A stretch of 61,662 nucleotides of DNA, taken from contig CBFFRP010000121.1 of the NCBI GenBank assembly GCA_965644295.1, forward strand, positions 1 to 61,662, written 5' to 3'. Both the position numbers and the translations under genes were made by a program. The notes under the pieces were generated by a model. That model worked only from the letters and a program-made list of their open reading frames with translations. It was not told the origin of the DNA and ran no database searches. The stretch is from Paraphysomonas bandaiensis (lineage: Eukaryota; Protista; Chrysophyceae). Shown one piece after another: positions 1 to 61,662 of the stretch; positions within the stretch are counted from its first letter, which is position 1, and every line of letters begins with the position of its first letter.

Positions 1-1
1 C

Positions 2-439
2 TAAAATAGTGGGGTAATACTGGCTGTAATCATATCCAAAACATGGCCCTTGATATTGCTGACAGTACATTAAAGGTCCATTATTGCACTGTGACATATA
101 AAAGTGTTCTGCTTTTGTTACTTTACTAAATGTTATTTCCTTTACATTTTTAAACTTATTCTTTTTCATGCGTTTATATGTATTTCTCACTGCGTAAGAA
201 TGAGAAACATAATTAGAATAGTCTATAGTAAGAAAATTTTCAGGGTCCTTTAGTTCATCGCACCACTTTTTAAAATCCTCTGCGTATCTTTTTAAGTCTT
301 CATCAGTTGGTTCATATCCTTTCATTAATTCAAAGCTGTGATGTTCACTAGGATATTTATTTATGGTCTTAAATTCTTTAACGCTTGTGTCAAATATTCT
401 AAAACCGGAAAGCAAACGACAAAATAATATATAGCTCAT
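2..439 (-). CDS. Family B DNA polymerase-like protein, N-terminal part (open at window edge, absent from ORF track)
   Basis: Manual translation from ATG 439: MSYILFCRLL...MSQCNNGPLMYCQQYQGPCFGYDYSQYYPTIL. YDYSQYYPTIL resembles PolB motif A (DxxSLYPSI), preceded by a YxGG-like segment (NNGPLMY). Confidence 0.55.
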   Translation of the reverse strand, partial: MSYILFCRLLSGFRIFDTSVKEFKTINKYPSEHHSFELMKGYEPTDEDLKRYAEDFKKWCDELKDPENFLTIDYSNYVSHSYAVRNTYKRMKKNKFKNVKEITFSKVTKAEHFYMSQCNNGPLMYCQQYQGPCFGYDYSQYYPTIL

Positions 440-469
440 TAATATATACTATATATTATTTTTTAAATA
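437..469 (-). promoter_or_regulatory. Conserved viral upstream motif, copy 1 (TTTAAAAAATAATATATAGTATATATTA-ATG)
   Basis: Near-identical to 860-893 and 1147-1181, each abutting an ATG. Confidence 0.7.
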
Positions 470-529
470 TTTAATTTTTTAATTTTTTAATTATTTATTT
501 TTCCATAAAAACAGGAGTTAACGTATGGA

Positions 530-862
530 TCATGTCGTAGACATGAACACCGTTATATCAATAAATTCAAACTTCTCAAATTTCTCAGTATTCTTGACTG
601 AGCTTTTATAATAGTCATCAAAATCCTGCACGTTCAGCTGGTAACTAGTATACCCTTTAAATGTAAAGTATCTATGACCATTTAACGCTCTAACCATTAT
701 ATTGGCATCTTCTGGTAAGTTTTCCTCAACCATATTATATAAAAAGTGCATATCAGGAACGTCTAATTCTTTACCTTTCTTTCTGTGTCTGAATCTGGTC
801 GTAATTTCAACTGAGTTTTTAAAGTCCTTCTCATCAATCTTATAAAACTTATATTTGTCCAT
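530..862 (-). CDS. Hypothetical viral protein (110 aa)
   Basis: Intact ORF preceded by the conserved motif, within the viral block. Confidence 0.7.
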   Translation of the reverse strand: MDKYKFYKIDEKDFKNSVEITTRFRHRKKGKELDVPDMHFLYNMVEENLPEDANIMVRALNGHRYFTFKGYTSYQLNVQDFDDYYKSSVKNTEKFEKFEFIDITVFMSTT

Positions 863-893
863 TAATATATACTATATATTAATTTTTTAAATA
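860..893 (-). promoter_or_regulatory. Conserved viral upstream motif, copy 2
   Basis: + strand cattaatatatactatatattaattttttaaata, directly upstream of ATG 862. Confidence 0.7.
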
Positions 894-894
894 A

Positions 895-1149
895 TTAAAT
901 TTTTATTTTTTTAATATCATAATTATTTATATTATTAATATCATAAATTTTTATTCTGTTAATCAGTCGCTTTAATGATGGATGTAAGTATTTACATGTT
1001 GTACGTGACTCACATAAAGCGTTAAGTTTCCTAGCTTCTGAATATTGTATATCGTATTCCTGTGCTATTGCTTTATAGGATGTAAAGTGTTGTGATGTAA
1101 TCAGATTATTATTATTATCATATATTTCTACTATAAATTTATCTCTCAT
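895..1149 (-). CDS. Small viral protein, possible NUMOD1/HTH-like DNA-binding domain
   Basis: VEIYDNNNNLITSQHFTSYKAIAQEY resembles the NUMOD1 pattern; preceded by the conserved motif. Confidence 0.55.
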   Translation of the reverse strand: MRDKFIVEIYDNNNNLITSQHFTSYKAIAQEYDIQYSEARKLNALCESRTTCKYLHPSLKRLINRIKIYDINNINNYDIKKIKI

Positions 1150-1181
1150 TAATATATATTTATATATTAATTTTTTAAATA
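1147..1181 (-). promoter_or_regulatory. Conserved viral upstream motif, copy 3
   Basis: + strand cattaatatatatttatatattaattttttaaata, directly upstream of ATG 1149. Confidence 0.7.
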
Positions 1182-1197
1182 AATTATTTTTTATTTT

Positions 1198-2586
1198 TTA
1201 AATATTTATTCCGTAAGTTTTCATTATATCTTTCACTGTCTTCTGACTTACACGGGGTGTTTCATCTTCATCATCATCTTCATCTGTATCTTCATCTTCA
1301 TGTGTATCATCATCTGTATCTTCATCTGTTTTATCGCTGATCTGTGTTTATCATTTGATCTAAGCTTTTTAATAGCGCTTGTAATGGTATTTGTATTGCA
1401 ACGTTTTTTAATTGTATCTTTAATATTATATTCTACATCAGGGCCATCATCATATTCATCTAATTCATGAACCCAATGTAAAGATTCAGAAACTTTATTT
1501 AATTCGTCTAATGTAACATTGTACACATTACGCCTATCTTTATTCTTTTTGTGAATAAAATTTAATTCACTCATGACCTTATTAAAATCAATTGTATGTT
1601 TAACTGGTTTAATATTATTTTGAGTACAATACTGGATATAATGGTTAAATATTTCTTTAACAAGTATATTATTTATATCCAATCTCTTTAATACAAATTC
1701 ATCCTTTAAAAACATTTCAACGCTTCCCAATCTCTTTGCGTATGCGTCTAACTTGTTTTTTGTGATGGGAAAATTTTGACTATAAAATTTTTCTGTGTTG
1801 TATTCCATTAAATAACAGTAAAAAGCATGTCCTACCTCGTTATTAAAGCATAGATTACGTAGCCATCCAAAATATTTTAAGTCATTACGTTTTTTACAAC
1901 AAACATCACAAATAAAATACCTTCTTCCGCATTCCTCATTTAAACTATAATTTGCATTAATTAAATAATTATTAATATTTGCAGCCTGATATGTTGACTC
2001 ATGCTTTTGATTTATTATATAAACGTCGCTCGTCGTATATCGTTTTAATTTGGTATTGATTGCGTCCCAATCAGCCCTGCTTTGTTTTTCTAATTCTTCA
2101 AAATATACAAATAATTTACCTCCTAGATCTGAATTAAATTTAGATGTCAATACGTCCGCGCCAGCCTCTAAACACAGGTCACGGCCAAGTACGTAAGTAT
2201 TCATAAATAGGGATATGGTTGATTTACCTATGCCCTGAGGACCTTTTAAAAATATAATGGATTCATTTTTATTACCCTTTGTCATATTGTGCAAACCACT
2301 TTAATAAATATTCATATTGTGCCTGATCATTGGATGCCAATATTTCTTTAATATATGATAAAAACGCCTGTACACCTTCCTTACTCTCATCATCAAAATC
2401 TTCATATGGTTTATAGTCATGTGCAAACTGAGCGGCTAAATTTAGTTTCTTTTTATCAGGGAATATACCTTTACCAAGCTCATAAACTATTTCACGAAGG
2501 TTTTTAAATTCAGTGAAATAATATTTGCTATAACCGTTTATCCATTCTGTTAAAATACGTTTCTTTAATTTTTTTGTGTTCCACAC
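1198..2586 (-). pseudogene. SF3/D5-like (DUF5906-type) primase-helicase, 5'-truncated and frameshifted
   Basis: Walker A GPQGIGKS, FNSDLGGKLFVYFEE (Walker B region), NNYLINAN, GRRYF. Apparent frameshifts near 2530 (YFNRMDKRL/SKYYF), 2290 (LKWFA/NMTKG) and 1345 (into an acidic tail TDEDTDD...GINI*, stop 1198-1200). Confidence 0.75.
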
Positions 2587-3100
2587 TGACTATGTTTGCG
2601 GCTCACGTTAGTTTCCCAGAGAGAATCTCTCCGGTACTTATACCCCAGAACACCACGAAAAGGTGCGAGTCCGACTTTGTTGAGGGCACCGCTCATAATA
2701 GATAGTGTGGAGCTCCCTTAATTACTAATTTAGTTAAATAACAGACTACGAATTGTATCTACTTCTCGCTCTCCACTGGCACATCAGGATCTACTTGTAG
2801 GGCTTCATGGAGGGCATAAGCACCCCACAGCATGTAATTGTCTCGTAGGTATAGCAATGATTCTAGACGACATGGACTCAGGCACTCAGGTGTCAATCAA
2901 CTCTGAACGTCTAAAGAGCCTCTCAATAACAACATTAGATTGTGCTTCGATAAAAGTCTTATTATTAGCAGTAGGATAAGTAGTTAGATGAAGAGTAGTC
3001 GGGTTAGATCGACCTCTACCAGTAACAACTAGCACAAATTTTCATATCCTACTATTTAACGCTACATAAGTTGCTTGTGCGTCGCCGCAAGCATCAAAGT
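2587..3100 (+). repeat. Dispersed repeat family A segments (2587-2680 and 3001-3100) abutting the viral helicase
   Basis: 2587-2680 matches 23519-23582 plus 37604-37640 and 55650-55711. 3045-3100 matches 23220-23280 and the reverse complement of 45050-45105. Confidence 0.7.
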
Positions 3101-4179
3101 ATAATCACTTCCGTTCTCGTGTGTGAAGGAGAAGCTCTCTGCGGACGTTAGTCTTTGAATTACAGAGGGATCAGTCAGGAGGTCGCCCCTTAGGATAGGG
3201 CTCCTCAGGATTTTTTGGAGGAGGATTCTGTATCAGTGAGTCAAGTGTTCTTAACCTGAGATACATGGACGAGAGGGTATGTTGGGGTTCCTGCGTGTCG
3301 TTGAATGACTTTAGCTGTGAGTTGGGCCTGGGACAGAGGAGTAGCTGATGGAGTCGGCATCGTGGCGTTTCTGCTGAGGCGGGGGGAGTGGAAGAGGAAT
3401 GAAGGCAATATCAGAGGGGCGCGTTACGTCTCCGCTTATTTACGCGTAGTAAGCGAAGAACCCATGACTTCCGCTGGGTGTTGCTCGATTTAAATAGTGT
3501 ATTGCTGTATTTTGGGCGCGAGCTGGGGGGAAAAGTGCCGACGCGGGCGGCTCCGCCATGCACTGCTTTGTAATTATGTTGCTTCGTGTGTGTCCACGTC
3601 GCTGACGCGGCCTAGAGAGGAGTCGCTGTTTTACAGCATTTAAGTAGAAATGGTAAAGAAACTATTCTATTTGTGGTATTAGGGTTAGAGACAACAAAAA
3701 ATATTAATTTATTATAATTTTAAGTCTCATAGGATGTAACAGAAGCGTATTTTTGCTTACCAGCAACCACGTTTTCTGCCCTCATACTACCACTGTCAAT
3801 CCATAGATCATCATGATGAGCGAAATAGGTGTACTTGCCAGCAGTCATTGCCGTACTTGTATAGCTACATAGTTTCCAGCCACTAGTGATTAAAATATAC
3901 AACTTAAGTACGATTATTAATATATTACATGATATAACTTTTTTTCACTGTATGAACAACACACCGTAAAAGTCCATGAATATTTATCACTTTCTCACAC
4001 ACATTGAACTGTAGTTCACCCCATTACTATCACACAACTAATACATGTGATACACAACTGACTCTCGGTACAAGATGAGCCTCTTGCGTGCACTCGGATA
4101 TGATATGCCGGACGTGAGTATACGTTTCATGACTCTGGCAACATCAATTTCACAGAACGTGTTATTTTTGTGGCCTTTA

Positions 4180-4530
4180 TCAGGTGGTCAACCTCCAACC
4201 ATTCACCCCCTGCAACCGCGTCTGCTATATGTATGTAAATACCTTTGTCTTTTTGTACGTCCATTGAGATTCATCAGGCGTATGACGCTCAGGGTGTGAG
4301 CGGACCCAATTAATGTTCCTCTTGGTGCACGTTTTGGTTGTCGCGATGCTCTCATAGAAGATTCCTTTAGCACGATGTCCAAAAGTGCGCGTCGTCGCTA
4401 GGAGTGTGCTTACCCAGTACCCAACAAGCAGACAGCCTTGCACTCTGTACTGATAGAAATGTGGGCAGGAGCACGTGAGGATAGTATGAGTGCTGTGACA
4501 ACTGAACGTGTATTGCAGCTCCTTTCAGCC
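4180..4530 (-). pseudogene. Degenerate retroelement RNase H fragment (non-LTR-like)
   Basis: Across frameshifts: VVTALIL...ISISTECKAV...INWVRSHPER...WTY...YIADAVA, the order expected for RNase H motifs. Confidence 0.4.
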
Positions 4531-4854
4531 TCTAGGCTTTGGGAAAAAGTATACTTTAAAGAATATTTTCTATAAGCAAAATATATATGCATATTTTTAA
4601 TGCTTTATTAGAGTTTTTGAATATTAGTACATTCTTATGTTGTTCCTCAGGAAACTATTTATAGCATTAAGTTTGCCGCTGATAATGAACAAAGTTACCA
4701 CAAAGTAGCAGTAGCGTTGCATGAACATTGTTTAGACTTCACTCAGTTCTATACATAGCACATATCAAGTACCAGTACATGTCATTAATGGGATGCCATT
4801 AATGGTAGTCCAGTTCTCGGCAATTATAAATTATAATGGCATTAATGAATGCTA

Positions 4855-5180
4855 GAATTGGACATTTCACTGAAGTTAGCTTTGCTCTACACGTAAACCT
4901 TAATCTTGCTATCTATGTTGAACACAATGCACTTTCAAGTAAGAAATTATAATTATTATTCAGAACACTTCACTACATATTCGTGTAACATCTGGTAAAA
5001 CATTTGTTCTCAGCTACATCTGTTTATCATATGTTCATCAGTCAGTTCTATATCTTGTATATAGTCACACATCAGTAACTGAATTTAATTCCTTTGTACC
5101 TATAATCACCCGTTAAACCTATGAGTTGACTTCACCTATTGCACACTATTAACTCACTTCAATTGCACAATATATATCAC
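4855..5180 (+). repeat. Dispersed repeat family B (probable DNA transposon relic)
   Basis: Diverged reverse-complement copies at ~15950-16240 and 55346-55476; flanked by repeated CCATTAATGG-like palindromes (4780-4850, 5225-5286). Confidence 0.7.
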
Positions 5181-5434
5181 ATCATATTGCAGAACTCAAC
5201 AATGAAAAATATCTCAGCTATTATAACGGCATTACCATTAATGGCCATTTAGCAATGCCATTACCATTAACGGCTACCAGACCCTGTTATATTGCTACAT
5301 CATTGCTGGGCCGGTTAGTGAAAGTATCGTTGGGAAGCTAGCTTACATTGCTTAATAACAAAAGCAAAAGTAAACAAATACTTATAGTACGACGTTGTAT
5401 AAATAACTGAGCAATGATTCAAAATGCATATATA

Positions 5435-7285
5435 CTACTCGGAATAATTTTTGCTATACCCTAGTCCACCTACTCCAGGATTCATAGCATTAGTAGGATC
5501 CATTTTCTTCCACCGCTCCTGTGTCTGTTGCGGCGCTGCGTACTCCGTGCCGTGTCCATGCTCAGCAGGAAGCATACCACCAACACTCTCAATCTCTTGT
5601 TTTATCTTGTCTTTGCACTCTGCTATGTTTGCCGAGGTACTAAAAGCAATATCTTCGTGAACAACGTTACATCCAAAATGAGCATATCGCATGCGTACAA
5701 GAGGCGCATTTCTTCCTGTAAGCCCCTGAAGAGGTGGACATGCTTCGTCGTTCTTGCGTAGCGCATAGTCGAGAGAGAGGCCTTGTGTACCTTCACCAAC
5801 ACACCACGTCCGAAACGCCGGTGCGGCAGCAAATCTAAAGTACGTCACCTTTCCGACTTCCTCGTCGCTACACATATATAACTTGGCCGTGGGATGGCGT
5901 TTACAAAATTCATTGAGTAGTTGCTCAGTCCTTTTCAGATTCCCTGTACCGAACTCTCCTAGATTTATGAGCAAATGGTGGTCGAACTGTTTACTAATTT
6001 CTCTAATTTTCGGCGGTAAAGAAGGCGGAAGGAGGTTATTTATGCAATACAGAAAATTGTCGGGTAAAGTATCGCAGAACGGTAGCGGCAGGCTTTCTAC
6101 CCAAATCTTTACGTTCCACAGCACCGATAAGCTTCCTCCTATTCCAAGCTTCTGAATAGCAAAGCAAAGGCCCCGCCCAGCTCGGTCCACCACATCCACT
6201 GTATCACGGTCCATATACTCACACGAGACCGGCAAATCTTCAGGACTAACCATGAGCACCAGCTTCTTAAGCGCTTGTGCTTGTTCCAAAGATTCACAGG
6301 CCACCCACAGTGTCCGTCGCTCCGTGGGCACAGGAAAAGTGTCATGTAGAGAGGCAAGAACCATTACCTTACCCTCACAACGACACGGGTCAATACCACG
6401 AAGATCAGCATTATACCTGGAAACGTCATCGTCTAGTTTACATACTTGGGAGGCGTACTGAGAGTCATGCGCCGAACCAAGAGAGTTGTGGTGCAATTCA
6501 GTTGAAGATACCTCACCAATGTTCAGTCTATGTAGTAATTCTTCCTCAGATTTCGCCTGTAAACCCAGCGTATTCACTATTTCTACAGTACCCTCTGAGG
6601 TAACGCGACACCATACAGCGCGCTCTGTATACGCAGGTCCTTTGCGAATCTGTGTTCCTCCTGACCCGAATGCTACTCCGGCAGCAACTGACGGGTTTAG
6701 GAATATAGACCCCAGGACCGAATGAGACTCTCTCCCCCGTGCTGCAGCAGCTTTAGATAAATCATATATTCCTGCTCCAGCAAGACAGAGCATCTGATCA
6801 CCCACTGGGTGAATAGAATCGATGCGAGACATATTCATCACAACGGTGGGACGGGCACATTCACTACGCGGTACAGATCCACCAGTGAGACCTGTATTCT
6901 TTCCTTGGGGAATAATAACCACATCAGCTTCCACACATGCACGTAGTGCATCCACTGCTTCTTTCAGACTCCCAGGACGACACACAGCCAGGGCATCACC
7001 CTTGCCTATCCGAGCCCCAGTAGTAAACATAGCTTGCTTATTATGCTGAGTAATAACATTGTTCTCACCCACAATACGTTTCAAAGTATCTGGTAACAAT
7101 GTTTGTGGGGCAGATAGAGATACACTAGAGTCGCAACATGCTTCACCGTCTATACATGACCTCGGCAACCCACTGGGTAACTCACGAGATGAACGACTCC
7201 GCTCTGTATTTACACCCCACGCATATCCCGCAGCAAGACATGATGTACCCAATAGAATATGCTTTCCTAGTCTAGAAGGAAACAT
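5435..7285 (-). CDS. dld: FAD/quinone-dependent D-lactate dehydrogenase, bacterial Dld type, with N-terminal targeting extension
   Basis: QGKNTGLTGGSVP, GRESHSVLGS, RKGPAYTE, RYNAD, EYMDRD, HFGCNVVHED, PAEHGHG, DPTNAMNPGVG parallel E. coli Dld motifs; single exon. Confidence 0.85.
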   Translation of the reverse strand: MFPSRLGKHILLGTSCLAAGYAWGVNTERSRSSRELPSGLPRSCIDGEACCDSSVSLSAPQTLLPDTLKRIVGENNVITQHNKQAMFTTGARIGKGDALAVCRPGSLKEAVDALRACVEADVVIIPQGKNTGLTGGSVPRSECARPTVVMNMSRIDSIHPVGDQMLCLAGAGIYDLSKAAAARGRESHSVLGSIFLNPSVAAGVAFGSGGTQIRKGPAYTERAVWCRVTSEGTVEIVNTLGLQAKSEEELLHRLNIGEVSSTELHHNSLGSAHDSQYASQVCKLDDDVSRYNADLRGIDPCRCEGKVMVLASLHDTFPVPTERRTLWVACESLEQAQALKKLVLMVSPEDLPVSCEYMDRDTVDVVDRAGRGLCFAIQKLGIGGSLSVLWNVKIWVESLPLPFCDTLPDNFLYCINNLLPPSLPPKIREISKQFDHHLLINLGEFGTGNLKRTEQLLNEFCKRHPTAKLYMCSDEEVGKVTYFRFAAAPAFRTWCVGEGTQGLSLDYALRKNDEACPPLQGLTGRNAPLVRMRYAHFGCNVVHEDIAFSTSANIAECKDKIKQEIESVGGMLPAEHGHGTEYAAPQQTQERWKKMDPTNAMNPGVGGLGYSKNYSE

Positions 7286-7437
7286 TGGTAAGTAAGGAAT
7301 GTGCTTACCGCGACATAGTCACCCAGTGTAATAATAAACTAGACCACTTGTAATATACATACATGTATATGACCCTATTCATGATGGATACTATGAAATA
7401 CCCTGCATATATATTATACAAACCGTATAAGGTCAGT

Positions 7438-7556
7438 ATGGACGGTCATACAATGCAAACCGCACCCGCTCTCGTTCCGCTCGCGGAAGTTAAGTTGCAT
7501 CTGGCCCGGTTAGTAGTACGGTGGGTGACCACGTGCGAAGTCCGGGTACTGTCCGT
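7438..7556 (+). rRNA. 5S rRNA: 5S ribosomal RNA gene
   Basis: 119 nt; 5' ATGGACGG pairs with 3' CTGTCCGT; conserved GAAGTTAAG and TTAGTAGTACGGTGGGTGACCACGTGCGAA; followed by an oligo-T terminator. Confidence 0.93.
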
Positions 7557-7885
7557 TTTTGCTTGTATATAATATATATTTTTTTGCTCGTCGGTTGGTG
7601 GGTGTATGTCTGAAAGTATTGTGATTGGCTACCACGAAATTCGCAATAAACTTTGACTTCATTCCACATATACTCCAATGCTGCGTTAAATATATACCGT
7701 GAATATATGCATAGTGCATAGGCCATATACTGTATAATCACATACTCTCATAGTAACACTATACTTAACTATTACTCCCATATTACACAATATGTAAACA
7801 TTGATATCTATTATTCACTCAATTGAAGTGTATTTGAATTATTCTTCTACTTATCTTTGTATTGATTTGATCAGTAGCATATATA

Positions 7886-10808
7886 ATGGGTGTGCCTAAA
7901 TATTATCGTTGGCTAAGTGAGAGATATCCTCGTATCAATCAATTAATTGAAGATGATTCAGTATTACCTGAAATTGATCACATGTATTTTGATATGAATG
8001 GAATCATTCATTTGAGTTCACATTCAAATGATGATAACACTCTAGCTGCTCCTGTAACAGAAGAAGAAGTTTTTGAGAATATGAAATTATTTCTTGATCG
8101 TTGTATATCTAAAATGATTAAGCCTAAAGTATCTGTATATTTTGCGGTTGATGGTGTGGCCCCGCGTGCAAAATTAAATCAGCAACGTGGCCGTAGATTT
8201 CGTGCGGGGCGTATGAGGTATCATTATCTTAATTACTGCTAAGATGAGATCATGACTTATACGTGTAGGAATGACATCGTTAATTCCTCGATGAAGGAAT
8301 TGGATACCGACTATATTGATTCATTTGACTCTAACTGTATTACCCCTGGTACGGCCTTCATGTCTGCTATTGACAAGTACATGAAGCAGTACATTGCGGA
8401 TAGGTTGCGCGGTGATGACCCTGTGTGGAAGGGTTTGCAGGTAAATGCGTATAATTCCGTCTTGTTTGCTGTATGTTAGAGTGTGCTAGGTGATTTATAG
8501 TGGAAGCGATTCGCCGGGTGAAGGAGAGCACAAAATCATGCAGCACATTAGGCGAGCTCGTTCAAGGAAAGACTACATGGCGAATCAGCGCCACTGTGTA
8601 TATGGGCTGGATGCCGATCTCATCATGCTGGGATTGGCAACTCATGAGCCACATTTTACTATCCTACGGGAGGTTGTAGAGTTTCAGGCAAGCAAAGACA
8701 GCTCTTCTAACTCGACTTCAGGACAAGACACTGACAGGGATGCTTCGCCTGCCCCACCTGTGTTGTCAACTGCTCCTATGCAGCTATTGCATCTTTCTGT
8801 GCTTCGTGAGTACATTGAAGTGGAATTTGCAGACTTAGGCATGGATGTTCGTCTCGACAGAGAGAGACTCATAGACGACTTTATTTTTTTGACATTTTTG
8901 GTCGGGAATGACTTTATACCGCACCTTCCTTCACTGTATATTGGAGAGAATGCGTTTGATGTCATTTTTGATGCCTATAAACTTCTTCATTCTGCTGGAA
9001 ATATTGGATATATAGTAGAAAATGGCGAAATATCTGACTTTGACAGGCTTGAAAAGCTTTTCCGTATCATCGGGGAGCAAGAGGTGAATCTACTTCGGAA
9101 GAGGGACCAGAGGCAGAGGGCATTCCTGCGTGGGCAACGATCAGGTAGAATACGCGATCTAAATGAGTGCATTAAGCAACCAGATGAAATGCGAGCGGAT
9201 TGGGCCGAAGTCTCTGATGTAAGCTCTTCTGATTCGGGGGAGAGTGAAGAAATTAGCGACATTGAGGGACAAGAGGATCAAGATAGTGACAGTTTGGTGA
9301 CTGTAGTTGGGGCGGAGACGACTGACAAATCCATGGAGCTGAGCTTCACACGTCCTACATCCTCGTCCTATATGATAGATACCGGGAGCATCGTCAATTC
9401 GCAAAATATTAATGATATAGATCTGGGTGACGTCAGTAGTATTGATTACCGCGAGCACCATTACAAATTAAAGTTCGGGGTGATTCCTGGTGTGACTCCA
9501 GGTGCAGATGAGTTTCTTTCTCAGTTGACTGAAGAATACCTAAAAAGTCTTATGTGGTGTCTCGCGTACTATACAAAGGGATGTATAAGCTGGTCATGGT
9601 ATTATCCGTACTGCTATGGGCCTATGGTTATCGACATGACTGGTCTAGCTACGAAAGCACGAAACATTGACTTTGAACTCGGGCAACCGTTCCTTCCTTT
9701 TCAGCAGCTGTTAGGGTGTTTGCCCCCCACCTCTAAGAATTTGTTACCATCATCTTATGGGTGGATCATGACCAGCGATAACTCCCCACTCAGGGACCTC
9801 TATCCTGAGGATTTCGTTGAGGACCTGGATGGGAAATTCTTTCATTGGGAGGCAGTAGTAATTCTACCATTTATTGATGCCAAGAAACTTATGGAAGTTG
9901 AGAAAGAATATTGCAGTGCCGACTTGTTATCTCCAGATGAAAAGGAAAGGAATAGCTTTGGTAATGCTGGCCTCTTTTCCGCAACTGTATCTCGCCGTGG
10001 CGAACGCATAGTAAAGCGAGTAGAAATCGAGAATGATTTCAACCCTTGTCAACCCTTTGCCAGTGAGCTCCTACCAGGAACACGCATACCTTATCATGGT
10101 TTTCCAAGTCTACGTGGTCTACCCATAAAATACACTGCTATGAAAATGCTACAGTATACATACGGTTACGGTATGCGTTATAAGACGCTGGTCCTGGGTA
10201 TTAATAACAGTCCATGTACAATCGGGCGGAAACATCCGAGTCAGCTGGTGGGGAGACGGGTCTTCGTGAACTACCCTCTCATGCACGAAGCTAAAGTGAT
10301 TGCTGTGAGCACAAAGTCAAGTTACTATATTGGCAAAGAGGCAGAGACAAATTACGGAGATGGTGAGGCGGGAGCACCACTCCCAGCGGTGCAACAGGTA
10401 CATCACAGTAAACAGGAGATAAAAGACTGGGTCCATAAGTCCGCGCTAGCAGAGCAATCACACATGAAGGGGTCAGGTGTCGTGGGTTCGTCCGGTATGG
10501 CTATTGGACGAATTAGAACTAGGCTTATTGTGGCCCCTGTAGTTGGATCTGTAAGAAATCCTGTTACTGGGAAGATGGAAAAGGTATACGGGGATAAAGA
10601 GATTGAAGTTCCTCTTCAATTGGTCAGATGGAAGAATCCAGCCCATTTACATGGAGCGAATGACAACCCTTCCCGAAAAAAAATGTATAATTCTCGGTCA
10701 TACTGTACTTTTATTCCACGTTCCTTAAGAATGCAACAATATGAATATAGTTCTCCTTCTAGATTATTGAGTAGATCTGCTAAATTTGCTAGTCGTTTCG
10801 TAAAATAA
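7886..10808 (+). CDS. XRN1: 5'-3' exoribonuclease, XRN1/XRN family (exons ~7886-8217, 8269-8440, 8490-10808)
   Basis: MGVPKYYRWLSERYP, DMNGIIH, AVDGVAPRAKLNQQR, FDSNCITPGT, PGEGEHKIM, YGLDADLIMLGL, GNDFIPH; GT-AG introns. Subfamily assignment tentative. Confidence 0.88.
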
Positions 10809-11290
10809 ATAGCACTGAATGAATAAGACTTTATTATTTATATCAGAATGCTCTTATAACGCTAACCTGTTTTCCTTGACACCAAATAATGAGGATGAAG
10901 AAGATGATGACTCTGAGAATCTAGTTCAGAATGGCGACGCAGCGCAACGTTAGATTGATTGTAGCAGGCAACGGAAGTAAGCACGTCTTAATCAGCTAAC
11001 TCTTTACAGCAGCATGAAGCACTTGCATACCACAACCAATAGGGAGCAAAGGTTGTTTAGTAGCTAAGATTGTTATGGCTTATGGCTGATATGCGCAAGA
11101 GTATTGCTTACTTTTTTCCACATGAGGCATGAGCCGTCGCGTCCGGAAAGAAATGACAGTTGAGGTACCTATATTGGCAGCTAATGTAGTTTAGTATTAC
11201 ATAATTGAAATTGAGACAGCAAGTAACAATTGCAATTATAATAGACTTCAACCTGCGTCAATTAATAGATACGCAGCCCTGGTGAGTATG

Positions 11291-11591
11291 TGTTGAAAAT
11301 TGCTCATTCTTAACTAGATCTCAGAGAGAATTTGTCGTTAGACTAGATAGATTAATTAATATCGTTTACACGAAGTTGTGATAAACAACACAACCTCATT
11401 TTGTTCCACGCATAATCTCCTACATGTGTGAACCTCTCGTTCCTAAACATATCTTGAAAGTTGAAAGATCAAACTCTTTCAGTTTCTCAATATCATCACA
11501 AAATTTGTATATCACTATATTTCACTGTATTCTCGTACATTGTCTTCAAGTGACATACTGAATATACTAGAACAAGACCCATATTCTAATA
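11291..11591 (-). mobile_element. Solo LTR related to the Copia LTR at 23583/37310
   Basis: Diverged full-length copy (+ strand tgttgaaaat...ttctaata) with 5-bp TSD GTATG at 11286-11290 and 11592-11596. Confidence 0.9.
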
Positions 11592-11837
11592 GTATGCTAT
11601 AAGCTACTAACTACTCCTATGTACGTAGTTTATCGGGCTGTGTGCGCTCATTTATTACGCTTTTACAGAAGCAGACTTAATCTTAAGAATATACATTAAT
11701 AATCTACTCTACAAATATTTTTAACAATTTTACTAATGCTTCCGTACGTATAATTGAATTTACACCGAAACATCCCTATGTCACTCCACGCTAGACGATC
11801 CTTATGACCGAACTATTAATTTCAATTCCACTAGACT

Positions 11838-12899
11838 TTACAAATCGTTCCAACCTGATGAACTTTTCATCTTCTTTACAACGAGGTACGTGATCGCAAG
11901 CCCGAGAAAAACTAGAGCATAGAATATAATATCATCCACTATGTCTCTTTCACTGTTGCTAGCCTCAGGGTGCTGCACAGTAGCAGGGGCCGACGAAGAG
12001 GAATTTGAGGAGGCAGCAACAGCATTGTCAGCCGCAGTTGTCGATGTTAAAGTTTCCTCCGCAGACGGAACACTTACATTTTGCTGTCCCTCCTGCTCAG
12101 ATATTGGACTACTGACATCCTTTGTGGAGTCGGAGTTAGCAGTTGTGCTGTTAGTCGTACACACTTTGCTATCCGTCCCACATAGTTCCTGGCTATGTGA
12201 GGTGGAGCCTTCTTCGAGGCCGTGTATGTGTAACTGTTTCAACTGTTCTTGCATGGCATCATCACGCACTTCATCTGTGCTCTCCGGAAGTTCAATCAAT
12301 TTATCCACCGGTCCACACACGGGACAACAATATGAATGGGACTGCCATACAAAACAGTGATATACAATAGAATCTGCGCACTACAATTCTACCTCGGCAG
12401 CAAGCTTCTTGCGCTCAGCAGGGGTCCAGTCTAGTGCTCCAATTGCACCTCCGCCTTCAGATGGGAGAAAACTAATTATAGCCTCCAGCATGGTACGAAC
12501 TACGAAATGTTGAGTAACTCCAAAGTACTACGTACAAACATACCTCCCCATGCCGGCTGCCAATGCTCGGGATGATATGCACTAATGCTTAAACAAATCT
12601 TTGTACCCACTTCGAAACGACCATTTTTCTATACGATATGAGCGTGTGTATTCCCACTAGCAGTGACTTACCGTAAGAAATATAATATTAGGAGGCTTAA
12701 AAGGGTACTCTGGTGATAGAAGAATTCGCCCATGGTAAATGCCACCTTCAAAGTCAGTATCTGGTGGTCCACGTATAGTAAAATGCCACTCGAATATGTT
12801 ATCCTCTAGAGGGGCTGCATGGTAGCGAGGAGATAGGTGAGTAGCTAGTTCCTTTACATCTGCATGAATTCTTTTTACTGCTGTATTTCTTTTATTCAT
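11838..12899 (-). CDS. UBE2J1: Ubiquitin-conjugating enzyme E2 J1/Ubc6-like, tail-anchored, multi-exon
   Basis: PLEDNIFEWHFTIRGP, GIYHGRI, YPFKPP, ICLSISAYHPEHWQPAW, GAIGALD; C-terminal TM helix. Confidence 0.88.
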
Positions 12900-13054
12900 T
12901 GGTTGTAAGTATAATGGTTAGTTTGGTACAAAGGGTTTATAGAGGTGTATGGTACTATGAGCTGTGGGTGCAGTTTAACCTGAAGCTAAAGGAGTTTCTC
13001 CTGTACAGTATGCTCAGAGAAGCAAAGAATATTTCCAGCGGTATACATACACTA

Positions 13055-13102
13055 TACATACATACATACATACATACATACATACATACATACATACGTA
13101 CA

Positions 13103-13134
<32 letters not shown>

Positions 13135-13218
13135 CATGCATATATACACACATACATACCTGTCTGTATACAGGTACATACATACATACATACATACATA
13201 CATACATACATACATACA

Positions 13219-13250
<32 letters not shown>

Positions 13251-13564
13251 CATACATACATACATACATACATACATACATACATACATACATACATACA
13301 TACATACATACATACATACATACATACATACATACATACATACATACATACATACATACATACATACATACATACATACATACATACATACATACATACA
13401 TACATACATACATACATACATACATACATACATACATACATACATACATACATACATACATACATACATACATACATACATACATACATACATACATACA
13501 TACATACATACATACATACATACATACATACATACATACATACATACATACATACATACATACA

Positions 13565-13593
<29 letters not shown>
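13055..13593. repeat. (TACA)n microsatellite, ~540 bp
   Basis: Directly visible tetranucleotide array with few interruptions. Confidence 0.98.
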
Positions 13594-13595
<2 letters not shown>

Positions 13596-13693
13596 GATCT
13601 GGATCAAGATATGCATATGGCATATGGGGCATTCCATGTACAGTGTAGCAATAATGGATCGGTTGAAATATAATCCATCCAAATCATCATTAA

Positions 13694-15438
13694 ATGCCTA
13701 TTCAAAGCAGTTCACGCAAACTACACCAACGCGTCAGTGAAAGTGCTGCTGCAGTGCAGGAGTTATTCACCCTTAACTCTCTGAACCAAAGCTTTAGTAC
13801 CCAGTACAGGAGACGGACTGCAATTGCTTTTGTTCTGTATTTTGTTATCGGAATTGGTTACTACACAGGACGAGAGAAGTTCACTGTACTTGATTCCATA
13901 TATTTCTCTGTAACAACCATATTGACGATCGGGTAAGTTGTTGCATGTTTAGATTAACGTGTAATGGATTACAGATACGGAGATTTGACTCCTCATACTT
14001 CCTATCAGCGAATCTTCACTATTTTTTATATATTTCTAGGAATTCTTATTATCAGTGCAGTAGTTGGTTCCGTGACTGAAGTCTTATATGAAAAGCATCA
14101 AGAGAGCATCGATCAAGGTGTGAAAAGAGCGGCATCAAAGATGAAGTCGTTCGAAGAAAACCCTAACTATCAAAAAGTATTAGAGTTCCTTGACGTTTCA
14201 GACACTGGGAGGTACCACAGCGTACTTGTGCTACAATAGGTTTATTAGTACTTTTTCTCGTTTAGAAATGAATCTTCTTCATTTTCTGAGGGTTGCATCT
14301 CCAGTAGCATCGATTCATTCTCACGAGTACGCAGCAGTATGGATGATGAAGCGACAGCCTTTAGGGGTATAAATGGTTTTTCTACGTTGCCTAGTCAGGG
14401 AGCTTCCGAGAAGAGGATGCTAGCTGCAATGCAGAAACTGAATATGGAGATGTTCGACGAGGAACTCAAGGACATCGAACTTCGTGCTAAACGAGATATT
14501 GTCGTGGTGTTTGGCATCGTCGTATTCGGCTGCGTGGCAATGCTTGGAGTATGTATAATTCGCTATCTTGAAAATATTTTTGACTTCTATCGCACTCATG
14601 TAGATCGAGAGGTGGTATTTCGGAGAAGCTCTCTACTGGGCTGTGACCACCATCACTACTGTAGGGTTTGGCGATGTCGTTCCACAAACCAATTCCGGCA
14701 AGGTGTTTACTATCATTTACTGCATAGCTGGGTGTGCAGTTCTGGCCAGTGGAATTAATGACCTCATCAGATATCCACTTCTTGTAAAATCGAAACAGAA
14801 TGAGCTTCGTGTAATGACACAGTTTGGAGGCGAGTTGTCAGAAGAAACTTTGCGGGGCATTCTTACCAATAATTTTTTCGAGCGCATTCCTGATATTCGT
14901 CAAAAGTCAACATCCATAAACAAGGGGGAGTTCATACTAATGGTTTTGGGTATGATGAACAAGATACATGACAAAGATGTGATTATTGCGTCGAAAGTTT
15001 TTGATATTCTGGATGAAGCAAAGGAAGGTAAGCCTTGGTTCTTGATAGATAAGAAATATGTGTAAAATATGTTCGTAGGCGTGTTATCTGCGGAACACAT
15101 TGTGTCTAAGATAGCCCGCGTACAGGCGATAGAGGAGCAGTGTAAGTTGAAAGAGGAGAAATCAAATTCTTATCGTTTGTCTGAAACTAGCCAAAACCAC
15201 GACAGCAGGTATATTGTGCGAGTGAGAAATAGTATATGGTATAAGTCATCTGTCTTTCAGTAGAAGGGTATGTACGATAGGAAACGAATTATCGAATCCG
15301 CTTATTGATGGGGCTACTACGGATGCTCAATATAGACCGTTGATGCAGGTGGTTGAAGAGGTGTTTTACAATAGTAGAACCATCATACACAAACCAGAAG
15401 AACTGGAGACCGCTGCTTGTGGTGAGCATAATGTTTAA
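13694..15438 (+). CDS. Two-pore-domain potassium channel (TPK/K2P-like), multi-exon; 3' end approximate
   Basis: Two pore loops (TILTIG|YGD across an intron, TITTVGFGD) and a C-terminal EF-hand-like region (INKGEF, FDILD). Confidence 0.85.
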
Positions 15439-15949
15439 TTGCGAGAGATTAAATCGTATTCATTATACTGAACGTTAGTAATCTACAATTATTGTTACAT
15501 TTTGAAAATGTCAGTGGTGTATATACATTTTGTCTTTACTGATATTATCACTGGCTGGCTTTAAATAAAAAATAATAACAATAATAATAGCGAAATAATG
15601 TAGAAAGGTCACAACGCTAAGAGTATTTTCAAAAAGTAATTTGTGATTTTAAGATTATGAAGAATGTTTTTTGGTGTCATTACTTATGATCCAGAACACT
15701 ATAGTTGTAGTTGTTGGACGCGTCACGAATATATTAATATTATTAATAATACTACAGTAGTAAATTTAGAAATTCTAATACTCATTTTTGATATCAATCA
15801 TTTAACGTAAAAATGGCTGAATTACCTAGTCATACCAAATCAAAGGAACAAATCATCCAACCCAGTCGATTTAAGATATAAACCTAGACGTAAATTAGTT
15901 CTGTTTCATATATGGCTGTTGAGTTTAGTAGTTTGGTGCGATATAAAAA

Positions 15950-16240
15950 TTATGTACAATAGGTTAAATCAACGCATAGGCGTATCGGTTAAATACAGTT
16001 ACAAAGGAGGTAAACTCAGTTACTGATGTGTGACTATGTAAGATATACGTAGTGACTGATGAATATATGCTAAACAAATGCTGCTGTAAACAGATGTTCA
16101 CAAGATGTTACATGAATATGTAGTGAAGTGTTAAGATTAATATAATTATAATTTCTAATTTGAATGTGCATTGTGTTCAACAAAGCAAGGTTAAGGTTTA
16201 AGTGTAGAGCAAAGTTAACTTAAGTGAAATGTTCAATTGT
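15950..16240 (-). repeat. Dispersed repeat family B copy
   Basis: Reverse-complement similarity to 4855-5145. Confidence 0.7.
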
Positions 16241-17448
16241 AACAATGGTTAAACACTTGTTAAGTACTTGCTTGACACCATACAAAATAGTAGTGGCTTA
16301 TCGAAACATTCCATCACAGCAGTGATTTTATAATATATACTTTTTATTATACATATATATAGCATATAAGTATATAACAATTATTTCTACAGTCATAATT
16401 CTAACGAAGGGTAATAAGTTGATAGAAAGCTATAAAACTAAGATATTGTGGTGTTCGACATCCTAGAGATGAAGGGGAAGGGGACATTGCCTGCACTCAT
16501 TTATTGGCTGGCATACTATACTACCATTTTAGAGAGAAAAGTATACATTGCATATTTGACTAGGTGAATACTAAAGCAATGACATGATTTTCATCCACTT
16601 GATTAGTTTTTACACTCAAATTGATGTGACCAGGTAATTCAACTTATTTGACTAAACCGAATAGTGTATCCGGGATATATTATTCAGCCTAGTCGTATTG
16701 GCTGATACGATATTCCACAAGGTAGACTTTACAGTTTTTATTAAAGCAACATTACATCATAAAACTATTCAAGTTCATGACACTTTAAAATAGTGATTTC
16801 TGTTGACGTCACACGTTCTTGGTACTATTAACATATATATGATGAATCGTCTCTTCAGCTCAGTACTGAAGATAAGCTGTAAGTAGTTGCCATGTATGAG
16901 ATCCCCGTGCATAATATGTATGATTTGTACGTTATGAAATATACATGGACTGGATCATATATTTCCACCTATGTAATCAGTGCTGTATGCAATTAGTCAG
17001 CAGGTCTGTAGATGTCACATATCATTATGCGATCCAGTCGTTAAGGAAAAGATTCAATCATCTATTGGAAGCTATGGCATACTAGTTTCCCGTGGAATGA
17101 TATACTCAATTGATGGAGTAGTATGTAATTGCAGTCTCTTCCTGCTGTTAGTATCATATGAGGAGATATGCTGACTCTGGAAGCGATTCATTACGTATCA
17201 AACTCCTTCATTTCTCCATGATTGGTCGATATGTATTTATAACCAATCAAATATATATAATACATAATAAATAGATATTATTGGTTGGATTTGATGGATA
17301 GAAAACACTGTAGTATATATACTGATGTGTGCTAGCTGCATGCCTGCATATCAATCGCTCATAACAACGACAGACTTAATTTGCTGGATGTTGCAATATA
17401 TTATGATTAACTCTTTTATTATCTGAATGTATTGGTACGAAGTTAACC

Positions 17449-18369
17449 ATGAGTGAAAAAGATGAAGAATATGATGAGACAGGTGCACTTGGCGGAGTTC
17501 TGCGTAGTACACTACGGCGACTTGGATACTTGACGAAAATAGAAGCTATGGGTAGATTGCCGAAAAGGATCCCAACGAAAGTTGTGGCGAGATCAGCAGA
17601 TAGGCTGGGTCAACTCAGTGATATCGGACAGCACTTTACAAACGCCTACGACACAGTCCAGCCAACGATATCGAAATCGCGACAACCGTGGCACGTTTAT
17701 ATGAAAATGTCTCTTTTAGCGTTTCATGGATTCGTCAAGTCGGCTGTATTAGGGGGTGTCTTATTTTGTACATATGATGGCATTGTGGATTGTTCAGAAA
17801 GCGTAGATAATCCCTTTTCCATGAATTGTGACATTTTACAGCCCAGCATGCTGTGTGGATGTGCTGGTATGGCTAGTGGAGTAGCACATGGAACTCTTCA
17901 TTCCTTATGGGATTTTTCCGCGCATCGTCCTTTGTTTTGGGTGAGGGGTACACCGTATTCTCCTGTGCCGCTGTCTTCTGTTGCCGTGATTGGCACTGCT
18001 AGTTCCCATGGCCTTGTGCATGCATTCCTTTTTGGTAGCTACGAGCTTACAAAGAGAGCCAGTCTCTATGGTATTGGGCTGACTCATGTAGGTGAGGATA
18101 TTAGTCGTGTAGAGGGCGCCGGTTGTGTATTAGTTGCAGGTGCAGCGGCTGGATACATATCTGAGGCGGTAGGATCCATTACATCTCCACTGGAGACAAA
18201 TGGGTTGAGGCAAGGGTTTAAAGAATCTAAAGATCTCTTGATAGAATTGTTCACAACTGTTAAATTTCCATCCGGCCGTTATTTTATGTTTAATATTTGT
18301 CCAACTATTTTGGGTTTCGTAGCTTATGAATATGCTAAAAATGTTCCCGGCCTTCACAGAGATGAATAG
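17449..18369 (+). CDS. Uncharacterised membrane protein, weak mitochondrial-carrier-like repeats
   Basis: Intronless 306-aa ORF with three similar helix ends (VLFCTYD, FLFGSYELTKR, LGFVAYEYAK) and Gly/Ala-rich helices; canonical PxD/ExxK/R signatures largely absent. Confidence 0.6.
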   Translation: MSEKDEEYDETGALGGVLRSTLRRLGYLTKIEAMGRLPKRIPTKVVARSADRLGQLSDIGQHFTNAYDTVQPTISKSRQPWHVYMKMSLLAFHGFVKSAVLGGVLFCTYDGIVDCSESVDNPFSMNCDILQPSMLCGCAGMASGVAHGTLHSLWDFSAHRPLFWVRGTPYSPVPLSSVAVIGTASSHGLVHAFLFGSYELTKRASLYGIGLTHVGEDISRVEGAGCVLVAGAAAGYISEAVGSITSPLETNGLRQGFKESKDLLIELFTTVKFPSGRYFMFNICPTILGFVAYEYAKNVPGLHRDE

Positions 18370-19849
18370 AGTATTGTTTTTGGAATGCATTTAAATGTAT
18401 ATATTCGCGACAACCCTTACTATTACCTTAACAGTAAAGATATTTGTTATTTTTCCGAAAAATTTTAATGCGTGATAATTACGTAATATTTAGTACAAGC
18501 AGCAATACTGTGTGATGTATTTGCATAAGTTCATATTGTACTTTGCCAAATTGAGGTTTCATCAACAGTACTACTTCCTGCAATATCATTCTCTTACAAC
18601 CAGTAGGTTCTAGTGTCGATATTCCCAAGATAAATTAATTGTAATGACTAATGCTAACAATATCCGATCAATAACTAGCTGACCGGAAACCAAAAACCTA
18701 GTAAAGTGTCATGCCAAATAGCATGTGGCTTCAAATTAATTTCACTATAGTTTTCCAATATTATTTATAGCCAAACCATTTTAAACAAGGATCATATTCG
18801 TACTACTATTCCATATAGAACTTGTAATGCTCGAAAGCCCGTAGTCGAGTCGTAGGGTGTGTTATGTGTTAAATTTTCAGAAAAGCCTGACTATGATAAT
18901 TCGTAGCATATATTGTCAAAGAATAGTACTTGGGGGGAATTACTAAACATGTGCTAATAGCACTGCTTCTTCTCTGGTCCCATTAATGACATCCCAATTG
19001 AAGCTTCTGATAAAACTGAAACTGTCATATGGGCATCTGCTGTCTGTTATTTCAACTTATCAAAGACGGTGAGATTTTTGACCCCAATCAGTAATGTGAA
19101 CTATTTTGAATAACTTATAGCAGAAATTATACGTACAGTGTTTCTATTGCCCTGTAAAGTGTGTGAGGATTTCGACGATGAAACGATGTTAAAGTGAAAA
19201 TGATGCACGATTTAAATCATACGAGACCGAATAAACAACGAATACCGTTTGTAGACTTAATTCTTTACAGTAGTAGAGAAATTGGAGCAATGAGTTCGTA
19301 AACAACTCCAATTAAGTGACTTCAGAACTTGCAAGAATCTTCAGGCACATTCATTGCATGCATATATATGCATATACAGCGGTATACCGTACATATATAA
19401 TATAGAGAGGGGTGAAGCCTATCTTTACCTCCACTGTATATACTCTTATACGGACTGTATACTGACGTATACATATAGAGGAATATACATACGGCTGTAT
19501 TTGACTGTATTATATCTATGTATATACTCTGTATAGGATTTCTTGGGAACGTACTGCACAATACACATACACACACATATATATATATATATATGTATGT
19601 ATGTATGTATGGTATAGTAGAGCAAACGAACAAGAGTAAGTGAGATCATAATAATTGTCAAGTCAATCCTATTCGGATGATAATGGCATCATGATTAGGA
19701 GTTAATTACACCGCAGGTGTTTGGAATAGATAGCAGTGATAATCTTTCAATCCATACACAAGAATACGCATATCATCCCATATATATATATATATATATA
19801 TATACAGATAGAAGAAAGCGACTGTCTCTTACGACTACACAGAAAGTGA

Positions 19850-21692
19850 ATGACTGATAAAACTTCTAAGCAAACTCAACGTGAACCGGATACATGGATC
19901 CTTGGGTGTCGATACACAGGTGCTATACATCTCCTATTGCTTATAGGGGCCTCTCTTATGTATCATCTTCTTATTACAGATAAACAAAAAACTGAAATCC
20001 AGAACCACTCGCAATCTCTCTTCCGTTTCACATACAGATGCTCTTTTCCACCATTGTCTCCTTATCATTACAGCGATGATTCTGGTTGGGGATGCATGCT
20101 TCGGAGCGCACAAATGCTGATGGGGCAAGCGCTTAGACATCACTTACTTGGAAGAGGTAGTTTGTTGTATCAAGTTAGCTTTACTAACGTTTGTGGTATT
20201 TAGATTGGCGACTGCCTGAATCTCAGGAAAACAGGCGAAGCAACAGCAGTTACTGCGATGTATGGTACACTTTGAACTTTCGTGGCGTGAGCTGATTTTG
20301 TCTGTCTTGCAGATTGTTCGTTGGATGACCGACTATCCTGGTCCTGCATGTATCTACTCTATCCACCATCTGGTACAGTGTGGCATGCTGTATGACAAGC
20401 TTCCTGGTGAGTGGTACGGACCGTCCACTGCCGCTCTCGTGCTGAGGTCAGATGTGTCATCTGGTGGTGTGTTGGTAACTCATTTCCTTAAATAGAGATC
20501 TCGCTCGTTTGCATCGACGAAAATACCGCGGCCCTCTTGAGATCTATGTGACCAATGGAGACACGATATACATCACAGATGTTGAGAAGACCTTCCAGAG
20601 CCAGTCCGTCTGTGCCTTTGTGGAGGACGAAGGGACTGGTCGACGTGGGAGGGAAAGCCAAAAGCAAAGACAAGTTGGGCTACGCCGGGGTAATGTGGAG
20701 AGCTCTGAAAAAGAGCATGACCGCTCTGATGAAGGGCGCCCACAGACCGTCACTCTTCCCCCTTTTGGTGCAGGGATGCGTCATTCCGATTCCGACGATT
20801 TGACACCCACTGCTGGAGAAAGGTACCGCCTTGATTTGAATGAAAAACCACTGGAGAAAACCATCGAAAAAGAAACTACTGTGCGTGCACATGATCCCTT
20901 TCATGACCCTCTCCTAAACCCTCCACCTATGGAACAGCGGGAAGAATGGCCTGCAGCGCTATTAGTAATTGTACCACTGCGTCTTGGTCTAGATAGGGTC
21001 AATCCCGAGTACATAGAGGTGCGTGCAATCATGAGCACGGTAAACTGATCACGCCATGATCGCAGGAGATAAAATGTGTGCTGAGGAATGAACACACAGT
21101 GGGTATCATAGGAGGGCGACCCAACCACGCAATATACTTCGCAGGATACAGGGGAGACTACCTGCTGGGCCTTGATCCACACACCACATATTCTAACCCT
21201 TCTCTTCGTGACCCTTTCCCTTCTGATGATCACATGGCACAGGTGCGTACTGCACGTATGTATATGTCGTACGAGTCATGTTACTATTGTGCAAATAATA
21301 AGGTCGCATAATACCCATATGCGCAAGGTCCTTAGCAACGCATGTATAATATGTTTCGTAGATGCATCAATCTAGTCTACAAGAGATGAGCTTCAATCAA
21401 CTAGACCCGTCCCTTGCAATCGCCTTCTATTTCCGGAACAGGACGGCCTTCAACTCCTTCTGTGAAGACACACGTGCTGCAAACGAAAGTAAAAGTTTGA
21501 GTGGAGTTTCACCCATATTCTCGGTGCAGTATGCTCCTGCCGACATGGAATATTTAGGTATCTATAGATTCAATATTTTCTTCAATTATCGCGGATATAA
21601 TTGTACACTTTTCCTTAGGGGGGGATATGTGGGCCGGTGGCAGCGACAACGAAGGCAATAGCGATATTGAAGACGAATATGTGTTTGTGTAG
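19850..21692 (+). CDS. ATG4: Autophagy cysteine protease ATG4 (peptidase C54), multi-exon
   Basis: FTYR, DSGWGCMLRSAQM (catalytic Cys), PGEWYGP, VPLRLG, GIIGGRPNHA, LDPH, LDPS; C-terminal acidic LIR-like EDEYVFV. Confidence 0.93.
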
Positions 21693-22600
21693 TTACGAAC
21701 GAACTTTAGATATTTAACTATATATTTTGAAATGTTACAAACAGAAAGACAAATGACACGTAAATTTGTATTATATGAAATAGTCGAACGGAAAGTAATA
21801 AGGGATGTATGTGTTTGCTACTTTTTCTATACAAGAGAAACATGGGCATGCTGCTTATCAAGAAAGGCATATATTGATTCTAACGGGCTTCTTGTTTGAC
21901 ATAATATGTGGTGTGTGGCGATAAGAATCAAATACAGATAGATAAAAGTACAGTATACACGGCCAGAGAACTGGACAAGCGTGAGAGTGCGTTGGAAGAG
22001 CCACCAAAGGAGTGAGTGATTAAAAGCTGTGTTTCATAGGTATTTGACTTATATCCGTTACTTGAAGAACACAGCAGTGATTAACACAACTACATGAACT
22101 AGCAATATGATAGATACAATAGTAGTGTATAGTGTAACTGAAATCGTGCCTATCTCAGATGTTATGATAATATAGAACATTGATATAGGCGTTTAAGAAT
22201 CAAAACTAATGTAACAAAGCAATTTAACTGTGTACATACATACGTACTATTTTGTCCGAGGTACTACTGATATTAAACTAAAGTATGAAGAGTAATATTC
22301 AAAGTCAACTCTAGTTGTATTTATAATTTGTTCAAGTACACGGCAGTATATTTTGTATTTAAAATTTAAATATGAATAATGACTGTTACTTGAAAAATAC
22401 AATAGTTGAAAATAGTATAACATGAAATAATGAAATCATATAACTCAGGTAAGTAAAGCAGAAATATTATACTGAAAGTATAAAATTGGAGAGTCTTGAG
22501 TATTGGTTGATAGTAGTGCTTAGTGATGATATAGATTTATCTTTGTATTAAAAAGGGGTGTGTTGTTGATCTGATTTGAGTTCAACAGAACCCTGATATA

Positions 22601-23109
22601 ATCAGGGAACCCCTATTTCCATTAACATGGTTAAGTTTAACTATAGTGAGTGATCGGAGATGTTGATCACAATTCTAACAAATTGCTTATTGAGTGTGTC
22701 AACAGTTCAATATTCATATATTTAAGATACACAATGTCAATAATAAAAGTATCAGATAATGGGAATGTATTGTTAGCACTTATCATCAATAGTACGCAAT
22801 ATATCAAATTAAGAAATTAAGAATTTAAGCAGATAGTAGTATTCAAATTATTGCAGAGTTATGGGAAATTTTCTCAATGCCACAATTCTATTGACATATA
22901 GTTATATTCAACCACGGGTAATAAGACGACTAATTTGAAATTTTAGAACCAGGACGAAAAGCCTCAGTTTTCAAATTAGGACAAGGACCGATACTACTGA
23001 TCTCTACGCTAAGTTGTTGGTTATCCACATAATGTTAAAAACTTAATATTCTAGAATGAGTAGCTTTTTGTAGCTTGCTTGCTGTCAGTGGAAGTAGGTG
23101 TTCCCTGAT
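22601..23109. mobile_element. Non-autonomous TIR element (MITE, Tc1/mariner-like)
   Basis: Imperfect ~27-bp TIRs (ATCAGGGAACCCCTATTTCCATTAACA / ATCAGGGAACACCTACTTCCACTGACA) flanked by TA at 22599-22600 and 23110-23111. Confidence 0.75.
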
Positions 23110-23173
23110 TAACGTTAAGAAACCTCATATCATTTCAAATCAATTGTATATATTATTATATATACTATTCGAT

Positions 23174-23582
23174 TAGGGTTAGGGTTAACTACTAACTAGT
23201 GCTTAGAGTGCTTAGCTCTGATCACCTAATATTTAGCCCTACGAAAGCTGCTTGAGCGTCACCGCAGACACCAAGGTGCAACCACTTTCGCTATCTATCT
23301 TGAAGTCTTTAACATGAACTAACCCGGATGCTTGACTTCAGGAGGTAGCTCGATACCCCGGATGCCTTTGAGGTGGGCCCATTCCCCATTCCCGTATGCA
23401 GTATGCCTGTTTATTCGTCGTGGACCAAAGACACCTACGCAAGCGACACTTATAGTAGCGCCCCTTGTCCCTTGTACAACACAAGCATTTGGCTATAAGT
23501 GGACAGAACAATATTCTGCTGACTATATACTATGCGGCTCACGTTAGTTTCCCAGAAAAATATATCCGGTACTTATGCCCCA
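23174..23582 (+). repeat. Dispersed repeat family A, interrupted by the Copia element (resumes 37604-37640)
   Basis: Begins TAGGGTTAGGGTT; matches 44790-45130 (reverse complement) and 55478-55711; the uninterrupted junction is seen at 2631-2680. Confidence 0.8.
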
Positions 23583-23876
23583 TGTTGAGAAACGCTCATT
23601 TTACACTAGATCACAGAGAGAATTTGTCGTAAGACTAGATAGATTTATTAGTATCGTTTACACGAAGTTGTGATAACCAACACTAACTCATTATAATCCC
23701 TGCATAATATCCTACATATGCGAACCTCTCGTTACTGAACATATCTTGAACGATCAAACTATTTCAGTTTCTCAATATCATCACAGCATTTGTACATCAC
23801 TATATTTCACTGTATTCTCGTACATTGTCTTGAAGTGACATACTGAATATACTAGAATAAGATCCATATTCTAATA
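23583..23876 (-). repeat. Copia 3' LTR
   Basis: Direct repeat of 37310-37603; preceded on the minus strand by PPT GAGTGGGAG (23877-23885). Confidence 0.96.
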
Positions 23877-24055
23877 CTCCCACTCAATGTAGAATGCAGT
23901 GAGATAAAACAGCAGTGATCACAATAATCTGATAATGCTATGACTATCTAGTCCCATAGGTAAAAACAGATGTGAAATCTTTTAAAGATACATATATATC
24001 TAGCAGTCAACTAGATATACAGTTATGTGGGATTTTCACCCACTAAAACACACCT

Positions 24056-24624
24056 TTAACCTCTTCGGGGTCGTTTCTTCTGCTGCTCCTCCACACTGTT
24101 AGACACACTCCTCTTAACCCCGGTAATCGTTTTCTCATGACGGCTGAAGATCTTCGTGGACAACGCCTTTGTAAAAATATCGGCCGCCATATCATCCGTA
24201 GATACATGAATCAACTTTGCTGTAGGAAATTTTCCATTAACATGTTCTCTTATCCAGTGATACTTGATGTCAATATGCTTCGACCTCTTATGGTACACTG
24301 GATTCTCTGAAAGATCCTTTGCACTCTTACTATCCATAAAGAATGGAGTCGGCTTTGCTACCAAGAGTCCGAGCTCCTTGAACACCCCCCGAAGCCACAC
24401 CAGTTCTTGCAAAGCCGCATACTCCGCCATATACTCAGATTCCATGCTCGAAATCGCAACTGTGGTCTGAAGCTTGGACTGCCAGGCCAAAGCGCCCGCA
24501 CATAAAAGCACGATGTATCCCGTTGTGGACCGCCTAGTCATCCTATCACCAGCCCAGTCTGAATCACTGAATACATGTAAATCAAACTCACTCCCACTGA
24601 ATCTGATTCCCTTATCAACTGTAC
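24056..24624 (-). CDS. Copia pol C-terminal part (RNase H)
   Basis: FSDSDWAGD, RSTTGY, SSMESEY, DSKSA, RSKHIDIKYH, ADIFTKAL; rejoins the upstream ORF in frame (YLRGTVDKG) when the Gypsy and one TSD are removed. Confidence 0.95.
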
Positions 24625-25631
24625 TATAACAACACCCGGTTTGATAACCAGGGTGTTGGCTCGTAAACAATAAAACTACAACAACACCTACACTGAACCA
24701 ACAAGCACAGTAATAACGGTATTATTATTAAAACACTTTTTTCCAAGTTTAGACCTAAACTCAGTTAGTGACTCCCGCGAAGAGTCACCGCGCAATGGTA
24801 TACCGCTGGTACCCAAGATCACTAGCACCAAGCTTTGGTCTAACTTAAAACAAGTGATAAACACCATAGAAGCACATATGCACACACACACACTCCTAAC
24901 ATGGTGCAACACACGTGGTGTCATCACACCACCACAGGTTGCGCAACTCTTCAATCAAAACTGAAAAATACACAGCAACCTGACAGGGAGTGACTCACCA
25001 GCATATGCCTAGAGTACACCGTATACTACGTATCTATACCCTACCAGAGACTGAAAACCCCATAATCCAGGAAATACATAAATACGGTACGTATAGTACG
25101 TATAGTACGCACACCACATTTGCAATCGAACCCCAATAAGCCTTGCATGAACACTCGTGCACCTCAAGTGTATAATAGCGACTTCTCTCCTTTGATGGTC
25201 ACATGTACTTGCCCCCCTATAGGGTAGTACGGGTAATACATGTATGTATTTATATGGAAGTATGTACTGCAACTGCTATACAGGAATACGGGCCCACATA
25301 ACTTTGATATAAATTTGCAGCAGGTTTCACATCAACCGAAGTCACCAGCAGCAGATCATAGTCGTACATCATCATCAGCAGATAAAAATTGGACATCATA
25401 CCCGAACGTTGGCTCAATATGTAGGTACACTGTGGTACATTACCAATGTCCAAATGGTGTTGCATAATATGTATCCTGAACACAATGAAGGTCCTAAAGC
25501 AATATATAGGGTCCTGATATAGGGTCCTAAACCAACATAGGGTCCTAAAAGTCAATGTAACCATGCATGTGACTCAATAGCGTGTTACTATAGCCACGTA
25601 GATAGGGCATGGGAAATGCCACGTGGTCACA
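24625..25631 (-). repeat. Gypsy 3' LTR
   Basis: Direct repeat of 32127-33133. Confidence 0.95.
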
Positions 25632-25816
25632 CTGCCTCCTCCCCCGTTTTGGTTGTCTACAGAATAGCATGCCTCCGGTATTCACAAATGCCAACGGGAC
25701 TAGGTGTTACGTAGCCGTCAAAACGAAAATCCCCGGAGAATTATAAGTTATATAATAATAATTTGATATGGAATGGAATTGAGAGAGCAATAAGAATAAT
25801 GTGTCCAGCGTGGAAC

Positions 25817-28800
25817 TTAATAAGACGCACGGACCTGAGGATATTTGTTGGCAAAATCCTCGTCCACGAGTACCATTGTGCTAGCATTCACCTCGGAATG
25901 AACAAAGCAATGCACTAGGTAATTATCATAACGGTAGGTACGGAGAGTGAGAAGATCCTTCACCGATAAAACTCGCTTAGAGCTCTTGTGATACCAGTGT
26001 GTGAACTGGATAGGAGCTACATAAGTAATGAGATGAGAATCTGGTAATTCCAACTCATCGTACCAAGCATCACCATAAATTCGCAAATCAACATAGGCTA
26101 GATCACCAGGTTGAAACTGAGTGATCGGTTGCCGGCGGAAATCCGCGATGTATTTCTTTGCATAGTCAGCAGTATAAATAAGATGGTAAAGATATCGTTT
26201 TCGAGAACAGAATTCAGCATAAGGAACGGAATCAAAAATATCCTTGCTGTAAGGGACTTCTCGGACATCTCCATCTTGAAAACGCACAGTGAAAACCATG
26301 GTAGATCGAACCTCTCTATCACCACGGTAGTAAAGGATTTCATCAATAACATGTTGATCCTGATCCCGTAAAGCCATTTTATAAGCAGCATCAGAATCTC
26401 CCGGAAACAATTTAACATCACTCACGGAAACACGAACCACTTGCCCAGTGGCGAGATGTTGACAGTCTACGTCATTCTTGTACTGGGACTTGACTGAGAA
26501 AGGTCCCATATACCGGTGAGACATCTTGGGATGAACCTTTGCCCCTTTGTCGAATAAGACAAAATCTCCCGGTTGATACCTATTCTGTCTATCGGGATGC
26601 ACACCTGTTCCTGCCCTTTCCGTGGCTAACTTTTGCTGATAAGCTTTGGAAGCCTCTCGGAGTTGGGCTAACTGATCATTAAGCGCAGTGAGTCTAGCAT
26701 GCGCCCGATCTGGAAGATCTTTGATATCCATGTTCAAATAGTCAAGATCCTTTGAGCCAAACGTCAACTCAAAAGGCGAAAATCCTGTTTCCGAAGACAC
26801 TTCAGAATTTAGAAGATATTGAACACTTGCTAACCAACTAGGGTCCTCAAAGATGTCTTTTCGTTCCTCCCGTTCACTGTAATCATAGACCAGAGCACGT
26901 AGATGTCGAACTACTTCTCCAATAATTCTTTCACAACCATTTGCATGGCGATTGGCGATACTAAAAGTGTGCCGAACACCCATGTACTCCGTCAACTGTT
27001 TGAACAAATCTGAAGTCAAATCCGGTCCTTGATCCGAGATTATTAGATCTGTGTGACCGTAATGACTCCAGTATTTCCATATAGTATTTGCAAGATTAAG
27101 AGCCGTCACACCTTTGACAGGTTCAAGGTACACAAACTTGGTGAAAAGATTGACCACCACGTTGATATGTGTATATCCCTCTGCACCGTGAGGTGTGATC
27201 TCAACAGCATCTATACCAATCGCGCTACGAGCATTTGGGGGCTTGAGATTTCGTACGATCGGAATAAGAGCCTCCTTCATAGCCAACCTCGTTTTCACAC
27301 AATTTGGGCACTTAGAGATATAATCCTCAACAACCTTGTAAGGAATATTATGACCCGGGAACTCTTTGTTTAAGCGTATCCAGGTAGCCCTTCCCCCCAT
27401 GTGTCCAACTCGCGCGTTATGAACCTCACGCAACGCCGTCTCCGGTGATACATGAGATGTTGGAGGGTCCTCAATCTCTCGATCATCCGGGTTCATAAAG
27501 TTACCCAGAAAGTTAAAGTACTCATACTCATTACAGTCATCCCCCATGAAATAGGCGTCATCATATTCCTCCTCTGGGAATATTCCAGAGAGTACAGCGA
27601 CCTGATGCTCTCTAGATAACCAGTCCGCCAACCAATTCTTGGCACCAGATATATGACGAATGCTGAAGTTGAAAGACTGCAAGAATATCCTCCATCGTGT
27701 AATCTTTGGAACATCCGAAGATTCCATCCACAATAGATTGTTATGGTCGGTCTCAATTGTGAATTGCTTGCCTATTAAGTAATAAGCCAAGTGTTTAACA
27801 CTGTAGAAAATTCCATATGCCTCTTGCTCTATAGTTGACCACTTCTGAGCTTGGGCAGAAAACTTTTTGGAAATGAAAGCTATAGGCTGCCACTGTATGC
27901 TCCCATCCTCTAATATTTTCTTTTGCAATAACACTGAACCTATTCCCAACTCACTAGCGTCAGTACGCAATGTCCACTCAAGATTATAATCAGGATAAAA
28001 CAGCTCACAAGCGTCTTGTAGTCCAGCAATGAAACGACGATACTCTGCCTCGTAGTCATGCCGCCATGTGGACTTATCCCAATTGAAACTCGACTTTGTC
28101 ATGTCAGTCAAGTGAGCAACTAAGTCAGAGTATCTAGGCGTAAAACTAGAAAAGAATACCCCTTTACCCAGCAACGATCTGGCCTGTTTGGTGTTAGTAG
28201 GCATTGGAATCTTGCCGAGAGCCTCCTTCTTATCGGGATTAACCTCATATGACTTGTGACGGCAAACATATCCAAAGAAATCCACTTTTCTAAACCCCAA
28301 CCAGCTTTTTGGCATTTTAAGTTTCACATTCCTTTCAATACATCTGTCAATAATCTTTTCGAACTTCTCATAAGCATCCTTGGCATCATTAGCCAATATA
28401 AGCATGTTATCGAAAATGACTATGGCCCACTCAGAGAAATCATCGAATATTTCTCTCACAGTTTCCTGTAAAACTCCCGTGGCCGGAGCAATACCCTCTG
28501 GCATGAAATTAGGAGCAAATTGCCCCCAAGGCGTCTGAATGGATAGGCGCTCAGAAGTTTCATCATCTAATGGAATTTGATGAAAAGCATTTGTTAAATC
28601 TATATCCATGTATAGCGGAAAGTTGATAATCTTGTCCAACTCATGCTTAACATTAGGAATCGTATAATTTCCCACTTCCATGTGCTTGTTAATTTGCACA
28701 TAGTCACCACAAAAACGGATATATGGAGGAGTGGCTTTGGGAGCGACCACTAGGCATGAAGCCCAAGGAGAACGACTCTTTCGGTAGAAATAGCCACACA

Positions 28801-29800
28801 GTCGCCGAAACTCCTTCTCCGAAGCCTCCCACAGCTTAGGATTGATCGGGCGAGCCTTTGGTTTCATTCGGTCCGGGAGAGTGCTTTTCCATTTTAGAGA
28901 CAAAGGGTCCACACCTCTCACACCGCTCCATTGGTCAGGCACGAACACTTTTTCAGCCTTCGTTGACAACAATTCCATAATCTTAGTTTCACTTTTCATT
29001 TCATCACTGACATGAGTCTCTATCTGCTCATGATAGTCTTGGAGGGCTTCCTCCCTAGACTTTCCTAAGAATGTCAACGCATCCTTGAATTGAACCGGTA
29101 ACTCAGTTTCCTCATCCTCTGGGGCAATAGCATCACTCGCTCTTGACCATGGGTGCACACGGTCATCAGAGTCAACCGTGTCCCCTGCCAGAGATGACAA
29201 CACATTCGAATTTTCATTATCGGAGACACCCTCGATTTGAGTGTCATGTGCCTCACGCATAACAGCACACATGAAAGGATATAATTTTCCAGTCAGCGCA
29301 GGCAACCCCAAAATAATATCATTACTCGTCATATCGATCACAAAGAATTCACCCGTATATTGATAGGTATGACTCTTCGGATCAGTCAGCACTAAATTTA
29401 ATCTGACTCCTTCATTGAGATCCTTCACCGTTCTACTATCCGCCAATACCACACGGTGTTTAGCTTTATAAAAACGGCTCGGTTCTAGTTTGTTCCGCAA
29501 TCTGTCCACCAAATCCCTCGACACATAATTGGCTGAGAGGGCTCCAGTGTCACACAATATTTTTACTAACTCCTCTATTCCAAATTTTCTATCTAAAGTA
29601 ATCCTTCCTATAGTGTGCGCTGAAGAGAAGCTCTTGGATGAAGGATAGCAGGCATACAGCTTAGCCTGATCCCCGATACAGACATTGGAGGAATTCGCAA
29701 ACTCATTAAGATCATTAGAATGCACTGAACATTCATCATTCTCATCCCGAGTCTTTGAATTGGAATCCTCCTTGTCTGTATCGTCACATCCACCGAACCA
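25817..29800 (-). CDS. pol: Gypsy Pol (protease, RT, RNase H, integrase, GPY/F, chromodomain-like)
   Basis: LCDTGA; SPWAS, RFCGDY, IDLTNAFHQI, IFDN; TDASELGIG, EQEAYG, TDHNNL; H-x6-H...CPNC, GIDAV, ISDQG, ERII; YMGPF; HVIDEILYYRG. The frame is open up to the TGA at 29801-29803. Confidence 0.93.
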   Translation of the reverse strand, partial: WFGGCDDTDKEDSNSKTRDENDECSVHSNDLNEFANSSNVCIGDQAKLYACYPSSKSFSSAHTIGRITLDRKFGIEELVKILCDTGALSANYVSRDLVDRLRNKLEPSRFYKAKHRVVLADSRTVKDLNEGVRLNLVLTDPKSHTYQYTGEFFVIDMTSNDIILGLPALTGKLYPFMCAVMREAHDTQIEGVSDNENSNVLSSLAGDTVDSDDRVHPWSRASDAIAPEDEETELPVQFKDALTFLGKSREEALQDYHEQIETHVSDEMKSETKIMELLSTKAEKVFVPDQWSGVRGVDPLSLKWKSTLPDRMKPKARPINPKLWEASEKEFRRLCGYFYRKSRSPWASCLVVAPKATPPYIRFCGDYVQINKHMEVGNYTIPNVKHELDKIINFPLYMDIDLTNAFHQIPLDDETSERLSIQTPWGQFAPNFMPEGIAPATGVLQETVREIFDDFSEWAIVIFDNMLILANDAKDAYEKFEKIIDRCIERNVKLKMPKSWLGFRKVDFFGYVCRHKSYEVNPDKKEALGKIPMPTNTKQARSLLGKGVFFSSFTPRYSDLVAHLTDMTKSSFNWDKSTWRHDYEAEYRRFIAGLQDACELFYPDYNLEWTLRTDASELGIGSVLLQKKILEDGSIQWQPIAFISKKFSAQAQKWSTIEQEAYGIFYSVKHLAYYLIGKQFTIETDHNNLLWMESSDVPKITRWRIFLQSFNFSIRHISGAKNWLADWLSREHQVAVLSGIFPEEEYDDAYFMGDDCNEYEYFNFLGNFMNPDDREIEDPPTSHVSPETALREVHNARVGHMGGRATWIRLNKEFPGHNIPYKVVEDYISKCPNCVKTRLAMKEALIPIVRNLKPPNARSAIGIDAVEITPHGAEGYTHINVVVNLFTKFVYLEPVKGVTALNLANTIWKYWSHYGHTDLIISDQGPDLTSDLFKQLTEYMGVRHTFSIANRHANGCERIIGEVVRHLRALVYDYSEREERKDIFEDPSWLASVQYLLNSEVSSETGFSPFELTFGSKDLDYLNMDIKDLPDRAHARLTALNDQLAQLREASKAYQQKLATERAGTGVHPDRQNRYQPGDFVLFDKGAKVHPKMSHRYMGPFSVKSQYKNDVDCQHLATGQVVRVSVSDVKLFPGDSDAAYKMALRDQDQHVIDEILYYRGDREVRSTMVFTVRFQDGDVREVPYSKDIFDSVPYAEFCSRKRYLYHLIYTADYAKKYIADFRRQPITQFQPGDLAYVDLRIYGDAWYDELELPDSHLITYVAPIQFTHWYHKSSKRVLSVKDLLTLRTYRYDNYLVHCFVHSEVNASTMVLVDEDFANKYPQVRASY

Positions 29801-29879
29801 TCAAGGGCGGGAATCACCGAAGTGATCCCTCCTCAAGATGGTCGGTTGTTTGTCCCTCTGCTCCGAACTTCCCGCAGAC

Positions 29880-31610
29880 TTAAGATACGCATCGATCTTG
29901 TCCCGCATTTCGGACGCAGAATCCAACGAGACATTTCGCATTATGATTATAAGGACAGTCTGTTTTGTCGCACTTGCCATACATGATTTTTCTTAGACAC
30001 CCATACTTATCGGTCTTATTATTCTGAGCACCAGTTGGTCTAGCATGCATGGCTGACAGAGACCTATCAGAGTTAAAACGACGCTCCTCATCAACTGCTG
30101 CGTCATTACCCGACATTGGTTTCACATCTGTCATCATAGCGACTTGTTTATCGTCATGTACCTCCAGATTACTGGACCGCCAAGTCTCACTCGGAGCATC
30201 CCACAAATCATCATCATTGGGTACATACCCATCATTATCATCCCACTCATCGTTATAGTTTCCTCCAGACTCATCGTAAGTATCTAGATGTGACACTTGC
30301 GAAACCCTTGGTTTAGAATCAACACGACTGTTCAACGAAGGTTTGTTGGACTGTTGAGAGAATAGTTCCTTTCTCCTCTTAAGATAGTCCTCGTGCTTCT
30401 GTTGAAACATCGTAGTCGACTCCATAGGTAACTGTCGGTACGCGATGGTTACTTGATAATGATCCAAGAGTACAGCCGAATACTCTTTGAAAAATTCGCT
30501 CATAGAGTCAAATTTATTTGTCGACATGCACCCCAACACATACTTAACATAGGTCCCGTCATTCAAAGTCTTAAAGAGTCTTATCAATCCGTACTCTTTG
30601 TCATCGATACGAGGACACCATGTTTTGTTTGAGACCAACATGATAGACAACATTGTTTGGAACGACTGCATCAAGTTCAATTGCTGATGATAGAATGCCT
30701 CAAAAGTCACAGCATTTACATACTTCCAGTCCATAATTTGGATATGTTTCAATGAATCTCTGAGTTCATTATAAAATGCCACGCAATTGAACACTTTGGT
30801 CTCCTGAGCCACAATGAGAAGCAAATCCGAAACATCCATTTGTGCTAGCTGCGCATGTGTGATGCTGTACACATTCCGCAGATGTGCCTTCAAACTGGTT
30901 GAAAGTACCTTTTGAATTCGCACCTCAGTTTCTTCTTGCTCTTGAAACTCTAAGATGTCTTTGATCGCTTTCGCCACTTTACCCAACTTGAAGTCATTGA
31001 TGCGAACATGACACCTCCTTTCCTCTCTAGTTATGGTAACTGTTTTGGCACTAGCCACCTCAGAACTTTTCTTCAAATCCCTGAATAACTTGCCCGCTTT
31101 CTTGCCCTTGAAGATGTTATCCATGAGGGTAGGCACATCATTAGCACCATCACCATCAACATCGGGATTCGAACCATCGTCCTCCTTGTTGCTATTATCT
31201 TCCTGAGGAATCATGCGAAACTTAGCCATGTTTTCCAGAGTGGAATACCTCGGCTGACGTTTGTGTTTCGACGTGCGCTTGGTAACCTTTTGCCGCTGAT
31301 GTGAGCCCACAGAAGCCTGAGACTGACTGCTCTCACCATCCTCAACATTTTGTACTCTATTCTCCAATATTTGCATCCTGCTGCTGAGGTTAGACACTGC
31401 AGTAGCCACCTCTGTAAAAGACTGAGACATGGCACGAACTGTGTCCAAAATCTCCTGGTTTGGATTGATGTTTGGAGCAGAAGACTCCTGAACGACATCC
31501 TGCACACCTCCAGCAGCATCTTGTTTGGTTTCACCACTACCAGCGGCTTCCTGATCTTTCCCAGGAGTTTTCTTGCCGCCTCTCCTCGTTTTACCAGTCG
31601 GAGTAGACAT
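29880..31610 (-). CDS. gag: Gypsy Gag with C-terminal CCCH zinc finger
   Basis: Long ORF upstream of pol with a coiled coil and CLRKIMYGKCDKTDCPYNH; likely ATG at 31610 (MSTPTG); 3' end may extend to 29801 via a frame change. Confidence 0.85.
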   Translation of the reverse strand: MSTPTGKTRRGGKKTPGKDQEAAGSGETKQDAAGGVQDVVQESSAPNINPNQEILDTVRAMSQSFTEVATAVSNLSSRMQILENRVQNVEDGESSQSQASVGSHQRQKVTKRTSKHKRQPRYSTLENMAKFRMIPQEDNSNKEDDGSNPDVDGDGANDVPTLMDNIFKGKKAGKLFRDLKKSSEVASAKTVTITREERRCHVRINDFKLGKVAKAIKDILEFQEQEETEVRIQKVLSTSLKAHLRNVYSITHAQLAQMDVSDLLLIVAQETKVFNCVAFYNELRDSLKHIQIMDWKYVNAVTFEAFYHQQLNLMQSFQTMLSIMLVSNKTWCPRIDDKEYGLIRLFKTLNDGTYVKYVLGCMSTNKFDSMSEFFKEYSAVLLDHYQVTIAYRQLPMESTTMFQQKHEDYLKRRKELFSQQSNKPSLNSRVDSKPRVSQVSHLDTYDESGGNYNDEWDDNDGYVPNDDDLWDAPSETWRSSNLEVHDDKQVAMMTDVKPMSGNDAAVDEERRFNSDRSLSAMHARPTGAQNNKTDKYGCLRKIMYGKCDKTDCPYNHNAKCLVGFCVRNAGQDRCVS

Positions 31611-32126
31611 GGTTAATGAGAAGAACTTCCGCCTCAAAGACTATATCCACCAAACTTTTCCCTAACACACTGAGACAAGCAACCCTGGCAACTCCTAGAA
31701 CCACTGACCCAGAACTCAACAACACACCAAGACAAATCCCAAAGACAACCCTGCGTAAGAATCCAAAAACTCAACACTCAACACTCAACACTCAAAACCG
31801 TTGAACCCGTCGGATTTGTACAAGTGACAACAGTTAACACACAGGCGGTATCCACGGTCGATTGACTTCGAAAAGAACCGAATTTCCTCAGTCACCACAC
31901 TGTGAATCAAACAATCACCACTGAACAAAGAGCCTAGAGAACGACTACTGACAACTCACACCCAGAGAACAACAGACAACCAACAACAACCGGCAACCGA
32001 AGGCAACAGACAACAAGCCCAAAGAATCAAGCCCAAAGAAGCGTGTCGCAGTTAGTTTCTTATAAGAGTGTGAAACAACAGCGCAAAGACAGAAATTTCT
32101 GTACGAGCAGTAAAGTAAATATTTAC

Positions 32127-33133
32127 TATAACAACACCCGGTTTGATAACCAGGGTGTTGGCTCGTAAACAATAAAACTACAACAACACCTACACTGAAC
32201 CAACAAGCACAGTAATAACGGTATTATTATTAAAACACTTTTTTCCAAGTTTAGACCTAAACTCAGTTAGTGACTCCCGCGAAGAGTCACCGCGCAATGG
32301 TATACCGCTGGTACCCAAGATCACTAGCACCAAGCTTTGGTCTAACTTAAAACAAGTGATAAACACCATAGAAGCACATATGCACACACACACACTCCTA
32401 ACATGGTGCAACACACGTGGTGTCATCACACCACCACAGGTTGCGCAACTCTTCAATCAAAACTGAAAAATACACAGCAACCTGACAGGGAGTGACTCAC
32501 CAGCATATGCCTAGAGTACACCGTATACTACGTATCTATACCCTACCAGAGACTGAAAACCCCATAATCCAGGAAATACATAAATACGGTACGTATAGTA
32601 CGTATAGTACGCACACCACATTTGCAATCGAACCCCAATAAGCCTTGCATGAACACTCGTGCACCTCAAGTGTATAATAGCGACTTCTCTCCTTTGATGG
32701 TCACATGTACTTGCCCCCCTATAGGGTAGTACGGGTAATACATGTATGTATTTATATGGAAGTATGTACTGCAACTGCTATACAGGAATACGGGCCCACA
32801 TAACTTTGATATAAATTTGCAGCAGGTTTCACATCAACCGAAGTCACCAGCAGCAGATCATAGTCGTACATCATCATCAGCAGATAAAAATTGGACATCA
32901 TACCCGAACGTTGGCTCAATATGTAGGTACACTGTGGTACATTACCAATGTCCAAATGGTGTTGCATAATATGTATCCTGAACACAATGAAGGTCCTAAA
33001 GCAATATATAGGGTCCTGATATAGGGTCCTAAACCAACATAGGGTCCTAAAAGTCAATGTAACCATGCATGTGACTCAATAGCGTGTTACTATAGCCACG
33101 TAGATAGGGCATGGGAAATGCCACGTGGTCACA
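32127..33133 (-). repeat. Gypsy 5' LTR
   Basis: Direct repeat of 24625-25631. Confidence 0.95.
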
Positions 33134-36100
33134 GTACCACGTAAATATTTCAACAAATGAATAGCTAATCTGCAAGTCGCATATGTTGGAGAAGTACTAA
33201 ATCGAGCCAATAACCCCACAGCGTAAGCCAGATCAGGTCTAGTGTGAATCGCCAAATGCAACACCGCTCCAATAATTCCTCTATACGGAAATGATTCGAC
33301 CCACTGCTTCTGCTCCTCCGTCAGCTCACGTTGCTCTGCCAACAAATCCTGAACATTGGTAGGTAGTGGAGTCTCCTTATTCTTACTGCTCTTTCCCATA
33401 AACGAACTGAATTTCTTTACAATATTCTTGGCATATTCCGATTGATCTAACATGTACCAGTCCTCGCCTCTCGTGATTCTGATATTCAGAAACCGTTTGC
33501 ACACACCCAGATCGTGCATTTCAAACGTTTCGCAGAACCTACGTTTAACACTTTCTAAGTAGGTGAGATCAGCAGATGCAATGATAATATCATCAACATA
33601 TATCAGCAATAAGTGCAATTGACCATTACTCCATCGCATATACAAGCATGTATCTAAAATGCAAGCAGTAAAATGTAACGATTTGATGAACTTGTCAATA
33701 TGCTTGTTCCACTGCCTCGGTGATGACCGCAAACCATATAAGGCCTTGATCAATTGAAAACACCACCCCGCTGGCAACTCTTCATCAGGTGGAGGTGCCA
33801 TATAAACATCCTCTTCAAGATCGGCATAACAAAACGCTGATGATACGTCCAACTGATGTACATGCATATGAAACATAAAGGCAATTGCAAGCACCAGTCG
33901 AATGGTTATTCCTTTGACCACTGGAGCAAACGTGGACTGCTCCTCCTCCGTTTTTTCTTGTAGATTCCCTAATGCAACCAGCCGCGCCTTATACTTGACT
34001 ACATTCCCCAGAAGGTCTCTCTTCACCGTGTGAACATACTTTGCTCGCACCAACTTCACTCCTCGTGGAGTCCGCACAATCTTTAAGACACGTCTCTTCA
34101 GTAGTGAGGTCTTCTCCACCTTCCGAGCTTCTCTCCACTTCATGTACTGTGGAGATCTCTCTGCTTCAGCATAGGAGTCTGGTATCTTAAAGTCATCATG
34201 TTGAAACTCTGCATGTTTAAAGTTAACAGTGCATGCATCTGGCACCTCAACCATATTTATTTCTCCTAACACCGATGCGTTCGCCAACCTACGCTGTAGC
34301 CGTTTCCGCCGTACACGACCATCAGCATCTAGTTCAATAGGTCGTCTAGTAGATATATACGAACCCATACCTTGCTCATCCTGAGCCCGCAAATCTTGCG
34401 GTGTGGGAGGAGCCCCGCTCGCATCCCCAGACCCATGGTCTGTCGAGGTCTGCAACCTCACGACTGTCTGTTGACAGGTTGGGTCAGGACTCTCCTGGAA
34501 CCCTCCAGGTCTTCCCTGGTCCAGCTCCCTGGCTGGCGTAGTACTCAGGGCGTCCCCCTTTCCTATGTACCCGGTATTCCCGGGGGTTTCTGCAGTCATA
34601 CGCACCACGTCTTCGACGTGTATAGGCACCCGGTGCTCTATATGCTCGCGACCTGCAGTAACAAGTGAACGGTATGCTACAATCACACCCTTACGTTCTA
34701 CAACTCTTGTTGTCTTATACAGAAGTCCGTCCTCATCATCAATATGATACGTTCCTTCTAAGCTGACATAGTCGGATGCAAGCTTGGGTCTAGCGGCCTC
34801 CCGCACTCGAAGAGCATCAATCTCTGCGAAATACTTCTCTGATCGTGATGGCGTTGACTCATCAGTCAATATATGGACTGTAGTCACCACCTTGTTTGAT
34901 TCAGGAAGATATACATGGTATCCTACCTTCTCATCAGAGTAACCCATTAAATATCCAACTAGAGCCTTATCCTCCCAATCCTTTCGTCGATCCGCCTTCG
35001 GTGAAAGAACATAAGTTCGACACCCCCATACCCTAAGATATCTCAAATTTGGAGGCTCGCCCGTTAGAAACTCTATAGGAGACATATACCCTTTATCTGT
35101 TTTCGTTGGCAATCGAATCAAAATATATCTGGCTGCCATGTATGCATCCAGCCAAAATTGCAGTGGCAGTCCAGATTGGATTAGCATTGCAAGAGTCATC
35201 TCTCCAGCAGTTCTGAACTTCCTCTCCTCTATGGCATTCATTTCTGGAGAGTCTGTTGAGCTCCACGTATGTTGATAGCACTCCTGTGTCCTAAGATACT
35301 GACGCAGCTCCTCACTGATTAATTCTCCTGCACCATCGGCATGATAGTGCTCCATCTTGAGCTTGTACCTTCTAACATCTCCTCTAAATAGCTCTTTGAA
35401 GACTTCTAAGACCGCTTCCCCAGTTCTGTGGACTAAACCCGTCGCCCAGAACATTTTGCTGGCATGATGCGTTATCTTTAACACATACCTCTCACCTCCT
35501 CTAGCAGGACAATTTAAGTACACAGCGATATCTGCTGAAAAATTCGGTCTAACGGAATTCTCGTCCTTCGTTCGGAAGCTGACTCGGGTTATCTTAGACC
35601 TGGCACACACATCACACAAACACTGATTTTTGTGTACCTTGGCTGTGAGGTGTTTCCGTTTCAACCCTGTACCCATGATGAGCATCCTCTTATGTGCCTC
35701 CACTAACGCATGTTTGTTGAAGTGACCCGCTCTCCGATGCAGCAACTCCAGCTCGTCCTCACCAGTCCTATCGCTAAGATTTACTTCACAATTACTCGGT
35801 GTAGACACATCTGGAAGCTCCAACAGCTGCTGAGTTGGAACTGCAGTCATTCCATTCTTCATGGGTCCCTCCAGTACCAGTTCACCAGTATTACAGTCAT
35901 AAATTTGGATCCCATACCACACCGTGAATCGATAGCCCATTTCGTTCAGCTTACGTCCGGAGCACAGGCATCGATTGATCTGATCTGAAATTTCTATGTC
36001 TCTCCATGCTCCACGGGAACCCACACTTGTGATATGAATCTCTGATCCCTTCTTAGAGCCGTTTATCACCTTTGATGTATTCATATGAGTGTCAAGCATG

Positions 36101-37326
36101 GTCACATCATTCATCAAGAACATTGATGATGAACAGCAGGTGTCAATATATGTATAATGCATGTCATCATTTACACTACATATATTCGTTTCATGTATAT
36201 TGCATGACAATTTCATAACATCCTCGATCATATTTGCTTCATCTTCATCAGAGAAATCTGCTGGTTCTCCACGCCGTATATTCTCTACTGTCAGCAGCCT
36301 TTTGTCCGGCTTCCTACCATGATTCTTCCCTTTCTCTCCTCTTCTAGAATGCTTTTTCTTCGTCGTTGGACAATCAGCAGCAAGATGTTCCAGAGACTTG
36401 CAATTTCTGCATCCCGTGTATTCAGCACTTCCAGGACGCTGCCCTGATATCTCTCCATCCTTCTTCCTCTGCTTCCTCCTGCACTGTTCAGTTGAATGGC
36501 TATGAGGAATTCCTTCTTTCCTGCAATATCTACAGTTGCCCTTCTTACGCTTATCCCGTTCCGTTCGAGACCGTTTGCTCTTTTCAATGAAGTTCAGCTC
36601 CTCCACCTTCTTGCGTTTCCGCTCTAACGCAATCCTTCCAGGAATGGTATCATCATACCGTTCTATCTTCCTTGATAATGTTGCATAATCAACATCATCA
36701 GGCATCAAATACAAAGCAACATTCAGAGGAGCATATTCTTCATTCAACAGACCTTCTCGTAACCGTGTTATTTTTGAGAGCTCCGATATGTCCTGCTGCT
36801 GCTCCTGTAGCTCTTTCAGCAGTATTTCAAACCGTATTATATAGTCCTTCGCAGTCTCCTCCGGACGCATACGGAAAGAGCCATACTGAGTCAACAGCTC
36901 ACTGATCTTGTTTTGCTTCCCTCCAGCAAAGCACTTCTTCAACTCATCAATCATAATATGCGCCTTAAACCTGTTGCTTCCTCTTCCATCAGCCTTGAAC
37001 CCTTTATGTAGAAGATGGAATTTCTGAAGCGCCTTCGAAGATGATTGCACTGCCTCTCTGCAGTACGAATACGCTATGGCATTCGCCTTCCAGTACTTCT
37101 TCACAGCCTGTCTGTAAGACTTCTCCTCCATTAACGTGAGTGGCTGTTCCCCGAAGTCGCTCTCCTTCGGTGGTGGCTCCACAGCTACTTCACTTTGCTC
37201 TTTCCTCATGAGGAACGTTTCGAAGTCTTCAATCCATTGTTCAACATTGCTCTCATTAAACTGTGGCACTACTCCTCTATCCTCCTTCTCTCCTCCTCGC
37301 TCGCTACCATGTTGAGAAACGCTCAT
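33134..37326 (-). CDS. Copia Gag-Pol (Gag with zinc knuckles, protease, integrase, RT)
   Basis: CRNCKSLEHLAADC, YIDTCCS, LLHRRAGH...CDVC, HADGAGE, KYKARLVALG, QLDVSSAF, KALYGLRSSPRQW, IYVDDII, TRPDLAYAV. Confidence 0.96.
37299..37309 (-). promoter_or_regulatory. Copia primer-binding site (TGGTAGCGAGC), probably initiator tRNA-Met
   Basis: TGG immediately after the 5' LTR; TGGTAGCG as in the Ty1 tRNA-iMet PBS. Confidence 0.75.
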
Positions 37327-37603
37327 TTTACACTAGATCACAGAGAGAATTTGTCGTAAGACTAGATAGATTTATTAGTATCGTTTACACGAAGTTGTGA
37401 TAACCAACACTAACTCATTATAATCCCTGCATAATATCCTACATATGCGAACCTCTCGTTACTGAACATATCTTGAACGATCAAACTATTTCAGTTTCTC
37501 AATATCATCACAGCATTTGTACATCACTATATTTCACTGTATTCTCGTACATTGTCTTGAAGTGACATACTGAATATACTAGAATAAGATCCATATTCTA
37601 ATA
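37310..37603 (-). repeat. Copia 5' LTR
   Basis: Direct repeat of 23583-23876. Confidence 0.96.
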
Positions 37604-37898
37604 CCCCATAATACCACGAAAAGATGCGATCCGACTTAGGTGAGAGGGTTGGTAGTTGCAAGAGTATAATTGCAGCGAATATCAATTTCCAAATAGATTA
37701 CTGTGTGAGTACAACATCAAGTTATTTAATTTTACTCATCCTAACAATATGTCAAATGTATATGATGGTAGTGTCACCGTCTATGTGCTACTTGATAGAG
37801 TATGTGCATTTTCCCACTCATGGTCATGATTCAAAAATAACATCTAGCTTTAATTTTATTTATTTACACTTTACATCCAAATATCGCATCACATGTTT

Positions 37899-40025
37899 TC
37901 ACATCATATTTCTCAGCCACTGTCTGGCAACAGTAGATGGGCTGGCTGTGGTCTGAGAAGTTGTACGAGAAGGCGATGAGTCACTTGTAATGGATATCGC
38001 TTGTTGCATCGCCTCCCGAAATGCCGCTCTTTCAACTTCTAGTTCCTGTATAACACGATTAATGCAATACAGCAATAAATCAACAAAATCAATCAAACCT
38101 CTATGCGTGCTTTCGCAACAGTTAGCTCTTGTTGTACCCGTGTGAGCTCCATCTGGATGCTCATCGTCCGCTGCATCTCCTTAGAAAGGGACTGGGCCTT
38201 CTGTTGCCAGTGCTTGGATTCGCCTACATACAAGCTTACCATTAATGATTGTTCAATAACAATCACACCGGTCGTACCCATCAGCTCCTGTACACGATCC
38301 TGTAACATTTTATGCTCTCCGGGATCAATAGCACGTGCTCTTGTCTCGCGGAGCTCCCTTTCAACAGCCTCTAGCTGCTGCTGACGCGCTTGTAATTTTT
38401 CCTCGTTGGCGGTGTATTTTGCAGCTGATCGAGAGATTTGCTTCTGTAGCCTCTCGACCTCCCCACGACACACTTCCAGCTTCTCGAAAGCCTCATTTCT
38501 TTCTTTCACTGCACTATCTACACGACTCGTCAGCACAGCAAACTCTTTGTCGGCCCACTGCTCAGCTTCCTGGGCAGCCCCCTCCGCTACCTCCAGACTT
38601 CGTTCTAACTCTTCAACTCGTGGTACCAACTTACGCAGTTCTTTGAGCTCAGCAGTTTGTTTACGCATTGCAGATACTTCAGCTTCCGTTACGTTCGGAG
38701 CAGCACCCCCATTTCCACCCGCTGTAGGAGATGGGACTAATGACCCCGTACCAGTACCGGACATGAGAAAAGAGCCCATAACCGCCTGCCAGTTCTGCTG
38801 TTGTTGGTCTGACAGAGACGACGATGCAGGAATGGGAGGACCATCCCGCTCTTCACCTTCCTCAGCACCCACTAGAAGTCCCTGCATCGCTTCTTTAAAG
38901 CTGTCCCGCTCTATTACGACCTCCTGCGTATACGCCATAAATCACTACACCAACACCTTGTTACACTCACTTCAATTCGACTATTGAGCCGCTTGATAGA
39001 TTCCTCCTTCGCCTCAAGTCGGGAGTCTAAGAACCTTAGTCGACTTAATAGACGGCGATTAGTTTCTTCAAGTTGCGACAGGCGCGAATTCAGTGACTGC
39101 GGATCTTTTTGAGAGTTGTCCACACTTCCCACTATTTTTGTATCATCCAGTGTATTGTTCTGTAGTGTGCCCTGTGGTGCATTGTTCTGTGATTCCTGAC
39201 TTGTCGATTCAGTTACGACCTCTTGTCTTGCATCCTCCCCTGGTTCTGGGGTAGAGCCTTCTCCCCTGTCCCCCACGCCAATTGATCCATCGCTCGGCAC
39301 AACGCCTGGACTCGGGCCTACCTCACCTTTTGCTCCACCAGCCTCCCACACTTCTCGCTCTAATATTTCGATCTTGCGGTCACGCTCTTCTAACTGCTTT
39401 ACATATCCAGCCCGCTCGTTGCGTAAATCATTTACCATCCGATTAAGGCTCTACATATCGTTATGAAGTAAAACACATGCCTTTTATTCAGAAATCCAGC
39501 CTAACTCACCGCGTAAGATTGTTCTAGATCAGAGTGTCGTACCCGCATGGATTCTACCGTTTCCTCCAGCTGCGTGCACTCTTCCCTTAGGCCTGAACTG
39601 TACTCTTCCAGCTCTGCAAAGGCAGCAAGCTGCTCTTCCTTACTTGCAATCTTTTGCTTCTCCATCTCAATATCTTCCTGAAGATGAGTAATAGTCATCT
39701 TAGCATCATTTAATTCACTACTAAGACGATAGTTCTCCAACTCTAACTCTTCATATTTTTTAGAAAGAGCAGCATATTCAGACTGCTCACAATCCTCTGC
39801 ATCACTGCATTCGCGCTTATAATATTCTTTACATATTTCAAATTCTTCATCGATGCTAATTTCATTTCTTCCTCTAATGAGTACAAGAGCATATTGCTTA
39901 CACAGTTCTGTTAATGTCTCCGTATCCTCTCGAACTGCTCCTGAGTGCTCTAAGTCGAGATTCTGTATAAGACACATACTCTTTGGTGATATTCCAAACG
40001 GTTCCCATTGAAGAACAGTTGTCAT
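37899..40025 (-). CDS. Long coiled-coil protein, multi-exon, function unknown
   Basis: Successive E/K/L-rich ORFs joined by short GT-AG introns. Confidence 0.8.
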
Positions 40026-40924
40026 TTATATTGTTATGAATATATGTGTATACTGTCTCTTATATTATATATACATACTTAACTTTATGTAAACTACAGT
40101 ATACAGGAGTGTAATAGAGTGTGTCGTATCAGTTACGTGATAATATATGCTCTATAGCATGTTGTGATACTTGAGATATGATGCTATGATGTGAAGTATT
40201 GTGTTCACTATAATAGAGTTATATTCATTTAAGTTTATTAGAGTGGTTCGTGTAATCTACATCCATAATCAACACTCTTATACTGGCTGCACTGTGTATG
40301 TATGTATGTATGTATGTATGTATGTATGTACAGCTACACTCTGTATGTATATGCGGTACTGTACTACATACTGCTGCTCTGTATATACAGCGTACAGCAG
40401 TATGTATGTATGTATACTCTGCTGTGTATACAAGTGTATGATTTTGGCGATATTATGAGCAGTTGTATTCCCTGTATACCAGATCCAGCAATACCGTTGT
40501 ACTCTGTTCAAACTCGTCACTCATTTAAGTAGAAATTCCAACTAGATGAACAGTATTCTGGAGTATTTAATAAAAACTGGTATATTTTAGTCTAAAACTC
40601 TAGTGTATTTCCTATATAGGGTAGAATACCTATAAAAAATCTGTACAAACTTTTTCTTTCACACTCTAAAAACAATGTGAAAAATAGATCCAGCAGCAGT
40701 ACATACATGTCTATATGATAAAGACCGTAGCATTGTATCACTATATCAGTCACATTCATAACACTGTTCGATATATTATCAGCATCCATATTCATTAACT
40801 TGCTTATACTCATCATACAGGCATACAGGGAAGGTATAATTTAGGTGTATCCTTATCCTATATGCTGCATACCTATACATATACCATATAACTCCCATTC
40901 ATACACACTATCACCACACTCGTC

Positions 40925-43900
40925 ATGTCTCAAGATCATTCTAATAGAAGACAATCTATTCTTCGATCCCCTTCAGCACTTGTTGAACGTAGCAGTGAGA
41001 ACAAACAACTGGGTGTTTTATTAACAGGATTTCTCGAGAAACAGAACCCATATGGTAAAGTATTTCGACGCCGATTTGTAGTACTCACTCAAGAGGCATT
41101 TCACTGGTTTAAGGTAATAACATTTATATCATAGATACAGATTTATGGTGACTAATAATCATGATCTGTTTGTAGAAAGAAGAAAATGACCATCTCTTTG
41201 GGGAAGAAAGGGGACAAGTGTCTCTGAAAAGTATCGAAACTGTTCGGATATTAGATGAGGACCAGTCCCAGTTTGAGTTACTCACTGAAAATTTTACCAG
41301 AAGATATTTTCGATGCAAAGATTCAGTAGAATGCGAAGAATGGGTAAGTGCGATTCGGAGCGCAGTGAAGACAATTATGACAGAGCGTAAGAAAACCCGT
41401 GCGAAGAGTGTCTATAACTCCGAGGGGCAGAAGTATGCGGATCCTAGCGATAGCTCACAGAACACCACAGAGGTGAAGGTGCTCCTTGTGTCCTTGGTAT
41501 CTAGTGCTAATGCTATTGAGACTGTAATATCTCGTAACCCGGGATGGGGACGGTTGATATTTGTGAGGGATATTTGCGCGGATGATACCGTTTTACTGTC
41601 CACCTCAAATGGTGGCACAGTATCTCTATCTTATGCTACTCTCCAGGACAAAGCCGATCTCGGAAAACCTTTTGATGTTGCGATTCAGAATGTTTTACTG
41701 GCATCTTCCTTGAGCGTTTTGGTTGTTTCAGAGCCACCCTCCGGCCCTGGGGTAGAACCCTCTGTCGCAATTCCTCAAGGCACAAAGCAATCTCTTCGAG
41801 AAGAAATGATGGCGACATTGCAAATAATATCCGGTGATCAATACAGCGTGGAAACTTTAATAATTGCACTAATGGTCATTGGAACTGGAGTGAAAAGCTT
41901 CTCCACTCTTGCGTGGATTTCTTCTTCCGCCCCATCTGTCGTTCTCTTTGCCACTCTCGCACTGTTGTTTTCCTGTCACTCAGCTAGCCAGGTACTCAAT
42001 GCTCAACTTTCCTGATACACCTCATGTATCTTGCTGTTTAGGTGATAGGACGTACCCGGAAGAAACAGTCTGCTGGGAAAGAGGCCGAGCCTGAGACCTT
42101 CCATCTGACGATCATTGAACATCAGTACACATCTCCTGATGCACCAGTAAAGGCACCTGAGGATGAGATACCTCAGCGGTTCTTGAACGCAGTTGATGGA
42201 GACATACGAGAAGCACGTCGTCGATGGGATGCTACGAGGAAGTGGCGAGAGACTGAGGTATGTGGCCTTTTTATAGTAAACGTTTTTTATCTTATTTGTG
42301 TACACAGAATATTGACAATATTTTGAACGAAGAACAACCCTTTTTTACCACCATCAAGGTAGCACTATTCATGGAAATCGTGTCAGTCTTGCTCAGGGAA
42401 TACTTTTATGTGTACAGACCATGTATCCTCACTACTTATGTGGGCGAGGAAAAGAAGGTAACGTGGTATATTATGAGAGGCCGGGAGAGATAGAAATTCC
42501 GCAGGTATTACTCTTGTTTTTAGTCGATATATAACACTGCGGTTTGTTAGCTCAATGCACGAGGTATTGGGATCGATGAAATGCTTCGCCATTGGCTGTT
42601 TGTTACAGAATATCAGTATAACGTTGTAGGTGAGAGACAGTAGGCAATATGTGTATCAATACGTCCCAATTGGTTCATTTTTCTCCGCGTAGTTACTGGT
42701 GAGCTGGAAAAGTGCATTACTGTCATCGACATTGAGAAAGTTGGCATGGGTGATTTAGCGGGAGATGCACTTGACTTTGTTCGAAAGTCTGTTGCAATTG
42801 CTAACCATCACTACCCGGAAAGGTTCGTATCTGTTTGTGTATATGATTCTTCATGATCCTGTCGCAGGGCGTTCGTTATTTTCTTAGTAAATGTACCGAG
42901 CTGGTTTTCATTTATATGGAGGGTTGTGAAGCCTCTTGTCCATGAGGTGAGATCACTAGTAGCTTCATATCACTCTGAGGACTTGAATAATTTTATTGCA
43001 CACTTAGAATACGCAAAAGAAGATCAAGATCCTTTCGAAGAAGGAGGTTCTTGCCGGATTAAACGAGTTCATTGATTTCGATCAGGTTAGTTGTATAAAA
43101 TATGTTGTTCTTGCTAAGCGTGCATTAGATCCCTGTATACTATGGAGGTGGACGAGATATGGGGGGACATGACTCTTGTAGGTATGGGCACTAGATTATT
43201 TCACTGTTACAGTTTAATTACAATTGTAGATATGAGAGCGAATTCGAGAAGGATATGGCCGAATATGTTCGTCGATTGAATGCGAAGTGCCGTGGTGAGC
43301 CAGTTGAGGAGAAACAAGAGGAAGATCTGAGTGCAACAAGTGTAGAAGAGAATGATGATGATGGGTCCGTTGCAGGTCCAGAAGGAGAGGTGGACGCACC
43401 ACCTGGAGCCCCTGGTGATATGACAAGGATGCCCGCAGAAATAAGACGTCGTCGAAGCATGAGTCATGTACAAGTTACTTCCGATATACTAAAGGCGCAG
43501 AACGCCTTAGAGAATGGTGACGCTTCCGATGCAGGGGGGAGTGATATGCCTCCGCGAGACGCACCGGCTCTGTCCAGGTTCTTTTTGTGATGTCTATGTA
43601 CTCGTAATCTCAATTTTTCTGCTGTGTTACATTGTAGTGACTGGAGCATAGCGTCTGCTGCGGCGAACACAGGTATAACTTTCGTGGCTATTAGTTGAGT
43701 TAGCAGCTAAAACTTCCTGTTTCATAGATTCGGGACCACATACTGCGTATAAACCTAATACTGCACCACGGAGATCTGGGCAAAGTTCACTTTTGAAAAA
43801 TGGAAATAACCAGCGTCCACAGCTCTGTGACGATTGGTCGATTTCGACCATTGGGACTGTTAATAGCCCCGAAAAACCAGTTATAAAATCTTCCGTGAGC

Positions 43901-43930
43901 AAAATGTTTAGTTCCATAGATGAAAATTGA
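40925..43930 (+). CDS. PH domain + TM hairpin + CRAL-TRIO/Sec14 lipid-transfer protein, multi-exon; 3' end approximate
   Basis: GFLEKQ...RRFVVLT...EEWVSAIR (PH); hydrophobic segment; IPQRFL, TRKWRE, YYERPG, TVIDI, HYPER, VNVPSWF, IPVYYGG (Sec14). Confidence 0.85.
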
Positions 43931-44789
43931 CAACTCTTTTTTATGTTGTCAAGATGTAGTTTTGAATTTCATTAATAGCACCTGGTGTTGGTGGGTAATG
44001 TGCGATCGGCATTGCGCAATTTCTAAATTACCTGGCAGTTGGTAGTTTTCTTCCACAATCCACATCTTAAGAAATTTAATGAGCACTTCTCTCTTGAAAA
44101 TTGAAATACTTCCATTTAGGGATAAAGAAGATAGTCCTCATTGTTGTGTACGTCCTATTGTTGTGTACGTCCTATTTACCACTCTATATTAAGTAGTACT
44201 AAGGTAAGCAAAGTCGGTGAGTTCGACTCTAATAATGAATGTAGCCGACCAGGGTAAACTTCATATCCCCTCCAGTAAGAGAGACAGAATTCCGAGGTGG
44301 GGTTATATTGAGGAACCCATTAAGGAGTGGTGAATAGACACATGTGCAGTTGATTCTACATCTATTATTCTGATGAACTTGCAAAAAGTTCAGTTGATTA
44401 TCGCTTGTAAGTATTTTTAAGTAGTAAACAGAACTTTGTTATACATAGCACATAGCACTATAGTATGCACATTCTGTTATATATAGTGTAACCATTACGT
44501 TCTCACGTTTTTGAACTGTAGCTAATTTTAAATGTCTTTACAAACATGTTCTCTTTATACCAACTGCGATATTTATCGCAAAACGCATCAAAAATCAACT
44601 TAAATCATCATTTTTAACTTCACCAGGTTTTGACGATTTCACCAGGTTAGGTCATCACAACATCGACTTGTAGTAAAATATTTTAAGGGTTTAGAACAAT
44701 ATATTGCAACACTATTGTTAGACATTAGATAGTGCCCCGTCAATAATATTAATGGAGTCATTTACAATTTACCACGGCTTATTAGCAAC

Positions 44790-45130
44790 AACACTGGGCA
44801 GCAGATATTGTTCTGCCCATTTATAGCCAAAAATTCTTGTGTGGTACAAGGGACACTATTATAAGTGTCACTTGCGTAGACATCTTTTCGGCCCTGACGA
44901 ATAAACAAGTATCCGAGAATTAGACCCTTCTCACAGGGGCATCCGGAGAATGGGTTAACCTGAAATCCTGAAGTTATCAGATGTCACGTCTATCAACATT
45001 CTTCTTGTTCACAGCGATTGCTTTGAGTGATAGAGCAAAAGTGGTTGCACCTTGGTGCTTGCTGTGACGCACAAGCAGCTTTCGTAACGTAAAATAGTAG
45101 GAGATCAGAGTTAAGCCCTAGTTAGTTAAA
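44790..45130 (-). repeat. Dispersed repeat family A copy
   Basis: Reverse-complement similarity to 23185-23525. Confidence 0.7.
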
Positions 45131-45375
45131 TTGCAATGCTACATTAGTTCTGACTCCAACATGCCAATTGCTAAAAACAAGACATGCACACTAATATCAT
45201 CATGTTAGTACTTAACCATCTTAATTCCCTAACCATGTTAGCTATCGGCCACATTCATTTCGGATTATGAGGTCCATACTTTTCTCATCAGTATTAATAG
45301 CGGAATGACGCCATTTACGAATTATGAATGTAAAATTCAAATCTTCTATTTAACTAGTAGATATACTCTGCGTAC

Positions 45376-46841
45376 CTAGTTACAATGGGGCGACTCCTGG
45401 AGAATATTTTTCACTTTCGACAAGAAAGCCCCAGCAGGCTCTCGAATGACAGCGGTCGAAAAATCATCGAACTGAGTGTCGTCCAGGTTAATCATAACTA
45501 ATGGTATACCCAATCGAATAGCAACAGTAGGAAGTGTGTTGACAGGACTGACAACCAGACTTGTTCCGATAATGAACAGCAGATCACAACCGGCGATAAT
45601 TTCAGTAGCAGTTTGATATATATTTTCAGGCAAAGGTTGACCAAACATGACAGTTTCGGTTCTAAGTGGGGCTAAACAATTTGGACATTTAGGTACAGGG
45701 GTGCTAGCATAATACCCAACTTCAAGTGCCTCTTCTTCCGATAAAGAATACGTACAATCTCCAGACCTAATACACAATGAGCTAAATACTACTATCTCAC
45801 AAGTCACGTCAACATATGTAAGTGTTCGTATACACACCTGTAAGGTATTTGATTTAGGGGTGTCATTTTATCAGAACAAATTAGTCCTCTCATATGACCA
45901 TGCAGCTCCAGGACTTTATCCGCAGGCACACCAGACTTTATATGAAGTGAATCAACATTTTGAGTTATCACATTACGAAGTTTTCCAGTGTCATGGAGAT
46001 AAAAGAAGAAATCATGTGCCGGATTAGGTGAGGCATCAGTCACTTTAGGAAGAAGGGAATGCTTCATTTTCCACCAGTACATAGCACCCTGAGGGTCTGA
46101 GTTAAAGGAAGATATTCCCATCCGAGTGGCATCAAAGTCGCGCCATATAGTTCCAGCAGAAGCATCTGAATTGGAGATGTGAGATCCATGTGAGCGGAAA
46201 GGAGGGATCCCAGATTCAACACTTATCCCGGCACCGCTGAGACAGACGATGTGTTTCGACTTCCTCACTAGGTCAGCTACCTCCATAGCGGTGTATATAC
46301 GCTGTGATGGATCAATCTCAGTGTATATTTTATTTATAAGACCAAGAGAATCATTTTCTGCAAAGCTTCTTTCGAAAGGTTCGACAGTACAGCTACTGAA
46401 CGCGAATCTGTCAATAACCTGGCTGATTCCGGAGGGATCCCGTATGCGGAGACGACAAATTACTTCATCACTCTTCTCCCCACCACCTTCGGCACCACTT
46501 TTCAGTAACATGTCAATACAATCCAAAAAATTGTCAACATCATGTTGCATAGTAGCAGAATATCCATCTCTCATCATATCAATGTCGTGACTCACTTTAG
46601 TCAAGAGGCCTGATACACTTCCTTTGAACCCTCCATGAGCAAAACTCTCTTGTTTGACACCTAAAGTAGTAACTTCCCATTCTGCTGCATCTGTCATTAT
46701 AATACCAGCTTGTAATTGACCATAGCCTATGCTTATATCTATACAGCATCCTGTAGAGGGCATGTCATTGTCTAACAGCATATCTGCAACATAACAGGTG
46801 TCATCTCCATCCTCTCCAATCCAATCAACAATAGAATTCAT
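45376..46841 (-). CDS. Sirtuin (SIR2 NAD-dependent deacylase) with N-terminal ZPR1-like domain; intron 45767-45837
   Basis: GAGISVESGIPPFR, TQNVDSLH, ELHG, Zn-binding cysteines, VMFG, GTSLVV, INLD; N-terminal LRIRDPSG...ERSFAENDSLGL. Confidence 0.9.
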
Positions 46842-47016
46842 GTTATTTATTATTACTTTTACTTCTTGTAGCTAAATTCTTCTATATGAGAATAGAGGAT
46901 TGCATTGTATGCATCTCATGTATATGTACATATATATGAGTCGTAGTCGTCGCAGTGGTGTGGAATTTTACACGAACAGTTCTGAGAAACATCCATGTCC
47001 GGATATCCACAAGAAA

Positions 47017-47155
47017 GTATGCATCTTATTTTTCGGGAATAAATTGAAGTAAAACTTTTCTATATAACTGAAATACAACTACGGCTAGAATACAGATAAT
47101 TGTTGTCTCAATAATAGAGGCATCTTTGAACAAAAATATACAAAGAATGCCGATA
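47017..47155 (-). repeat. 139-bp segment duplicated in inverted orientation at 53617-53755
   Basis: Ungapped similarity; translates IGILCIFLFKDASIIETTIICI...LLQFIPE. Confidence 0.75.
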
Positions 47156-47568
47156 CTTGAAAACCACAATATACCAGTATACTGCTGCTGATGCTGCTCC
47201 ATTGTGCTGTATAGGTACTGTATATGTAGAAAAGGGTAATTTTTGTATATAAATCCCTTAAATTCTAATTTCCAGCTATTTAAGTTCTCGAAAGCTGTGG
47301 CTACTAAACAGGGAACCAAAAAAACATAAAAAAGTCGATTCTAAATAACCTATATTAACCAATCCTATTCCTTGATTGTTATATGAATTAGTTTGATTGG
47401 TTAGTTTCTATCCACCAATCAAGAGATATAATGGGGACGTATATACTGTATATGCTTACACGTCTCTCCATATACAAGACACCCTTCCATTAGCATATAC
47501 ATACACAGTACTGAACATAAACTAGTTTACTCCCCTTATTTATAGACACTTACTCATCAATCAATAGT

Positions 47569-49402
47569 ATGTCGAGCCTATCAGAGCTCTCCTCAGTACC
47601 GGAAGTAAACATAGCCGCGGCATCTTATGAGGGATCATTGTTTTCATGGTCTTCATCCTCCTCATCAGACTCTTCTCGTCATCCATATGAACTTACAATG
47701 ACTAGTGGCTTTCATTGTTGTGCTGGATCGTTACGTGCAGTTGCTGTATCAAAGACAGGTGTGACGAATGCATGAGATATGCTCTTAGTGTGATATATGG
47801 ATGCAGGGAAGTATTTGGTGTGTGGAGGAACTGATGAACGCATCAGGTGATATATATGTCTGTAGTTATAAGAATTGTGTGATATATGTGTGTGTAGTTG
47901 TAACAATTGTGTGATATATATGTCCGCAGTTATAGCTCTAACTATATGTGATATCTATAGCTGTAAATATATGTGATATATAAGTCTGTAGCTGTAGCTA
48001 TTTGAACTTATACATATAACTGAATGAGTTGTTTGTAGAATATTCAATATGAGAACTTATTCTTCTCTGGGTGAACTCTCAGCGCACACAGGTATGTAAT
48101 GTTGCCGGTTTGAATTGAAGGTACTTACTTTCGATTTTCCATTGCAGGGGCCATTACATGTCTTGAATTTTTTGAGGATTCATATCTTCTTAGTGGAAGC
48201 GAGGTAGATTACTTCATATTGAAAGTGTGGGATTTCAGTAATAGTTTCTGTAGGACTGCTCGGTTTGCATATGGAGAGTTCATGACTGGCTGTGTGTACA
48301 TATTCTGGGAGGTCACAAAGCTGCTGTTACGTCCCTTTCAATTCATCCAAGCGGTAAGTTGGCCCTGTCAACCGGAAAGGACAACACACTTCGACTATGG
48401 AACCTTGTACAAGGTATTATTGTTCTATTTTATTTGTATTATTTAACTGTGAATATTTAGGGCGATGCGCGTTCACTCGCCGTCTCAAAGGCTCAGCGGC
48501 ATCTATCCCTGGTGGGCTTAAGTGGGAGCGACCGGATGCAGCGAACTACATGATAGTAACAGGCAATCGAATAGAGGTGATTAGTCGCAATTGGTGAGAG
48601 TTGATGTAACTTCTCCGTGTAGGTTTTTTCAGCTGCGGACAATTCGCTGACCACTTCCTTCCAATATAGCAGCCGTGTAAATGAAGCGGACTTCCTTCCA
48701 TCATCTGTGTCGACATTGTCCGGTGCTGTTGTGGCAGTATGCGAGGACAAAACCCTACAAGTCTGTGGATCGGATGGGCAACGGGTATGTATGTATGGGG
48801 TAGTTGAAAACGTATCACTTTTTGTCTACCACTGTCAGTTGCAGAAGGTAGATCTATCTGGGCTCGGAGGAAGGCTTAGAAGCTTCAGTTGCTGCCATCA
48901 GGGTAGTACAAACAAAGACTTCGCTGCTGTTGTGACGTCGAATGGAAAAATAGCTGTATGTGCATGTTTTTATACCTGCATCTGCGTGCGTACTCGTACG
49001 TTAATGTTATTATGTAGTTGCTAAATATGCGGCCACTGAGTGAATCTTCTCAGAGTGTGCAGTTGAATGATATCTTGCTTGCATCTCATTCAGTTAAAGT
49101 GGAACCAAGACTCACATGCACTGTATGCTGGATACAGAGTGGTAGGCATCCATATATGTCTTCATTGATTCCGACTATTCACGGTGGCAACAGGTAGCAA
49201 AGGAAGTAGCGGTGATACGGAAAGCACGATACCAGCCGAAGAAGGAACCACCAATGCCACGCATAAGCGGAAAAGGAAAGGCAAGTCTTCTGTTGAAACT
49301 GAACGTGCGAGCCAGCCGCGTGTGCGTTTTCAGGAAGATGTTGATAGCTCTGAGACAAAAAAATCTGTGAAAAAAAAGAAAGCCAAAACAAAGAGTTCAT
49401 AG
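47569..49402 (+). CDS. PAK1IP1: WD40 ribosome-biogenesis factor Mak11/PAK1IP1, multi-exon
   Basis: ASYEG, GGTDERIRIF, HTGAITCLEF, LSGSED, SIHPSGKLALSTGKDNTLRLWNLVQGR; Lys-rich tail. Confidence 0.85.
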
Positions 49403-50090
49403 ATGACATACATTGTGCTAACAGAATGTAATTATCGAATATTAAATCTTTTTTTTCGGGAATACGATTCATATAGTGTTTAGTCATTCAAATCTACGGG
49501 GAAGTTCATATTGTATTTCAGTTTGCTTTCTTATTTTCTGAAATCAATCTTGTCGCAGTATGACATTCTAATAATTTCTGGGAAATTATTATTTTTTCTG
49601 TTTGAGCAATTAAAAGCTGTAATTTTACCCGTCAGTTAGGTCTCATGGTTAGAAGATTCAATGTAGCTACAGCTTTGACTTGAGAGGGAGTGTTTGTTAA
49701 GTTTTGCTGTTTGAGCAATTAAAAGCTGTAATTCTAAGGTATTGGAATTTATGACCGTTAGTCAAAGAAGATAGTGGCGATGTAATATCGTACGAGAAAT
49801 GATTGGTCGTAGCAATAATATGAAATTGATGAATGAGAAGAGATATTGATTATAATGAGCGAATACACGTCCAGTTAACTTAGTAAATCATCCAATTGTG
49901 TCATAACTTGACATCCTTTGTAACAAAATTCAGCCTTTAATTCTATTTTCGCACCGTTTTAACTCACTTGAATTGCTTAATGTATATCATATATATCATA
50001 GAGCAAAACTCAACACGAGATGTATTGCTTTTGATGCTTAGAGTGGCTGTCACTGATAAGATCAAGAGTTTAAATTACAAACTATTTCTT

Positions 50091-53000
50091 CTAATCGACA
50101 TATATAGCTAACCATTTATGTAGTTGATGTATACTGAGCGTATGCACAAACTGATCAATATTAGCGGCAAAATAACTAAAAGAAAATCTCGACTGTTTTA
50201 TGACTTCTTCCGAGGTAACAGCAGAATTGCGGCGTCGCTGTATCACCGCAATGCCTCTAAAAATACACGGAACATCATTGAGCAGTAGGAAAAGAGAAAT
50301 TAAAACTCACCCATCAAAATCTGCCATGCTTAATTCAAAATCAGGAAGAGTCTTGGCATATAAAAGAATCTGCTATAATATTACCTACAGTGCAACATGA
50401 ACTATTTTTATCGTACCTTCCAAATGTCACCAGTCCAGTATATCGAACGAGAACCCTCATAATTGAATGACTCGTGTATATACATTGGTCTCGTATTACG
50501 CACAAGAGCAGCACCTTTGTGAGACAAATAAGGTAATACAGTCTGTAGACTTGACCACGCTTCATCAAATGAAAGCATATCGTGTAATATAATAATATCA
50601 AACGAATTGGAATTAATCTCATTCAATTGGTCAATAAGGTAATCCTCATTTCGAATATCCCAATTCACGTTACCAGAGCGGTTGGTATGAATGCAGTATC
50701 TCGGAAACTTCTCATCGATAAAATCAAACTGATATGTTGAGCAACCAATCTGCAGGATGGATCCTAAAAAAATCGTGACATCTTAATCTTACAGTGCCAA
50801 GCAGTAAAGCACGGCATTCACTCCACAACAATACAATAGAATATAAATAGGTATGAAAGAATTCACTGCAACACATAATATCGTGTTCTGGAATAACTCT
50901 TATCATATATATTGCGCATAATGTACCTGCATAATTATATCTTCGCCACAGATACCCAAGAAGTATTTGTCCATTAATATGTGTGTCGCAGAATGACGAC
51001 GAGTTTACTGTCCTTGACATAGCAGTGGGTGAAAGCGGCCTTGCTCGGAATATAGAAGTGTATTTCGTGTGACTACACGCGCATTCCGCCCACATTAAGG
51101 CTCTCTCCGGGCTGGACTGAGCGAAATCTAGATGAGAAACACAATCACGAGGGTATTCCGAAGAGAGGGGCGAGCCACATGTGTTGCTGAGTGAGGACGA
51201 CCATGCATGAACTGTAAACAGTAGTTATATATCAATAACTTTACATCAACGTTATTCTGCTTCCATCAGATAATTATTAGGTGTACAGCATACCTGCTAA
51301 ATTATTGAGCGCATCAGTGAGAAACTTCAACGAGGATGAGATCGCATCGCCGTTTCCCATCATTACGGTGTCAGTAAGTTGGTCACGAATCATATACTCA
51401 ACTGCATGTTTTTCTACTCACAAAGTATTACTTTCAAAAATATGTCTACAGTTTGTAACAACAGCTTAGACACTTGTAATGCTATATACCACAGCGCGAG
51501 AATATAACACATACTGTAACTGCACAAATCGAGAGTACAAACCTATATCTCTCCGAAGGGCTGGGTCTCTCAGCAACGCAAGCGCTGTTTGTGGCAAGGC
51601 TGCTGTGTCAGCAAAAATCACTAGGCCGCTCAAATGTTCCTCGTCAGATACACATCCAGATCGCTAAATAAAGTAGTTAATACTACAACGTCCGAAGTAA
51701 ACACACAGGACTTTTCGTCTGGTAATACTATGGACAATGTGCTCCTTCATGCGTACCTCGCTCAATACTACTTTTCCTCTAGCCATTAGTCCCTTGATCC
51801 TGTGCCAGTTGACTGGTGTTGTGAAGGTCTCTATCGAGTGAGGGTCTGTGCAATATGAAGGGTGGGTACTGATATCTTCGGCTGAAGGAGGCCAAGGAAA
51901 ATTAGCAATATTGAGGACTATCTGCACCAGAATAACTTTCAGTATGCGTGTATAATTCATGAGTACCACATACAAAAATGGGTGCTCTGCCCTCACACTA
52001 CAAACGACACACGACACAGCATACCTTCGCCTGGTCAATAATGCTGTCTCGTTTGCTGCCGAAGAGCTGGTAGCCCATATGAAACTCCACCCTCAAATTA
52101 TGTTCATTTGCCAACTCTGCGAACGCATTCCATATTTCCAAACGATGATCATTGCTTGATCCGTAAAAGAGGATGTCGATGGGTTGGCCTATGTCAGCTA
52201 AACGAGATTGCGATGCTACAATATCTTCAGAAAACCAAGTTAGCTAGAAAATAGCGTACTACAAAAACTTACACCTTGAAATCTAAGTAATGCTCGACTA
52301 GAAAGAATAATGTTATTCGGAACAAATCCGGGCACTAAGTTAAGGTCAGTCTTCATCGTACTTCTACTACTGGCAGATGATGGATCACGCCACCGTCTCA
52401 TGTTACTGTGTATGGACTCCCAGTAAGCGAAAGCATCCACGACGTAAGAACGGTCATAACAGGCTTCTTCTCGGCCACAGGAGTCAAATATGAAACCAAT
52501 TTCTCCACCCTCTTTCGAAACCGTTGGATTCTTTTCAAAGTTCCATATTACGTATCTAGCCTTCACAGGAACACCCAAAGGACCTCCAACTGGCTTCACA
52601 ACAATGTCCTCATCTGTGAGTCCCAGATGAGACACAATCGAATGGGGTACTCTAAGAGTGGTAAGTGCATCTGATATACCGATGAGGGTCTCACCATACG
52701 TATTATACACCTGATCGAAGTTATATAGGTACAAGTACTTAGTTTGTGGCCATCGGGTACAAAACTCTCCGGTGGCAGGTAAAGGCAACAAAGACGGATT
52801 AAGGAAATTACTAGGGAAATGCTGGTATGATAATGACAAGATATATTCCACATCATCCAGAAAACGTTCTTGTGACAGAATTGTAGAGCCCCGATGCGAA
52901 TCCGGCAGATGCGTCTGAAGAGTGTAATATAAGGAATGAAGTGTCATGTTGCCATTCAGGTGTGATGCAATTATCTTTCGAACTGGAGACAGATGCTTGC

Positions 53001-53511
53001 GCGTATCCGGACTTATTTCAACGGCAGGAAACATCACATCATTTATGGAGTACAGATGTTCATACAAATGACTATCTACACCTTCAAGTGGTATCATATA
53101 GTGGGGATTATAATTATAAGCTAACTCTGCGTAAAAAGCCGAACGCAGAAAACTTCCTGTTTCATAATAAACAGATGCCAAGCACATACTAGCATCTGTA
53201 AAGTGTGGCGATATCTCTAATGATCTAATTGCATATTTATAAGCATAATACAAGTCACCGAGTGCAATAAAAGATGAACATAAATATAGAGCTGCAACAT
53301 CTCTATATTCATTAAATTCAGTTGCACACATGAGATCATACATATCTTCTAATGTACGAGTAGGAGTTATTTCTACTTTATCAATGATTTGTATAGCCTT
53401 TTCTTGTGTACATTGAATAGATGAGATATAACTCTCGTTGTTCTTTAGTATATAAGCATAAGCATTTAGATAGATACTGATAAATAGAAACCATGATAGC
53501 CTTAGAAACAT
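50091..53511 (-). CDS. Signal-peptide protein with TPR-like, glycosyltransferase-like and degenerate class I methyltransferase-like domains, multi-exon
   Basis: MFLRLSWFLFISIYLNAYA signal; TPR-like AIRSLEISPHFTDASMCLA; VLNI...HRIKGLMARGKVVLSE; FDIIIL...WTGDIWKV. Exon model approximate. Confidence 0.6.
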
Positions 53512-53616
53512 ATTTCTTATATGATAAATTAAAGTATTAGAAGATTCATGGAATGTGATGGAGTGGAACAAGCAGATAGATGTATGATATGGTGATAGTA
53601 CAGCATATGGACAACA

Positions 53617-53755
53617 TATCGGCATCCTTTGTATATTTTTGTTCCAAGATGCCTCTAATATTGAGACAACAATTATGTGTATTCCAGCCGTAGTTGTATA
53701 TCAATACTATAGAAGAGCTTTGCTTCAATTTATTCCCGAAAATTATGACGCATAC
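53617..53755 (+). repeat. Second copy of the 139-bp duplicated segment
   Basis: Translates IGILCIFLFQDASNIETTIMCI...LLQFIPENYDAY. Confidence 0.75.
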
Positions 53756-54062
53756 GCCCAACATGGTACTATATATGCCACACATATATACAATAATACA
53801 ATACACACCCATACCATGTATGTACATATACATGATCTCACAAGTACACAATCACAAGTACAGCAGTACACAAACTTAAAAACTTGGTTTTTTTACGGAA
53901 CTAAAAAGTTACGTGATTCTGTCAGGTTGACTGTTTGTATATGTATGTATGTACGTACATGTATGTATGGTATAGATAGCTAAATATTCATGTACTTGAA
54001 TGAATTGCTATATCGCCATTCCATTCTTACTTATCAGTGATATTTGTACGATCTATATAGCC

Positions 54063-55003
54063 ATGAAGAACCCATGGGACTATGCATCTTTTATAATAGT
54101 GATGTTATTGGTTCTAGGGGTATGTATATTATCTAGTTTTGAAGGACGGGAGGTCGATTTCTCTAAGAAGGGGAAAGATTTTCGATCAGGTTCCCACCAG
54201 CGTAGAGTTTTTTATTTTGCAGTATTTTTTGCTACTCTTTACAAATTCATATGTATGGTATTGGAAGTATCAGTATATTCAAATTCTAGCTGTGGCGAGA
54301 GTCACTTGTGTTCATTTGTAAGGTTCTCTCCTGATGTTGCCTTTATAGCAGCATACACAGTCATGATCTCTTTTTGGATACAGGTACAGACACTGATTCT
54401 TGTCCTATATGTAGTGACCGCCTATTTCTTTACTCAGTTGGGGTACGACATATCTGGTGCTCCGTCTAATGTTGCTAAAAATTTAATATCTATTGGAATT
54501 CCTGTGCTATTCGTACTGTTCATTCTGCTAATGCTTCTCCACCCAAAGAATGAACCCAATCTCACACTTTTTATTTTTTTGGGTCTGGTGCATATTCTTT
54601 TCTTTGGACTGGTTGTTATGTCCGGTGTGTTAACGGCGAGACATATTGCCTCCACGGCGACTATGGGCCAGCGTGTCTTGAATCGAATTGGCGCGCTTTG
54701 TGTCATTTGCTGCTACTCCTCTATAATGGGAGCAGTATTATATCTCTTCGTTATGCAATTATTATGGTATACCAGGCACTATATTACTCTATACTTCTTT
54801 ACTTCTTTGTTAGGACGGCAGGGTATCCCCACCAGCGTCTGTTCCTATTCGACGGTATCGTGGTATTTCTTAAAGATGTTATACCCATATTTTTGATCCT
54901 ACATTTCACATCTAAACGAGGGTCTTCGCAAAGCCAGCTTCCTCGTTATTTATCTCTCAGCTCTAGTAATAACACTCCTTATATTAGAATCAGTGAAGGG
55001 TAG
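54063..55003 (+). CDS. Multi-pass membrane protein, THH1/TOM1/TOM3 (GPR137)-like, with introns
   Basis: ~7 hydrophobic segments; HQRRVFY and PDVAFIAAYTVMISFWIQ resemble TOM1-family motifs. Confidence 0.6.
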
Positions 55004-55345
55004 TAGTTGTAATTTAGTGGAATTTTGTCTATATCTAGAATTTGGCGTGGCTTCTGTTACTTAGTAACAGTTTGTGTCGCATGTATGATAGTATTACTAA
55101 TAAAGATTTTTAATAATACAACAGTTATTTATGTCATAGAGTTTTTTAAGTGCTGTTTGTTTCTGCTGGGTTCAATAATATATCTTGCTTGTAGCATACT
55201 TTTAAGTCTTTTAAGGGTAGTATGTGGTGATTGTATCTTAGCTCCGTACATGGCACTCTAATACCGAATTAACACAACAATACTGTTGTTGGGTGGTGCT
55301 TACTCTGGTTAAACGCACTCACCTCGTTTCGAAGTCTCATAGTAC

Positions 55346-55711
55346 GATATATATTGTGTAGTTGAAGTGAGTTAATAGTGTGGAATAGGTTAAGTCAACT
55401 CGTAGGTGTAACGGGTAATTATGAATACAAATGAATTAAAATCAGTTACTGATGTGTGACCATACAAGATATAAGAGCGGATGCTTGACTTCAGTAGGCA
55501 GCCCAATACCCCGGATGTCTTCTTGAGGTGGGCCTATTCCCAGATACCTGTTTATTCGTCAGGGCCCAAAGACGTCTACACAAGTGACACTTATAGTAGT
55601 ACCACACAAGCATACCGCTATGTATGGGTAGTGGGCAGAAACAATATCTGCTGACTATATATGTGGCTCATGTTAGTTCCTCAGAGAAGTATATCCGGTA
55701 CTTATCACACA
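55346..55711. repeat. Composite of repeat family B (55346-55476) and family A (55478-55711)
   Basis: Matches the reverse complement of 5045-5180, and 23326-23582. Confidence 0.75.
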
Positions 55712-55921
55712 TGGAAGATATTTTCACGGATCATTTGGAAGCTAAGAAGAAATAATTGACAATTTAATAGTTGTGTTATATTTAACTTCCAACTGAAATT
55801 TTAGTCTACTACGTTCCTTAGTATCTTGTCTTTCAACTCTCTCCCGATTCAACTAGCAATACGGTAAATAACAAAGAGCTGATAGATGTATACCACTCAA
55901 AAGGAATTAAACTAAAGTTAG

Positions 55922-56956
55922 TTACACCTCCAAAGCAGTGAATCTGCTTACAGGCATACCATAAGATACAGCCACCTGAATGCAAGCAAAGCACTTGTCT
56001 ACAGAGAACACATCTTTATCAAGAACCTGTTTATCGGAAATGGCAACCCTAAGACTGCTCTCCATATCAATCCATACAGGTTTCCCTTCGCAGCTGTCAA
56101 TAACCATTTCAAGCACATTTGCAATTGTGTTTGGACCAATTCCTCCGGCATAACCGCACAGTACATCTGGGTTCGTAAGAGGAGGTTGGAGACTAGTCGG
56201 GAAAATACCCTTTCCACACGACGCATCGAAAAGCACGCTAACATTAGAAGGTACATCACCATCTGCGGTAAGCAGACCCCAAAGTTGTCGAGTTTCGTCA
56301 TTCAGCTGAAATATCCACTCGACTTCAGGAACATTTTCGATAGCAGTACGTAGGCCGTGTGCGTACTCTGGAAGCCTTGCTGTGTCCATATCAACTGCAT
56401 TTGCTGTGGTTGCATTAACCTGAACCCTAGAAAATCCAAGTTTATGAAGCTCAGCAACGAAGCTGTAATCTCCCCCGAGAACCTATGTTGGTAAGTTACG
56501 CCGTAAAACTCAGCACTCTTATCCTACCTCCTGGCACCTGCTCCCGCACAAGTGTCCCGCCAGACGCATAATACCACCATTCTCTTTGTTCACTTGGGCT
56601 AGCCTTTGTACCCAGCTCCACGACGGATAACGAGGAGAGTTTTCCAGGTCTGAAACAGGTGCATTATAACAACACTCCATATCTACTCTATGGACACACC
56701 TGGTCTGAATAAGATTCCCCACTCCACCCATGAATACTTCGTTGAAACTAACTGTAAAAGCGCGGGGTCAACACTGAAATAACATGAAAAAATAAACAGA
56801 AGAATTGTTAGGAGGGGTATATACATAGTGCATGCGTTGTGTTTATACATGATCTTATATACATATAGAGATAACTGACCTATCATCAGCCCCACAGAAA
56901 CCAATCACACGCAAGTTTAATGACTTAGAATCTGTTGATGATTGAAATTCAGTCAT
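55922..56956 (-). CDS. TrpF/PRAI-like TIM-barrel protein of an uncharacterised family, multi-exon
   Basis: GFCGADDSV, VEWGILF, PRYPS, LAGHLCG, RVQVN, LFDASCGKG, GYAGGIGP, WIDMESSLR. Confidence 0.7.
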
Positions 56957-57404
56957 AGTTTAAGATATAAGCCACTGAGTTGATGAGAGGGTTCGTTTAT
57001 ATAATTCTGTGTGATATGCTACACATAATTGAGGTGACTGTGAGAGTTAGCATTAACATCCTCTATACCGTCCATGTATACCTGTATACAGCAGTATCAC
57101 CAAAAGTACGTGGTTTCTTACTACAGCAGTATATGTGTATGTGCGTATTTCACCATAGTATAGTACATACTCATGTATACCTGGGTATACCAGATAGTAT
57201 ACTGCCGTATATACGATATGTACAATGTACACACTCCTCTTAACACTCTGTCTATAACATCAAACACACATCATATCAGAACAGTGATAATCGAGTGCAT
57301 CCCTGAACACTCATCTACTTTATCTGCTGGGCAACCATGCGTGTATGATCTTGGAATTCGCAAAGGTCTGTTTGGCACTATTAATTCTATCATTCAAATC
57401 AATT

Positions 57405-58115
57405 ATGAGATCTACCTATCGAGTTTTTTCACTTTGTCGAAGAAATTTCTCGTCGATGTCTCAGAAGAGCGTCGTTAACATACAGGCAATGTATGATGCC
57501 ATGTCAAGATGCAGTGATGTATCAGTTTCTGCCCGTAATCCTCTCATGTGTAAAGATGTTCAGTCTTGTCTTGATGCCATGAACAAGGTGTCCCTTCACG
57601 AGATCGGTCTTAGCGAGGACGATGTCCCTTTCCTGAAGGATAATATGTGTATGGATATATTCTCATCTTCCAACTTTAATATCGCGGTATTTATTATACC
57701 GTCTGGTCACAAACTTCCACTGCATGATCATCCTGGAATGGCTGTCTTATCGAAGCTTATATGCGGTCGGATGCGGTACACGTCGTTTTCTCCATGTAAT
57801 AGTCAAGAGCGGCGTACTCGTGATACCCTCTATCAGTACTCGAGTATATCTAAATCAGAGCAGGACCCGGCATGGTTCTTGACCCCTCAGGAAGGTAATT
57901 TTCACGAAATTGAAGCTGAGGAGACTTGCGTAATGCTAGACGTTCTGTTTCCGCCGTATGAGCCTCCTCAACGAGAGTGTACATACTATCGAGCGGTACA
58001 ACAGCATTCTGGATTGTGGAGACTTGAAACCACAGAGGAGCCAGATGGACTTCCGTATGCGGTGCAGTATCCAGGCTATAAGCCCGTGAGGTCCGCTGTG
58101 GGCTCTTACAATTAG
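57405..58115 (+). CDS. ADO: Cysteamine dioxygenase / plant cysteine oxidase (PCO_ADO cupin)
   Basis: LPLHDHPGMAVLSKL, GNFHEI, LDVLFPPY, RECTYY. Confidence 0.88.
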   Translation: MRSTYRVFSLCRRNFSSMSQKSVVNIQAMYDAMSRCSDVSVSARNPLMCKDVQSCLDAMNKVSLHEIGLSEDDVPFLKDNMCMDIFSSSNFNIAVFIIPSGHKLPLHDHPGMAVLSKLICGRMRYTSFSPCNSQERRTRDTLYQYSSISKSEQDPAWFLTPQEGNFHEIEAEETCVMLDVLFPPYEPPQRECTYYRAVQQHSGLWRLETTEEPDGLPYAVQYPGYKPVRSAVGSYN

Positions 58116-58895
58116 AAAAGCTGGTAAACTCGAGGCAGTTGACGGATATATATTACTACAGCGTAGGTTGAATAGTTAAGATAAAATATTAGATATTTTG
58201 AAATTCTCATATCGTATTACTTCAGTACTTACCTACAGCAGAAATGGAGACTGCGTGTGTGAAATTTCTTCTGTCACCAATATCCTGGCAGCTACCTTGA
58301 AATATATGCAGACTCTAGCAATGTCGTTTTATTTTTGTACGTGCTCCTTTTTGTGATAGCTTCAGTCTGTTTTCGAGGGGACATACGATTTGTTTAGTAC
58401 CTTGAACCTCTATCCCCACACCCCACATGCAAGCAAAGCAGTAACTAGTTAATGTCACTGTATCATTCAATGTAGAGAGCTTTGAATACTATAAAGGTTA
58501 CGATTACTAGTCCCCTTATATCGTTTGCCAATTACTTCACAGTTGCACAAATAAGATTGTAGTAGTATTGTATATTACGATCCCAGCTAAAATTAAGAAA
58601 TCACTTCAACAACCCAGGTTTCTAGCTATTTTTCAGAGTCATGTGGGACAAAAAAATAATGAGTTGTCGTAATTATAACAGCAATTGATTGTTATTCATG
58701 TTATCATTGTGTATGTCCATATCCCGAGATATACATTTCCATCCGACACCATTTCAAACTATTTACCAAGCTAACACACTCTTCTCTGAAACTCAAGCAA
58801 TCCTCCAACACCGCCAGTCTAACATACCACTACAATATACGACCACGCAGCCCCATTACATATATATCATGAATGTCGATAACATATATACGCAA

Positions 58896-59552
58896 TTAAT
58901 AGAAGTTATCCCCGGTAGTCACATGGCTGAACCTGCATGTGTCTCCACGGTCACATTCTCCACGCTGAAACGCATAGCATGCGCCGCGGGAGCCACCTCT
59001 GCCAGCATTCTCTGGAACTTCACCAAACTCATGTGTGAATCGGCAGGAATCGCCACGGTCACACTCTCCTCTCTGGTAAGCGTAGCAGATGCCAGCAGAT
59101 TTGCGTGGGCCGCCGTAGCCACCGTCATTACCACCTTCTTCATCATGGCTGAACTTGCAAGAAGACCCGCGATCACACTCGCCTCTTTGGAAAGCATAGC
59201 AAGCACCTCTAGAGCGCGAGTTGTTGTAGCCGCTGAATCCACTGCCACCCTCATGGCTGAAGCGACAAGAGTCACCTCTGGTGCACTCTCCTTTCTGGAA
59301 AGCATAGCAAGCACCTGCGCTTCTGTTTCGCGAGTAACCAGAGAACCCGTTGCCCTCATCGGCTCCCTCCTCATGGCTGAATCGGCAAGAATCGCCACGG
59401 TCGCATTCACCCCTCTGGAAAGCATAGCAAGCTCCACGGCTTCCACCTCTGCGTCCACCAAAGTCACCTGAGGCTCCCTCCTCATGACTAAAACGGCAAG
59501 AATCACCGCGCTCACACTCACCCCTCTGAAAAGCGTAACAAACCCCAGACAT
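58896..59552 (-). CDS. Six-repeat CCCH zinc-finger RNA-binding protein with RGG/Gly-rich linkers
   Basis: Six CYA(F/Y)Q(R/K)GECxRGxxC(R/K)FxH (C-x7-C-x5-C-x3-H) repeats. Confidence 0.92.
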   Translation of the reverse strand: MSGVCYAFQRGECERGDSCRFSHEEGASGDFGGRRGGSRGACYAFQRGECDRGDSCRFSHEEGADEGNGFSGYSRNRSAGACYAFQKGECTRGDSCRFSHEGGSGFSGYNNSRSRGACYAFQRGECDRGSSCKFSHDEEGGNDGGYGGPRKSAGICYAYQRGECDRGDSCRFTHEFGEVPENAGRGGSRGACYAFQRGECDRGDTCRFSHVTTGDNFY

Positions 59553-60077
59553 GATTGATATTTTCTTCGTGTTGATATAATGAAGTAAGTAGTGGTGACT
59601 AGATCATGTATTCAGTCCACTCCAATAAAAAAGGAGTGGTTGAGGGACAAAATCTTCAAACGACACTTTAGGATATTCTTTCAGTTTCACTCAAACTTTA
59701 CTTACAACTTGATTTCTATTAAATAAAGGTTTTTTGAAGACCAATATCTAAAAATATCTGGAAATCCAGGAAATATTACCATTGATATTTGTTGAGTTCA
59801 GCTGAAAACCCTGTATATAATAAAGATTATATGAAAAATAGGTAAGAATGGACACATGTACATGTGGCAGTTACACTTTAAGTTTTTATATGTAACCACA
59901 ATACATACTACTGTATATACATATATATATATATGAGACTTCTACTTATGTATATGAGAACTCCAACACTGAGAATATGAGATTACAGCATTAATAATTC
60001 ATCCATTATGACAGTCAATAAGAATTATTCCTTATAAAGATTTGATTAAGTAGTTTGTGTGAAAACAAATATCAATA

Positions 60078-61351
60078 ATGAACGAATCAAGGGAATATTC
60101 AGAGGATGAAGAGAGGTGTGTGTATATGACTCTGTGTTTCCTTTACATTCTACTCACTTTATATATCTTATATTAGAGTTTTAAAAACACTTTTTGATTC
60201 ATGTGATGAAGAAAAAGTTGGAAGTATTCATGTTAATCAATTGCCTGGTCTTTTGGTGAAAATAGGGAAAGATGAGGGTAGGAGACTGGAGCGTAGATTG
60301 CTTGTTACTAACAGTTTCATATAGGAGATGTCCTTAAAATAGTCGGGAAATGCTCTAATGTTGCTGAAGAAAATGGTGGAATGGTGTCATATGAGCAATT
60401 TCGTGAAGCTGTGAAGAGTTTTGAGAAAGAAAGCGAAGTTCCCGCTGAAGGCCCTGACCCTAAAGTTGTGGAATTCATGCGCATTCTAGAAGAGTATCGT
60501 GTTAAATGTGAAGAGGAAGGAAATTATTTGGAGGCAGGGAGAGCTCATAAACAACTTGATATATTGAGAACACAAGAAGAAAAACGACAGCAGAAGGCCA
60601 TCAGAGTTCGTCAAATTACTGAGCGGCAAGACGTGCAGGTGTGTGGGTGAGCAAACTCCAGTATAATTATTGTAACAGTTTGTTTTCTATGAAGCTGGCC
60701 CATAATATGCAATTCAGCGAATTTAATGCTGCGTGGGATCGCTATATGGAGGAATATGACAACATGGCTCAAGTATATATTCAGCAAATGACTGAGCGTC
60801 ATGCCATCGTGTTATTGGAATATCAAAAACAGCTACGAGCTGAACTTGCTTCCAAACCTCCGAAATGGTCTAAGGAGTTGTTAGAGTGGCGTCGTCGTCA
60901 ACATATACTGGCTAGGTAATGTTATATAAGCTGCTTTCTACTGTGTAACACTTTTTTTAGGGGAAAGAAATATTCTGATGCCCAGAAACTGAAACGCATT
61001 GCCGACAAGGCCGAACAAAAAGAGAAGGAAGACATGGAGCAACAACAAGCTATTGTATTTGCCCGGCGTGAGGCGAAATATCGTCAGCAGCAACAAGCTG
61101 AGCTACAAGCGCTATTGAAGCGCATCGAAGCTCGCAGAAAAGAACATATAAAGCAGCGAAATTTGGACTCCAAGAGGCTTCTGCAACGAAACAGGAATGT
61201 TCAGGCCGTTTTGGAAACGAAACAGAATTGTGAGTCTCAGAGGCTTTTCAGTGACATAAAGAAGAACATGAAAACTATATCTTCGATTGGGGCAGGTGGT
61301 GGGTCAGTGGGAGGAGGAAGCTCGGCATCACAAGCTTCGTCGATGGTTTGA
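60078..61351 (+). CDS. EF-hand-like N-terminus plus conserved coiled-coil protein, multi-exon
   Basis: FDSCDEEKVGSIHVNQL, VSYEQF; CEEEGNYLEA, FNAAWD, PKWSKELL, RLLQRNRN; GT-AG introns. Confidence 0.75.
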
Positions 61352-61662
61352 TATATGTTTACTCAATGGTTCCTGATTGTTCAAAATGCGCCATATTATT
61401 GTAGGAATAACTTCATTTGAATTAAAAATCAAAAAAATATTTAATATATGCGGTGTATATGAAGGAACATATAGCCAGCAACATATGAAACCCAGCGTAA
61501 ACGAAGACAACATGCTTATGCTGTATGCTGTACTCTAAATTATAAATACTGGGGTGAATAGTTCGTAGTACCAAATCTATATATATAGCTCGCAAGTAGT
61601 ACTTCGTACTTCACAAAGTTCATCGGGTTGATTCTGTGCATATACATATGTATCAGTCACTG

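Follow-up and report, generated by a model that had tools for sequence, protein, structure and literature searches.

A recently inserted Ty3/Gypsy-type element of Paraphysomonas bandaiensis belongs to a lineage with Asp-Asn in place of the Asp-Asp of the reverse transcriptase YxDD box

A stretch of 61,662 nucleotides of Paraphysomonas bandaiensis DNA (contig CBFFRP010000121.1 of assembly GCA_965644295.1, here called the window) contains an LTR retrotransposon whose reverse transcriptase (RT) reads IFDN at motif C. It is very likely that this element is an intact and very recent member of a large, monophyletic and still mobile lineage of Ty3/Gypsy type, in which the RT active site was remodelled and then fixed, and whose RT most likely still polymerises. 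The preliminary description of this DNA, made from its letters alone, had suggested a natural, active lineage with a two-aspartate RT. Fixation of the motif, selection and fresh insertions all support this suggestion, and it is from selection and recent transposition that we infer a probably active enzyme.

The element lies on the minus strand, inside a Copia-type pol gene. Its features, and the two parts of the gene that it interrupts, are as follows.

24625-33133: the whole Gypsy element, with intact PR-RT-RH-IN
32127-33133, minus strand: 5' LTR of 1007 bp, starting with TGTGACC and ending with GTTATA on the minus strand; exact repeat of 24625-25631
24625-25631, minus strand: 3' LTR of 1007 bp, 100% identical to the 5' LTR
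33134-33137, no strand: target-site duplication (TSD) GTAC on the 5' side, partner of 24621-24624
24621-24624, no strand: target-site duplication GTAC on the 3' side
29880-31637, minus strand: gag-like ORF of 585 aa without a Pfam match, upstream of pol
25817-29725, minus strand: pol ORF (PR-RT-RNase H-IN), listed as 1302 aa, no stops
29537-29554, minus strand: aspartic protease motif CDTGAL (pol residue 58)
28046-28858, minus strand: RT domain (pol residues 290-560), from an AF2 model (pLDDT 94.5) and structural matches
28574-28603, minus strand: RT motif A, IDLTNAFHQI (residues 375-384)
28466-28507, minus strand: RT motif B, FMPEGIAPATGVLQ, with the E410 codon at 28496-28498
28406-28417, minus strand: core of RT motif C, I437-F438-D439-N440, replacing YxDD
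27671-27991, minus strand: RNase H domain (Pfam match to PF17917)
26951-27439, minus strand: integrase zinc-binding domain and catalytic core (Pfam matches to PF17921 and PF00665)
25632-25645, minus strand: polypurine tract GGGGGAGGAGGCAG, abutting the 3' LTR upstream
32115-32126, minus strand: 12-nt palindrome GTAAATATTTAC immediately following the 5' LTR, where a primer-binding site would be expected
33138-37326, minus strand: upstream part of the interrupted Copia-type pol, with RVT_2 and a canonical IYVDDIII
24056-24620, minus strand: remaining, downstream portion of the interrupted Copia pol (RNase H), in the same frame when one GTAC is discounted

The preliminary description had held that the LTRs show no differences, that the TSD is perfect and that motif A and the rest of Pol are intact, and each of these points stood. 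The LTRs are identical over 1007 bp, GTAC is present on both sides, and the 1302-aa Pol has no stops, with the CDTGAL motif and Pfam matches to RVT_1 (residues 359-486), RT_RNaseH (579-685), Integrase_H2C2 (763-812) and rve (838-925). The exact match between the LTRs extends to 1010 bp, longer than the LTR itself, because 3 bp of the duplication match internal sequence by chance. By frame arithmetic, the Copia frame runs on across the insertion once one GTAC is subtracted. The identical LTRs and the preserved Copia frame fit a clean, very recent integration.

The pol frame is open over 1327 codons. A simple gag-pol frameshift was considered and ruled out, as the pol frame contains a TGA downstream of the gag stop. 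No match to PF00385, the chromodomain that members of the chromovirus branch carry at the C-terminus of integrase, was found in the 1302-aa Pol at E<=1e-2. The sequence that follows the 5' LTR is the palindrome GTAAATATTTAC, which has no TGG start and which recurred in four of four family copies inspected. With its direct LTRs and short TSD, its PR-RT-RNase H-IN order, and an RT placed with those of Ty3/Gypsy elements and caulimoviruses by both sequence and fold, the element is Ty3/Gypsy (Metaviridae) by architecture and RT phylogeny. It lacks the YxDD box, a general hallmark of RTs, in place of which the whole clade carries h-aromatic-D-N.

That motif C is IFDN and not YxDD had been claimed from the first reading, and the codons bear this out: the reverse complement of 28406-28417 is ATT TTC GAT AAC, or I-F-D-N, at pol residues 437-440, within WAIVIFDNMLIL. 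Could the register be wrong, with IFDN standing elsewhere than at the YxDD position and the genuine third carboxylate a short way off in the sequence? The RVT_1 match to this Pol is weak (35.7 bits) and motif B is remodelled, its Ala-Pro pair being two positions off relative to outgroups, and both points speak for a wrong register. Against this, HMMER aligned IFDN to the YLDD of Ty3 RT (4ol8, E 5e-39) and to the YVDD of cauliflower mosaic virus (CaMV) RT (8r0s) gap-free from motif A to motif C. An AlphaFold2 (AF2) model of residues 290-560, built with 69 clade sequences as input (mean pLDDT 94.5), places F438-D439 at the turn of a predicted β-hairpin (434-437/440-445), the position that carries YxDD in known RTs. 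The evidence taken from this model is secondary structure and fold matches, the latter with Ty3 (4ol8), CaMV (8r0s) and MMLV RTs top-ranked by Foldseek at TM 0.79-0.87. Moreover, the palm region contains neither a conserved DD dipeptide nor any invariant Asp besides D376 and D439. A wrong register is thus very improbable.

Within the 62.5-Mb genome, a six-frame search in which 36 of 493 candidates were scored recovered element subfamilies at 100, 99, 88, 85, 75 and 70% identity, nearly all of them stop-free. IFDN and IDLTNAFHQI occurred together in all 29 genomic loci with a readable RT frame, and sister copies with YxDD were not found. The motif codons vary synonymously between subfamilies (ATT/ATA/ATC, TTC/TTT, GAT/GAC and AAC/AAT), and dN/dS by the Nei-Gojobori method was 0.035-0.07 for pol and 0.01-0.016 for the RT, the most constrained part of pol; synonymous sites were saturated between the more distant subfamilies. 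IFDN is therefore fixed and under purifying selection, and, as had been proposed, it does not go back to one post-insertion mutation, since 29 genomic copies share it. The LTR has at least 40 matches elsewhere in the genome at 94-100% identity. Three separate family loci, this element among them, have 4-bp TSDs and LTR pairs that are 99.2-100% identical. Of three further full-length copies inspected, C258 has the TSD CAAT and an LTR pair of 99.9% identity, C546 has GGCC and 99.2%, and C69 has no TSD and 97.7%. One copy, L012, contains stops, which probably stem from frameshifts; hypermutation was ruled out as their source by a balanced substitution spectrum.

The motif has also been sequenced independently. 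Public contigs of runs X10 and X3, the latter an independent marine metagenome, cover 28406-28417 without differences, so IFDN is no assembly error. Near-identical contigs are present in runs from at least 15 studies, which include organism-labelled data, marine metagenomes, and metatranscriptomes of both the poly(A) and the random-primed kind. With 29 genomic copies, independent runs and hundreds of homologues that carry the motif, an assembly or sequencing artefact, or a mutation private to a single degenerate copy, is already refuted and retains a negligible probability. Contigs from RNA libraries cover much of pol at 99% identity or more; they are compatible with transcription, and DNA carry-over is possible.

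Outside the genome, a word-indexed search found [I/L/M][F/Y]DN in all 120 homologues listed (RT identity 55-100%), which come from metagenomes. An exhaustive HMMER scan returned 381 representatives at E<=1e-30 and 15,538 at E<=1e-10 (representatives of 50% clusters). Among the best 150 of the 381, 148 carried h-[F/Y/H/W/M]-D-N, down to 40% identity; rare intermediates could exist among the other 231. The two exceptions were a 319-aa fragment with IMDG and a canonical YMDD protein that is 26% identical. Over these searches, the homologues from outside the genome that retain x-aromatic-D-N number about 270. When a divergent member with IWDN (P0306) was used as the query, clade members were found at E<=1e-46 and at least 36% identity, and canonical Gypsy RTs at E>=1e-25 and at most 31% identity, with a sharp gap between the two. 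When 83 RTs were placed in a maximum-likelihood tree, the 72 DN sequences made up one side of a long branch with an SH-aLRT of 100; this tree came from a quick search with the motif columns kept in and gave long-branch warnings. The IFDN lineage is large and monophyletic, and its relatives are abundant in marine metagenomes. The clusters that an ESM-Atlas feature search gave were all generic Gypsy ones, of animal and plant origin. A search of the literature found no description of an Asp-Asn motif C in such RTs; its coverage was incomplete and an earlier description is possible.

Clade RTs score weakly against RVT_1 (35-47 bits). Some relatives in the clade have versions with extra domains, namely AP-type endonuclease, SET and CYTH.

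The change in motif C is accompanied by others around the active site. In the aligned clade RTs, the catalytic Asp of motif A (D376) is present in 240 of 241, the remaining one being a gap, and the first Asp of motif C (D439) in 241 of 241. The second position of motif C (N440) is Asn in 240 of 241. Motif B reads P-E-G, an observation that is new here; 240 of 241 clade RTs have its Glu (E410), which is absent from all 11 DD outgroup RTs, these having been obtained from protein searches. E410 and N440 are missing from one and the same sequence. Two residues before D376, position 374 is D in 93% of the clade and otherwise E or N; outgroups usually have Lys, Ser or Ala there. PEG and DN were found together in 27 of 27 tabulated clade RTs (at least 36% identity to P0306), and a P[F/Y]G-type motif together with DD in 11 of 11 outgroup RTs (at most 31% identity), and no intermediates between the two states were seen among these 27 and 11 sequences. 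Ty3 and CaMV RTs have Phe at the E410 position. We take this position to be equivalent to Q151 of HIV-1 and Q190 of MMLV RT, retroviral RTs carrying Gln there, and, by homology with HIV-1 RT, it presumably borders the pocket that receives the incoming dNTP's 3'-OH.

By these alignments, the lineage has lost one carboxylate from motif C and acquired one or two others close to the active site. The remodelled RT is characterised by h-[F/Y/W/H]-D-N in place of Y-x-D-D in motif C, P-E-G in place of P-F/Y/Q-G in motif B, and [D/E/N]-h-D-h-x-N-[A/S/G]-F-H-Q as the motif A of the lineage. The usual two-metal mechanism would be kept, with D376 of motif A and the first Asp of motif C, D439, as metal ligands; these would correspond to the pair of carboxylates that neither Ty3 nor Ty1 can do without. 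Asn440 would stand in for the second Asp in its auxiliary, non-chelating function, and lineage-specific changes (E410, D374 and perhaps others) would make it compatible with a full replication cycle. As the D-to-N change is lethal for transposition in Ty1 and Ty3, activity here would require compensation, and E410, perhaps with D374, may compensate for the lost Asp carboxylate. We tentatively suggest, as a possibility somewhat short of an even chance, that this ancient and abundant branch as a whole has a re-engineered RT which gave up the third Asp for Asn and acquired a new, invariant carboxylate, Glu, in the dNTP pocket and an acidic residue two positions before the motif A Asp. Such an enzyme would be a natural answer to the D-to-N transposition block and might differ in metal preference, fidelity or processivity.

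The main alternative is that the RT is catalytically dead and the family non-autonomous, with canonical YxDD Gypsy elements of the same genome copying it in trans; its RT would then be kept for something other than catalysis, such as particle assembly or scaffolding of RNase H. Helpers for such a family would be at hand, as the genome also contains many intact elements whose canonical RVT_1 domains score highly, and the same D-to-N change does abolish transposition of Ty1 and Ty3. However, both metal-binding Asp residues are conserved over some 240 RTs, and the low RT dN/dS given above also speaks against a dispensable catalytic centre. The DN state has persisted across saturated synonymous divergence, in many independent subfamilies and in many samples. 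Among the RTs compared, no DD relative exceeds about 31% identity; any helper would thus need, over long evolutionary time, to act on RNA and primer signals unrelated to its own. We thus regard a dead RT as unlikely, though less so than a wrong register, and favour a fixed Asp-Asn RT that probably still polymerises.

YxDD is treated as the signature of RTs, and annotation pipelines use it to call RTs 'intact'. With its weak RVT_1 scores, this clade is already easily missed or labelled degenerate. Mutagenesis of HIV-1, Ty1 and Ty3 left the role of the second Asp open, and a large, mobile lineage in which Asn is fixed and perfectly accompanied by a motif B Glu provides second-site solutions that natural selection has made and that can be exchanged in recombinant enzymes. 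The elements also bear on marine genomics, being numerous in the genome of their host and present in many marine metagenomes and metatranscriptomes.

Several known systems resemble parts of what is described here. The second motif C position is naturally Asn in the RNA-dependent RNA polymerases (RdRps) of Mononegavirales (GDNQ) and Birnaviridae, in which the first Asp is essential and mutation of the second position alters activity or metal preference and does not abolish catalysis (PMC4634563). These are RNA polymerases of RNA viruses, an unrelated lineage, so the likeness is an analogy of mechanism and the substitution is not homologous. GyDi is a diatom-specific Ty3/Gypsy cluster named in 2009, whose catalytic motif was not commented on (Maumus et al. 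2009, PMC2806351). By its published description, it has the same typical PR-RT-RH-IN order. The hosts of GyDi are diatoms; the genome that carries our element encodes at least eight silicon-transporter genes (PF03842), and relatives of the element come from marine samples.

The Ty1 mutant D211N (Uzun and Gabriel; Pandey et al., PMC2148107) shares with the element the replacement of the second YXDD Asp by Asn and the retention of the other two Asp residues. Polymerase activity is kept in this mutant, with kpol down 223-fold and a preference for Mn2+, and transposition is blocked unless mutations of its RNase H domain suppress the defect (PMC2148107), much as the preliminary description had stated. 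D211N was made in the laboratory, in a Copia-type RT, whereas the Asn of the element is natural, ancient, under purifying selection and joined by further fixed changes in the active site.

Ty3 RT (PDB 4ol8, 7q5b) gives the best match among PDB entries to the element RT, both in sequence (E 5e-39) and in fold (TM 0.79). The two elements are alike in PR-RT-RH-IN, LTRs, a short TSD, a polypurine tract and the order and spacing of motifs A, B and C. They differ in that Ty3 has YLDD and MPFG where the element has IFDN and MPEG, in the Asp that the element carries two residues before the catalytic Asp of motif A, and in an RT identity of only about 23%. In Ty3, D151 and D213 are needed for Mg2+ binding, and the D214N and D214E enzymes still polymerise, though with reduced processivity, both changes being lethal for transposition (PMC5371799). 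Asn, which as the engineered D214N is lethal for transposition in Ty3, is the wild-type state in the mobile lineage of this element.

On the minus strand, a Copia-type element has its pol split in two by the Gypsy element, and the start of the window holds an ORF with a DUF5906 match and ordinary host genes. The features concerned are as follows:

1248-2294, minus strand: ORF with a DUF5906 match (E 3.5e-14)
5435-7285: D-lactate dehydrogenase-like gene, an ordinary host gene following the DUF5906 ORF
8490-10808: XRN 5'-3' exonuclease, likewise an ordinary host gene after that ORF
24056-24620, minus strand: Copia-type pol, RNase H part beyond the Gypsy insertion
29880-29882, minus strand: stop codon of the Gypsy gag, in the gag-pol junction region (29780-29900)
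33138-37326, minus strand: Copia-type pol, interrupted part, with RVT_2, SH3_retrovirus and a canonical IYVDDIII

Past the Gypsy element, the Copia reading frame is kept through the RNase H part, so the target Copia element was probably intact up to the insertion. In an RVT_1 scan of the same genome, several further RT families were found beside the elements with Asp-Asn in motif C (DN-type). The canonical families scored 92-105 bits, with frames open over 1300-1900 codons, and many retroelement families of this genome therefore look intact; the DN-type elements scored 46-57 bits, covering model positions 56-204 only.

Directly after the 5' LTR, at the position expected for the tRNA primer-binding site, lies a perfect 12-nt palindrome, GTAAATATTTAC (32115-32126 in the window copy). 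It was present in all copies inspected, namely the window copy and three further genomic copies (L031, L032 and L033), and none of these four had a TGG start at that position. AAATATTTAC also occurs by chance in the 5' flank of the window copy, within Copia sequence. The window copy and two others have an LTR ending in ...GTTATA (TG...TA); in L031 (G000:C258) the LTR end reads ...GTTACA (TG...CA).

The pol frame of the Gypsy element is shifted by one base relative to gag and contains an in-frame TGA approximately 80 nt downstream of the gag stop. One frameshift is therefore not enough to fuse gag with pol, and expression from gag into pol would need readthrough, splicing or re-initiation. The pol open frame is equally long in all subfamilies (1326-1329 codons), so the gag/pol arrangement is conserved among them.

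Some homologous polyproteins of the DN clade are 1800-2700 aa long and carry additional domains (P0309, P0338, P0341-P0348; P0328, P0330, P0332; P0346), and every one of these retains the motif B PEG and the motif C variant FDN or WDN. The extra domain in a given polyprotein is endonuclease/exonuclease/phosphatase (PF03372), which has the AP-endonuclease fold typical of LINEs, or CYTH (PF01928) or SET (PF00856).
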